Assembly: GCA_951406725.2 (NCBI GenBank)
Contig: OX597829.1
Location: 47,368,001-47,432,000, forward strand
Source of the DNA: Octopus vulgaris
Lineage: Eukaryota
DNA length: 64,000 nt
Direction of reading: 5' to 3'
Shown: positions 1 to 64,000 of the stretch, in pieces
Layout of the letters: each line of letters begins with the position of its first letter
Position numbering within the stretch: the stretch's first letter is position 1
The notes under the pieces: generated by a model
What the model was told of the DNA's origin: nothing
The model's input: only the letters and a program-made list of their open reading frames with translations
The model's database searches: none
Program-made: the position numbers and the translations under genes

Positions 1-1166
1 ACTGAACCCGGAACCATGTGGTTGGAAAGCAATCTTCTTGCTACAAACACACACACGCACATATATATATATATATATCAATTTCATAATTTAACTATTT
101 GCTTTAATTTAATAATTATCTACGGGTCATCTTTGTACGAATATACCTACGCCCTATGTCCTGTTTTATAAAGGGCTAATACCCTAAAATATATTTTCTT
201 TTCTTTAATGTATTAAGGGTTATGATTTTTCTGCAACTTAGTTATTTCTAGACATTGAACAGGTGACATGAATTTTAATTAACGTGTTTCAGCGACAGTT
301 TTCAACTTGCACGTATGAATTAATACAGGTAGAAATATAATAGACATATGAACTTTTATGCATATTAGTAGTATTTAGTTTTTTTCCCCTGGACGATTCG
401 GTAGCTCCGTAAATTCTATTATCAACCGTCGTCTTTTGTCGCCTGCTCCGTTCTACGTTCCTTCTAACTATATGAAAAATGTTTCAGGTTACCTAGCAAT
501 AAGCAACTATCTTAAAGTGTTGCTTTATTTTTCTCTCCTTTTCTTGACAAGGCTTTCGTCAGCTGAATCTCAATGCATTGTGAAATTATCCATTTGCAGT
601 ATTAGTAAACACATTTGTGCTTTGTATATATACTTGCGTGTCTGTGTCTGCGTGTGTGTGTGTGTGTTTGTGCGCGCGCTCGTGTATGGGATTTAGTTGT
701 GTATATATATATTTGTGTTTATATATTTGTGTGTGTATGTGTGTGTGTGTGTGTGTGTTGATTTAGTTGTGTATATAGATTTGTGCATGTATTTAGTTGT
801 GTTTATTTTAATCAGATAAAGTTTTTCTATCACAACTTGTCGAGGTTTTTGATATTCCATATTTAGGCGTCCCATATCATGGAAAAGGTTTCGGAGGAGA
901 AGGGGAGAAAAAAAAAAGGAACTCTGAGTTAGGGTTTTTTTTTTTTTTTTTTTTCAAAATCGTTATTTTCGATATTCATAATATATTAAATTTTAGGAGT
1001 CAGATGATTACATCCTCGGTAGTTTTTAAAGATAATACGGTGCGGTTTAAGGGAGATTTGGCTGCTACTTCTAGCATGTTAATTAACCTCATAGTTTCTC
1101 TCTATGTATGTGCTACTGAAGTATATGTGTGTGTGTGTGCAAGCAAAAGGGGAATGAGTATTGTTC

Positions 1167-1713
1167 CAGGGGGTCTCAAACATTTTTTTAAAATCTATGG
1201 ACCCCTTTAATTACTATTTTATTCTGGTAGACCCCCATAGCTATTTGTTGTTTAAAAACTAGTTTTATAGAAACGTCTTTCAAATTTCCTGTTTTGTTTT
1301 TCTCACATTAACTTGTGAAGGTTGGACTATGTAAAATGTTAGAGAAGGAAACCTACCTATTTCTTACAACACATACATCTAAGGCAGGGGTTCTCAACCA
1401 TTTTTCATCTATGAACCCCCTTTGATTACTCTTTTATACTGGTGGACCCCCATAGACATTCGATGCTTAAAAACTAGTCTTATAGAAACTCCTTTCAAAA
1501 TTCTTGTTTTGTTTTTCACACATTAACTTGTGTCGGTTGAACAAAGTAAAATGTTACAGAAAGAGACCTAGCTGTTTCTTGCAAGGGCAATACGTACGTC
1601 TACAGTAAATTTTTTCCAGGAGGCCTCAAAATACTATCGTGGATTCCCAATTTACTATTCTTGTTGCCTGGACCCCGCAAAAATCTTATATAGTCCCCGG
1701 TTGAGAGCTATTG
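1167..1713. mobile_element. hAT-type MITE (1385-1713) preceded by a truncated tandem copy (1167-1384)
   Basis: Termini caggggttctcaa ... ttgagagctattg with subterminal ggacccc motifs; 1167-1384 repeats the first ~200 bp of 1385-1600; same family at 50623 and 57935. Confidence 0.75.
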
Positions 1714-2215
1714 GGTTAGACGTTCGTTCATTCATGCTTGGATAGTTATATCGACTCTAAAGAAAAACAAAACTATAAAAAAAATGATTTTCTTTAAATA
1801 TGTACAAAGAATATTTTTTTACTCTTTGTATTAAGTTTTGTAGTCGATTCAAATAAATTAGTTGGAAATATTTCCAATAGTTCTAGCTTGTAATGATTGA
1901 GCGAGCAGCGGAACATGTAGTGATTAAAACTAAACAGCTAAATCTCCATAGAACAATACTCATTCTTCTTTCTAACATTTCAAATGTCAGAAGAAAGCGC
2001 CACATTAAATAATGTACCTATTAGATAGTTTCAATACATAATGCGGGGTGGCCACAGCTGCAATAACTTTCTGAATTTTGTTTCTGCTCGATCACAACTG
2101 ACCTGTGACAAATTTCAACAGGCATATTGATTTCGTTATAGAAAAATCTGATAATTTGTTTTTGTTTACACATTATCGCATGGTGTAAGTTCTGCGTGTG
2201 TTCTTCATGCAACAG

Positions 2216-2284
2216 GCGGCTGCTGCTGCATTAGCTCTTGAATTAAGAGCATTAAACAAAGGGAGTGGGGAAAGCACAAAATAA
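2216..2284 (+). CDS. Possible terminal coding exon, AAAAALALELRALNKGSGESTK*
   Basis: Acceptor-like gtgttcttcatgcaacag|G, open frame to TAA in unique sequence; no homolog recognised. Confidence 0.25.
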   Translation, partial: AAAAALALELRALNKGSGESTK

Positions 2285-2328
2285 TAATATTTTCCCCCTG
2301 GTGCCAAAAGCTAATTGAAGAAACATTC

Positions 2329-2480
2329 AGGCGCGTGGTAAGCAGCTTAATTCCTAACCACATAGATCCGGGTTCAGTTCCACTGTGTGGAACTCCGAGC
2401 AAGTGTCTTCTACTATCCCAGGGTTGACCAAAGCTTTGTGAGTGGATCTGGTAGTCGGAAACTGAAAAAAGCCCATCGAA
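2329..2480 (+). mobile_element. SINE-A 5' half (tRNA-like head)
   Basis: ggttcagttcc B-box, gcaagtgtcttctact, ggaaactgaaa, ending in a TA/TACA repeat. Confidence 0.8.
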
Positions 2481-2516
2481 TATATATATATACATATATA
2501 CATACAATACATACAT

Positions 2517-2750
2517 ACTCTCTTACTCTTTTACTTGTTTCAGTCAGTTGACTGTGGCCATGCTGGAGCACTGCCTCTAGTCGAGCAAATCGACCCCAGG
2601 ACTTATTGTTTGTAAGCCTAGTACTTATTCTATCGGTCTATTTTGCCGAACCGCTAAGTTACGGGGACGTAAACACACCACCATCGGTCGTCAAGCGATG
2701 TTGGAGGGACAAAGACACACACAAACATACACACACACACACGCATACGC
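2517..2750 (-). mobile_element. SINE-A 3' half
   Basis: ctcttttacttgtttcagtca...gccgaaccgctaag...(CA)n; matches the full copies. Confidence 0.85.
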
Positions 2751-3121
2751 GCGAAGAACCTTTTAAGGCCCCTCGTAGATCTCTGCCTGAATTTTTTTAA
2801 TTTCTTTTTATTTTTGTGTGTGTGTGTGTGCGTGTCCGTCCGTCCCACCTCTGCTTGATTGTGGTTTGTTTATCTCCTAGTAACGTAACGATTCGGCAAA
2901 AGGAAACGGTAGTACTAGATTTAAAAAAGAAAAGAAGTACTGGGGTCGACTTAAGGCACTGCCCTAGCATGACCGCACTCCAATATTAAATTAATTGTTC
3001 AGTCCTAACTCTTAGATTAATCCTGAGACGAAAACGGGTCATAATACGTGCGCGCGCGCATTTTCTTCTCTGATCTTCGCGAGTGAAATCTCTGGACAGC
3101 CAACTGTTTATGAAGAACTAT

Positions 3122-3380
3122 TACTCTTTACTCTCTTTTACTTGTTTCAGTCATTTGACTGCGGCCATGCTGGAGCACCGCCTTTTAGTCGAGCAAATCG
3201 ACCCCGGGACTTATTCTTTGTAAGCCCAGTACTTATTCTATCGGTCTCTTTTGCCGAACCGCTAAATGACGGGGACGTAAACACACCAGCATCGGTTGTC
3301 AAGCAATGCTAGGGGGACAAACACAGACACACAAACATATACACACACAATTATATTTATATATACATATATATACGACA
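3122..3380 (-). mobile_element. SINE-A 3' half, broken just past the internal microsatellite
   Basis: Near-identical to 30750-31020; similarity stops at tatacgacag. Confidence 0.9.
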
Positions 3381-3614
3381 GTTGCATAATTATATTTGCA
3401 TGCTTATTTGTATGAGGTTTATTATGAATGTTTTCATGACAAATAACTGTCTGTCTATCGTGTTTTCATCATTATGGTGGAACCGGTTCCTTACTCACAG
3501 CAAACTTGTGTTTACTTCGGTTCCACCTTCCATCCACCATTTCACGTTGAATTTGTTTTTAAGTATTCAGTCTGAGCTGATCCGTCCGCATCAGTTCAAC
3601 GCCTTTTGATGTTA

Positions 3615-3790
3615 CATACATATATACATACATGCACACATGCACACACACATACATACATACACACATACACACATACACACATACATACATACATACA
3701 TACATACATACATACATACATACATACATACATACATACGCACTGATACACACATACATACGCACTCATACATACATACATACATACATT
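3615..3790. repeat. (TACA)n/(CA)n microsatellite
   Basis: Read directly. Confidence 0.95.
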
Positions 3791-3827
3791 CGTAAATTGA
3801 AAATTTACTCGTACATTCGTTCCTATG

Positions 3828-3995
3828 TATTTTCAGTCATTGGACAGCGACCATACTAGGATGCTGCTCCGAAGTATTTTAGTCGAACGAATCGATGCCA
3901 GGACTTATTCTATCGGTTCAACATGCTGAACCGCTAAGTTACGAGTATGTAAACAAACGAACACCGGTTGTCAAGCGGTGATGAGGCACAAAGAT

Positions 3996-4028
<33 letters not shown>

Positions 4029-4150
4029 CACACGACGAGCTTCTTTCAGTCTCCCTCTACCAACAGCCCGAGTCTATAGTGGAAGACACTTATCCAAGGT
4101 GCCATTCAGTGGGACTGAACCCGGAGCCACGCTGCAAGAAGGCACGCTAC
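3828..4150 (-). mobile_element. SINE-A, degenerate
   Basis: gaaccgctaagttacg, gaagacactt, gtgggactgaaccc landmarks. Confidence 0.75.
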
Positions 4151-5294
4151 TTGCCTCTATATTTCGATCTCTAACGGTTTTGATGATGGTATTTTGGTGT
4201 TCGAACAGGTGAATTACTTCTCGCTTATTGAATAAAATCGCAAGTGCCTGACTGTCTCACAAACGCGTGTGGCCTTTAATGTAATTCTCAAATGGGAAAT
4301 CAGTATGATAGATACCCTGCCTGCAAAATCTGAAGCTTGCGTCTACAACCTATTCAGCGGACTTCCACACAGTTTCCGTCAATCCATTTTCAATTCGCAT
4401 AGATTTGAGTCGATTCGAGTAATCGTATAAAAAAAAAAACAACAACACTGGCCTAAGATTGACCACGTAATGACTTGGATCCCTGATCTTGTGACTGAGA
4501 ATCAACGTTGTTACTCTTTCGGTCGTGTGTTTGTGTATTTAATTGTATGTAGCTTTTCTTCTGATTGCTTCCGTGGTTGCTTATTTAGACTCTGCTCAGC
4601 TCAGCCCTAATTGACAGCTTACGATCAAAGGCATTTCAATTATGATCGTCTGTGTGTGTGTGTGTGTGTGTATGTATATCCCTTCCGGGTTTGCTAAACG
4701 GATCCCAATTACGTGCCAACCTGAGTGTGGCCTGAAATTAGAAATCGGCCGCATTGTCTTGCTACCAAAAATTGGTTATTATAATTAGCTCCAGTTACAT
4801 TCCTTACACTTTATTCTCTACTGCAGAAAAAAAAAAAAAAAAAATTGGACGAAGCCTGGATTTTGTCGTGGCTGAGACTCGTATTAAAATTAGATATTAC
4901 ACACATATAGGTTGATCGCGAGTTAGTAGAAGACAAATGCCCAAGGTGCCACGCAGTGGAATTGAATCCGGAACCGTGTGGTTGAGCAGCAAGCTTCTTA
5001 CCACACAGCCACGTCTGCGCCTATAATGTATTTTATTCTTCTAGGCGGTGCCCCCAGCCTGGCCGCAGTCCGATGACTGAAACAAGTAAAAGATAAAAGA
5101 TCTCTAGTGGTAACTAATACAATAAGGCTCTTTCAAGTGACAGCAAATTGGTAGTAATCATTTCGATTGACAATTAATCGCTAATACAAAATTTTACCTG
5201 TGCGTGTGTGTATGTGTGTGTGTGTGCGTGTGTTATAAAAGAAATAACTTCAATTTCTGTGGTTGACACAAAGGACTTTTGTATAAATACGAAA

Positions 5295-5878
5295 ATTGAA
5301 ACAAGTCCGTCGTATATATGTGTGTGTGTACGTGTGTCTCTACCCCCCCCCCCATCGCTTGACAACCGACAGAATAAGTCCTGGGCGAGCTGGCAGAAAC
5401 GTTAGCGCACCGGGCGAAATGCTCAGCGGTATTTCGTCTGCCGTTACGTTCTGAGTTCAAATTCCGCCGAGGTCGACTTTACCTTTCATCCTTTCGGGGT
5501 CGATAAATTAAGTACCAGTTACGCACTGGGGTCGATATAATCGACTTAATCCGTTTGTCTGTCCTTGTTTGTCCTCTCTGTGTTTAGCCCCTTGTGGCTA
5601 GTAAAGAAATAGGTATTTCGCCTGTCGATACGTTCTGAGTTCAAATTCCGTCGAGGTCGACTTTGCCTTTCATCCTTTCGGGATCGATTAAATAAGTACC
5701 AGTTACGCACTGGGATCGATTTAATCTGTTTGTCTGTCCTTGTTTGTCCCCTCTGTGTGTAGCCCCTTGTGGGTAGTAAAGAAATAAGAATAAGTCCTGG
5801 GGTCAATTTCTTCGGCTAAAGGCGGTGCTCCTGCTCGGCCGAAGTCAAATAACTGAAACAAGTAAAAGAATAAAAGAA
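5295..5878 (+). mobile_element. SINE-A 3' part interrupted by the SINE-B dimer at 5384-5786
   Basis: catcgcttgacaaccga...agaataagtcctg | insert | agaataagtcctggggtc...gaaacaagtaaaagaat. Confidence 0.8.
5384..5786 (+). mobile_element. SINE-B dimer (tRNA head, Meta-domain-like body)
   Basis: ggcgagctggcagaa A-box region, gagttcaaatt B-box, gcctttcatcctttcggggtcgataaattaagtacc; 13-bp TSD agaataagtcctg at 5371-5383 and 5787-5799; junction at 5612. Confidence 0.9.
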
Positions 5879-6236
5879 TGTGTATATATATATATATAAT
5901 TTTACTAGCGTAGCCAAATACCTGCTGTGGTCGTACGATATTTATGCAAGATGGGGCCAGTGCGGTTTTGCAGTTTATGTATTGGGTAGGAGTGTGGAAA
6001 ACTCAGTTACGAAAGTTGGGGGTAAAATGTAAGAAACTTAAAATATGGGGAAAATATTTTTCAGAATTTTAATTTCCTTGGAAGCAAAACAGAATTTACT
6101 GGGAAAGCGAAAAAAGAAGATAAAAATCTCTCTCCTTTCTCTGTCTGATTGTTGTTATTCTAAAACCCTGCCCTGATTAGTTATGCGAACTCACATATTG
6201 AATATTAACATGTATGAAAAATTACGGCTCTCGGAG

Positions 6237-6403
6237 CAGGGCAGTCTCAGTCGCGTTATAGGCCCTGGGGTAAGACAATGCACTGGGTTCTATATTTATT
6301 TATTGACAGTAGGCTACAGCATACATAGACTAGTATTGGAATCCCACGTTCATACGTAGTCCAAGGTGACTGTCCAATTTATCTATGTCCTATGACGGCT
6401 CTG
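6237..6403. mobile_element. Short hAT-like MITE, degenerate
   Basis: Ends cagggcagtc ... gacggctctg; 8-bp flanks tctcggag / cttcgaag partly match. Confidence 0.4.
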
Positions 6404-6920
6404 CTTCGAAGCCATGCACATTAACTCGTATTTTCCTTTTGCACAATTTCACTGACAAGGGTTTGTGTAGACATGGTGCCATGGTTAAAAGTTCTACACG
6501 AGTTGAACAGTGAGAACGAATAACCTCCCGCCCCAGCACGCCCCCGCCTCACATAATGGTGAAGCGAACAATTATCGAAAACCGCTGGAATCAATATGGT
6601 CGCTCAGCCCACTGTAAAAAAAAAAAGGAACAACCGTTTCTCCCTGAAAGTTCATCCGCTAGTCCCTAAAAATTGGTTATGTTTTTGATATAATGTTACT
6701 ACAGCTGAACATCTTCGAGCGTCGTCTTTTCCTATTAGAGCTTCTCTAATGCTAAACAAACTTAATGAAACCAGTTGGGTTCATAAATATTCTGAATTTT
6801 AGATGTACATGTGATCTATATTTGTTTATTCACGCACACACACGCACTCATATGCATATACATATGTATACAACATGTACATGCGCATCTTGTACTTTTT
6901 GTGTATGCTTGTTGGCAGGT

Positions 6921-6975
<55 letters not shown>

Positions 6976-7494
6976 CATACATACATATACACATACACAC
7001 ACACACGCCTACCTATCTATATAATCAAACTGAATATATTCATGAACACGTGTATATGTGATTCTTATCGCTGGTGACACAAATACAATGTAATGTACAG
7101 ATACGGGCAAGCACACTTTTTACAACATACATCATATACAGATATAGTCCTAAAGCAATCAACCACCAACACCCCCACATACACACACACACAAACATTC
7201 TGCTTCAGGCAATTGCTCATTTGTATCCACTTTGCTATATATTTAGCATCCGCACGAAATCCAAATGGCACTATTTGAAGTAACAATGGTAAAGCAATTT
7301 ATTTAACCCCGGGTTAATTACTGGACAAATTTATACTCTAAGACCATCTCATCACTTTAGGGGGTACTTAAAACTGTATCCTTTAATGTACCCTACACGT
7401 AAGATGGTGGGTTTAATTTAAGGAAAGATTTTACTAACTTTTTTGCCTAAGGCAAAAACGATGTGGTTGTGGTAGTTTTTGATATTAAATTAAC

Positions 7495-7657
7495 AGGCGC
7501 AGGAGTGGCTGTGTGGTAAGTAGCCTGCTTACCAACCACACGGTTCCGGGTTCAGTCCCACTGCGTGGCACCTTGGGCAAGTGTCTTCTACTATAGCCTC
7601 GGGCCGACCAAAGCCTTGTGAGTGGATTTGGTAGACGGAAACTGAAAGAAGCCTGTC

Positions 7658-7711
<54 letters not shown>

Positions 7712-7924
7712 TTGTGTTTGTCTCCCCAACATCGCTTGACAACCGATGCTGGTATGTTTACGTCCCCGTTACTTAGCAGTTCGGCAAAAGAGACCGATAG
7801 AATAAGTACTATGTTTACAAAGAATAAGACCTGGGGGTCGATTTTCTCGTTTAAAAGGCGGTGCTCCAGCATGGCCGCAGTCAAATGATTGAAACAAGTA
7901 AAAAAAAAGAAAGAAAGAAAGAAA
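7495..7924 (+). mobile_element. SINE-A full length
   Basis: aggcgcaggagtggctgtgtggtaag (A-box), ggttcagtccc (B-box), CORE-like ccttgggcaagtg, internal (TA)n, tail ...gaaacaagtaaaa. Confidence 0.92.
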
Positions 7925-8337
7925 GTATGCATGGTAATGAGCATCTATGCTATTTAATTTGATGAAAAGAAGAAATATAACTTTAAGCAGCATCTCTACA
8001 CGTGACTGAGACAAAAGTACCTAGATGGCGCCTAGCTATAGATAGATAGATTGATTGGTTGATTTTAATCGGAAACGAAATTCAGTCGAACAGTGTGAAA
8101 TTCTGCTACTTAGCACTTCCATTAATTCTTAATGAACGAAGATCTAATCTGATTGTTAGACATTAATGCTGGATATTGCGATATTGCTAAACATTTAAAT
8201 CGATGTAGTCCCATTCCGCTAAGCTCAGCGGTACAAGGTCTTTTTAGCTTCAAAGCACTCAGGAAATATATAATAATTTAAGAAAATGTAAATATAGAAA
8301 ACTGTTGTTTATCTTTGTTTTATTAACCATAATTGTG

Positions 8338-8660
8338 AAGGCATATGGCTCAGTGGTTAGAGCGTCGGGCTTGCAATCATGTGATAGTGAGTTCGATTCC
8401 TGTTGTGTTCTATAGCAAGACACTTTATTTTACGTTGATCCAGTTCCGAGCAGTTCTCAGAGTTGTGACGTCACTGATGCCAAGCTGTATCGGCCTTTGC
8501 TTTTCCCTTTGGATGACACCAGTGGCGTGAAGAGGAGAGGCTGGTATGCATGGGTAACTGCTGATCTTCCATGAAAAAAAACCTTTCTTGGATTTGTGCC
8601 TTGGAGGGGAACTTTCTAGGTGCAATCCCATGGTCATTCATAACCGAAGAGGGTCTTTAT
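8338..8660 (+). mobile_element. tRNA-derived SINE (head shared with 19185, different tail)
   Basis: tggctcagtggttagagc A-box, gagttcgattcc B-box, CORE-like gttgtgttctatagcaagacactt. Confidence 0.75.
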
Positions 8661-9418
8661 TTGTGTCAACAAAATTATGATTAGCACAGTTTTCGAGATG
8701 TTAGCTGTACGTTAGAATGGATTATCTTAAACCTAACACTTTTTAAAAGCTGGGTGCGCTTTGCAACGAATTGTTTGAGAATCGCTGCACAAACTTTTGG
8801 TAATAATTTAAGGAACTTCTACGCAATGGCTCGAACTACTAGGAATAGTAATCAATATCCCTTAAATCACAACCCAAAGTTTTCAAAACGATTCATAGCA
8901 AAATATACTGGACAATGTAGTCCCAAATAATGATATCTGCTTAATCAAATTTGGCGAGGTTAAACGAAAAATCATACAGGTTCGTGTGTCACATAGGTAG
9001 CTAGAGGGGATGGCCTCTTGGAGCTAATCAACGGCAGCATTCGTCCTTTATTTCTGGACTGCCATATTAGATTGGTGATAACTATTACTATTCAGTACCG
9101 CTGCCGTAGTCTCCTTTCGAGAGACTTAGAAATATTAATATTTCTACATCCAGTTAAAGTTATATATTAATTTAGTATTAGCTGTTGATCATCTGTTTAC
9201 TTTGGTCTTTTAAGTTTTGCATTTGCCGTTTTCTTTTTCCAAGACACTAGTTTCGGTCCTTGACTCCTGGTATTAGTTTTCTGAGTGAGTGAAAAGATCG
9301 TTTGGTGAACTACATAATTTGAAAGGACATCCTACATCTTGTCACGTCTCTTCTGTTTCTGCTTGAAGATTACATTCATTAAATATAGGTGTAACCTGTG
9401 GAATACTCGCTCAGTCAG

Positions 9419-9804
9419 GAGGCGCAATGGCCCAGTGGTTAAGGCAGCGGACTCGCGGTCGTAGGATCGCGGTTTCGATTCCCAGACCGGGCGTTGTGAG
9501 TGTTTATTGAGCGAGAACACACAAAAGCTCCACGAGGCTCCGGCAGGGGATGGTGGTGATCCCTGCTGTACTCTTTCACCACAACTTTCTCTCACTCTTA
9601 CTTCCTGTTTCTGTTGTACCTGTATTTCAAAGGGCCGGCCTTGTCACTCTCTGTGTCACGCTGAATATCCCCGAGAACTACGTTAAGGGTACACGTGTCT
9701 GTGGAGTGCTCAGCCACTTACACGTTAATTTCACGAGCAGGCTGTTCCGTTGATTCGGATCAACCAGTACCCTCGTCGTCGTGACCGACGGAGTGCTTCC
9801 ATCC
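9419..9804 (+). mobile_element. tRNA(Arg-like)-derived SINE, full length with TSD
   Basis: tggcccagtggttaagg / gtttcgattccc boxes, ctcgc loop; perfect 14-bp TSD actcgctcagtcag at 9405-9418 and 9805-9818. Confidence 0.88.
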
Positions 9805-10692
9805 ACTCGCTCAGTCAGTCGATGGATCAGTTGATCAAACTAAACGTGAGGCCGCGCGCGCGCGTGTGTGTGTGTGTTTTAAAAATAAAGTGGAAAAGAA
9901 TGGAAGCGGCAGGAACCAAACCTAATTATTCAATGATTATTGCTGTTAAGTTAAAGTAACTCGAGAAATAGACACCACAAGGAGTGTGACTACTTCATAT
10001 GACTAAACTTGCTTTTGTTCAGCTTTTGTTGTCCGAGTGGAATCGTAGGAAGGAAACGTGTGAACATGTGTGTGAACGTATGCGTAATCCATTGAGAAAC
10101 AGGAATACATTTCTAGTGATTTAAATTATGATGATAAATTCGTTTTTGACGAGGAGTAAGTGATCATCGTATTTCTTATGTTTAAATGAAAATGGCGACG
10201 TAGTGACGTTTTTTTTTTTTTTTTGTCTTTTATCTGAAGTAATGAACGACAATAGATGAAGGAAATAGTTTCCACAGAATGAAAAAAAAACCCGTCAGTG
10301 TCGGCTCTCTGATAACGCTAACCTAGTTTTGCCGCGTGTCACGGAAGATTAAGTCTTTGAATTTGCTTGTCATACTCTTTGGAAATAATAACACCTGTTT
10401 GTTCCTTTTTATGCCCTTCGTTTATTTAACTGTAGTTAGAGTCTGATGAAGTGTGTGCTACTTCACGCCGGTATAGAAAGACACTGCAACTGAGTATTGT
10501 CAAGCCCCCACCGACAAAACTTGATATAATAATAGTGTGAGAGTGTACACATCAAAACTATGCAATCATGGATCCTCGCAGCTTTTCAGACTAAGCATCA
10601 ATATTATTTAAATTGTACCCACTTTTCTTTTGCCTTGAGATATTAGGGCGTGATTTAAATTGAATCTAGTATCTTTCTCTAACAAGTTAAAC

Positions 10693-10915
10693 CAGTGCTA
10701 CACAAAGTGGTGGTCCGCGGACCGGTGCCAGTCCGCTGCTGGTACGCGATGAGTCTCCACAAAAGAAACCAACATTACAAAATGCTTATGTAATATTGTA
10801 TTATTTGTTTACAAAATAAATATAAGATTTAAAAAATTGTCGACTTTTATTATATTCACTATATATATTTTTTTCGGTATAAATTAATATTACTAAGAAA
10901 TATTACCGGTTCCAC
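10693..10915. mobile_element. hAT-Charlie-like MITE, left part
   Basis: cagtgctacacaaagtggtggtccgcggaccggtgcc terminus; cut off by SINE-B at 10926. Confidence 0.55.
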
Positions 10916-10925
10916 ACGAAATACC

Positions 10926-11084
10926 TATTTCTTTACTACCCACAAGGGACTAAACACAGAGAGGACAAACAAGGACAGGCAGACGGATTAAGTCGATTAT
11001 ATCAACCCCAGTGCGTAACTGGTACTTATTTAATCGACCCCGAAAGGATGCAAGGCAAAGTCGACCTCGGCGGAATTTGAACTC
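10926..11084 (-). mobile_element. SINE-B, 5'-truncated
   Basis: Reverse complement of body plus tail type 1. Confidence 0.9.
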
Positions 11085-11370
11085 AATATTAGATGTTGTT
11101 TGATCCCATGTTTGTTCTGTGAAAGCAGAGCTGTAATGAAAGCCGTTCTAGTTATGACCTTAACTGTCTTTTTCATGAAAGACAGTGAGGTATAATGAAA
11201 TCAAGCGTGACTGCCGTGTCCAGTAAGTCAAAGCAAGATAAAAAAAAAATCTTGCTCTTTGTGTTCTGGTCACAGCTGGTCAGTCTTTTCCAGACCAAAT
11301 TTGGATTACATAATTCAATTGCATTTTAACCAAAAGTATTTAATTTTGAGAAGGCGTGTACAGCCAATAT

Positions 11371-11601
11371 TTTTTTTCTTTATTACCCACAAGGGGCTAA
11401 ACATAGAGGGGACAAACAAGGACAGACATAGGTATTAAGTCGATTACATCGACCCCAGTGCGTAAACTGGTACTTAATTTATCGACCCCGAAAGGATTAA
11501 AGGCAAATTCGACCTCGGCGGAATTTGAACTCAGAACGTAACGGCAGACGAAATACGGCTATGCATTTCGCCCGGCGTGCTAACGTTTCTGCCAGCTCGC
11601 C
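11371..11601 (-). mobile_element. SINE-B full length with TSD
   Basis: 15-bp TSD gtgtacagccaatat at 11356-11370 and 11604-11618. Confidence 0.92.
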
Positions 11602-11857
11602 TTGTGTACAGCCAATATGGCTACCCAACTGGACTGCCACTAAGATCGTGGTTGGGTTGTTTTCATGCACAAGGTACTTTACTGACCTGCTTCAAACTCA
11701 TCACACAGATATGAGTATTAACTTACAGATCGCTTGACGGGCGTTAAGTTAGTTTAGCGATATTGTTGATGAGTCATAAGTGTGACTAAAAAACCTTCAA
11801 GCAAATGGAAATAAATTCAACAGTGACTATTGTACTACGTGGTGTCTTTATTACTAA

Positions 11858-12330
11858 TGAGCTGGCATTCGTTAGCTCGTCGGACTAAATGCTTAGCGGC
11901 ATTTCGTCCGTCCTTACCTTCCGAGTTCAAATCCCGCCTAAGTCGACTTTGCCTTTCATCCATTTCGGGGTCGATAAATTAAGTACCAATTGAAAACTGG
12001 AGTCGATGTAATCCACAAATCCCCTCCCTCAAAAAATTTCAGACCTTGTGCCTATAGCAGAAAGGATTATTATAATTATTATTATTATTTTTATTATTAT
12101 TATTATTATTATTGGCAAGATGGCAGAATCTTTAGTGTATCGGACGAAATGCTTAGAAACATTTCTTCCGGTTCAAGGCATTCTGAATTCAAATACGGCT
12201 GCGGTGAACTTTGCCTTTTTCATTCATTCGGGGTCGATAAATTTCAATGCCAGCCAAGTACTGGGTCCATAGTATCAACTTGCACCCTCCCCTCAAAAAA
12301 AAGCTACCCCTGTGCCTAAATGAGAAGCCC
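11858..12330 (+). mobile_element. Two older SINE-B copies (tail type 2) head-to-tail, separated by (ATT)n
   Basis: Body motifs plus tail ...aaatttcagaccttgtgcctatagcagaaaggattatt. Confidence 0.8.
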
Positions 12331-12615
12331 TTATTATTTTAGTTCCAACGACCCCGTAGAGGCTTTCTCGTCAGATAATTTGGCTGTCCTCACCCACACG
12401 TTGTTTTGTTTTGGTTTTTTTCCCCTTTTCCTAGAGATTAATTCAGCTGTTATAACTAATGGCCTACTTGTTTATTTTTTTAAGCTTGTATTTTCTTTCG
12501 TGTGCCTGTTGAGTGATCCATTCACATCTTGTAAATAAATACACTTTATTATTTCACGCTCGACCTGCAAGAAATACCAGTCAAATCTCCCTCGTTTTAC
12601 AGCTTAATTGTTTTC

Positions 12616-12647
<32 letters not shown>

Positions 12648-12649
12648 TA

Positions 12650-12865
12650 ATTCTTTTATTGGCCACAAGGGCTGACAAAAATTAATCATAACATAAAGGG
12701 ACAAAACACAGGACAAAAGTTACAAAGGGTTTTGTCCGTTTGTAAAAAACCGTGTAAAAACTGTGTAACAACGAAAATTTATAACAACGAAAAACTCCCA
12801 ATAGGGGTGTGTGTGCGTTACGAAAGATTCCTGGTGGAAAAGCCCATAAAAGCCACGGGAGCATA
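12650..12865 (-). mobile_element. Probable 3' end of the non-LTR retrotransposon that shares the SINE-B tail
   Basis: Minus strand ends tgtcctgtgttttgtcccttt...agcccttgtggccaataaaagaa, homologous to SINE-B tail 1, but the upstream sequence is unrelated to the SINE. Confidence 0.6.
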
Positions 12866-12879
12866 AGTCATATAATATT

Positions 12880-13080
12880 CTAATTTTGGCCCAAGCCCGG
12901 CAGTTCTGAGAGGAGAGAGCAGGCGATTACATCGGCCCCCACTGCTTCATATCATCGACCCAAAATGACGAAAGACACCGTCGACCACGGCGGAATTTGA
13001 ACTCAGAAGGTAATGAACCGAAAGAAATGCTGCTAAGCATTTCGTCGACATGCTAATGATTTTCCCAAGTTTGCCGTCTT
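12880..13080 (-). mobile_element. SINE-B, degenerate (tail 2)
   Basis: ggcggaatttgaactcagaa, gctaagcatttcg. Confidence 0.75.
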
Positions 13081-13126
13081 ATTTATGCTTATAATATTTA
13101 GACGTGATAGGCACGACTGGAGTATA

Positions 13127-13615
13127 GTTCGACTTTGCCTTTCATCCTTTCGGGGTCGATTAAATAAGTACCAGTTACGCACTGGGGTCGATATAATCGA
13201 CTTAATGCATGTGTCTGTCCTTGTTTGTTCCCTCTGTGTTTAGCCCCTTGTGGGTAGTAAAGAAATAGGTATTTCGTCTGTCTTTACGTTCTGAGTTCAA
13301 ATTCCGCCAAGGTCGACTTTGCCTTTCATCCTTTCGGGGTCGATAAATTAAGTACCAGTTACGCACTGAGGTCGATATAAACGACTTAATCCGTTTGTCT
13401 GTCCTTGTTTGTCCTCCCTGTTTAGCCCCTTGTGGGTAGTAAAGAAATAGGTATTTCGTCTGTCTTTACGTTCTGAGTTCAAATTCCACCGAGGTCGACT
13501 TTACCTTTCATCCTTTCAGAGTCGATATTAAGTACCACTTCCGTAGTGGGGTCGATCTAATCGACTGCCCTCCACCCCAACCCCCAAAATTTCTAGCCTT
13601 GTACCTATAGTACAA
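13127..13615 (+). mobile_element. SINE-B trimer
   Basis: Junctions aaagaaata|ggtatttcgtctg at 13268 and 13450; last unit has tail 2. Confidence 0.9.
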
Positions 13616-14193
13616 AAGAATACAATAAAAGTAGCTAAAAATTGTAAAACATATTTTAAAATTTATTGATAATTTTCCCCAGAATTTCTGCAAAGTTTTA
13701 TTTACATTTTCTTTTAAATTAGTTGATCTTTACCGAGTGAAATGGGGTGATTTACCCGATGATGGGAAAGCATAGCAAAAGTCGTGCTAGTTTAGCTATC
13801 CTGGATCAGAAATCACCTGTTGCTTTAACTTATTCATAACACTCACAAATGACAAATGTGAGAATATTTATATCTTTTAGAAAGGAAATGCCACAAAATG
13901 ACTTTTTGCAGAGTAAATTTCACAGAAACCTTCAGTTTCTAATTTCTATTTATTTAAGCTGAGCTTAAAAACTCCTTAGAAAATGAATTTCCCCTCAGCT
14001 GTTTTTGGTATTCTTGTTTGTTCTGTGTATGAAAGACAGATTACATTTCAACTGGTTTGTTTTTAAAGTTTACGGTGATTTTCAACGAATAAGTTCAAAG
14101 TTTGTTTTACAAGTCAGGTAGCTAAATAAACTACAAACTTAACTAAACACATGCTAAGCATGTGTTGAAAAGCAATTAAAAAATTTCTACACA

Positions 14194-14228
<35 letters not shown>

Positions 14229-14615
14229 GCGCGCGCGCACACACGAGTGAATGATAGCATCAGTTTTAATATTAGCTATGATCGTCCGATTTGAGTCTTC
14301 CGTTGAATGCATAAAAAACGAAGAGTTGCAAAATACAACGTCAATTAGAACATGGGCGCAACTCATTGAACATGAGCCAATTGCATTTCTCATGGATGCA
14401 TGCTAATTGCAAGCAGATCTAAACCTCAAAATAGTCTCAAGCTCTTCCTGATAAAAAGAAAAACGTATAAAGAAAAATGAGTACATAATTAGTAATAAAT
14501 CAATGATGAGATTATCAAGGGAAAATTAACATCAAAAATATACTTAAAATTCCAGTTTTGAGATTCTCGAACTCAATGAATGAATGAATGAATGAATGAA
14601 TGAATGAATAAATAA

Positions 14616-14656
<41 letters not shown>

Positions 14657-14657
<1 letters not shown>

Positions 14658-14834
14658 TTTATTCAAAGCAGCAGAAAATTCAACAAAACCTGTTACTCTG
14701 AGTTTCCCGTTGCCGTTCGTCGGACAACAGGTTTTGTTGAATTTTCTGCTGCTTTGAATAAAGCATATTACTCTACCACTGGTATTTGAGTACTCTTTTT
14801 TCCACCTTGTTTCACATTTATGTGTTTACTCCGG
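14657..14834 (-). mobile_element. Fold-back insert in (TA)n, probable Penelope-like terminal repeat with minimal hammerhead motif
   Basis: Perfect 38-bp inverted arms 14657-14694 / 14726-14763; minus strand of the loop reads CCGACGA-ACG GCAA CGG-GAAA-CTC A GAG-TA-ACAG. Confidence 0.7.
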
Positions 14835-15298
14835 TATATATATATATATATATATATATTATTTGAGATCACAATACCTCTACTTGTAGGTGTGTGTGAT
14901 CGTGAGCAATATAATTATAAGTGTCAAAGTTTTAAAGAGGAAGAAATGGGATAACATTCAAAAAATGACTTTTCGGATATGATTCTGGCCTTCCTTCCTA
15001 TCTCTACCAGTCATTTCTTGGAGAGAAAAGGTTATTAAAAAAAAACAACACACTTTTGAGAAAATAAAGCAGCCATTTTGACCAGGCTTAATCACATAAT
15101 TAAAATAGCTTTATAAATAGTTATGTTTAAACTTAATTGAAATAGCTTTATAAATAGTTGTTTAATTATTGTTTCATTGTTTTATTTTCCATATTGCTTT
15201 CTTTGCGTTTATTTATAGGACGTTTAAGCTATTATTGCTTGGCCACTAATTGTCGCTTGCTAAAATTGTAAACTGACCCACTTCAAGCCACTCAACTT

Positions 15299-15354
<56 letters not shown>

Positions 15355-15655
15355 ATGTGTGAGGAAGATTGATTGATTTTATTGATACCGTTAAGACAGT
15401 AAAAGTTCCCATTGCATTCTGTCGTGTCAAGACTTGAAAACAGACAGTAAAGAAAAACAATGTTCCGACGAGCGCCAAGGAAGAAAAAAATCGCCATTTC
15501 TTTCTTTTTTTTCGAAGGGTATAATTGTAGAAATAATCTTAGACGACAATCAAATACCGCTAAAAGGTTATTTACTACTCGATGATATTTAAGGTATCTT
15601 CGTTTTGTATTTAAGTACACAGTGTTCCATATGTATACTCATGCACATACGTACG

Positions 15656-15686
<31 letters not shown>

Positions 15687-15909
15687 GCATAAATATACAA
15701 ACAAAAAAATGTGTGTGTGTACATATAACACCTGCATACATAAATATTTTATATATTCGTATTTACGTTCACATACATTTGCATGCATAAATATGTAAAA
15801 AATTTTTAAAAAATAAAATAAATTTTTTGATGCAGTAAAGTTGGCAATGTTCATCGTTCCAAATAGATAGAGAGATATAGAGATAGATAGATAGATTCAC
15901 AAAAGATAT

Positions 15910-16470
15910 GGCATGTAGGAAAGAAAACGTAACTATGAGGAATATTATGGGTGAGAGGATCTGATGTTAAGACCCGAAACTCCGTGACACCCCAGAAAAA
16001 TCAGTAGCGATGCATCCCAGAGCATCTTGCGTGATGTCTAAATAGGAAGACTCTTCACCTTACTTACATGCTGATGTGTTTAAAATAGTTGCTTCACAAC
16101 GCTGCTTGAATGTGTACGTAAGCATATTTACAACAAATCAATAATTAGATTAATTAGACAAGTGACATTCATGCTTTTCCAGTGCGGAATACAAAAGGTA
16201 AGAAAGTAGATAATCTTAGCTCTCGTGGAAACGGATCGTAGGCTTGCATTATTCCAATGCCACATATTCTTAAATGCTTCATACATGCACCATCGTGACG
16301 GTGGAGGAATCTGCTGTTCTTTAGCTATACCAGATCCCGGAGAACAATAACCGACTGTATTCCATCTGTAATCATCCGGCCTTTTTTTCCCAGAGACATT
16401 GTCCAATTGTGTTCTCGGTGGAGCCTTAAAACATTATTTCAAGAGAAATAACTAAGTAATGTACTAGTAT
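15910..16470 (+). pseudogene. Decayed Tc1/IS630-family transposase relic
   Basis: Collinear remnants across frameshifts: P*HPRKISSDASQSILRDV (GRPRK-like), DRRLALF, HHRDGGG, FSYT..PGE, a corrupted FQQDN-like segment, SLKTLFQEK. Confidence 0.5.
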
Positions 16471-16585
16471 TTAAATTATAAATTTTATTCTTTGAATACG
16501 TTTCGGATGTGCTTCATTTTTCCATCATTTTAATCACTAATTGATTTCATTGGGTGGAAGATAGGATGAACAAAAACGGAGTTAC

Positions 16586-16641
16586 AATCTGATCTTTAAT
16601 AGTAACGACTCTGCAGAGTCGTTACTATTAAAGATCAGATT
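16586..16641. repeat. Perfect 56-bp spacerless palindrome
   Basis: aatctgatctttaatagtaacgactctg|cagagtcgttactattaaagatcagatt. Confidence 0.95.
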
Positions 16642-16807
16642 TTCTACTAACTTCGACATTTAATGAACTCGTATGTTTTAGGGTTTCTGTTTCGCCAGAT
16701 CTTATAATTTAAATAAAGAAGTTCCTTCACTAAGTGATTGTAATTTTATTTTTTAGTTTACTACGCAAAGTATACTAGCGTATATTTTACTTTTAAGAAT
16801 TCATATT

Positions 16808-17007
16808 CTCTCTTTACTCTTTTACTTGTTTCAGTCATTTGAAAGCGGCCATGCAGGAGCACCGCCTTTAGTCGAGCAATTCGACCCCGGGACTTATTCT
16901 TTGTAAGCCCAGTACTTATTCTCTTTTTGACGGGGACGTAAACACACCAGCATCAGTTGTCAAGCAATGCTAGGGGTACAAACACAGACACACAAACACA
17001 CACACAT

Positions 17008-17044
<37 letters not shown>

Positions 17045-17216
17045 CATATATACGACAGGCTTCTTTCAGTTTCCGTCTACCAAATCCACTCACAAGGCAT
17101 TGGTCGGCCCGGGGCTATAGCAGAAGACACTTGCCCAAGATGCCACGCAGTGGGACTGAACCCGGAACCATGTGGTTGGTTAGCAAGCTACTTACCACAC
17201 AGCTACTCCTGCGCCT
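16808..17216 (-). mobile_element. SINE-A full length (small internal deletion)
   Basis: Reverse complement of the 7495 copy. Confidence 0.92.
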
Positions 17217-17772
17217 ATTGCCAACCTTTTTTTTTTTTTTGCCTTTTTTTCTTGAGCCTGTTAGTATGTGATAAACTGCAAGGAAGAAAACACATCACTA
17301 CGAACATTCGAAAGAAAATCAAGAACGTGATATTCTTAAGAGTATTAAGTCTCATAGGTGGATGTTAAATACTTCAAATAAACAAACAAGTGACTTTTTT
17401 TCTTTCAACACCATCACTAATTGATTTCATTGGGTGGAAGATGGGATGACCAAAAAAAACGGAGTTACATGTTTGGACTTAGTGATTTCACTAAGGCTTT
17501 TTACGTTTAAGAATATCATACGAAGATGGATGTATTTATTTAAGTTTGAAAAGTCACTTGAGATGTGGGGGATTCAATTGCTGAAAAAAGAGCGCGATTG
17601 GTTTGCAGGTCAGACCAAGCTGTAATGTGTAGTGTGTAGTGATGATGATTGTGACTGATATACTTAATACTAGTAAAAGTTCAACTTTGGACTTTAAGGA
17701 AACTGTTGTATCAAATAGGACATGGTGAAGTTGGTGAATATGTTCACTTTTCGTTAGAAGTGAACAATCTAA

Positions 17773-18003
17773 GGCGGCGAGCTCGGCAGAATCATTAGCA
17801 CGCCGGGCGAAATTCTTAGCGTTATTTCTCATCTGCCGTTACATTCTGAGTTCAAATTCCGCCGAGGTCGACTTTGCCTTACATCCTTTCGGGGTCGATA
17901 AATTAAGTACCAGTTACGCACTGGGGTCGATATAATCGACTAATCCTTTTGTCTGTCCTTGTTTGTCCCCTCTGTTTAACACCTTGTGGGCAATAAAGAA
18001 ATA
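17773..18003 (+). mobile_element. SINE-B full length with TSD
   Basis: TSD agaagtgaa(c/g)aatctaa at 17756-17772 and 18004-18020. Confidence 0.92.
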
Positions 18004-18030
18004 AGAAGTGAAGAATCTAACGGTTTAGAA

Positions 18031-18342
18031 TAGTCGTTCCCTAAGTTGGTGATACAGCCCCCACCCACCCCGGGAGCGGTGGAAATATCTAGAAGGAGAG
18101 GACAGTGAAAGCAAATGGAGCGATAACGGGGTGGCCAAAAGAGGCGGGGGTGACGCGATTGATGTAAAAAAACAAAAAAAAAAACAAATAATGAGTTAAT
18201 TAGGATCAGTTTTATTTATGAAATACATTGTTTTAAATTTGCTGCAGAAAGTAGTCTAAATTTGGTGCTGAGTGGTGGGAGCACTAGGAATGTGGGCTGG
18301 GTGCCAAGGGAACGGAAACCCGAAAAGGTTTGGGAATCGCTG
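18031..18342. mobile_element. hAT-type MITE
   Basis: Ends tagtcgttcccta ... ttgggaatcgctg; 8-bp flanks gtttagaa / gtgaagaa. Confidence 0.6.
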
Positions 18343-19184
18343 GTGAAGAACATTGCATTTCGTTTAGTCGAGAAAGAGATAGGTCGTGGACAAATATGGA
18401 CTTATATATTGTGTAGATACGCATATACTCCGACGGTATTTAGGATATTTCTCAAATAGTTTTCTTTACCCGCTGGAATGTGTTTAACGTGAAGCATCGA
18501 ATGTGTATAACGTGAAGCAGAGTCGAAACAAGCGCTATGCATTAAGTAATTATGTTTCAACATGTGAAACAATAATCATGCATATCTTTATAAGCTTCAC
18601 AGCTAATAACAGATATAAGCGAATTAAGGGACTAGTTTCACAAATGCTTTTGCAACGAAACACAAAGACCTTGAATCGTTTATTTAGCCTAACAGCTACT
18701 GAAATACTTACCCTACTTCATGTACTAAATATTTTTTCACCTGTTCATAAACCCAACCCTGTGTGTGTATGTGCGCGTGTATGTGAAGTTGGCATTTCGA
18801 AATGCATATTGGATTTGTTGCAAGTTGAACAATACAGTGGTAAGGAAATATTTTCACGATAGGTTAGAAAGCAACAGGTGAAATTTATACAGCACATATA
18901 TTTCAAAATATTTAGGTTAGTGCAGGGCTGATAGGGAACGTGCGCAGTGTCATTTGAGTAGCAGTATGTTTTTGCTAAATACGAGAACTTGTTCGTTGGC
19001 AGGGATGTCATGCAGAGAAGAGGGTGGATGCAACTGATAAATTTAAATTGAGTGTGGCTGTTAAGTTGTGTTATTTGAGAAGCAATAATGCACAGACCTG
19101 GATGCGTGTTTAAGAAGTTTGCTTCGCAGCCACGAGATTTCAAGTTCAGTCCCACTTTATGCAAGTGTTGTAAGTATACGTGAT

Positions 19185-19510
19185 GAAGGCATGTGACTCA
19201 GTGGTTAGAGGTATTCAGCTCAAAATCATAAAGTCGAGAGTTCGATTCCCGGCGACGCGTTGTGTCCTTGAGCAAGACACTTTACTTCATGTTGCTCCAG
19301 TCTAATTAGCTGACGAAAATGAGTTGAACCTGGAATTAGAAAGGGCCAGCTTTGTCACATTCTGCGTCACGCTGAATCTCGATGAGAACTACGTTAAGGG
19401 TACACGCGTTTGTAGGGGCGATTAGCCACTTACAGGTTATTAATTTCAGGAGCAGGCTGTTCCGTTGTTCGGATCAACTGGAACCCTCGTCATCGTCGTA
19501 ACCGATAGGG
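19185..19510 (+). mobile_element. tRNA-derived SINE (head like 8338, tail like 9419)
   Basis: gactcagtggttagag, gagttcgattccc, gtgtccttgagcaagacactt, then gagaactacgttaagggtacacg...gagcaggctgttccgttg. Confidence 0.8.
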
Positions 19511-19546
19511 TTTCTTTCTTTTCCTTTCTTTTGTTAAATAAACACG

Positions 19547-19609
<63 letters not shown>

Positions 19610-19620
19610 CACATTTTTTC

Positions 19621-19819
19621 TTTTACTTGTTTCAGTCATTTGACTGCGGACATGCTGGAGCATCGCCTTTTAGTTGAACAAATCTACACCAGGGTTTATT
19701 CTCTGTAAGCCTAGTACTTATTCTATCGGACTCTATTGTCAAACCGCTAAGTTACGGGGACGTAAGCACACCAACATCGGTTGTCAATCGATGGTGGGGG
19801 GACAAATACACACACACAT

Positions 19820-19884
<65 letters not shown>

Positions 19885-19972
19885 CACGCGACGAGCTTCT
19901 TTCAGTTTCCGTCTACCAAATCTACTCACAGGGCTTTTGTCGGCCCGACGCTATAGTAGACCACACTTGCCC
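19621..19972 (-). mobile_element. SINE-A lacking head
   Basis: Tail, internal CA/TA repeat and central region present. Confidence 0.85.
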
Positions 19973-20625
19973 ACTAACGACATTTGTTCCACTAACCTTA
20001 TATGGTGTTGCTCCAGCATGGCTGCAGGCCAACGACTGAGAAAAGTAAAAAAAGTGAGTAATGTATTACGAATGACTTTCGTTTTTTGTTTTACTAGCAA
20101 ATATTGGCTTATGTAGATCTCCCGTTTCTCTGTATGTCTCTTTGAGTAAAAAAAGAAAAAAAAAAAAGATATTTGTATTAGAATGTGGAAGGTGTTACAG
20201 GAGAAATGTTAACCGTTTGAACTAACCAAGCAAGTTCGAAACTGATTTTGTTATGATAGCGATTAAATGCAAACATAGAAATGGACAAGCGATTCAGCTT
20301 GACAATGGGTCAACTAGCAAAGCTTTTTTTTTATTTAGGGAAAGATTATATTTAGGGTAAGATTATCGATTAGACTTTCTTTTGAATGCTTTCTAGGCTG
20401 TCGGTGTTTGAAGTACGTTTGGTATTGTACAAAACAGTAAGACGCGAGATACAGTGCAGAATTCGCCGCATGACTCACTACTTTTCAGATCAAATGTCTG
20501 AGCAGTGCATTGTCTGAATGTTGCAGACGACATGGCCTTTCACTCTCTTTATATCGATAAAATATGTCTAAAATTCTCTCTATAATCAGAGAATTGGGAT
20601 TCCTGAACGTAGCTAAATGTTACTT

Positions 20626-21006
20626 GTGGCTGTGTGGTAAGTAGCTTGCTTACCAACCACGTGGTTCGGGGTTCAGTCCCACTGCGTGGCACCTTGGGCA
20701 AGCGTCTTCTACCATAGCCCCGGGCCGACCAAAGCCTTGTGAGTAGATTTGGTGGACGGAAACTGAAAGAAGCCCGTCGTATATATGTATATATTATATA
20801 TGTGTGTGTGTTTGTCCCCCTAGCATTGCTTGACAACCGATGCTGGTGTGTTTATGTCCCCGTCACTTAGCGGTTCGGCAAAAGAGACCGATAGAATAAG
20901 TACTGGAATTACAAAGAATAAGTACCGGGGTCGAGTTGCTCGATTAAAGGTGGTGCTCCAGCATGGCCGCAGTCAAATGACTGAAACAAGTAAAAGAGTA
21001 AAAGAG
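20626..21006 (+). mobile_element. SINE-A near full length
   Basis: gtggctgtgtggtaag...gaaacaagtaaaagagtaaaagag. Confidence 0.92.
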
Positions 21007-21167
21007 TTCGAAACACAGCAAATTAGATGGCCAAAGAAATGCAAGTTAAAGAATTTCTGAGAGAACTTTTGTTACTTTTGGATACGATATTAGGGAAAAC
21101 GCTTATCGTTTACTTGTGATTTACTAGTTTGGAAGTGTTAATTTCTGAATAATCGACGATAGCATGC

Positions 21168-21752
21168 TCGGCTGTGTGATTAAAAATGCTCCCTTTTAAA
21201 ACCACGGGGTTTCTAGTTCAGCCTCATTGCACGGCACTTTTGGCAAGTGTCTTCTATTATGGCACCGGACCAATCAATGCTCGCGAAATGAATTTGGGAG
21301 GCGGAAACTGAAGCTCGTCATACATGAGCGCGTTTGGTTTGAGTTTGGCCCCACTACCACCACTTGATACCTGATGTCCCAGTAACTGAGCCGTTTGACA
21401 AAGGAGAACGATGGAATAAGTGCCGGACTTCAAAAATATAGTTCTAGGGTCGATTCGTTCTACGAAAGCCCCTTCAAGGCAGTACCCTAAAATAGTTACA
21501 GGTTCAATGACTAAAACATGTAAAACAAGAAGATAGCTCAGAAGTTCGCTAGTAGAAAGAAGCTGAGTCGATACTTATTCTATCGTTCTCTTATGGGGAC
21601 GTAAGAAAACCAACAGCGGTGATGGTGGTGGGGAACAAATACAAACGCACTAATGTGCTCACATACACGATGGGCTTCTTCAGTTTCCGTCTACCAAATT
21701 AATTTCCCTAGGCTTTGATTGGTCCGGCGCTGTAATAGCAGACACGTTCCCA
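21168..21752. mobile_element. Two degenerate SINE-A copies, convergent (21168-21530 +, 21570-21752 -)
   Basis: ggcaagtgtcttcta, ggggacgtaa, cagtttccgtctaccaaat landmarks. Confidence 0.65.
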
Positions 21753-22008
21753 AATATCTTAAATTGTTTGGTCGGTTGTGATGGTGGCAATCTCCTATGA
21801 AAGACAGATTCATGATTTTGGAAAGACGCTTATTTTACAGGCCATGGAAGGTTAAAGGACAAAGTTGGCATGTTATTCGCCAACCCCATTATTGATATTA
21901 TACTAATATCAGATAATTTTCTTCGCTGGAGCAATTCCATAAACTGCTGCACTTATTTAATGCACCAAGCGTATGTAACTGTAAGTGAATGCAAACATCA
22001 CCCCAGAT

Positions 22009-22325
22009 CAGTGTTCTGCAATATTTTTTTTACTTGAAGTACACTTATATTCTTTTCGGCTGTAAGTTCGGCTGCACACCTGAGCTTAAAATATAACTAA
22101 AAAAGTATAGGGAAAAAAATTATATTCAGGTCATATTACAACATACCTAGCATCGTCTCGTGGCACATCAGTGTGCCGTGGCATACCGGTTGCGCTTATA
22201 TTCTTTTCAAAATTCGGTTACACACCTAAGCTCAAAAATATAATTAAATTTATAGGGGAAAAAATTGTATTCAGGTTACACTGTGGCACACCAGTGTGCC
22301 GCGGAATACCGGTTGCGGAGCACTG
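22009..22325. mobile_element. hAT-type MITE with internal duplication
   Basis: TIR cagtgttctgcaa / ttgcggagcactg; TSD ccccagat / ctccagac; gtggcaca..agtgtgccg...taccggttgcg block occurs twice. Confidence 0.75.
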
Positions 22326-23094
22326 CTCCAGACTGATGAGAAGGAAATATTTCTTGACGACACTTACACTGTTTAGTCTCAAATCAAACGCGAACAAATG
22401 TTTCAATAGCGGCCATCTTGTCTTTTTCTACAACAATACTTGCAAATGTCTTTCCAGTGAGATAGGGTGTGATTTAAGGAAGATTTAGTTGCGATTTTTA
22501 GCAAATGGGGGCAACAATGTCAGGACTGGTTTCCTTGTTGGTTAACAGGGGCATCTCTTAAAGGGAATAGTATAGTTCGTCTTCTGAGTAATCTCTTGGA
22601 TTTTTTTGTATAGTATTGAAGTTAACACCAGCTGGCTTAAAGCCTGGATTATTAATGATTCACATTATCATTGTCTAAATTGGAAGCGAAACTTTAGACA
22701 CCTGTCTTACCCCAAATCATGACTGGTCCTGATTAAAGAAAATCCAGTCGTGACCATCTCATCACTTTATCTGTATCTAAGACATTAGATGTAACCTTCC
22801 TTCCCACTTTCTAAATATGTCAATTTTTAATTCGATGAGAATTTGACTGCTATTTCTAGAGGAACAACGAAGAGGCTCTAAACATGAACCTTTTGGATAT
22901 CTCCGGCTTGGTCATCTTCAATGAGGAAGCAATTAAATATTAAATAAATAGAAGGCACAGCGGGGGAACATTGACGAGCAAGTGGGAGGAGAGAGAGAGA
23001 GAGAGGAAGAAAGTGGAGGTGGGGGGAGGAAAGGAATTTGCTCTCGTTAAAATAAGACTTTTATGAGGCTTTAAAAAACTTTGTCAACGATTCA

Positions 23095-23108
23095 GTTGCT
23101 ATGGCAAC
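23095..23108. promoter_or_regulatory. RFX X-box motif GTTGCTATGGCAAC
   Basis: Matches the X-box consensus GTHNYY-AT-RRNAAC, in unique sequence downstream of a GA-rich tract. Confidence 0.55.
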
Positions 23109-23131
23109 GCCAGATTTCGCTGGTATAGAAG
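23101..23131 (+). CDS. Candidate first coding exon MATPDFAGIE (phase 1)
   Basis: gctATGG Kozak-like context followed by the strong donor AAG|gtaaga. Confidence 0.35.
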
Positions 23132-23258
23132 GTAAGAGGAAGGAGATCAACGGCTTTGGTGTATCAACTTACACATGTTACTTTGTCTCGAGTGCAAGTT
23201 AAGAAAACGACAACAGGTAAATGAAAAAAAAAAAAAAAAAAAGCGGGCCTTATTGCAT

Positions 23259-23293
<35 letters not shown>

Positions 23294-23590
23294 TAACGCA
23301 CGCAAAAATCTTCACTGCTGTAGCCACAGCAATACCTGCTGTTTGTATGAAAACTAACCACTAACTATATAAACAGGCATGCCGCACTTTACATCGTTGT
23401 TTTTCAAAGAAATTATTCAGAAAAATATAAAAAATAAATCTAGATTTCAAACGATTTATTCGATTTTACGTCGGTCTCACCGAGCATTATTATTATTATT
23501 ATTATTTTCTTTAAGCCTAAAATCCAAAACATATTTTGAAAATCTGAAACCAATAAAATACCCATGAAAATATATATATATATACAAACC

Positions 23591-23804
23591 TATTTCTTTA
23601 TTACCCACAAGGGGCTAAACACAGAGGGGACAAACAAGGACAGATATAGGTATTAAGTCGATTACATCGACCCCAGTGCGTAACTGGTACTTAATTTATC
23701 GACCCCGAAAGGATGAAAGGCAAAGTCGGCCTCGGCGGAATTTGAACTCACAACGTAACGCAGACGAAATGCCGCTAAGCATTTCGCCCGGCGTGTTAAC
23801 GTTT
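23591..23804 (-). mobile_element. SINE-B
   Basis: Near-consensus reverse copy. Confidence 0.92.
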
Positions 23805-23951
23805 ACCGAAACAGATCTAAGCTTAAGTTGCATGTCTTGGAAATAATTACCGATGCAATACGAAAATAACATTTTAAAGATTTAACTCGAAAAATAGAGT
23901 AAGCTGAGATATGCCCGCCTGTATCTATACTTGTAACGATATAACGTTTAA

Positions 23952-24300
23952 GCGGCGAGCTGGCAGAAACGTTAGCACGCCGGGCGAAATGCTTAGCGGT
24001 ATTTCGTCTGCCGTTACGTTCTGAGTCCAAATTTCGCCGAGGTCGACTTTGCCTTTCATCCTTTCGGGGTCGATTAAATAAGTACCAGTTACGCACTGGA
24101 GTCGATATAATTGATTTAATCCGTTTGTCTATAATTGTTTGTACTTTCTGTGCTTAGCCCCTTGTGGGTAGTAAAGAAATAGGTATTTCGTCTGCCGTTA
24201 CGTTCTGATTTCAAATTCCGCCGAGGTCGACTTTCCCGTTCATCCTTTCGGGGTCGATTAAATAAGTACCAATTAGGCCCTGGGGTCGATATAATCGATT
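23952..24300 (+). mobile_element. SINE-B dimer, second unit cut by a fold-back insert
   Basis: Junction at 24182 (aaagaaata|ggtatttcg). Confidence 0.9.
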
Positions 24301-24465
24301 TAACGTGACAGTCCCGTATGGGTATTACACCACCGCTGTTTAGCCCTAGAAGCATCGAACGCTTCCTGTCGGCTAGCGTTCGATGCTTCCTAGGGCTAAA
24401 CAGCGGTGGTGTAATTCCCATACGGGACTGTCACGTTATGTTGACAGTATACAACCACTCTATCG
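24301..24465. mobile_element. Fold-back insert (~63-bp arms) with one-sided extension
   Basis: Arms 24301-24363 / 24375-24438, 11-nt loop; right-arm end plus extension recurs at ~47830-47886. Confidence 0.75.
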
Positions 24466-25643
24466 CTCCACCACCGCTCATGTCTCTTTGAGACATTTAG
24501 AAATTTAATATTTCTGAGATATATATATATATATATATATATCGAAATTGCATATCTAAGTTACGAGAAAACCACCCGGTGAGTAATATTTTCTCTCGTG
24601 TATATAAAAGTGCGTCTAATATGAGGGGACGTTTGGAAATAAACATGCCCCACATTATTAAATTGAATGTGTAAAACATAAGTTTACTTCAGTATGTGCT
24701 CTGGTTTATATATTTTCAATTTTATCTTTATATTTACCTGTAATTGGTAAGATATTGCTCTAAATCTGAGTGGACTTTGAGCCCGCTCGCTAATCACTTT
24801 GCTCGAACCAAGAACTTTCTGTTTCGTTGGTACAATTATTCGTGTGTTTGTGTGTGTGTGTGCGAAGTCAACTCTTTGCTTCATGTTTTATTTAGAAGGG
24901 CTCAAAAAAAAAAGAGAACATCATGTTTTTGTCTGCAAAATGAGGACAACGAGAAATAATCAATGAATTTAATAATATTCACAGGTGTATCAACATTGAT
25001 TTTTTTTTTCTGTCACTAGTCTCAAAACAAAGGTTTGCTACAAATTTGTTTAGTTTATAATAGCTTTATAATGTAAAATCTAGTACTACTCTGTGGACGT
25101 GAGGTTGGGACAACAATTACGTAAAAGGTAAATAAATACAAGGTCGAGGTTTTCATAACTGTTACACACACATACTGGCTTCGTTTTAAATTTAACCTAA
25201 ATTAAACTAAAGAAGAATTTACATGCACATATGTAGGACGTAGGAAAGACTAATTACATACACAACTAATTACTATTCAAAATTGGCCGAAATAAATAAC
25301 AAGTAAATTTCTGTAATAATATTTTTCTCAAATTAAATTTAGATGGAATTACTGTTCTGCAATTCTGTCCAATCATCAAGATGAAAAAAAAAAAAAAATG
25401 GAAATTAGCAAGTAAAATGGAAAGGGAACTTTTTCTGCCATTGAGTTTATTTATCATAGTTTGGAATTTGCAAAAGTGGGCGGGATTTTCGCAACTTTTG
25501 AATTGATTCGAGTTTTCGTTGCTCACCATTTTGTGTTGTTTATTTTCATTTTAATTCTTAGATTTTCGTCTGTTTATATTCCCAATTTTCATCTCTCTAC
25601 CCCTCCCCATCCACCTCTCTCACTCTCTGTACATGTATATACA

Positions 25644-25837
25644 CGAGGGACGCTGAAAAAGATCCTGGCTTTAAGGGTGTCTTCCGAGTTCTTTTACACG
25701 GTTTAGAAAATTGAAGGACCGCTGAAATAAGCGTGTAAATCTGAGAGGAATATGTTGAATAAAATTATAATCAACTGATCCTCCTATAATTTTTTATTTT
25801 TAACCAAGGCCAGGAATTTTAAAAAACCCCACTCTCA
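25644..25837 (+). mobile_element. Mariner-derived MITE retaining the transposase C-terminus
   Basis: cgaggg..ctgaaaaagatcctggc / gccaggaatttt ends; internal GLEKLKDR*NKRVNLRG-YVE* resembles the mariner C-terminal RWxKCVxxxGxYVE. Confidence 0.7.
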
Positions 25838-25846
25838 TATATATGC

Positions 25847-25902
<56 letters not shown>

Positions 25903-26391
25903 CTTTGCAGTTCTTAGACAATATCTTCGATGTATTTGGCTCAATTTTCTCATAAAACAGGTTTCATCATGTAGGAAGCAGAACAATCCTGAATTTACAA
26001 CAAATTATCCTTCTCAGTTAAGTAGGGGCTCTGTCACTCTCAGGTGGTCTTATGGTGTACTCGTTCACCATCACGACTATTTCTTTCCTCCCACAATTGC
26101 TACATTGTTATAAATACACCGTTGAGTTCATCCGTCTTTTTTTTGACAAGTATTGTTGTGTATCCTATCTGGTTTCTCGCAAACTTCCCAACAGGCAAGT
26201 CTGATAGGAGAAGCTAATTTTAGTCACCGATAACCCGACCATGCAACACGTTGTACAGAATAACGTGAGTGACCTGATACATATTATACTCGTATGTATA
26301 TGCGTACACGCATGCGCGTGTGTAAAATTTTCGCTGAAATCAGGCTTTTGCTTCTCTCACCAAAACTGCTGTGGTAAAAAAAAATGTCGGT

Positions 26392-26592
26392 TTTTGTGTC
26401 TGTGTTTGTCTCTCACAACCGGTGTTGGTGTGTTTACGTCCTCATAATTTAAGCGGTTCGGCAAAAGAAACCGATAGAATATGTACCAGACTTAGTATAA
26501 CATTAAATACTTGGTTGATTCATTCGACTAAAAATTCTTCAAGACGATGCCCCAGCTTGGTCGCAGTCTAATGACTGAAACAAGCAAGATGC
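26392..26592 (+). mobile_element. SINE-A 3' half
   Basis: gcggttcggcaaaaga, cgcagtctaatgactgaaacaag. Confidence 0.75.
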
Positions 26593-26601
26593 TAAAGGAT
26601 A

Positions 26602-26656
<55 letters not shown>

Positions 26657-26789
26657 CTTACGAAAGCTGAAAATTTGCAGTCTGCTTCTGCTCTTGTGAC
26701 TCGTATAAAACTGAAAAAATAAAATAAAACAACTTTTATTTAATTTCAGGCTTTAATAACTAAAATTAACATTTTTTTTGCAATTAAAG

Positions 26790-27760
26790 GTACTAAACCT
26801 GAAAATTTACGAGAAAGGGACCAATCGATTACACCGACGCCAGTGCTCAGCTCGCATCTATTTTATCGATCCTGAAACGACGAAATGCAAAGTCAACAAA
26901 TTCCGCTGAGGTCGACTTTGGAAGTCGGTGAGCTTAGCAGAAACATCAGCACGCCGAATAAAATGTTTAGCAGCATTTCTTTCGGTTCATTATGTCCTGA
27001 ATTCAAATATTGCCGTGTTCGAATTTCCTTTTCATCCTTTCGGTGTCGATAAAGTAAGCACCGTTTTAGTACTGGGGTCGATATAACCCAAAAATTGTTG
27101 GCCTGGTGCCAAAATTTGAAACCATCATTATTATTAGGACGACGTTCTGGCAGAATCGTTAGCACGCCAGACAAAATGCTTAGCGGTATTTCGTCTGCCG
27201 CTACGTACTGAGTTCAAATTCCGCCCAGGTCGACTTTGCCTTTAATCCTTTCGGGGTCGATAAATTAAGAACCAGTTACGCACTGGGGTCGATGTAATCG
27301 ACTTAATACCTATGTCTGTCCTTGTTTGTCCCCTCTGTGTTTAGCCCCTTGTGGGTAGTAAAGAAATAGGTATTTCGTCTGTCTTCCCGTTCAAACGCCG
27401 CCGAGGTCGACTTTGCCTTTCATCGTTTCGGGGCTCGTAAGAAAAAGTACCAGTAAGTCGATGTAATCGACTTACTCACTCCTCCAAAATTTCATGCCTT
27501 GTGCCAATACTTGAAAGTATTATAATTGTTGTTGTTGTTGTTGTTGCTATGAAGGTGGTAAGCTTGGCAGAATCGTTAGGACGCCAGAAAAAATGCTTAG
27601 CGGCATTTCGACTGCCTTGTCGTTCTGAATTTAAATTGCGCCGAGGTCGACTTTGCGTTTCATGCTTTCCAATTACCAGTTCGCACCTGGGTCGATGTGA
27701 TCCATTTGTCCCTCCTGCCAAATTTCAGGCCTTGTTTCTCTAGTCTTAGAAGGGATTGTT
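26790..27760. mobile_element. Cluster of SINE-B copies: 26790-26915 (-), 26926-27125 (+), nested pair 27146-27520 (+), 27553-27760 (+)
   Basis: Repeated head and body motifs separated by ATT/GTT tails; junction at 27369. Confidence 0.82.
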
Positions 27761-28005
27761 GTTGTTATTATTATTATTAGAACTATATATACATATCAGA
27801 ACTTACGCGTTGATATATTCATACGCACGTGTTGGGAGCCGGAAGTAGGGCGCTTTTAAACAAACTGTTTATCGAATATCACTCACAAGGCAATGGTTAA
27901 CCTGGGGCTATATCGGAAGACATTTGCCCATTATGAAATGAGATCGACTTCGGAATCACGTGTTTCGCCTTTACTCTACCATTTCTCCCTTTATTTTTTG
28001 TAGGG

Positions 28006-28043
<38 letters not shown>

Positions 28044-28767
28044 TTCTTATTTTTCGTTATTCTGTCCTCCCCCTTTTACCTATCTGCGACGCCACCGACC
28101 GACTCCAACGTATCTTTTCTTTTCCCCCCCACCATTTTCTTCTTCTTCTAATTTTCCTCTTTGCTTCTTTTCTTTGTCCGTTTTTTTTTTTTCACATTAT
28201 ACTTATTTTGTTCTCCCCCCCCCTCCCAGAGGTCACTACCTGACCTAAGAGGTCGTTAAAGTATATTAGATTTGTCAGGTTTCCGTCTAGGTTTCTCAGT
28301 TATTCGAGTATTCTCGTCTTTTTTTCCATGTGTATAGCTTTTGTTCGTATGTCTGTTATGTTATTGACAGTGTCCTTTCAAATGTGTGCATTCCCTTAGA
28401 TCTTTGCCTTGCACCGTGTTGTTATTGTTGTTGCTGTAATGTTTAACAGTCAGGCTAGTGAAATAGATATTGGCTTCTTTCTTGATCGCGAGTTTGCATT
28501 TCGGTCATTTACTTTGTATTCAATTGTCCAAATACTTACAATTTTCTCGATTAAAGCTAATTATTTTTTTTTCTTGTAAATTTCCTTTTAAAGTTTTCTT
28601 CTAAAACATTTTATATTTTTCATTCATAACTCGTTTAAAAATACATAAAATTGTTTTACGTCCAGTCTTAATTTAATTACTATAAAGTCATCTAAATTCT
28701 TTTCCATGTTAAATTTCTTCCCCACCCCACCCCACCCCACCCCACCCTTTACTGTGTTTAATTATCC

Positions 28768-29002
28768 GTTTCTTTATTACCCACAAGGGGCTAAAAACAC
28801 AGAGGGGACAAACAAGGACAGACAAACGGATGATTAAGTCGATTACATCGACCCCAGAGCGTAACTGGTACTGAATTTATCGACCCCGAAAGGATGAAAG
28901 GCAAAGTCGACCTGGGCGGAATTTGAACTCAGAACGTAACGGCAGACGAAATACGGCTACGCATTTCGCCCGGCGTGCTAACGATTCTGCCAACTCGCCG
29001 CC
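28768..29002 (-). mobile_element. SINE-B full length
   Basis: Flanked by tgtttaattatc repeats (TSD-like, duplicated on the right). Confidence 0.9.
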
Positions 29003-29462
29003 ATCTTTGTTTAATTATCGACTGTGTTTAATTATCGACGCCAACCTTCAGTTTAACATTCCAAAGAAGGTTAAAGATCAAATGAATACCTGTAATATAC
29101 CGAAAGAAGCAGATTCAGTCCCACGATCTCTTCCTAACAAAAAAGCATTTCAGATTTGACTTCCACGTTATTAAAACATTTGTTTATTTTATTTACCCAC
29201 CCATGCACACACACTTCTATTCTTCGCCACTGGAGTAATCCTTCATCCAGCAGAAGCCAATTGATACCAGTAATTTACTCATCGTTTCACTTTGTAAACT
29301 GATCTTGTTTGGAAGATGCGATAAAATCGTATTCGTTTTATCGGAATAGACTGACGCCAAATCTCACTTAATCCTGATCAGGGTGGTGGTGGTGGTGGTG
29401 ATATTCCATTAGTACCAGACCTGAACTACCTCACTTTCCCTATCTCTCTCCACATCCTACCT

Positions 29463-29607
29463 CTACATACATACATACATACATACATACACACATACAC
29501 ACATACAGACACACACAGACACACACAGACACACAGACACACACAGACACACAGACACACACAGACACACAGACACACACAGACACACACAGACACACAG
29601 ACACACA

Positions 29608-29648
<41 letters not shown>

Positions 29649-30230
29649 ACAGACACACAGACACACATACAGACATACAGACACACAGACACACATACAG
29701 ACACACATACAGACATACAGACACACATACAGACATACAGACACACATACAGACATACAGACACACATACAGACATACAGACACACAGACAGACATACAG
29801 ACACACAGACAGACAGACACACACATACAGACATACAGACACACATACAGACATACAGACACACACACAGACAGACAGACACACACACAGACAGACAGAC
29901 ACACACAGACAGACAGACAGACACACAGACAGACAGACACACACACAGACAGACAGACACACACACAGACAGACAGACACACACACAGACACACACACAC
30001 ACACAGACACAGACACACACACACACACACACAGACACACACACACACACATACACATACAGACACACACACACACATACACACACACACACACACACAC
30101 ATACAGACACACACACACACATACACACACACACACACACATACACATACATACACACACACATACACATACATACACACACACATACACATACATACAC
30201 ACACATACATACATACATACATACACACAT
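29463..30230. repeat. Long compound CA/CAGA/CATA microsatellite (~770 bp)
   Basis: Read directly; source of the 262-308 aa C/V-rich pseudo-ORFs. Confidence 0.97.
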
Positions 30231-30749
30231 ATCATTAAACAATGCGCTTTTAGTATGAGCAATAAACACATGGAAAAGAAAATGGATGCGCGACTGAGAT
30301 AGGGAGAACAGGATTGTTTACAGAGTAATCCAATGTTTTGACCATTCTTCAAGGGGTTACTTCTTTATGATTTTATTTCTATTTAGTTTTTATTTAATTT
30401 TATCTTTATTCGTTTTTTTTTTTACTTATACATTTTTCGTTCGCGCAAAAACCATTAAAAAAAAAAAATTAAAAGGACCCTTTTAAACATCTTGACATCA
30501 TACCATGTATGGCACCATATCAAAGAATCACAACAGACTATCTCTTTTAAGGCTCAGAGAAATATCCTTACTCTTATCTGTGGCCATCTTTTTCGGTTCA
30601 AGATATTTATTTGTATGAAAAAGATCATATCAAGGTAGTTCAGTCGAAGGATAGTGTTTAGACATTGAAACTGAGAGGAGCAGGATGTAGGTTTTAGTTT
30701 TTTTTTTTTTAAATTAGGATGTAGGTTTTAGTTGGTTTTTTTTAAAATT

Positions 30750-31168
30750 ACTCTTACTCTTTTTTACTCTTTTACTTGTTTCAGTCATTTGACTGCGGCC
30801 ATGCTGGATCACCGCCTTTAATCGAGCAACTCGACCCCGGGACTTATTCTTTTTGTAAGCCCAGTACTTACTCTATCGGTCTCTTTTTGCCGAACCGCTA
30901 AGTAACGGGGACATAAACACGCCAGCATTGGTTGTCAAGCAATGCTAGGGGGACAAACACAGACACACAAACACACACACGCATACATACATATATATAT
31001 ATATACATATATACGACGGGCTTCTTTCAGTTTCCGTCTACCAGATCCACTCACAAGGCTTTGATCGGGCCGAGACTATAGTAGAAGACACTTGCCCAAG
31101 GTGCCACGCGGTGGGACTGAACCCGGAACCATGTGGTTGGTAAACAAGCTACTTACCACACAGCCACT
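30750..31168 (-). mobile_element. SINE-A near full length
   Basis: Reverse copy, near consensus. Confidence 0.92.
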
Positions 31169-31684
31169 AATTTATTACATTAAACTTCTCTTACACACAT
31201 CAACATACAACACATACAGACATTACTTTTGTCTCGTTTAACCAGTTCTCTCGTCAATCTATGGACATTACAAAGTGATTTACGACTACCAGTTCAATCA
31301 CATTTCTTAAATATAAATATGAATAGCTTGGGTCTGTTAAATAAAACCCAGTGTTCATATTTTTAAAAAAATGGTTTTGTGCCATTTTATTGTAATTCAA
31401 AAAAGGGGTGAAGATGCTTCAAAAGCGCAGAACTAAAATTGTCTTGAAACATCTAGTCTGATATTAAGATTGGCTTCGTCTTTTGCATTCCCTTAATCGA
31501 TAAGATATCTATTACATTGTTTAACGAATCACATATTAAACTTGATCAACGTAGGGCTATCAAAATTTTCCGGTCAAAAATTCCGTCCTTTCTTTCTTAA
31601 AAAAAAATGTAACACTGTAATATTTAATATTAAGACGGTCTCAGATTGACTGCTATATCTAACACGCTGAGCAACAACTTGAGT

Positions 31685-31823
<139 letters not shown>

Positions 31824-31899
31824 TGACTTTTAGTGTACTGGGTCCCCTAAATTTCAGGCTTTGTGCTTATAGTAAAAACGATTATTATCATTATTATTA

Positions 31900-32110
31900 A
31901 GGTGGCGAACTGGCAGAATTGTTAGCACGCCAGGAAAAATGCTTAGCAATATTTCGCCTGTCATTCCGTTCTGAGTTCAAATTCCGCCGAGGTCGACTTT
32001 GTCTTTCATCCTTTCGGGGTCGATGAAATAAGTACCAGTTGAGTACTGAGGTCAACCTAATCGACCAAACCACTCCCCCCAAAATTTCAGGCTTTATGTC
32101 TATAGTAGAA
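31900..32110 (+). mobile_element. SINE-B (tail 2) with ATT/ATC tail
   Basis: ggtggcgaactggcagaa...cccccaaaatttcaggcttt. Confidence 0.88.
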
Positions 32111-32754
32111 ATTATTATTATTATCATCATCATCATCATTATTATTATTATTGTGGAAACCCGCAGAAGTAGTTTTCGTTGAAACTCTCCCTCGATGTAG
32201 TTTTAATTTGTTTTTGTGTATTGAGAAAATGCTCATTCCAGATACTTTGTATATACAATGGAAATACTTGAAGTCTAGTACAGCACTTCTTTGAATACCA
32301 CTCATCACTTTTCATTAACAACAATTTACCTTTTTTTAATGACATCTTAGGTTCTGTTAGTACGTATGCTAATATGGACATATGTATGTGTTTATAACAC
32401 ACACACACACACACACATACACATATACATATATACATATATACATATATATATAAGAACTTTTGTGTTCATTCATCCATCATGGTCTTTCATTGTTACT
32501 ATTACTGTTGTTATTGTTGTCATAGAAAAGGTGGGGGGGTTTCTTGCTTCTGTTGCGATTGTTATAACTGTAGTTGTCATCTGGCATCTGCCATAGAAAA
32601 ATAAGCCTTTAATTATTTGCTGTCATCAAGGTACAAGCAGCATGTCGTGGAAGCAGGTATTCCAAGAATGTGCCACATATCTATTTTAGAGGCTATGGTT
32701 GTAGTAGTGGTAGTGGTGGTGGTGGCGGCGATAGTATAGCAATGACAACAATTG

Positions 32755-33437
32755 TAAAGTGTTACGAATTTTTGACAGGAAGAAACCCAATTTGTCTGAA
32801 TTGAACCGAATATTTTACAGGTATTTTTGCTTTACTGATTATTCCCATTGGCAGTATGGAAAAGCCTGTTAAATCAAACCAATGTATATGATATTCGGGA
32901 ACTTCCCCCTCTAGAATTTCTAAATTTTCAAATAGACGCTTGAAATTTTCTAAGGTTTAAAATTGCGGTTGTTGGCGTGATGACAAATCGTTGTCTACTA
33001 ATATTCCCAGAGTATCGAGTTAGTTCGACAAGTTTAAAGTATCCTTTTCTAAACTTTCTGAGCACAAATGACAATGCCAGAGTATTGTTCCCGAATATCA
33101 TAAAGTGTTACGAATTTTTGACAGGAAGAAACCCAATTTGTCTGAATTGAACCGAATATTTTACAGGTATTTTTGCTTTACTGATTATTCCCATTGGCAG
33201 TATAGAAAAGCCTGTTAAATTAAACCAATGTAATATGATATTCGGGAACAATATCATATTGGCATTGTCATTTGTGCTCAGAAAGTTTAGAAAAGGATAC
33301 TTTAAACTTGTCGAACTAACCTCGATACTCTGGGAGTATTAGCAGACAACGATTTGTCGTCACGCCAACAACCGCAATTTTAAACCTTAGAAAATTTCAA
33401 GCGTCTATTTGAAAATTTAGAAATTCTAGAGGGGGAA
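32755..33437. repeat. A-B'-A-B duplication/inversion
   Basis: Direct repeat 32755-32902 / 33101-33249; inverted repeat 32903-33102 / 33234-33437; a few substitutions between copies. Confidence 0.93.
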
Positions 33438-33554
33438 ATCAAGTTGAGAAATTATCATTATTCATCCCTATTTTGGCTAGTTGTACTAATTTTAAGCATC
33501 TTTAAAAATCAACATAACGCTGTTAACTTTTACAAGACTGCTATTTTCTTATAA
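33101..33554 (+). pseudogene. Decayed C-terminal half of an A32-like (FtsK-HerA) viral DNA-packaging ATPase
   Basis: Frameshift-tolerant read: QVFLL/TDYS/IGSIEKPVKLNQCNMIFG[R]QYHIGIVICAQKV*KRIL*TCRTNLDTLGVLADNDLSSRQQPQF*TLENFKRLFE...NAVNFYKT; collinear with A32 motifs (Walker B, GRH-hhhh-Q, RTNxD, F/WYK). Confidence 0.55.
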
Positions 33555-33681
33555 GTAGGAGTTGTAAATCGAAATGGGGAAGCTGAAAAGATTTTAGGTG
33601 TATTGTAATTCACTTGAAGCATTGCAATTTGTATAAATATAATGGAAAAGAAAAATACTTTTGAATTATGCAGATGAGAAT

Positions 33682-34029
33682 TTAGGCAAAATATATGCCA
33701 ATAACTGGAAACAAAATATATTGTATTACTTTACATAGGCCGTTACATGTTATATTTCGGGAAAGGTTCTCCTTTTCAAATATTTTTTTAAAAATCGGAG
33801 AATATAGGATCTTTAAACAATTATGTAAGCTAAGGAAATTATATATTTCCCCTTTGTTTTCATTTGGTGACATCACTTTGTATATTTTACCTGACTTCTC
33901 AACTGCATTGCGCAAAGACATTTTTCTTCCGAACATATCGTATTTTTTAAAAATAGGTGTTGAATAGTAATCTAATAATAATTTTCCCTCACCCCATTTT
34001 GTATTGGCATATCGAAAATTAATAATCAC
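33682..34029 (-). other. 115-codon K/N/I/Y-rich open frame convergent with the ATPase relic; possibly a second viral gene remnant
   Basis: Long ORF not explained by microsatellite or SINE; no motif recognised. Confidence 0.25.
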
Positions 34030-34403
34030 TCTTTGCCGAACTGCACTATTATCCTAGTAGATAGATGCAATTCACTCATAGCTGTGAATGAAAACATAAG
34101 TATTTTCTAAAAAAAAGAGTATATTGCAAGGCTGAGAAGTTCATCTTCATTGTAGAACAATCTAGAAAAAAACAACGTATGTGGTGTGATACTAGCGTAC
34201 AAACGATGTACCTACTGTTTTCTAAAACTGATCTTGATTTGATGCGTTCAGTTAGATCTACGTACTATCACACAAATGAAAGAATGATATTGCTCCAACG
34301 TGGTTATTCGACATGCTAAGCATAGTAATCAAATCTTCAAATCGAACTTTGACCTTATAATCAGCTTGATCGTAGTCGAGTTGGCTAAACATGAGCATAT
34401 GCG

Positions 34404-34455
<52 letters not shown>

Positions 34456-34547
34456 TTCTCTCTCTCTCTCTCTCTTACATTCTCTCTCTCTCTCTCTCTC
34501 ATACACACACAAACACATACACACGCACACACACAGTTCTGGTTTAA

Positions 34548-34770
34548 CCCTTTCGTTACCAACCCGACTGAAACCGCCTCTGGCTCTGTAGTACAACTGT
34601 CTTGTTTTCAAAAGTTCTGAATTAAAATCTTCCACCAAACCTTAGTCACAATTTATGTTCCTAACACTAGCTTAATGATAACCAAGTTATTTTACTAAAT
34701 TCTTTGTTATATTTAAAAATTAATTGTAAGAAACACAGAGCATCTCAACAGAAATATGGTAACAAAAGGG
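34548..34770. mobile_element. piggyBac-type MITE
   Basis: TTAA on both sides (34544-34547, 34771-34774); TIR ccctttcgttacc / ggtaacaaaaggg. Confidence 0.85.
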
Positions 34771-35489
34771 TTAAGATTAATATCAGTTACATACTAGGTA
34801 GATTCAAACAATACTTAGAAAACAATACGAGAACCTGACCAAAAGAAATACAAAGCTCTTGCGTTTCTGAAAAGCTGGATAATACGATCGAGGCTATAAA
34901 TATGAATTATTCAGGTCACTATTTTGAAGATTTGGTTAATTTCTAGTGGTTTACAACTGAAATATGGTGACAAAAGGGTTAAACCCCCGATCAACTTTGA
35001 CTGAGCAGACATGACGAAAGACGGCTCAACCAGAATAACTTAATTTCGTTTCACTTTTTCAGAGATTGCGTTCATCAGACCGTTATGTTCTCCACCATCG
35101 TTCTTTATTTTACTTTTTTTTTTATTTCTTCATTTATTTTGCTTTAGACAATAAGGATAAGGTTTGAGGTTTATTTAATTGTTATTTCTAGCACGAATAA
35201 CTACATAGCAGTTTCACATTGAGCTTTTTTGTAATAGTGGGTAACAATGAGTAAGACTGTGAATCACATGAAAGAAGAAAAAAGAAAGAAAGAAAGCAAA
35301 TGACAGACAGATGTGACAGGTTTAGATTGACGGTTGAACAGATCGATATTTGGTGGAGCGTGTGTACTGAGGATAAACAACCAAAACCATGTGATGGACT
35401 GACAGACTTACTGACCGGCAAACAAGAGAGGCAATGCCAACTGACACTTCAATCACAATATGCATACACATACGTTATACACGATGATA

Positions 35490-35927
35490 CGTGTCTGTGT
35501 GTGCGTGTGTGTATATATGTATATGTGTGTGTGTGTGTGTATGTGTGTATATATATATGTGTGTGTATATATGCGTGTGTGTGTGTATATGTGTGTGTGT
35601 ATATGTGTGTATGTATATATATATATATATGTGTGTGTGTATGTGTGTGTGTGTGTATATGTGTGTGTGCGTGTGTGTATATATATATGTGCGTGTGTGT
35701 ATATATATGTGTGCGTGTGTGTATATATATGTGTGCGTGTGTGTATATATATGTGTGTGTGTGTATATATATGTGTGTGTGTATATGTGTGTGTGTATAT
35801 ATATATATGTGTGTGTGTGTATATATATGTGTGTGTGTGTATATATATATGTGTGTGTGTGTGTATATATATATGTGTGTGTGTATATATATGTGTGTGT
35901 GTGTATATATATATGTGTGTGTGTATA

Positions 35928-35974
<47 letters not shown>

Positions 35975-36130
35975 ATTTGTGAATGTGTATATGTGTGTGT
36001 ATTTGTGAATGTGTATATGTGTGTGTATTTGTGGATGTGTATATATGTGTGTGTGCGTGTGTGTATTTGTGGATGTGTATATGTGTGTGTGTGTGTGTGT
36101 GTATGTCGAAATATTGCGTGTATGTATATA
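35490..36130. repeat. Long compound (TG)n/(TA)n microsatellite
   Basis: Read directly. Confidence 0.97.
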
Positions 36131-36630
36131 TGCATGCATGCATGTATAGTGGGGTGTGTATGTGTGAGTAAACGTTTACGTGTGTGTGTATTTATACAGG
36201 CACTACATATAGGTACAGCAACGGGAAGCATTCCCGCTATCCGGGCATTATTTGCTGTCAGTGATGTAAGCGTCTTAGCTTAGCTCGGTATCTTCAGCAA
36301 ACGACTATCACAAGAGATTAAAATAGACCGGCTCCTTCCTATCCTTTATCTCCTCCCTCTCTGTCCCTTTTCCCATCGCGCTCTCCCTTTTTCTCTCTCG
36401 CGCGCTCTCCATTTCTTCCTCTTTCTTCCTTCATTTCTCTCTCTCCATTTTCCCCTTTTCCCCTCTGTCTCTCAACTCTCTCCTTTTCCCCCCGCTACTC
36501 TAACATGTTTCTTTGTTTTATTACAGTAGTTTATTCGTTTTTCCTTTATCCTCTTCTTTCGTTTTCTACACACAAAACACCGAGGCCTTTCGCGACACCC
36601 TTAAAGCCAAGCACTTTCAATACCCCTTCG

Positions 36631-36702
<72 letters not shown>

Positions 36703-36707
<5 letters not shown>

Positions 36708-36922
36708 AGGTACTGAAAAGTTCTTGACTTTGGATAAAAGAATATACAGGACGATCAGTTAATTAATGACTTTAATTAACATATTCCCCTCTCAGGTTCA
36801 CATACTTATTGCAGAGTGTCCTTCAGTTTTTCTAAGCCCTGTAAAATGAACCCGTAAAATTGGGCCTCCAATCTGGTCTTTCGCGACACCCTTAAAGCCA
36901 GGAACTTTCCAGCTCCCTTTCG
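36703..36922 (-). mobile_element. Mariner-derived MITE, same family as 25644; extra terminal fragment at 36583-36631
   Basis: aacatattcccctctcag (reverse of transposase end) and gacacccttaaagccaggaactttcc...cg followed by TA. Confidence 0.7.
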
Positions 36923-37140
36923 TATAACCTTTACAGTTCTACAAAACTGATATCACCTATGTTCGTTACCTAAACAAATTCAGGTCAAAATGCTTCTGCT
37001 TGCCCCAGCAAACTCCCTACTTGTGGTATTATTGATTTTGTTTCAGCCGAAATCGACTCTAATTACGCAGACAAAGCATCAAAACGGCTCGGTCATAACC
37101 ATTCGGATTTTTTGCTAATTAATGCATTAACACTATATAT

Positions 37141-37364
37141 ATTTCTTTATTGCCCACAAGGGGCTAAACATAGAGGAGACAAACAAGGACAGACAAAGGG
37201 ATTAAGTCGATTACATCGACTCCAGTGTGTAACTGGTACTTAATTTATCGACCCCGAAAGGATGAAAGGCAAAGTCGACCTCGGCGGAATTTGAACTCAG
37301 AACGTAACGCAGACGAAATACCGCTAAGCATTTCGCCCGGCGCGCTAACGTTTCTGCCAGCTCG
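37141..37364 (-). mobile_element. SINE-B
   Basis: Near-consensus reverse copy. Confidence 0.92.
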
Positions 37365-37512
37365 ATATAATCCGAGAAAATGATGTAGCGGGGCTTTCCT
37401 TTTTTTTCTTTCTTTTTGTAGTTTGGGCCCACCTGGCAACGATACATGACTTGTGCAGCGTAATATGGCGACCCATAAACTAAATACAGAAATTACATAC
37501 ATAATATAGTCG

Positions 37513-37679
37513 CAGGCATGATTATGTGGTTAAGAATCGGTTTCGCAACCACTGGTTTTGGGTTCCGTCTCCCTTCGTGACATTTTGAACCAGTGTCTTT
37601 TACTATAAATCCAAACCAACCAATGCCTTAGAAGAGAATTTCGTAGACGGAAACTTAAGTGGAAACCACTTCCGCGCGC

Positions 37680-37724
<45 letters not shown>

Positions 37725-38125
37725 CAACCAAATGGCTCCGGGTTCAGTCCCACTGCGTGGCACCTACATTGAGCGAGTGTCTTCCACTAAAGCCTCGGAC
37801 CGACCAAAGCCTTGTGAGTGTGTGTATGTGTGTTTATCCCCCAACTATCGCTTGACAACCGATGCTCGTGTGTTTACTTCCCCGTAACCTAGCGTTTCGG
37901 TAAAAGAAACCGATATGTAAAAGACTATATATATTATTGCGTTCACATGCGTGTCTTTATTTCTCCAACTCACCGCCGCTTGACAGCTGGTGTTGGTGTG
38001 TTTCGCTCCCGTAAACTAGCGATTTGACATAAAAAAAAGTGCCGGGATTGATTTGATCAACGAAACCCTTCAAGGTGGTACCTTAGCATTGCCGCAGTCC
38101 AATGGCTAAAACAAGTCGAAGAATA
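37513..38125 (+). mobile_element. Nested or degenerate SINE-A pieces
   Basis: Old head 37513-37680, younger copy 37722-37915, old tail 37940-38125. Confidence 0.65.
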
Positions 38126-38302
38126 ATGAACTCACTAGCATTAATGGCAATTTGTGTAAAACGCAGACTAAGTGTATTAAAGGTTGGTCTAGTCGGTACA
38201 TCGATCCAAAGCCTGGAGATTCAAGGGGTGGGGGGCGGGGGTGACCCGTAAATTCATGAAATTAAGGCGGCTCCCCTCTTCTTTCTGGGAAAAGGGGAGA
38301 TG

Positions 38303-38628
38303 TGTCCCACTGCGTGGCACCTTGGGCAAGTGTCTTCTAATATAGCCCCGGACCGACCAAAGCCTTGTGAGTGGAGTTGGTAGGCGGAAACTGAAAGAAG
38401 CCTGTCGTGTATATGTATGTATGTGTATGTGTTTGTCCCCCCAACATCGCTTGACAACCGATGCTGGTGTGTTTACGTCCCCAATACTTAGCGGTTCGGC
38501 AAAAGACACCGATAGAATAAGTACTAGGATTACAAAGAATAAGTCCTGGGGTCAATTTCCTCGACTAAAGACGATGTTCCAGCATGGCCACAGTCAAATG
38601 GTTGAAACAAGGAAAAGAGTAAAAGAGT
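38303..38628 (+). mobile_element. SINE-A, 5'-truncated
   Basis: gtcccactgcgtggcaccttgggcaag...aaaagagtaaaagag. Confidence 0.9.
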
Positions 38629-39944
38629 ATAATTTTAAACATTTGCCTACTACATGTGAGTATGCTAACTCAGACTGAAGTGGGTCTTTCATGCGGAGGA
38701 CATCCCTGAGAAATTAAAAGAATTATTCCATGCTACATTCACAGTTGGTTTTTTTTTTTTTTTTTTTTCCACTTAGTTATAGTATAAGGTACTGCGTGCT
38801 CGTGTGGTGGGAGCCATGAATGTCACACAATCCACACTCGCGGTTTCGATAGTTATTGTAAAGTAGGTCACTGGATGGCAGGTAGGTTGGTTGGTTGGTT
38901 GGTAAGTGAGCCGAAACAAACTAACAATGAAACAAATGAACGAAGGAAGAAAAAAGAAAAAAAAAGAACGAGGGTGAGGGATGAATGCGAAATAAGTTGA
39001 GGGTGGGGGGGGGGGGGGGGAAATAGAACAGAGGTAAAAAGCCTGTGAATGAGAGAGAGAGAGAGAGAGAGAGAGTGAGTGATGGAGGGAGAGGTGGAAA
39101 AAATAAGAAGGAAATAGGTGGGTATAGGATGAGAAAACGAGGAAAGAATCGCAAACGATAGGAATAGAGAAAATAAACAGGTTGAAGAGAGAGAGAGAAA
39201 AGGTAATTCTGACTGTAGTATTATCATTACTGTACATGAAACAGAAAAGTGAGCGAAGCGGGAGAAAATGAAGGTGAGCGAACAACTAAAAAGCAAAGTA
39301 ACGGCATAATTAAAAATAGTGAAAGGCAAAACTAAATAAACCGTGAAAAGAAATATTTCAGAAACAACAGAAAAAAAAACAAACTATATATTAATGTGAG
39401 AGAAATACAATGTAAGGGAGAGAGATGTAGTGAGAAAAAAAAAATACTGATTGAAATAATATATTATATGAAAATGCGGCAACAATAGAAAGTGTGTTTT
39501 TCTTTTAATTTAGTAAAAAAGATCGATTCTGTTTCATCTGATCGTATCTTGACATGTGAGCCTTTACTTGGCAAACGAGGTTTCTATTTTTTTTTTGTTT
39601 TTCTTTTTTTTTTGTTTTATTTTCTTTGATCCATTTCGGGGAGTAATGTTCCTGCAACTGTTAAATTTCCATGTTACTTTCTCTACTATGTTGGGTTGGT
39701 ATGAAGTCTGCGAATATTTTATAGAAGCAGGTATAAAAAGAGATACCTTTCAGGTTCCTCTCGGATGCACACGTGACGTAAACGATATTCAATTAATGTT
39801 ATACAATGTTATACATTGTTATACAATGTTATACAACAAATTCTAGACAATTATAGCATATTTTTGGTCGACAGACTTTATGAAATGAACAATCTAATCT
39901 AAATGGGATCACACCCACTGGTCTTAAAAGGAAGACATTATCTT

Positions 39945-40330
39945 TTATCTTTCAGTTATTAGACAGCGGCCATCCTGGGGCACCGGCTTGATTTTAAAAA
40001 AAAAAGTTTCTTTAATGGAATGAGTCGACCCCAGCTCTTATTTTTTAAGCCTGGTACTTATTCTATCAGTCTCATCTGCCAAACCGCTAAATTACAGGGA
40101 CGTAAACATACATACCAACAGGGGTTGTCAAGTTGTGATGGGGTGAGGTGGGGGACAAACATAGATATACACACAGATAAATATACATATATATACGAAG
40201 GGTTTCTTTCAGTTTCCGTCTACCAAATGCACTCACAAGGCTTCTGTCGGCTCGAGGCTGCAGTAAAAGACACTTGCCAAGTTGCCATTAAGTGGGACTG
40301 AACCCAGAACCACGTTGTTGGGAAGCAAGC
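39945..40330 (-). mobile_element. SINE-A, diverged
   Basis: gtacttattctatc, cagtttccgtctaccaaat, gtgggactgaaccc. Confidence 0.8.
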
Positions 40331-40861
40331 TCCAGAACCCTTACGAATTTGGGGTTTCTCCGGGTTAAAAAAAAAAGGTTAACCAAAAACGAAGAGAAAC
40401 TTAGATCTTGGATGAAACTTTGTGATGTATATATTCAGAAGACACAATTACAAATATTGCTAGTGTCTGTTTTTGAGTGCTCACGCACACAAAGTGTGTG
40501 TGTTTGTGTGTGTGTGTGTGTGTGTGAATATTACAAAAGCGGTAAGCAAGCAGAATCTTTAAGTATAAAAAATAGATGCCATGTGAGCGGCTATTTATGT
40601 TCGTGTTTTCTTTTTTATTTCTTCATAAATAAATTCATTAGCCAAATGGCATCAGTAGCATAGCATATTGAAAAACGTCTGGAGATTCAGAAAATTATTT
40701 TACATACATACAAGAGGAATGACAACTAGGTGGACACCTAATATGCTAAATGTAGACCCCATATGGTCTGACCACTAAGAAAAATTCTTCTCAAGAAAAT
40801 TCGGCAAACGCCAGAACGTAAAGCAGGCAAGACGGTCATTCCTCTTATGTGTATATAATAT

Positions 40862-40864
<3 letters not shown>

Positions 40865-40905
<41 letters not shown>

Positions 40906-41086
40906 TCCTCCCACCGTCGCTTGACAACCCGTAACTTAGCGGTTCGGCAAAAAAGACAGAATAAATACAAGGCTTACAAAGAATAAGTCCTGGGGTCGAT
41001 TTGTTCGACTAACGGCAGTGCTCCAGCATGGTCGCAGTCAAATGACTGTACACTATACAATAGATGTACACCATACAAAGTAAAAG
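40865..41086 (+). mobile_element. SINE-A 3' half
   Basis: (TG)n then cgcttgacaacc...cagtcaaatgactg. Confidence 0.8.
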
Positions 41087-41092
41087 AAGAGA

Positions 41093-41133
<41 letters not shown>

Positions 41134-42270
41134 GTTAATAAAATAGAACATATGCATATATATAAACATATATGTACGTACCTACCTCTACATGTACATA
41201 TACACGCATATATGTGTACAGGACACCAAAAAGACGTCGAACACATAGAGAGACGAAAAACATAGACACAAACCAAGGAACAAGACAAGCAAAAAAAGAG
41301 ATACAGGACAATAAGCACAACGAAAAATCCCCTTCTTCAGTCGCTAAGGTTTCATCTATATATATAAACACGCACACACACACACACACACATATACATA
41401 CACGTACATACACACACTTGTGCGACGCATCAGCAACAGGCAGAATGAAATATACAAGATCACAAAACTTGATCGTATTCTTCCATTTAAAACTAAAATG
41501 GAGAATGGATGCTGCTTTACAGCTAAAAGATCAACGCTATTATTTAGTTTTCTATAACTAATTTAAACATCCCCGCAAACAATCTGCTACTTGTTCTTTT
41601 TTTTTACTGTTCCGAAATTCTTCAAGAGAATAAAAAAAAAAAAATAATAAAATAAAAATTCAGAACCTTAGATTCCGACCTACTGACCGCCACCTGACCT
41701 CCCCACATCTGCCACACAATATAGGTCATGTAACGCCTGGCATAACTCTGTCTACTAACATCATTCATTTATGTATCACATTCCCAACGGAGATTAGCGA
41801 CCCACTACAAAACGCAGGCTGTTGGATCGGAAATAAGAAAAAAAAAACCCAAAAAAACGGAAAATCGTACAAAAATAAATACTTGCGGAACGTTTTTATT
41901 TTCGCGTAGGAAAGAACTTCTCTAATCCTGGTTGAAACGTCTTCGTATAGTCCAAAGATAGTCGGATCCAAAGGCGGACATCATTAACCTTTTGAAAAAA
42001 AAAAAATCATATATCATATTATAGAAAAATGGCTGCATATTACAATAATAAATTGAATATTTATTTTCCGGCAAGCACTGTCATAAATACATTTTTATAT
42101 AATCTGTATATAAAGGGAATTATATAACACGTTTTCGACAACCATCAAAGCTGATTGAGACCCGAACTAGTTAAAATTACTTTGCTTTCTCTCCAGTTTT
42201 TTTTTCTTTGGTTATTAAATACTTGGATTATGTTTTTGTTATAGCATTATTTTTCTTTCTGATTTTTCTT

Positions 42271-42304
<34 letters not shown>

Positions 42305-42310
<6 letters not shown>

Positions 42311-42533
42311 TTATTTGTTTGTCATTAGACTGCGGCCATGTTGGAGCACCGCCTTTAGTCCTGCAAATCGACCCCAGGACTTATTCTTTGTAAGCCTAGT
42401 ACTTATTCTATCGGTCTCTTTTGCCAAACCGCTAAGTGACAGAGACGTAAACACACAAGCATCGGTTGTCAAGTGATGTTGGGGTAACAAGCAGACACAC
42501 AAACATTTACATACACAGACACACACACACACG

Positions 42534-42565
<32 letters not shown>

Positions 42566-42728
42566 CATATATACGACAGGCTTCTTTCAGTTTCCGTCTA
42601 CCAAATCCACTCACAAGGCATTGGTCGGCCCGGGGCTATAGCAGAAGACACTTGCCCAAGATGCCACGCAGTGGGACTGAACCCGGAACCATGTGGCTGG
42701 TTAGCAAGCTACTTATTACACAGCCAGC
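42305..42728 (-). mobile_element. SINE-A near full length
   Basis: Reverse copy; head region nearly identical to the 16808 copy. Confidence 0.9.
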
Positions 42729-42834
42729 CATACATACATACATACATACATGGGGATGGAATAAAGTGTTACTCAGATATGTGGAAGAGGATAGTGACGT
42801 GCGCGGACTGGTGTTGTTTTATTGGTTTCAGTGT

Positions 42835-43026
42835 TAGGCACAAGACCAGCAATTTTGGGGCAGATTGTAAGTCGACTACATCGATCCCAGTGTTCAACTG
42901 GTACTTATTTTATCGTCCCTGAAATGATGAAAAGCAAAAGTCGACTTCGGCGGGATTTAAACTCAGAACGTAAAGATGGAGGAAACGCCGTTAAGCCCAC
43001 TAACGATTTCTACCAGCTCGCCGCCT
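42835..43026 (-). mobile_element. SINE-B, degenerate (tail 2)
   Basis: aactggtacttattttatcg, ccagctcgccgcc. Confidence 0.78.
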
Positions 43027-43367
43027 TCTAGTGCTGTTATATCAGCCAGACTGCTTTTTTCCTGTTGTTCATAGCTGGTCTCAGCTTCTTAATAAGGAGG
43101 TTCTTAGATTGCTTGTATAACGGCGAATGTTTCTGATGGATTCTGTGAAATCCCGGAGCTGGCAATTTTGTTTTTAAATGGGCTTGATATGTGTAATAAA
43201 TTACAAACTCATACCACCATACATACATACATATATACATACATACATACACCATACTACTATAGATGTATGCCATACAAATAAATGCGCACGTCTAACA
43301 ATTTTTACGAAGATCAAGATTCGTAGAACATGTGCAATAGTTGTAGTTGCTGAAAAAAGCCTTGTCT

Positions 43368-43405
<38 letters not shown>

Positions 43406-43537
43406 TCGGCATATATTTGTATCGATCGATACTTATTGTATAATGCATGCCATTTATAATTTTACTGCATATTGAATAAGTGCTTTGTTACTGAAGTTTT
43501 CACTTACGCATATGCTTGTGTATGTAATACACTCACA

Positions 43538-43579
<42 letters not shown>

Positions 43580-43583
<4 letters not shown>

Positions 43584-43870
43584 GGCGTACTGGCCAGGTT
43601 CCTAGCTTGCCCGATGGCAAGTGGGCTCCAGCGCCATCAGAATCCATATATGGGGGACCATGTTACTATCTAAGGGGTCCATTCCCTCATGTTTGAGAAT
43701 TTGTTATTCACTCCTGGAAGAATGCATTATTTCAGCCTAACTGTATTCGTAGACAGTTGAAAAGAATACTTTTAACAAAACAAAAAGAAAAAGAAATGAT
43801 AGCATTGTAGTTGCGGATGGGCCCCCTAAATCTTCTGGCAACCAATATTTTTAGAGCCAGTCCGCCACTA
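43580..43870. mobile_element. hAT-like MITE between CA and TA repeats
   Basis: TIR cagtggcgtactgg / ccagtccgccacta. Confidence 0.7.
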
Positions 43871-43889
43871 TATATATATATATATATAT

Positions 43890-44274
43890 ACTCTTTTACT
43901 TGTTTGTCATTTGACTGCGGCCATGCTGGAGCACCGCCTTTAGTCGAGCAAATCGACCCCGGGACTTATTCTTTGTAAGCCCAGTACTTATTCTATCGGT
44001 CTCTTTTGCCGAACCACTAAGTGACGGGGACATAAACACACCAGCATCGGTTGTCAAGCAATGCTAAGGGGAAAAACACAGACACACAAACATACACACA
44101 TACATATATACATATATACGACAGGCTTCTTTCAGCTTCCGTCTACCAAATCCACTCACAAGGCATTGGTCGGCCCGGGGCTATAGCAGAAGACACTTGC
44201 CCAAGATGCCACGCAGTGGTACTGAACCCGGAACCATGTGGTTGGTTAGCAAGCTACTTACCACACAGCCACTC
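43890..44274 (-). mobile_element. SINE-A near full length
   Basis: Reverse copy. Confidence 0.92.
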
Positions 44275-45341
44275 TCTCTATCTCTCTCTATATATATATA
44301 TATTAAACGAAATAATTCAGTAGCGCGTATTTGAGCAGAGGAATAAAGGTACATTAAATAAAACACAATACAAAACAGATCTTTGATGTGTAAAAATCAT
44401 CACCGCTTACAGAATTGTTTGGACAATCATTTAGTGGCAATGGGTATCAAGCTCTAAATGCCACACAGAAAAAGAGCTTTTGATTGCCCGGAGACAAGAA
44501 GACAGCAGCGGACACGTTTCTATCTCAACTGTCATTAGCTCAGCAGCTGTCCTACCTGTCCCCAGCAGAGGTAATATATTTAGATGTGTGTGCGCGTGCG
44601 CGTACGAGCTCAAACATGACCAGTAGATACACCACACATGAACACGTCAACTGAAAATGCTAAAATTCGAAGAAAAATCTGATTGTTCCTGACACACATA
44701 CAATACGGTGTATACTTGCCTCTAGATATATAATCTTATATAAAAGTATGCTTATATATATGTACTGCAAGTTACACATAAAGGCAGACAAGACTCCATT
44801 CAAGACATTGCTATTGTCCCTATAATTACGTGCTACCCACTAATACAGCTATGCATTCAATAAACTCCATTATGATTCCTGTCTGTAATACAGCACTCTA
44901 GAATAAACCTGGAGGCCATTTTGTGTGTATGTATGTGTTTGTGTGTGTGTTTATAATGTATCATAGACATTCAGTCTATATATTTTACTAGCAAGCTGCC
45001 TAAGACTTTTTAACTAGATTTCCTATTCTAGAGTTAAGATTTCAGACGTTTTCAGAATTCCTTTAGGTGACAGGTTTTACTATTTATGTATTTATGTATG
45101 TATGAGCTAAAGACATCGTATTCATGCTGAGTAGCAAAGTGTCATTAAGCCGATGCCCAACATCTTTACATTACACCAAAGGGAGTTAATAAAACATCAG
45201 AGGTATCATGTTTATGCACAATATAAGCGTAAGCAGAATACGCTTGTATTTGTATTTAACTGTTACCTTCATTCACTCTACAAACTATTCTGGGTGGTCT
45301 GTGCAATATATATAGATAGATATATATATATAGATATATAT

Positions 45342-45620
45342 AAACAATTGCAGTGTGGAAGGTGTTTATAAGCCATTTAAGAAACACACAAAACCGTTAG
45401 ATTCACTTCAACATTTAAATTTAATTTCTCAAAATATTTTCGTCTCTTTGAGACCGCGACCTGACGAAAATACTTTGACAAATTAAATTTAAATGTTGAA
45501 GTGAATCTAACGGTTTTGTGTGTTTCTTAAATGGCTTATAAACACCTTCCACGCTGCAATTGTTTTCATTCCAGCACACGATCTCAGATCAAGTCACTTG
45601 CTATGCAAGTACATCTCCGT
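45342..45620. mobile_element. Fold-back insert in (TA)n, ~103-bp arms; probable Penelope-like terminal repeat
   Basis: Arms 45342-45444 / 45463-45564, 18-nt loop, one-sided ~55-bp extension, TA repeats on both sides. Confidence 0.75.
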
Positions 45621-45621
45621 A

Positions 45622-45653
<32 letters not shown>

Positions 45654-46029
45654 TTAGACAATCATCTAAGGGATAATAAATATCCAATATACTACTGGAT
45701 ATATACCTGTTTATATCCAAATGCTTACTGTTGCAAGGCAATAATGCAATTGAATAATAGGTATGCGTGGATTTCACTTATAAAATGTGTTTTATGTGTA
45801 GAGTGTGTCAGCGTAGTTGAGTGCCTGAAAGCAGGGAGCTGAAAAATATTTGAAGACGATGTTTCTGGTGGTTTCATTATTATACAATTTAATTAACCAT
45901 GTTATATTCCGTATTCATTTAAGCTTATTGGACTCGAATCTTTGAAGCAGTAAACCGATTCTCCATCGGTTTTGATGATGAGTTCTCCTGTTAAGTTAAT
46001 TTATCTAATCACTGAATTACAGTATGATT

Positions 46030-46200
46030 GGTTGAAGATTTCACAGAAACTTGTACACTTGACCGTGACACGCTGATTCTTCAGGCAGAACAGACGTATT
46101 ACAGTGTCTGTTGGTCAGGCTTGCATTACAAGTGTGCAATCGTTCCGATTAACTTCCACGGCTAAAAACGGAATTTTCAACAGCTCATCATACGTTACTA
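46030..46200 (+). pseudogene. Decayed mariner transposase N-terminal relic
   Basis: Collinear remnants DTLI/RQNRRITVS, LHYKCAIVP (resembling LGYRKVCARWVP), LTSTAK/NFQQLIIRY. Confidence 0.45.
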
Positions 46201-47112
46201 AACACAGTGAAGCTAAAGATTAAAACTTAAATATGATACACTTCACTAACGAGGTGGCCTAATATTTTAGTTTTACTGGAAATGAATGAGGTCAAAATTT
46301 TACCAGAAATGAAAGAGGTCAAATAGTTATTTCAACAGGGCAATTCAACTGCTTATATTATTTGAGCGTAAGATTGATAGTCAAAATAGTACATGGTAGT
46401 TAGGTAAAAAATATTGTTGGAGGTTACCTAAGTGGGTCAGTGAGAAAATGTTATATATACGTGGCTGCGATAGGAGTATGGCTTTCATAAGTAAGCATAT
46501 ACGTTGCATGTATGCGTATATAAACAATTACATATATGTTGATAATGTGTCAATCGGGTACGAGATACATAATCGGGTAAAGAGATACATAATTACATAC
46601 GTATATTATTGTCTTCAATTTCACAGGAAATTCATTTAGAAATCAATATCGGCAATTGTAAAAGGTAGATGAGTTACAAGCTGAATGACTTCCCAGACAC
46701 CGATGGCAAGGAACCTCTTATAATCTGCACTATGATTCACGAACGGGAGCTTCAAATTTCCATGGTCGCCTGATTAGCTTATGGTACCTTGCACAGTACA
46801 GTGTTAATAAATTTGTACCAGTTATACTAATGTACAGGCGCTTGTATTTCATTTAATTATTAAAATAAATTTAGTATTTGTATAATTTAGAGTACTGAGC
46901 AAGGCAATCACACCTAGTTCGGAAAAATCACTAATAAGGGAAGAGTTTGGAAACAAGGTTTCCAGAAAATCGATACTGTAACTGTATTGGAGATGGACTG
47001 GTTTGTACAATGAAAGATTTAATAAAATGGTTCTTAGCCTTTCATGATTCCAGACAACTACAAAAAAAAAAGAAAAAAATTGCACTATGTGTCTTCGAAC
47101 TTTGTTTTAGAT

Positions 47113-47365
47113 CAGCAATCCACAACTTTTTTTTTTTTTACACCACGGACCAGTTTCACGCAAGAAAATTTTCCCATGAACCGGGGGATCATATGCATAA
47201 CAAAAAAAAAAGAAAATACATAATATATAGTTTAATTATTACATATACGTATATAAATGTAAAAAACCTCCTGCTCACTGCGAAAGTCAAAATAGAAATA
47301 ACATTTGAAATATTCTCTCAGAACGACCTCGGTACCGAATGATCTGCGATGGTTGGGGATCGCTT
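47113..47365. mobile_element. hAT-Charlie (MER1-like) MITE
   Basis: cagcaatccacaac / gttggggatcgct ends; internal caccacggaccagtttcacgcaagaaaattttcccatgaaccggggg. Confidence 0.6.
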
Positions 47366-47691
47366 TTATTAGACAATCAAATAGCCGGAAGTCACTCCTT
47401 TTTGCGTCAGCTCGACTTCAAAGTTGTCAGTAGCTTGGCTTTTCTTTTGCGTATGGAACACAACAGAAAAAGAAAATCATGAGGATTTTGTTCAGTTTAA
47501 TTATAGAAAACATCTCCCACCTTTGGTTCCCATAAATTCACAGTGTTGACATCCCAGTTATGAACAACCTATATTAATATTAAAAATAACAAGTAGAAGA
47601 AAGAGGAAATTCCCACAGATTTCATAGACAAGCCTTAGTTGTAGCTAGCTACAAGAGTGAGCTTAGTGCAAGTGAAACACATACAGATCTT

Positions 47692-47727
<36 letters not shown>

Positions 47728-49231
47728 GAGTGTGTGATCTTATATAAGAAAGCCAGTTTCATGAAAAAAGTGGATTAATGATGAGTACACACTCATATAG
47801 AAAATTTTCTTGTTAGGGAAAAATCTATCGGTAATTCCCTTCATGGGACTGTCACATTATGTTGACAGTATACAACTACTTTATCGGCAATTGTTAACAA
47901 TCTAATAATAAAAAGGGAGATGATTTCAAGTGGTTAAGAATCTTTGATAGTGAATTTGCACGTTTAGAATGTACATCTGATTTTTTATCGTTTGTACGAG
48001 ACGTCTATGGTCATGTTTCGGTCTATTTAAACCTCTACTTCGTAGCAGCGTTGACTCAAATTTGCTAATGTTTTAAAAAATATAAGCTAAGGGAAATGAA
48101 TAAAATGGGCCAATAGCATGAATTTGATTGTGTTTGTGTTCGGAATATCGCGATACACTTGCTTAAAATTCTTAATTGAAATTCCCTGTTGAATGGAGAA
48201 AAGATAGATTATTGGGTAGGTCTGCGCATTCGTCAAAAATCAGCTTCAAAGTCACAACCTACAACTTAAAAAAAAAGGAATAAACGCTTAGTTTTGGTTA
48301 TCTTTTTCGTTATCTTCTAGCAGCACCTCAACTCGAAGACCTTGCTAGTTCGGACAAATTTTTAAAATGCACTTTTCTAGTGTATCGTCAAGCTCTCATC
48401 AAATTTGTCACTTCTTCTCCCTCCCCACCCCAGCTCTGTCTCTCTCTCACTCTTTCCCTCTTTCTCCCTTTTCTCGTAAATTTTATTAAATTATCGTTAC
48501 CTTTTCATGTGTACCTGCTTATTGAATCGGAACATGATATGATGTTTACATACAATATTAATGATAACGTTGTTTATGATGTTCATACTAATTGTGAATA
48601 TACTTTTTATTACCACCCCCAAACACTGACATTTCTATATGAAGATGTCGGTAGGCGTTGTATAGAAATAGTACCGGAAGGCAGAGGCATTTTCACAAAA
48701 GTAAATAAAAATAATGAAACACAAATGGCGTAATACTTATCTCAACTAGAGTTTGCGTGTTAATGCGAATGTGCACGTTCGCAGTTTGTTCGTCTGCTTG
48801 ACAAGCTGCTGAATACCAGAGAGAGAGAAATGTTACGCATGAAAAAGTAATCCGGTGAAGACAGACCTAGTAACAACAACAAAAAAGAAAAAAAGACTTT
48901 CATCACCGGTTGGCTATTTATCCAAGAGAACAGAAATGGTTTTAAAAAAATGATTTGTATGATAAAACAGAATAGTAATTATTGATTCATTGATAGAAAA
49001 TAGTGAATGAATGAATGAATGGATGGAAGTTAGACAGTTGGGTTTTCAGATATGTACTCATCCATATACGCATGCGTATATAAACATAAATCTTTACTAC
49101 AGTAATACTCTTGTTTTTTTTTCTCCGTCACAACATATGAAGGAGAAAAGAAGTGGTGATAGATAAATAAGGAAGGAAGGGGGTGATGGCGAACTTGGTA
49201 GTAGGATGATGTAAGTTCTACAGCTCTGTGA

Positions 49232-49270
<39 letters not shown>

Positions 49271-50124
49271 GGGGAGGTGTATGTAAAGGGGAGGTGTGTA
49301 TGTATGTGTGCAATGGAAGTGGGATGGTGAACATTCAACGCTGAAAAGAAAAATCAAGCAGCGTTTTAACTCTGTGTGAGCATATGTGTGTATGTGTGCA
49401 TATACAAAGGAAGTATATGAATGTATGTGTGAATCAGCATTCTTTCAGTAACAAACGATGATCGATGTCACATCCCAAAAGACAACCACTAGATGACATT
49501 GACAAGTGTATTAACTTGATTTACCATCCATATTTATATATATAAAATACAATTAGCCATCATTTTTTACGGTACAGAGCCAGCTAGTATATATACATAA
49601 TTCATGACCACCACGTTTTCTTATTGTTTTTGCTTTCATATTGTGAATTAGTACTTTATTTTTTAAGACAGTGATATGTGAAAAACTTTGTAGCTGTTTC
49701 TAAAAGAAGTGGTATGTAAAGAAATTTTCGTTGGTTTAGTATGGGCCTATTTTTGTCACATCACTTGTCCCTATTAAATACCCTCTACATACACGTAAAC
49801 ATACCAACACCGGTTGTCAAGTGGTGGAGGACAAACTCAGATGCACACGCACATATTACATACATATTGCATACACATACATGCACACACAAATACATAC
49901 ACACGCACGCACACACACATACATATATAGTAAAAAAAATGAGTGCTTGCGTTGCATAAATATTTTCAGGATCAGATAAAAAGACAAGCGGAAAATATGG
50001 CATACCTGTGTGTGTATGTGTATACATATATATATAATTAAAAAAATATACTAAATACACAGGTGAACAGAAAACACAGAGGGTCAAACAACGCAATTTC
50101 GACCATTATCGATGATATTGCGGC

Positions 50125-50160
<36 letters not shown>

Positions 50161-50622
50161 TTGCATGACTTACGATGATCGGAATGCCGTTCCCTAAAAC
50201 GGATCAATGCAAATTTATATTAAAGGATACCCCGCACCATCACCACCGCTACTGCTTCTAATATAGTCCAAAGTCTAACAAACAAACCGCCCTCTATAGT
50301 CAATGTCATACCTATAAAGTACCATATAAAATACTACAGCAGTTATTTGGTTGGATGGTTAATAACTTGGTTGACTAGCGGTTTTGTTGGTCAAGAGCTG
50401 CAGGACATTTTGCGGAAGGTAGGCAGGAGAGTAAGTTTGTACTTATTAGTAACCAATAAGCTAAGACGAAAATAATTGGACAGTTTTAATATTACATTGA
50501 AATGTGATCACTATTGATAAAGAGAATCTTGGAGCAAGTGGCAAACTTCCGGTTATCCAAATCCAAAACATGCTTCCATCAACGAAACTAATCATTTCAT
50601 GAATGGCATTTATTTTCTACAG

Positions 50623-50909
50623 CATGGTTTCTTAACCATTTTTACCTATCGACCCCCTTTGATTATTTTACTTGGATGGAATCCCATAACGACTCCATGT
50701 TTAAGAACTCCTATTATATTTTTATAATTAAATATTATGACGACTTGTATGAAAATTAAAATATCTTGTGCAACGTGGACGTATAGACAATTTATTGCAC
50801 ATAAACTGGTCTGAGGCACAGTTTTCTCATGGCAGTGGACCCCCAATTTATCATATTGCATCTGTGGCCCCCCCCCAAATCTCACATGGACCCCGATTGA
50901 GAACCCCTG
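50623..50909. mobile_element. hAT-type MITE (family of 1385)
   Basis: catggtttcttaa / ttgagaacccctg; TSD ttctacag / ttctaaaa. Confidence 0.75.
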
Positions 50910-51086
50910 TTCTAAAAGATGAGCTAGCGTAACATGGCACAATCTTTAGATTTCCCTTTTTATAGCAAGATGTAATTATCACTCTGAGAATTGTTTGGTT
51001 ATGTGAAACGTTTTAATCTTATTTGGTTGGTGTGACAACACAGCTCACTCGATCACAACAACTACAACCGGAATATGCAAATAACT

Positions 51087-51535
51087 ATATACAAGTTCGA
51101 AACTCAAGCGATATATTGCTATCTCAACAATATTCTGTTTGTTATTGGCGAGCTGGCAGAAACGTCAGCACGCCGGGTGAAAATGCTCAGCGGTATTTCG
51201 TCTGCCGCTACGTTCTGAGTTCAAATTCCGCCGAGGCCGACTTTGCCTTTCATCTTTTCGGGGGTCGATTAAATATGTACCAGTTACGCACTGGGGTCAA
51301 TATAATCGACTTAATCTCTTTGTCTGTCCTTGTTTGTCCTCTCTGTGTTTAGCTCCCTGTGGTTAGTAAAGAAATAGGTATTTCGTCTGCCGCTACGTTC
51401 GCAGTTCAAATTCCGCCGACGTCGACTTTGCCTTTCATCCTTTCGGTGTCAATTAAATAAGTACCAGTTACGCACTACAATCGACTTAATCTCCCCCAAA
51501 TTTGAGGCCTTGAACTTCCAGTAGAAAGGATTATT
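51087..51535 (+). mobile_element. SINE-B dimer (tail 1 then tail 2)
   Basis: Junction at 51377. Confidence 0.9.
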
Positions 51536-51948
51536 ATTATTTACTGTCCTATTTTGTTTGGATCACTATAAATTTTATTATCGCCATAACTTTTTTATTA
51601 CTGCTGAGATTTTTTTTTATTGTTTCATTATTTTAAAGCCAGAATAATGATATTGTTGGTATTGTGATGGTAGATGAGTAATATTTTTTAACACTTGTCT
51701 ACCAATTCCGACTAAACTGTGGAGTTTATATTTTAATTATCCATATAGTCTGAGGTATGATCACCAAGCAGTCAGCCATGTTCTATGGAGTTTCCCCCGA
51801 TATGACCTGATGGTTGTTGAATATGGCGATTAAGCATAGTTTTAACCCAAGTAAATTAATCCAATTCTTTCGAATATGGAAATTTCAGGATATGTTATTA
51901 ATTTGCTGATAGTAAAAACATAGCTTTTTCATGAATCGAACGAATGAA

Positions 51949-52279
<331 letters not shown>

Positions 52280-53427
52280 TTTTTATATATATATATATAT
52301 TTATAAAACCGTTGAGTGAGCATAGGTAACATTTAAGTAGAATTGGAATCTGCTCCATATAAAAACAGACTTTCACACCATCATAGAACACATACGATCA
52401 TATGAGCACTGTACCTTACGAGAATAAATGAATGCATATTATGTGTGCATACATGTATGCAGGCAAACAGCTCTATAGACACGCACACACATACAGGAAC
52501 ACATGTCCGATGTGAGACTGGAAATGAAAAGGTCGTTTAGTTCTTTTGGTTGTGTATCTGCTATCAGTGTCCTTGAAAGGAAGGTGAGATTTCCGTTTTA
52601 ACAACCTTACATAACCAAAAACAGAGCTGGGAGTCAGAATAGTTTTCCTTTTTTTTTTTGCCCCCTTTTTTTTTTATCCAATTTAAAATACAAGTCGAAA
52701 TATCCCGTGGTAATTGCCAACTTCAAACAACACATTGTAATTTGTGTGTGTGTGTGTGTGTGTGTTGGTCGATAGAATACGTTCGAGACAGTAAGTAAAG
52801 GAAATGATACCAGTATCCTTCACTCTGACAGAAAATGTGAATTTTAAAATATAGTACTAAGGAAAAACATACAAATAACATTTACTAAAACACCCCCTAG
52901 CCCTTTCTCTCACAATCTGGGTTCAGTGAAGCAGTCATTCACACAAACAGGAATACATGAAAACATACCGCTGATATCGCGGGGAGCTGCCGGGGTCTTT
53001 TAACACAGGTGTAATTCCTATTTGAATTGCTTTAGTGGAGACGTTTGGCAGAAAATGATTGAATGAATCTCGGGGTAATTGTGAATAACGTTTTTCTCTT
53101 AAACATTTCTGTCGTTCTTAAGTTTGTTTCTTTGTTCGTTTGTCTTTTAATGAGCGTTTTCCTTTAAGAAAAAAAAAAAATTTCATTACTTCCTTCTAAT
53201 AGATTATTGAACTAGCGAATAAAAATAACCTGGAAAGCAATTCTGTTCAATATTCAAGTGATCGCACATGGAACCATGCTTTTGCAAGCGAGAGAATCTT
53301 TTCTTTATGAATGAAAAGACCAACTTTGTAATGAACATGTGAATACATTAATTTAAGTGCAAGAGAAGTATACGCATAGTACATGTTCTATGCAATGTAG
53401 TTGATTTTTGACCTACACTTCTTTAAA

Positions 53428-53605
53428 CTCTCTACTCTTTTACTTGTTTCAGTCATTTGACTGTGGCCATGCTGGAGCACCGCTTTTTAATCGAGCAAAT
53501 CGACCCCAGGACTTATTCTTTGTAAGCCTGGTACTTATTCTATCGGTCTCTTTTGCCGAACTGCTAAGTTACGGGGACGTAAACACCAGCATCAGTTGGG
53601 GTGGA

Positions 53606-53657
<52 letters not shown>

Positions 53658-53663
53658 GATATA

Positions 53664-53700
<37 letters not shown>

Positions 53701-53867
53701 GTAGATGGGCTTCTTTCAGTTTCCGCCTACCAAATCCACTTACAAGGCTTTGGTCGGCCCGAGGCTATAGTAGAAGACACTTGCCCATGATGCCATGTAG
53801 TGGGACTGAGCTCGGAACCATGTGGTTGGTAAGCAAGCTACTTACCACACAGCCACTCCTACGCCTA
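53428..53867 (-). mobile_element. SINE-A full length
   Basis: Reverse copy. Confidence 0.9.
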
Positions 53868-55085
53868 TGCTGAAACAAATGTGAAGTGTCCCACGGTCGA
53901 AATCGAATTGATTGCTATTGCTTATACTCTGTCAAGTTAATGGTGAAAAGTGTTTTATTCTGACACTATCCAATGTGTCTTTCCAATTTTTAAAAGCAGT
54001 TGAGTTATTTGAGGGAAGTTTGACTATTCTTTCTCTCACATAGGCTCATGTTTTTTTAATTTGCAGCGCTGATCGAGCTGATTCGTCTAATAAGCAAAGC
54101 TTGTATGATCCAATGTGATGTTGCTTCTTTTAAATGTTTCGAGGGAGATTAAGCTGACATTTCTCGCAAGCCGAGGAGAAATATTATGCTATCTTATACT
54201 ATATCGATTATTTTCATTTCCCAGGTAGAAAAAAATCGCCCCTAGCCTATTGGTTTTCTTTAACTAGTTCCATCCTGTGAGGTTTTGCTTGTTCTTCTTT
54301 TCTTCTCCCTATTTCGTTTTACATTCTAACCACTTTTTATTTTCCTACTATTCTTTCTTATCAAGCAGACTTAAGATCGAAGAATTCCTGTTGAGACCGT
54401 GCAGTCTTTTCGATAGAAAATCTAGAAATACATTATCCTGTCTACACATGTGCCTGTACCTTTGAGATGGCATGCTGACGGAGAATGGTTGCTGTTTGAA
54501 GCGAATTAACCGACCCCGTATATGCTCCCTCGTTGTGTCGATATTAACACATTTTAAATATTCTTCAAATCCTCCTTTATTACACAAAGACCAGATACCA
54601 AACTTGATCCAAACGCGGCTGGATGTTTAAGAAACAGGCTTCATATATTTCGGTTCGACCCCACTTGTAAGGTAACCTAAAGCAAGTGTTTTCTATCAGA
54701 AGTTCAGCCTGGCCAATTATTTGTAAATGGATATTAGATACATTCCTTAATTCCGCCCTCGTATTTCCTATTTCGCTTATATATATATACATATATATGT
54801 ATGTACATGTGTGTATGATCTTGTGCCGACTCTTTTCGCCGGTGAAAAAATTGAGAAGCCAGTGTTTTCGAACTAAAATTCCTTCTGTGTATGTGTTCTG
54901 TTTGAGTTGCACAGGCATACTCTTCTTGTCAGTATCGCCATCACAAATACAAATACAGTGAACGAGTGATTGTCATTAAATAAATATAACACAAACTGCA
55001 GATATGTAAAGAGTTCGTTTCCTACTTGTCAGACGTGTTTCTTCATTTTTACATTTGACTTTGATGATGAAGATAATGATAATAA

Positions 55086-55520
55086 TGGTTTCAAATTTTG
55101 GCACAAATCTAGCAAGTTCGGGGAGGGTGTAGGTCGATTACATCGACCCCAGTACTCAACTGGTACTTATTTTATGGATAGGCAATGATAATCCTTTCTA
55201 CTATAGGCCTGAAATTTTGTGGAAAGGGACTAGTTCCAGCGCTTGACTGGCACTTATTTCATCACCCCCGAAAGGATGAAAAGCAAAATCGACCTCGCCG
55301 GAATTTGAACTCAGAACGTAAAGCTGAAAGAAATGCCTCTAAGCATTTTGTTCGATGTGCTAACTGTTCTACCAACTCATCGAATTAATAATAATAATTT
55401 TGGCACAAGGTCAGCAAGTTCGAGATGGGGTATAAGTTGATTACATCGACCCCAGTTCTATACTAGTACTTTTTTTTATCGATCCCGAAAGGATGAATGG
55501 CAAAGTCGACCTCAGCGGCA
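55086..55520 (-). mobile_element. Three degenerate tandem SINE-B pieces (tail 2)
   Basis: Repeated ttttggcacaa / gattacatcgacccc / cccgaaaggatgaa. Confidence 0.75.
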
Positions 55521-56527
55521 TGTGTTAAAACCAGTTATTGAACCGACGACGTTAATGAGGTCTATTCGACCGAAACATGTCTTTCTTCCTGTCCGCAAAT
55601 AGAGCTAAAATTTCTATCGAAGCATGCAAAATAATTTTGCTGCATGTGGCGCATCACTGCTTGACTTATGTTGGTACTGCAACTTTGTCCCGGGAAAATC
55701 CTGGCCTAACAGACTTGTATAGATTGTATACATATTTATTTGTCCGTTTGCTTTTTCTCTACGCAGCGTACCTCGACAGACCACAATATCTAACAAGCCT
55801 CTAAGTCTTTAAAGAAGTGTTTAATTTGAGAGAGATTCTGTTGCTATTTTTAGCAGTTCCATTAGCCACACAGCTGCTCTCTTTGGCTCGAAGTAATGTA
55901 TGCTGTATCGTTAGACGAAACAAAAAAAAAAAAATAGCCGAATGCACAGCTCAAAATGTTAACTTCTACCTCGTTTAATAAGAGGTCATATGCAAAAATG
56001 AAATAGGCCGTCTTTTGTATACGTGACAGATCAAGTTTCAAGGAGGTTATAGCTTAAAGTGTTTTGACGTGACAAGATAAAAACTATTTCAGGTTTTGCA
56101 GAAACTGGCGGATTTATTTTATCTATTCATTCCCCGCCTACTCGAGGGAGTACATCGAAATTTTCTGTAAATATGCACAATATGGTAACGAAGTGAATGT
56201 TTGGTAACCGGTATTTATTGGCACCCAAGAACCACATGCCCACGATTATCCTCTTATCTTCAGAAAATAAGCCAGTCTTTTCCCTCAGTGACATGTTAAC
56301 TTCAAAGAATCCTTCATTCTTGGGATTATCTCCCTTTCTCGTGTGCAGCTGATCCTAAGCACCTTTCATTAATTATGATACATCCACCAGAGACGGAGGA
56401 TGATATTAATAAATCAAGAATTTGTTATATAGTATTTGATGTACCTGTATTTGTCTGCATGTTCTGCTACGGGTCATCACTGGCCACTCTGAGTTGGTTC
56501 TCTTAACTGAGTTTTGTTTAAATGGTA

Positions 56528-56916
56528 CAGTCGTGGTTGTGTAGTAAGAAGCTTACTTCCCAACCACACGGCTCTTAGTTCAGTCCCACTGCGTAGCACC
56601 ACGGACGAGTGTCTTCTACTATAGCCTCAGCCCAACCAAAGCCTTGTGCGTGGATTTGGTAGACAGAAACTGAAAGAAGCCCGTCGTATATAGGGTGTGT
56701 GTGCACGCGTGTGTGTTAGTCCCCTGGTGCCGCTTGACAACGGAGTTTGTACGTTTATGTACCCGTAACCTAGCGGTTCGGCAAAAGAGACTAAGTACTA
56801 AGCTTAACAGAAAGAAAAAAAGAAAAATAAGTACTGGGATCGACTCCTTTGACTAAAAATAATTCTTCAAGGCGGTGCCCCAGCATGGCCGCAGTCTAAT
56901 GACTGAACAAGTAAAA
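56528..56916 (+). mobile_element. SINE-A, diverged full length
   Basis: gttcagtcccactgcg...ggcggtgccccagcatggccgcag. Confidence 0.85.
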
Positions 56917-56962
56917 GGTACACACGCACCTATACACATACATACGTGTGTATGTATGTATG

Positions 56963-57031
<69 letters not shown>

Positions 57032-57063
57032 ACACACATATACACACTAATGTGCATGTGTAT

Positions 57064-57099
<36 letters not shown>

Positions 57100-57330
57100 T
57101 CACTTTGTCTACAGATTTTTCTAAGGACGCAAGCACGGCTGTGCAGTTTTTGCTTCGTAAGCAACGCGGTTTTAGGTTGGGTTGAATCATATTAGACGCG
57201 ACACCTCAGACGTGACGTTGCCATAACCTTAGGTCGGCCCAAAGGATTATGGCTGAAATTTGATAGACGGAAATGTCGTGGAGGTGGTGGTGGTGGTGGA
57301 GGTGGTGGTGAGATGCTGAGTATATTTAAA

Positions 57331-57745
57331 GCGGCGAGCTGGCAGAAACGTTAGCACGTCGGGCGAAATGCTTAGCGGTATTTCGTCTGCCGCTGCGTTC
57401 TGAGTTCAAATTCCGCCGAGGTCGACTTTGCCTTTCATCCTTTCGGGGTCGATAAATCAAGTACCAATTACGCACTGGGGTCGATGTAATCGACTTAATA
57501 CCTATGTCTGTCCTTGTTTGTCCCCTCTGTGTTTAGCCCCTTGTGGGTAATAAAGAAATAGGTATTTCGTCTGCCGTTACGTTGTGAATTCAAATTCCGC
57601 CGAGGTCAACTTTGCTTTTCATCCTTTCGGGGTCGATAAATAAAGTACCAGTTGCGCACTGGGGTCGAAGTAATCGACTTAATCCCTTTGTCTGTCCTTG
57701 TTTGTCCCCTCTATGTTTAGCCCCTTGTGGGCAATAAAGAAATAT
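57331..57745 (+). mobile_element. SINE-B dimer with a single TSD
   Basis: tatatttaaag on both sides; junction at 57561. Confidence 0.92.
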
Positions 57746-57934
57746 ATATTTAAAGATGACACATAATCCGTCACCCAGTTTATTATCACCACTTGTCCCT
57801 TGGTCGCCATTAGCAGAATCCATGCTGTGGCTAGCATTCGTTTTAGGTCTATAATATTAGGATAACTCCTACCTTTTCCTTATCAATCACCTAGGGTCTA
57901 CAAAAAGGGTTACAGCGGTGCCGTTCCCCTGAGT

Positions 57935-58854
57935 CAGTGTTTCTCAACCATTTTCTACATGTGGATCCCTTGATCCTTATTTTACTTGGATGGACAATTT
58001 TGATCCCTATTTTACTATGATGGACCTTTATACCCGTTAAATGTTTAAAAAAATCCTATATGGGGCCTTGTAGCTAATAAATGAAATCATAATTAAATAT
58101 TAAGAATTATATATATATGTGTGTATATATATGTATATATATATATGTGTATATATATATATGTGTGTATATATATGTGTATATATGTGTGTATATATGT
58201 GTGTATATATGTGTATATATATGTGTATATATATGTGTATATATATGTGTATATATATGTGTATATATATGTGTATATATATGTGTATATATATGTGTAT
58301 ATATATATATATATGTGTGTATATATATGTATATATATGTGTATATGTGTATATATATGTGTATATATATGTATATATATATGTATATATATAAAGTTTT
58401 AAGTTATTTTGTGAATTGTAGAAGTATAACAAATTTATTGCAGAAAAAATTTTAAAGACAAGCAGGCGTGGTTGTGGTAAGAAGCTTGCTTCCTAACCGG
58501 GTGCCGGGTTCAGTCCCATTGTGTGGCACCTTGGGCAAGTATTTCCTACTATATATCCTTGGGTCAACCAAAGCCTTGTAAGTGGATTTGGTAGACGGAA
58601 ACTGAAAAAAAGCCCATCGTGTGTGTGTGTGTTGGTGTGTGCGCGCGCGCGTTTCCCACCACCGCTTGACAACTAGCGCTGATGTATTTACGCCACCGTA
58701 ACTTAGAATAAGTACTAGGCTTTAAAAAAGGCTTTGGGGGTCGATTTGTTCGACTAAAACCCTTCAATGAGGTGCTTCAGCATGGCAGCAGTCAAATGAC
58801 TGAAACAAATAATAATAAAAAATAAAAAAGCTAAAGACTGGTTGAGAACCTCTA
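57935..58854. mobile_element. hAT-type MITE split by a TA/TG microsatellite (58107-58393) and a SINE-A (58464-58812, +)
   Basis: Left end cagtgtttctcaacc, right end ggttgagaacctcta. Confidence 0.65.
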
Positions 58855-59458
58855 CTCTTAGCCATAAGAAAAATATAATTGAAATACAGAATTTAGGGTC
58901 TCAGATCCTTTAGATTTATCAAAGGGGACAACTTGATTTGGATAGGTAAAGGGAAGAACAGAAAGCTATTCATTCATTGGTACGACGTCAGATGATATAT
59001 GAAGTGGCTGCTCGCTGCCCAGCACGACACAACTTTCAAGCGTGAGATAAATTAAACGACCATCACTCATTCCCAGTGGAGTAGCTATACTTCATTGACC
59101 TTTTTTTTCCATGGGTTTTTTTTTTTTACACTCGTGTTCATTCAACTGTGCTAATATAAGAGTGAAAAAAATTACCCTACATAAACAAAGATAAGCACCC
59201 GTATATTTCTTTTTCTTTTTGTTGTTGAGTGAGCAAGCCGTATAGTGGAGTGAACCGTGGCAAAATGTAAATTGAGTAAACCCCACTTCCTCTCTGAGTT
59301 TGTTCTAATTGTATAGGTATTTAAGGTAGGTCTGGTGAATCTACAAGATGTCATACTACGATGCTCTAAACACACTATCGCTCCTTTTCGTTGAGAAATA
59401 CAGTGACCCCACTGACATACAAGCATTTGTTTTGACCAATGCAGAGCGGGCTGTACAA

Positions 59459-59689
59459 GCGGCGAGCTGGCAGAATCGTTAGCACGCCGGGCGAAATGCT
59501 TAGCGGTATTTCGTCTGCCGTTACGTTCTGGGTTCAAATTCCGCTGAGGTCGACTTTGCCTTTCATCCTTTCGGGGTCGATAAATTAAGTACCAGTTGCG
59601 TACTGGGGGTCGATATAATCGACTTAATCCGTTTGCTTGTTCTTGTTTGTCCCCTCTGTGTTTAGCCCCTTGTAGGTAATAAAGAAATA
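59459..59689 (+). mobile_element. SINE-B full length
   Basis: TSD gtacaagc. Confidence 0.92.
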
Positions 59690-59807
59690 GGTACAAGCGT
59701 TTTTATTGTTTTATTTTTATTTCTAAGTTCATTTGGATAATGTTCGTAGCCACTTCAACTCCCATCGCTAGAAGATGGTAGGGGTTCGCTCTCCTACTCG
59801 CAATATC

Positions 59808-60032
59808 GATTTCTTTATTACCCACAAGGGGTCAAACATAGAGGGGACAAACAAGGACAAACATAGGTATTAAGTCAATTACATCGACCCCAGTGCGTAA
59901 CTGGTACTTATTTAATCGACCCCGAAACGATGAAAGGCAAAGTCGACCTCGGCGGAATTTGAACTCAGAACGTAGCGGCAGACGAAATACGGCTACACAT
60001 TTCGCCCGGCGTGCTAACGTTTCTGCCAGCTC
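59808..60032 (-). mobile_element. SINE-B full length
   Basis: Reverse copy ~120 bp from the previous one. Confidence 0.92.
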
Positions 60033-60476
60033 GGATGTAGCTGAGGTTAAAAATTCGAAGTAAAGTCCGTTCGAACGGACAGTCATGTTCGAAGTGGCTA
60101 GATTTTAAGAATTAGCATTTCTGCTTGAACTTAGCATAGTTAACCCCTTTCAAGGTTTAAAAGTTGCTTATGATAAAATGTAACCCTTGTCCTCTGTGAC
60201 AAATGGTAAATTTTCGGGTCCTTTTTCTAAAGACAAAAAGCTAAAAAAACGTACACGATTAACCTTATGCGCACACACACACTCAGCCTTCGTTTATCAC
60301 TTATAGTTAGTTCTTGAAGAAAAGGCAAAAATCGCCATTGTTTGTGGCAAAATACTACTTTAACTGTTAATATAAAATTTTGCATGTTATTCCGATAATG
60401 ATACTGAGTGATGTAGCTAATATAGAAATCCATAATCACATACGCGCACGTTAATAATTTATGCGCTCAATCATAT

Positions 60477-60679
60477 ACTCTTTTACTTGTTTCAGTCATT
60501 TGACTGCGGCCATACTGGAGCACCGCCTTTAGTCGAGCAAATCAACCCCAGGACTTATTCTTTGGAAGCTATCGGTCTCTGTTGCCGAACCGCTAAGTTA
60601 CGGAAACGTAAGCACACCAGTATCGGTTGTCAAGCGATGTTGAGGTGGGGGGGGGGGGGACAAACACAGACACACACAC

Positions 60680-60722
<43 letters not shown>

Positions 60723-60886
60723 CGACAGGCTTCTTTCAGTTTCCGTCTACCAAATCCACTCACAAGGCTTTGGTCGGCCCGAGGCTATAGTAGAAGACAC
60801 TTGCCCAAGGTGCCACGCAGTGGGACTGAACCCAGGACCATGTGGTTGGTAAGCAAGGTTCTTACCACGCAGCCACTCCTGCGCCT
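60477..60886 (-). mobile_element. SINE-A full length
   Basis: Reverse copy ending cctgcgcct. Confidence 0.92.
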
Positions 60887-61149
60887 TCTACAAAGTCACT
60901 GTTGTGTTTAGTGTAACAATGAAATGTGATAGATAGGTTGATATATATAGGAGAACATGTACCTGTTCAAATTGTTTCTCTTGTTTACTTATTCATGATG
61001 CATTCGAAAATATTGTCGGTTATAAGTACTCCACCCAGGCACAACCGATCGAGCACGTTTGAGTTCTTAAAACCACAGTCTGAAAAGTAAAACCAATTGC
61101 GAAGCAAAACAAAGAGATACACAAGAAAAAAAGTCACCACACCTTGAAT

Positions 61150-61335
61150 GTACTTTTTCATTGGTTTAGCTGTCACAAAGACGACTGCATATATTTGTTT
61201 GAACTGGTGTATACTGTGAAATATGAATAGATGCATTCTCCATAAGTATGTGCTTGGCTGTAGTTGCACGGGTCTTTGATATAACCTATACGTAAGTTGT
61301 TTGTGTATTCGCATATTTTCATTTGAGATATAGAG
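61150..61335 (-). pseudogene. Possible Penelope GIY-YIG endonuclease C-terminal relic
   Basis: Across two frames: MRIHKQ / IKDPC...HTYGECIYS. Confidence 0.3.
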
Positions 61336-61482
61336 AAATTGCGCGAAGGCGTATGTCTAAGTACCCGCAAGCCAACTTCAAACTTCTTATGTATAAGCTA
61401 TCAGCAAATCTTACTTCTTAAGATCAAGTCTATTTAGGATCGATTGAAATATAAGCACTGCGGCGTATTTATTTATTTTACA

Positions 61483-61708
61483 GAGTAGCTGTGTAGTAAG
61501 CGGCTTGCTTACCAACCACATGGTTCCGGGTTCAGTCCCACTACGTGGCACCTTGGGCAAGTGTCTTCTACTATAGCCTCGGACCGACCAAAGCCTTGTG
61601 AGTGGATTTGATAGACGGAAACTGAAAGAAACCCGTCGTATATATGTGTGTGTGTGTCGTCTTCTAAGAGTTATACGTTCTTGTCCATGTTGTATTTTTC
61701 TACATACC

Positions 61709-61753
<45 letters not shown>

Positions 61754-61890
61754 GTGTGTATATGTTTGTGTCTGTGTTTGTCCCCCCACCCAACATCGCT
61801 TGACAACAGATGCTGGTGTGTTTACGTCCCCGTAACTTAGCGGTTCGGCAAAAGGGACCGATAGAATAAGCACCAAGCTTAATAACAAGT
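61483..61890 (+). mobile_element. SINE-A with a foreign ~55-bp insert in its microsatellite
   Basis: Consensus head and tail; extra cgtcttctaagagttatacg...acatacctt at ~61658-61710. Confidence 0.88.
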
Positions 61891-64000
61891 AAAACAAAAA
61901 ATATAAATGTTAATTCAAATATCTTTATTATAATAATGATATGAAAGTAAATACTCTTTCCTGATTAACATTTAATAGCTTCAGTTTTGAAATCTGTCAC
62001 TATCTGTCCAGATATTGACCAATGGCTCACCACAGGTTAGCGGTTTTCTTAGGTTGTTCTGTCGTGCCGAATCTACTAATCTGATATGAATATAAACATA
62101 AACTTCAGGCAATTCACGTACGCAATATGACTTAATCTCGCTTCTGAAAACAAATTAATACCAGATTATCATGATACTGCAAAGAAGAGAATCATTAAGA
62201 AAATTTGCCTCCTTTTGCTAGGTCTGTGGCACTCACGTAGCACACCTAATATATGAGTTTTATTGTTAGGTTTGCAATGTTTCCTTGCAGTGTTATAAGA
62301 AATAATCATAATGAGACGTTTCGGAATTATGACTTCGTCAGTGATAGATAAAAATTTGTCTAATTCCTATTCGAAATATTTTGGATACAGCACCTTCTCT
62401 TTTAGAAACTTTGCTTTGTAATGGAAGAGAATTACTCATGAGTTTCTCATCTATAATCTTCAGACAAAAGACAACAATGGCCAGTTGCTTTAAAACCAAT
62501 GGATAATGTTATATCTGATTATACTGTTTTTTACTGCAGTGAGACTCTCAATTGCTCTTAATCGAGAAGACTTATATGTATGTACGTACGTACATCAATG
62601 TATACTCAACTTGCTAGCACCTTTGTAAATAAATGTATTTTATGCATAAACACAATATATGTATTTACAAACATTTCTAAACTTGGTTAAATACGCTCAT
62701 AAATGTAATAAATACCTAAAGAAACTAAAGTATTAAGGAGATGTACTTGCATAGCAAGTGACCTGAAACAACTATCAAACTTGAATACGTAACATATTTT
62801 TGTCCTTTTAAATATTTTATTTTCGCGGTATTTGGCGACACCATTTAGTATCGATTGACGTAAGTGGCAGTTCGAACGAGTTTGGATCATCCACAAATCC
62901 ACTGAGGCGAGATATACCGAGCCTCGAACATTGTTGGAGCCAAATTACACAGCAGAATTATTTGGATGATGACGTTTGAATTACCGTTGTTATCAACGCA
63001 AGAAAAGGAGAAAAAATGCTGGTTTCATTCATGTCTTGCACACTCAAATGAATAAATAGGACAATAATTTGATAAACTTTTGTAAGCTTTTCTGAATTTA
63101 CAACGATAGTGTAACCAGTGAAAAAATTTGCTCGTTGTCACTCGATCTGCTAGAAATTGCAAAAACAACTCTTTCTTGAATCATTTCCTATCAAGAGCTT
63201 TCCTTCTTAAAAAGTTGCAATTATATATATAGCTGGTATTCATTCCTATTTCAAGAGCGAACAGAGGAAACAAAGAAAATGCACACGTGCATGCGTGCGC
63301 ATACACACATTTATAGTAACATACATATACTAGAGAAATGTTGTACATAGATGATTAGTGTTACTTTATATAATTCACAAGTGTTGAACGTGTTTGTGTG
63401 CAAATAACTGTAAAAAAGAAAGTACGGGCTGTTTGTCTGTGTATGTATGGCTGTGTATGCATGGCTGTACACCTTTTAACAATGAATATTCAAAAGCCGT
63501 TCACGATGGCTACCCCGGCGAATGCGTAAATAAAACGGAAGTATTGATGTTAGTCTTCCCAGGAAAATTTACTCCCGATGGGAGTGAATACGTTCTAACC
63601 TTTTTCACTGTGACAGTTCATCCGCAAGATGAGTGTCAAGTCACTTGCACGCCAGATGTCATTCGGGTGCATTCCTCGGGGTCGTTACTCACCATTAAGG
63701 GTGAAGTGAGATCTTCTATAGAAATATTGTAGAATAAACTTACCGACCGCCTGACCGCGCGAATGGCTGGCTGCCTGCCTTATTAGCTAGCGGCTGATTT
63801 ACTGCACTACTTAGAAGTACGAGTTGGAAATAGAGAATATTTTTTCTCTCTCTCCTTACCCGTATACCCTTTGAATTGTGTGCGAGTATGTTATTTACAT
63901 TTGTATGGAAAATTACGCATAATAAATTCTAGTGCATTTACATTTGTCGTTGTTGTTTAACCTCAAATAAGCCCTGTTTCAGCACATCTGTAATCAGACA

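Follow-up and report, generated by a model that had tools for sequence, protein, structure and literature searches.

The window is a 64,000-nt stretch of the Octopus vulgaris assembly, which comprises 2.8 Gb in 227 contigs; it lies 47 Mb along a contig of 58.8 Mb. It contains an A32-like stretch of single-locus DNA, preceded by a young duplication with an inversion and followed by a miniature inverted-repeat element (MITE) and a single-copy flank. Parts of the A32-like stretch occur in public runs from six coded organisms, and four of the runs were examined (X2, X4, X8 and X14). The features, numbered from the first letter of the window, are as follows.

32755–32902, plus strand: young direct copy of 33101–33249 (146 matches, 2 mismatches, 1 gap)
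32903–33102, minus strand: young inverted copy of 33234–33437 (196 matches, 3 mismatches, 3 gaps)
33101–33604, plus strand: A32-like stretch, single-locus, non-repetitive and 5′-truncated, with stops and frame changes; GC 32%
33226–33267, no strand: DNA hairpin (quasi-palindrome), −8.6 kcal/mol, z −4.1, with 0 of 200 shuffles as stable
33249–33551, plus strand: main frame, 101 codons with three stops, carrying a hydrophobic strand with Q, RTNLD, WLVVL and FYK
33605–33935, no strand: dispersed MITE, a foldback with long TIRs, internally deleted and with a shortened right arm
33682–34053, minus strand: convergent open frame, 123 codons from stop to stop
33940–34400, no strand: single-copy flank common to runs X2, X4, X8 and X14

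The surrounding window is rich in microsatellites and repeats. A dispersed repeat of ~160–200 nt, which we take to be a SINE family, lies at 31904–32065 and at about 30 other places in the window (32 BLAST pieces, 73–88% identity). An element at 34545–34983 is bounded by TTAA-CCCTTT and AAAGGG-TTAA, ends that are presumably piggyBac-like, and has an inner repeat of its right end at 34746–34774. Microsatellite tracts at 29355–30364 and 35255–36283 give rise to spurious ORFs of 240–340 aa in several frames. Rfam models had no match within 28000–40000.

The MITE accounts for 52 of the 55 genome matches to 33104–34100, which fall on 33592–33936 on both strands at 67–86% identity (40 of 73 candidates scored), and contigs pile up on it in all four runs examined. 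An alignment of eight repeat copies places a common start at 33605 in seven of them and in the window. The family, which we assume to be Mutator-like, consists of many dispersed copies of ~450–500 nt with arms of ~200 nt and no coding capacity; compared with these copies, the window MITE is missing its centre and the outer part of its right end. About 83 of the 123 codons of the convergent frame, roughly two thirds, lie in the MITE. This frame matched no Pfam or NCBIfam family, reached E 0.17 in PHROGs and had a best score of 0.83 in the Atlas, where recognition was below family level. An earlier note had put forward its 115-aa portion (33682–34029) as a possible neighbouring viral gene; as it is mostly MITE and matches no family, we judge it to be a chance frame instead.

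The flank beyond the MITE (33928–34401) is fairly stop-poor on the minus strand, with 6–9 stops in 153 codons on two of its frames. A match to Pox_RNA_Pol_22 in one of the six frames of the right flank (E 0.013) was rejected because vaccinia PDB chains were unmatched and chance genome matches scored higher, and a supposed likeness to the D5 helicase did not agree in its spacing and gained no support.

Motifs and decay of the A32-like stretch

The main frame is interrupted by stops at 33288, 33303 and 33381, and its motifs IGIVICAQ, RTNLD, WLVVL and FYK follow one another on the plus strand in the order of A32 ATPases. In IGIVICAQ, a hydrophobic strand ends in a glutamine that aligns with the conserved sensor glutamine; RTNLD provides the R-x-N motif ~10 residues past it, and coincides with invariant columns in an alignment with 12 viral A32-like ATPases. 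The glutamine strand, RTNxD and late F/W-Y-K motifs described in the earlier note are therefore borne out in their order, in one plus-strand frame. Over the whole of 33101–33604 (167 codons) only 6 stops interrupt the main frame, whereas each of the other five frames contains 9–14.

[quoted passage not shown] Walker A (G-x4-GK[ST]) is absent from all six frames of 30500–33250, in agreement with the earlier note, and because of this absence an ATPase-like remnant could neither bind ATP nor work. The contig of run X14 has the same upstream flank, so the loss of the Walker A region would be old.

Neither a DD Walker B nor the finger arginine, which the earlier note had restored by assuming a 1-nt deletion, is read in any frame. 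For Walker B (hhhhD[DE]), no DD or DE form is present, and the only counterpart is a hydrophobic run with TD near 33170–33190, which the aligner did not set on Walker B. The arginine finger is presumably the one in the GRH motif of the reference ATPases; here, a G and an H flank a frame break near 33245–33254, with no R between them in any frame. Three frameshifts had been invoked in this region. The pieces do lie in three plus-strand frames, but the first shift is unneeded, as YFCFTDYS near 33170–33190 is read by the main frame itself.

Alignment, profile and database searches

Reference sequences were fetched by a motif that the fragment itself carries, yielding ~78 giant-virus-type ATPases from viral contigs; 4 of 80 loci were dropped for their length or a missing Walker A, and 40 of 120 loci gave no full ORF. 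Twelve viral A32-like ATPases are colinear with the main frame at 16–22% identity over 101 residues, a likeness too slight for building a tree. Six of these 12 references match Pox_A32, and the other six, all intact, miss it at E 0.01. A profile built from the 12 finds the solved packaging NTPase B204 of STIV.

With the giant-virus profile, the main frame ranks first of 1,284 fragments of the window, but at 5.8 bits and E 0.43, and chance matches elsewhere in the genome reach 13.9 and 11.7 bits on the same profile, above the main frame. An hhalign comparison gave a probability of 4%, and the best BLAST score against 200 reference ATPases was 27.7 bits. As regards the RecA-like fold, AlphaFold models had a pLDDT of 46 for the fragment alone and 47 with the 12 references, both too poor to use.

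Frameshift-aware alignment to the giant-virus profile gave a local score that was reached by 1 of 150 shuffles. The end-to-end score from Walker B to the C terminus of the giant-virus-type model had z 3.5–3.8 and, under three penalty sets, was matched by a single tile of the 248 in the window and by none of 200 shuffles. Inclusion of Walker B in the model weakens the significance, with 15 of 1,010 genome bins scoring as high (~4 per 64-kb window). With a core model, chosen post hoc, none of the 1,010 bins was as high, a result that still allows about one match per four windows. The core-model score of 6.9 compares with a control mean of −16. Intact ATPases of the Maverick type, which are true but distant relatives, have a median score of 2.5 on the same model, and 99 of the 120 score below the fragment. 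Five top control bins were inspected; in four, much of the score comes from residues translated from microsatellites, and RTNxD is present in none. The matches of the fragment lie on family-conserved residues, at family spacing, over ~95 codons; of the near-invariant reference columns it keeps only 8 of 28, and 3 of the 9 strongest. The patterns RTN[ILV]D and Q-x9/10-RTN[ILV]D, picked after the sequence had been seen, have no occurrence in 263 kb of control DNA from the same genome. Together with the paucity of stops in the main frame, this places the motifs modestly above chance.

Standard searches for relatives returned no ATPase close to the fragment. The X-read frame had no significant match in Pfam (including Pox_A32), PHROGs, NCBIfam or the PDB, and a word-index search of longer proteins gave none among 40 candidates. 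A phmmer search over 1.84 billion proteins found one match, to a bacterial-type leucine-rich repeat, which was rejected; in a search made with an alignment, the best 120 of 8,000 matches were all giant-virus-type, with at most 33% identity over 40% of the query. Among viral contigs, one of 14 candidates matched, but only in a frame antisense to a phage tail gene, and was rejected, and further scans of viral contigs (0 of 600), metagenomes (0 of 261) and prokaryote genomes (0 of 150) gave nothing. Motif scans for a closer subfamily found 3, 1, 48 and 4 stretches, none of them an ATPase.

Within the genome, both DNA and protein comparisons of the stretch found nothing beyond its local copies. 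Pox_A32 gave six weak genome matches, which by eye are five 3′ ends of LINE-type repeats and one uridine-kinase-like exon, and a giant-virus A32 query gave six matches at E 0.5–7, none resembling 33101–33604. The NCLDV capsid family (PF04451) and pPolB (PF03175) each had 0 matches in the genome, weak results, since their controls also matched nowhere; these genome searches give lower bounds. Among 58 of the longer ORFs of the window there was no credible Pfam match (two weak ones, E about 0.007), no other viral gene and no pPolB or retroviral-like integrase family. Measured against the refuting conditions named in the earlier note, the reading does not come through cleanly: Pox_A32 gave no significant match, and an intact relative was found neither in this genome nor in the collections searched.

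On balance, and with modest confidence, we favour the reading of 33101–33604 as the dead 3′ half of an A32-type (FtsK–HerA) packaging ATPase gene of a double-jelly-roll DNA virus. The C-terminal half of an A32-like packaging ATPase, as put forward in the earlier note, is the best reading found; its support comes from the custom alignment, with no significant match by standard means. A serious alternative, to which we give appreciably less credence, is a chance likeness in single-copy, AT-rich non-coding DNA, arising from a few short motifs, the free choice of frames and the hairpin, from which part of the finger motif would derive. It accords with the blank database searches, with the 15 bins that equal the long model and the genome's higher chance matches on the profile, and with the absence of Walker A, the DD, the finger arginine and any other viral gene in the 58 ORFs or the genome searches. 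Yet coincidence would also have to produce a core-model score unequalled in 1,010 bins, a glutamine–RTNxD pattern unseen in 263 kb, conserved residues at family spacing over ~95 codons, and a depletion of stops in exactly the main frame.

For the Maverick question, a Maverick/adintovirus-type set was assembled from an ATPase on a viral contig and its relatives, 120 proteins of which many lie on large contigs and one is named from a coral; the set is one clade, and its Maverick-type label was assigned by inference. Among the Maverick/PLV-type seeds, viral contig L157 (197–1391) carries an A32-like ATPase adjoining a cysteine-protease-like ORF, and L156 one adjoining the end of a capsid-like ORF, as judged by eye. 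The Maverick-type profile scores the fragment at chance, with 74 of 150 and 83–126 of 200 shuffles as high, and a mixed profile is at or near chance. RTN occurs in one of the 120 proteins and Q..RxNxD in none. Element-type TIRs, a 6-bp target duplication and multiple copies were not found, the inverted repeats in 31500–35500 being the local duplication and small elements. The Polinton/Maverick part of the earlier claim finds no support, the profile scoring at chance.

A remnant of a host-lineage Maverick, Polinton or Polinton-like element, from a clade whose ATPase carries RTNxD, would be a sub-case of viral origin, and we regard it as rather unlikely. The germ line is reached far more easily by integrating elements than by giant viruses. 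The reference set represents one clade only, and PMC10294476 reports Mavericks, from automatic libraries, for every mollusc genome that it analysed, among them two cephalopods. These points are set against a profile at chance, the lack of Q..RxNxD in all 120 proteins, the single locus, and a search for pPolB that found none, with a control that matched nowhere.

A decayed piece of some other gene, such as a host pseudo-exon or a transposase resembling A32 in a few residues, is improbable: one stop-poor frame is what any former coding sequence would leave, but neither DNA nor protein searches of the genome found a paralogue of the stretch, and it has no family match and no relative among the 1.84 billion representatives.

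Duplication, inversion and age of the locus

The hairpin at 33226–33267 overlies both the supposed arginine-finger motif and the two template-switch points. Because of this overlap, the two halves of the finger motif are partly one DNA sequence in inverted form. The adjoining duplication with inversion (32755–33102) was missed in the earlier note. Its direct and inverted copies are each ~1.5% diverged, and are arranged as a duplication, an inverted 16-nt triplication and a second duplication, 346 nt in total. This arrangement probably arose through two template switches during replication.

Other organisms carry the locus without this duplicate, on which three of the four runs bear (X2, X4 and X14). 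One contig of run X4 (organism B) skips exactly the 346 nt, and run X14 (organism E) has a single copy of the stretch. In run X2 (organism A), contigs break at the borders of the duplicate, where the depth inside is 102 compared with 50, depth being a weak measure, and one contig crosses the 32902/32903 junction with 58 and 30 letters on its two sides. The duplication is younger than the stretch and was seen only in organism A.

The stretch is integrated in a host chromosome with orthologous flanks, as seen in single contigs of X4 and X14. The X4 contig contains the stretch and the common flanks at ~98% identity. X14 is the most distant run, with the stretch ~92% identical; one 1,614-nt contig contains the stretch, the MITE and both flanks at ~92–96% identity. 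That contig dates both the stretch, in its 5′-truncated form, and the MITE to before the split of organisms A and E. Among the X14 differences listed, 14 could be placed, and they fall on codon positions 1, 2 and 3 as 3, 5 and 6, with no sign of selection and as expected for neutral DNA. The stretch is old and probably neutral.

These contigs also bear on the very improbable case that the inverted duplicate is an assembly artefact or the whole stretch foreign to the animal. In its favour, none of the contigs listed runs through the entire stretch, the X2 junction contig has sides of 58 and 30 letters, one short of the bridging rule, and the assembly itself may derive from X2 or X1. Against it, single contigs from X4 and X14, two other organisms, connect the stretch to flanks of host type, the stretch lies 47 Mb into its 58.8-Mb contig, and the duplicate copies differ by ~1.5%, with X2 contigs breaking at the duplicate borders and about twofold depth inside (102 versus 50, a weak measure).

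Proposed origin and known systems

If the stretch is the ATPase remnant that we favour, a piece of viral DNA would have entered the germ line once, before the A/E split, either as such or as part of a larger insertion of which it is the remnant. The captured piece may have lost its 5′ half or never had it, and so could not bind ATP and would have no present function. It would have drifted neutrally, and the MITE would have landed beside it. At a later time, and in organism A's lineage, 346 nt would have been copied, part of it inverted, by two template switches at the hairpin. More tentatively, the source may have been a double-jelly-roll virus lineage that is unsampled, has a giant-virus-type ATPase and no close sequenced virus, and infected this animal group, the cephalopods, before the A/E split; this is a possibility rather than our expectation.

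If the viral reading is right, the fragment, itself without function, would put a date on a DNA-virus lineage to which nothing closely related has been sequenced, from hosts whose DNA viruses are little known, and could serve as a query for less decayed copies in kindred genomes. Fossil viral ATPases are already familiar from animal genomes. Template-switching rearrangements are familiar too, and the hairpin-centred miniature duplication-inversion offers a datable example of them. No publication on a cephalopod A32 fragment was found in the literature searched, which covered few subscription papers.

The duplication has the order of DUP-TRP/INV-DUP rearrangements formed by iterative template switching, namely duplication, inverted triplication and duplication with two junctions (compare PMC11293582). 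Such rearrangements extend over kilobases to megabases and involve inverted low-copy repeats, whereas the present one measures 346 nt and involves a local hairpin and 0–2 nt of microhomology.

Fragments of viral core genes in eukaryote genomes are established, with Hydra, Exaiptasia and Daphnia among the animal entries of PMC5294986; ‘octopus’ and ‘mollusc’ have no occurrence in its main text. The octopus stretch resembles such NCLDV fragments as an isolated core-gene fragment in a host chromosome. They were found, according to PMC5294986, by significant BLAST matches, and the present fragment is below that level.

Endogenous Mavericks and adintoviruses are likewise established in animal genomes, bivalves included, in passages of PMC8502044, and their FtsK-like ATPase, of the same superfamily and endogenous in animals, is the point of likeness. 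Their ATPases have RxN without the RTNxD form that the fragment carries, and the fragment is a single locus where no pPolB, integrase, capsid or element-scale TIRs were found. We would not class it among the Mavericks, and would class it as an A32 pseudogene only provisionally.

Compared with the A32-like ATPases of the Nucleocytoviricota (Pox_A32, PF04665), the fragment is 16–22% identical, lacks Walker A, the DD and the finger arginine, has one extra residue between the Q and the R, and is marked by stops and frame changes, with no linked core gene found. It shares with them the order and spacing of the strand with its glutamine, RTNxD, the late strand and [FW]YK, and in its motif it is likely to stand nearer to this RTNxD type of the giant viruses than to the 120 Maverick-type proteins.
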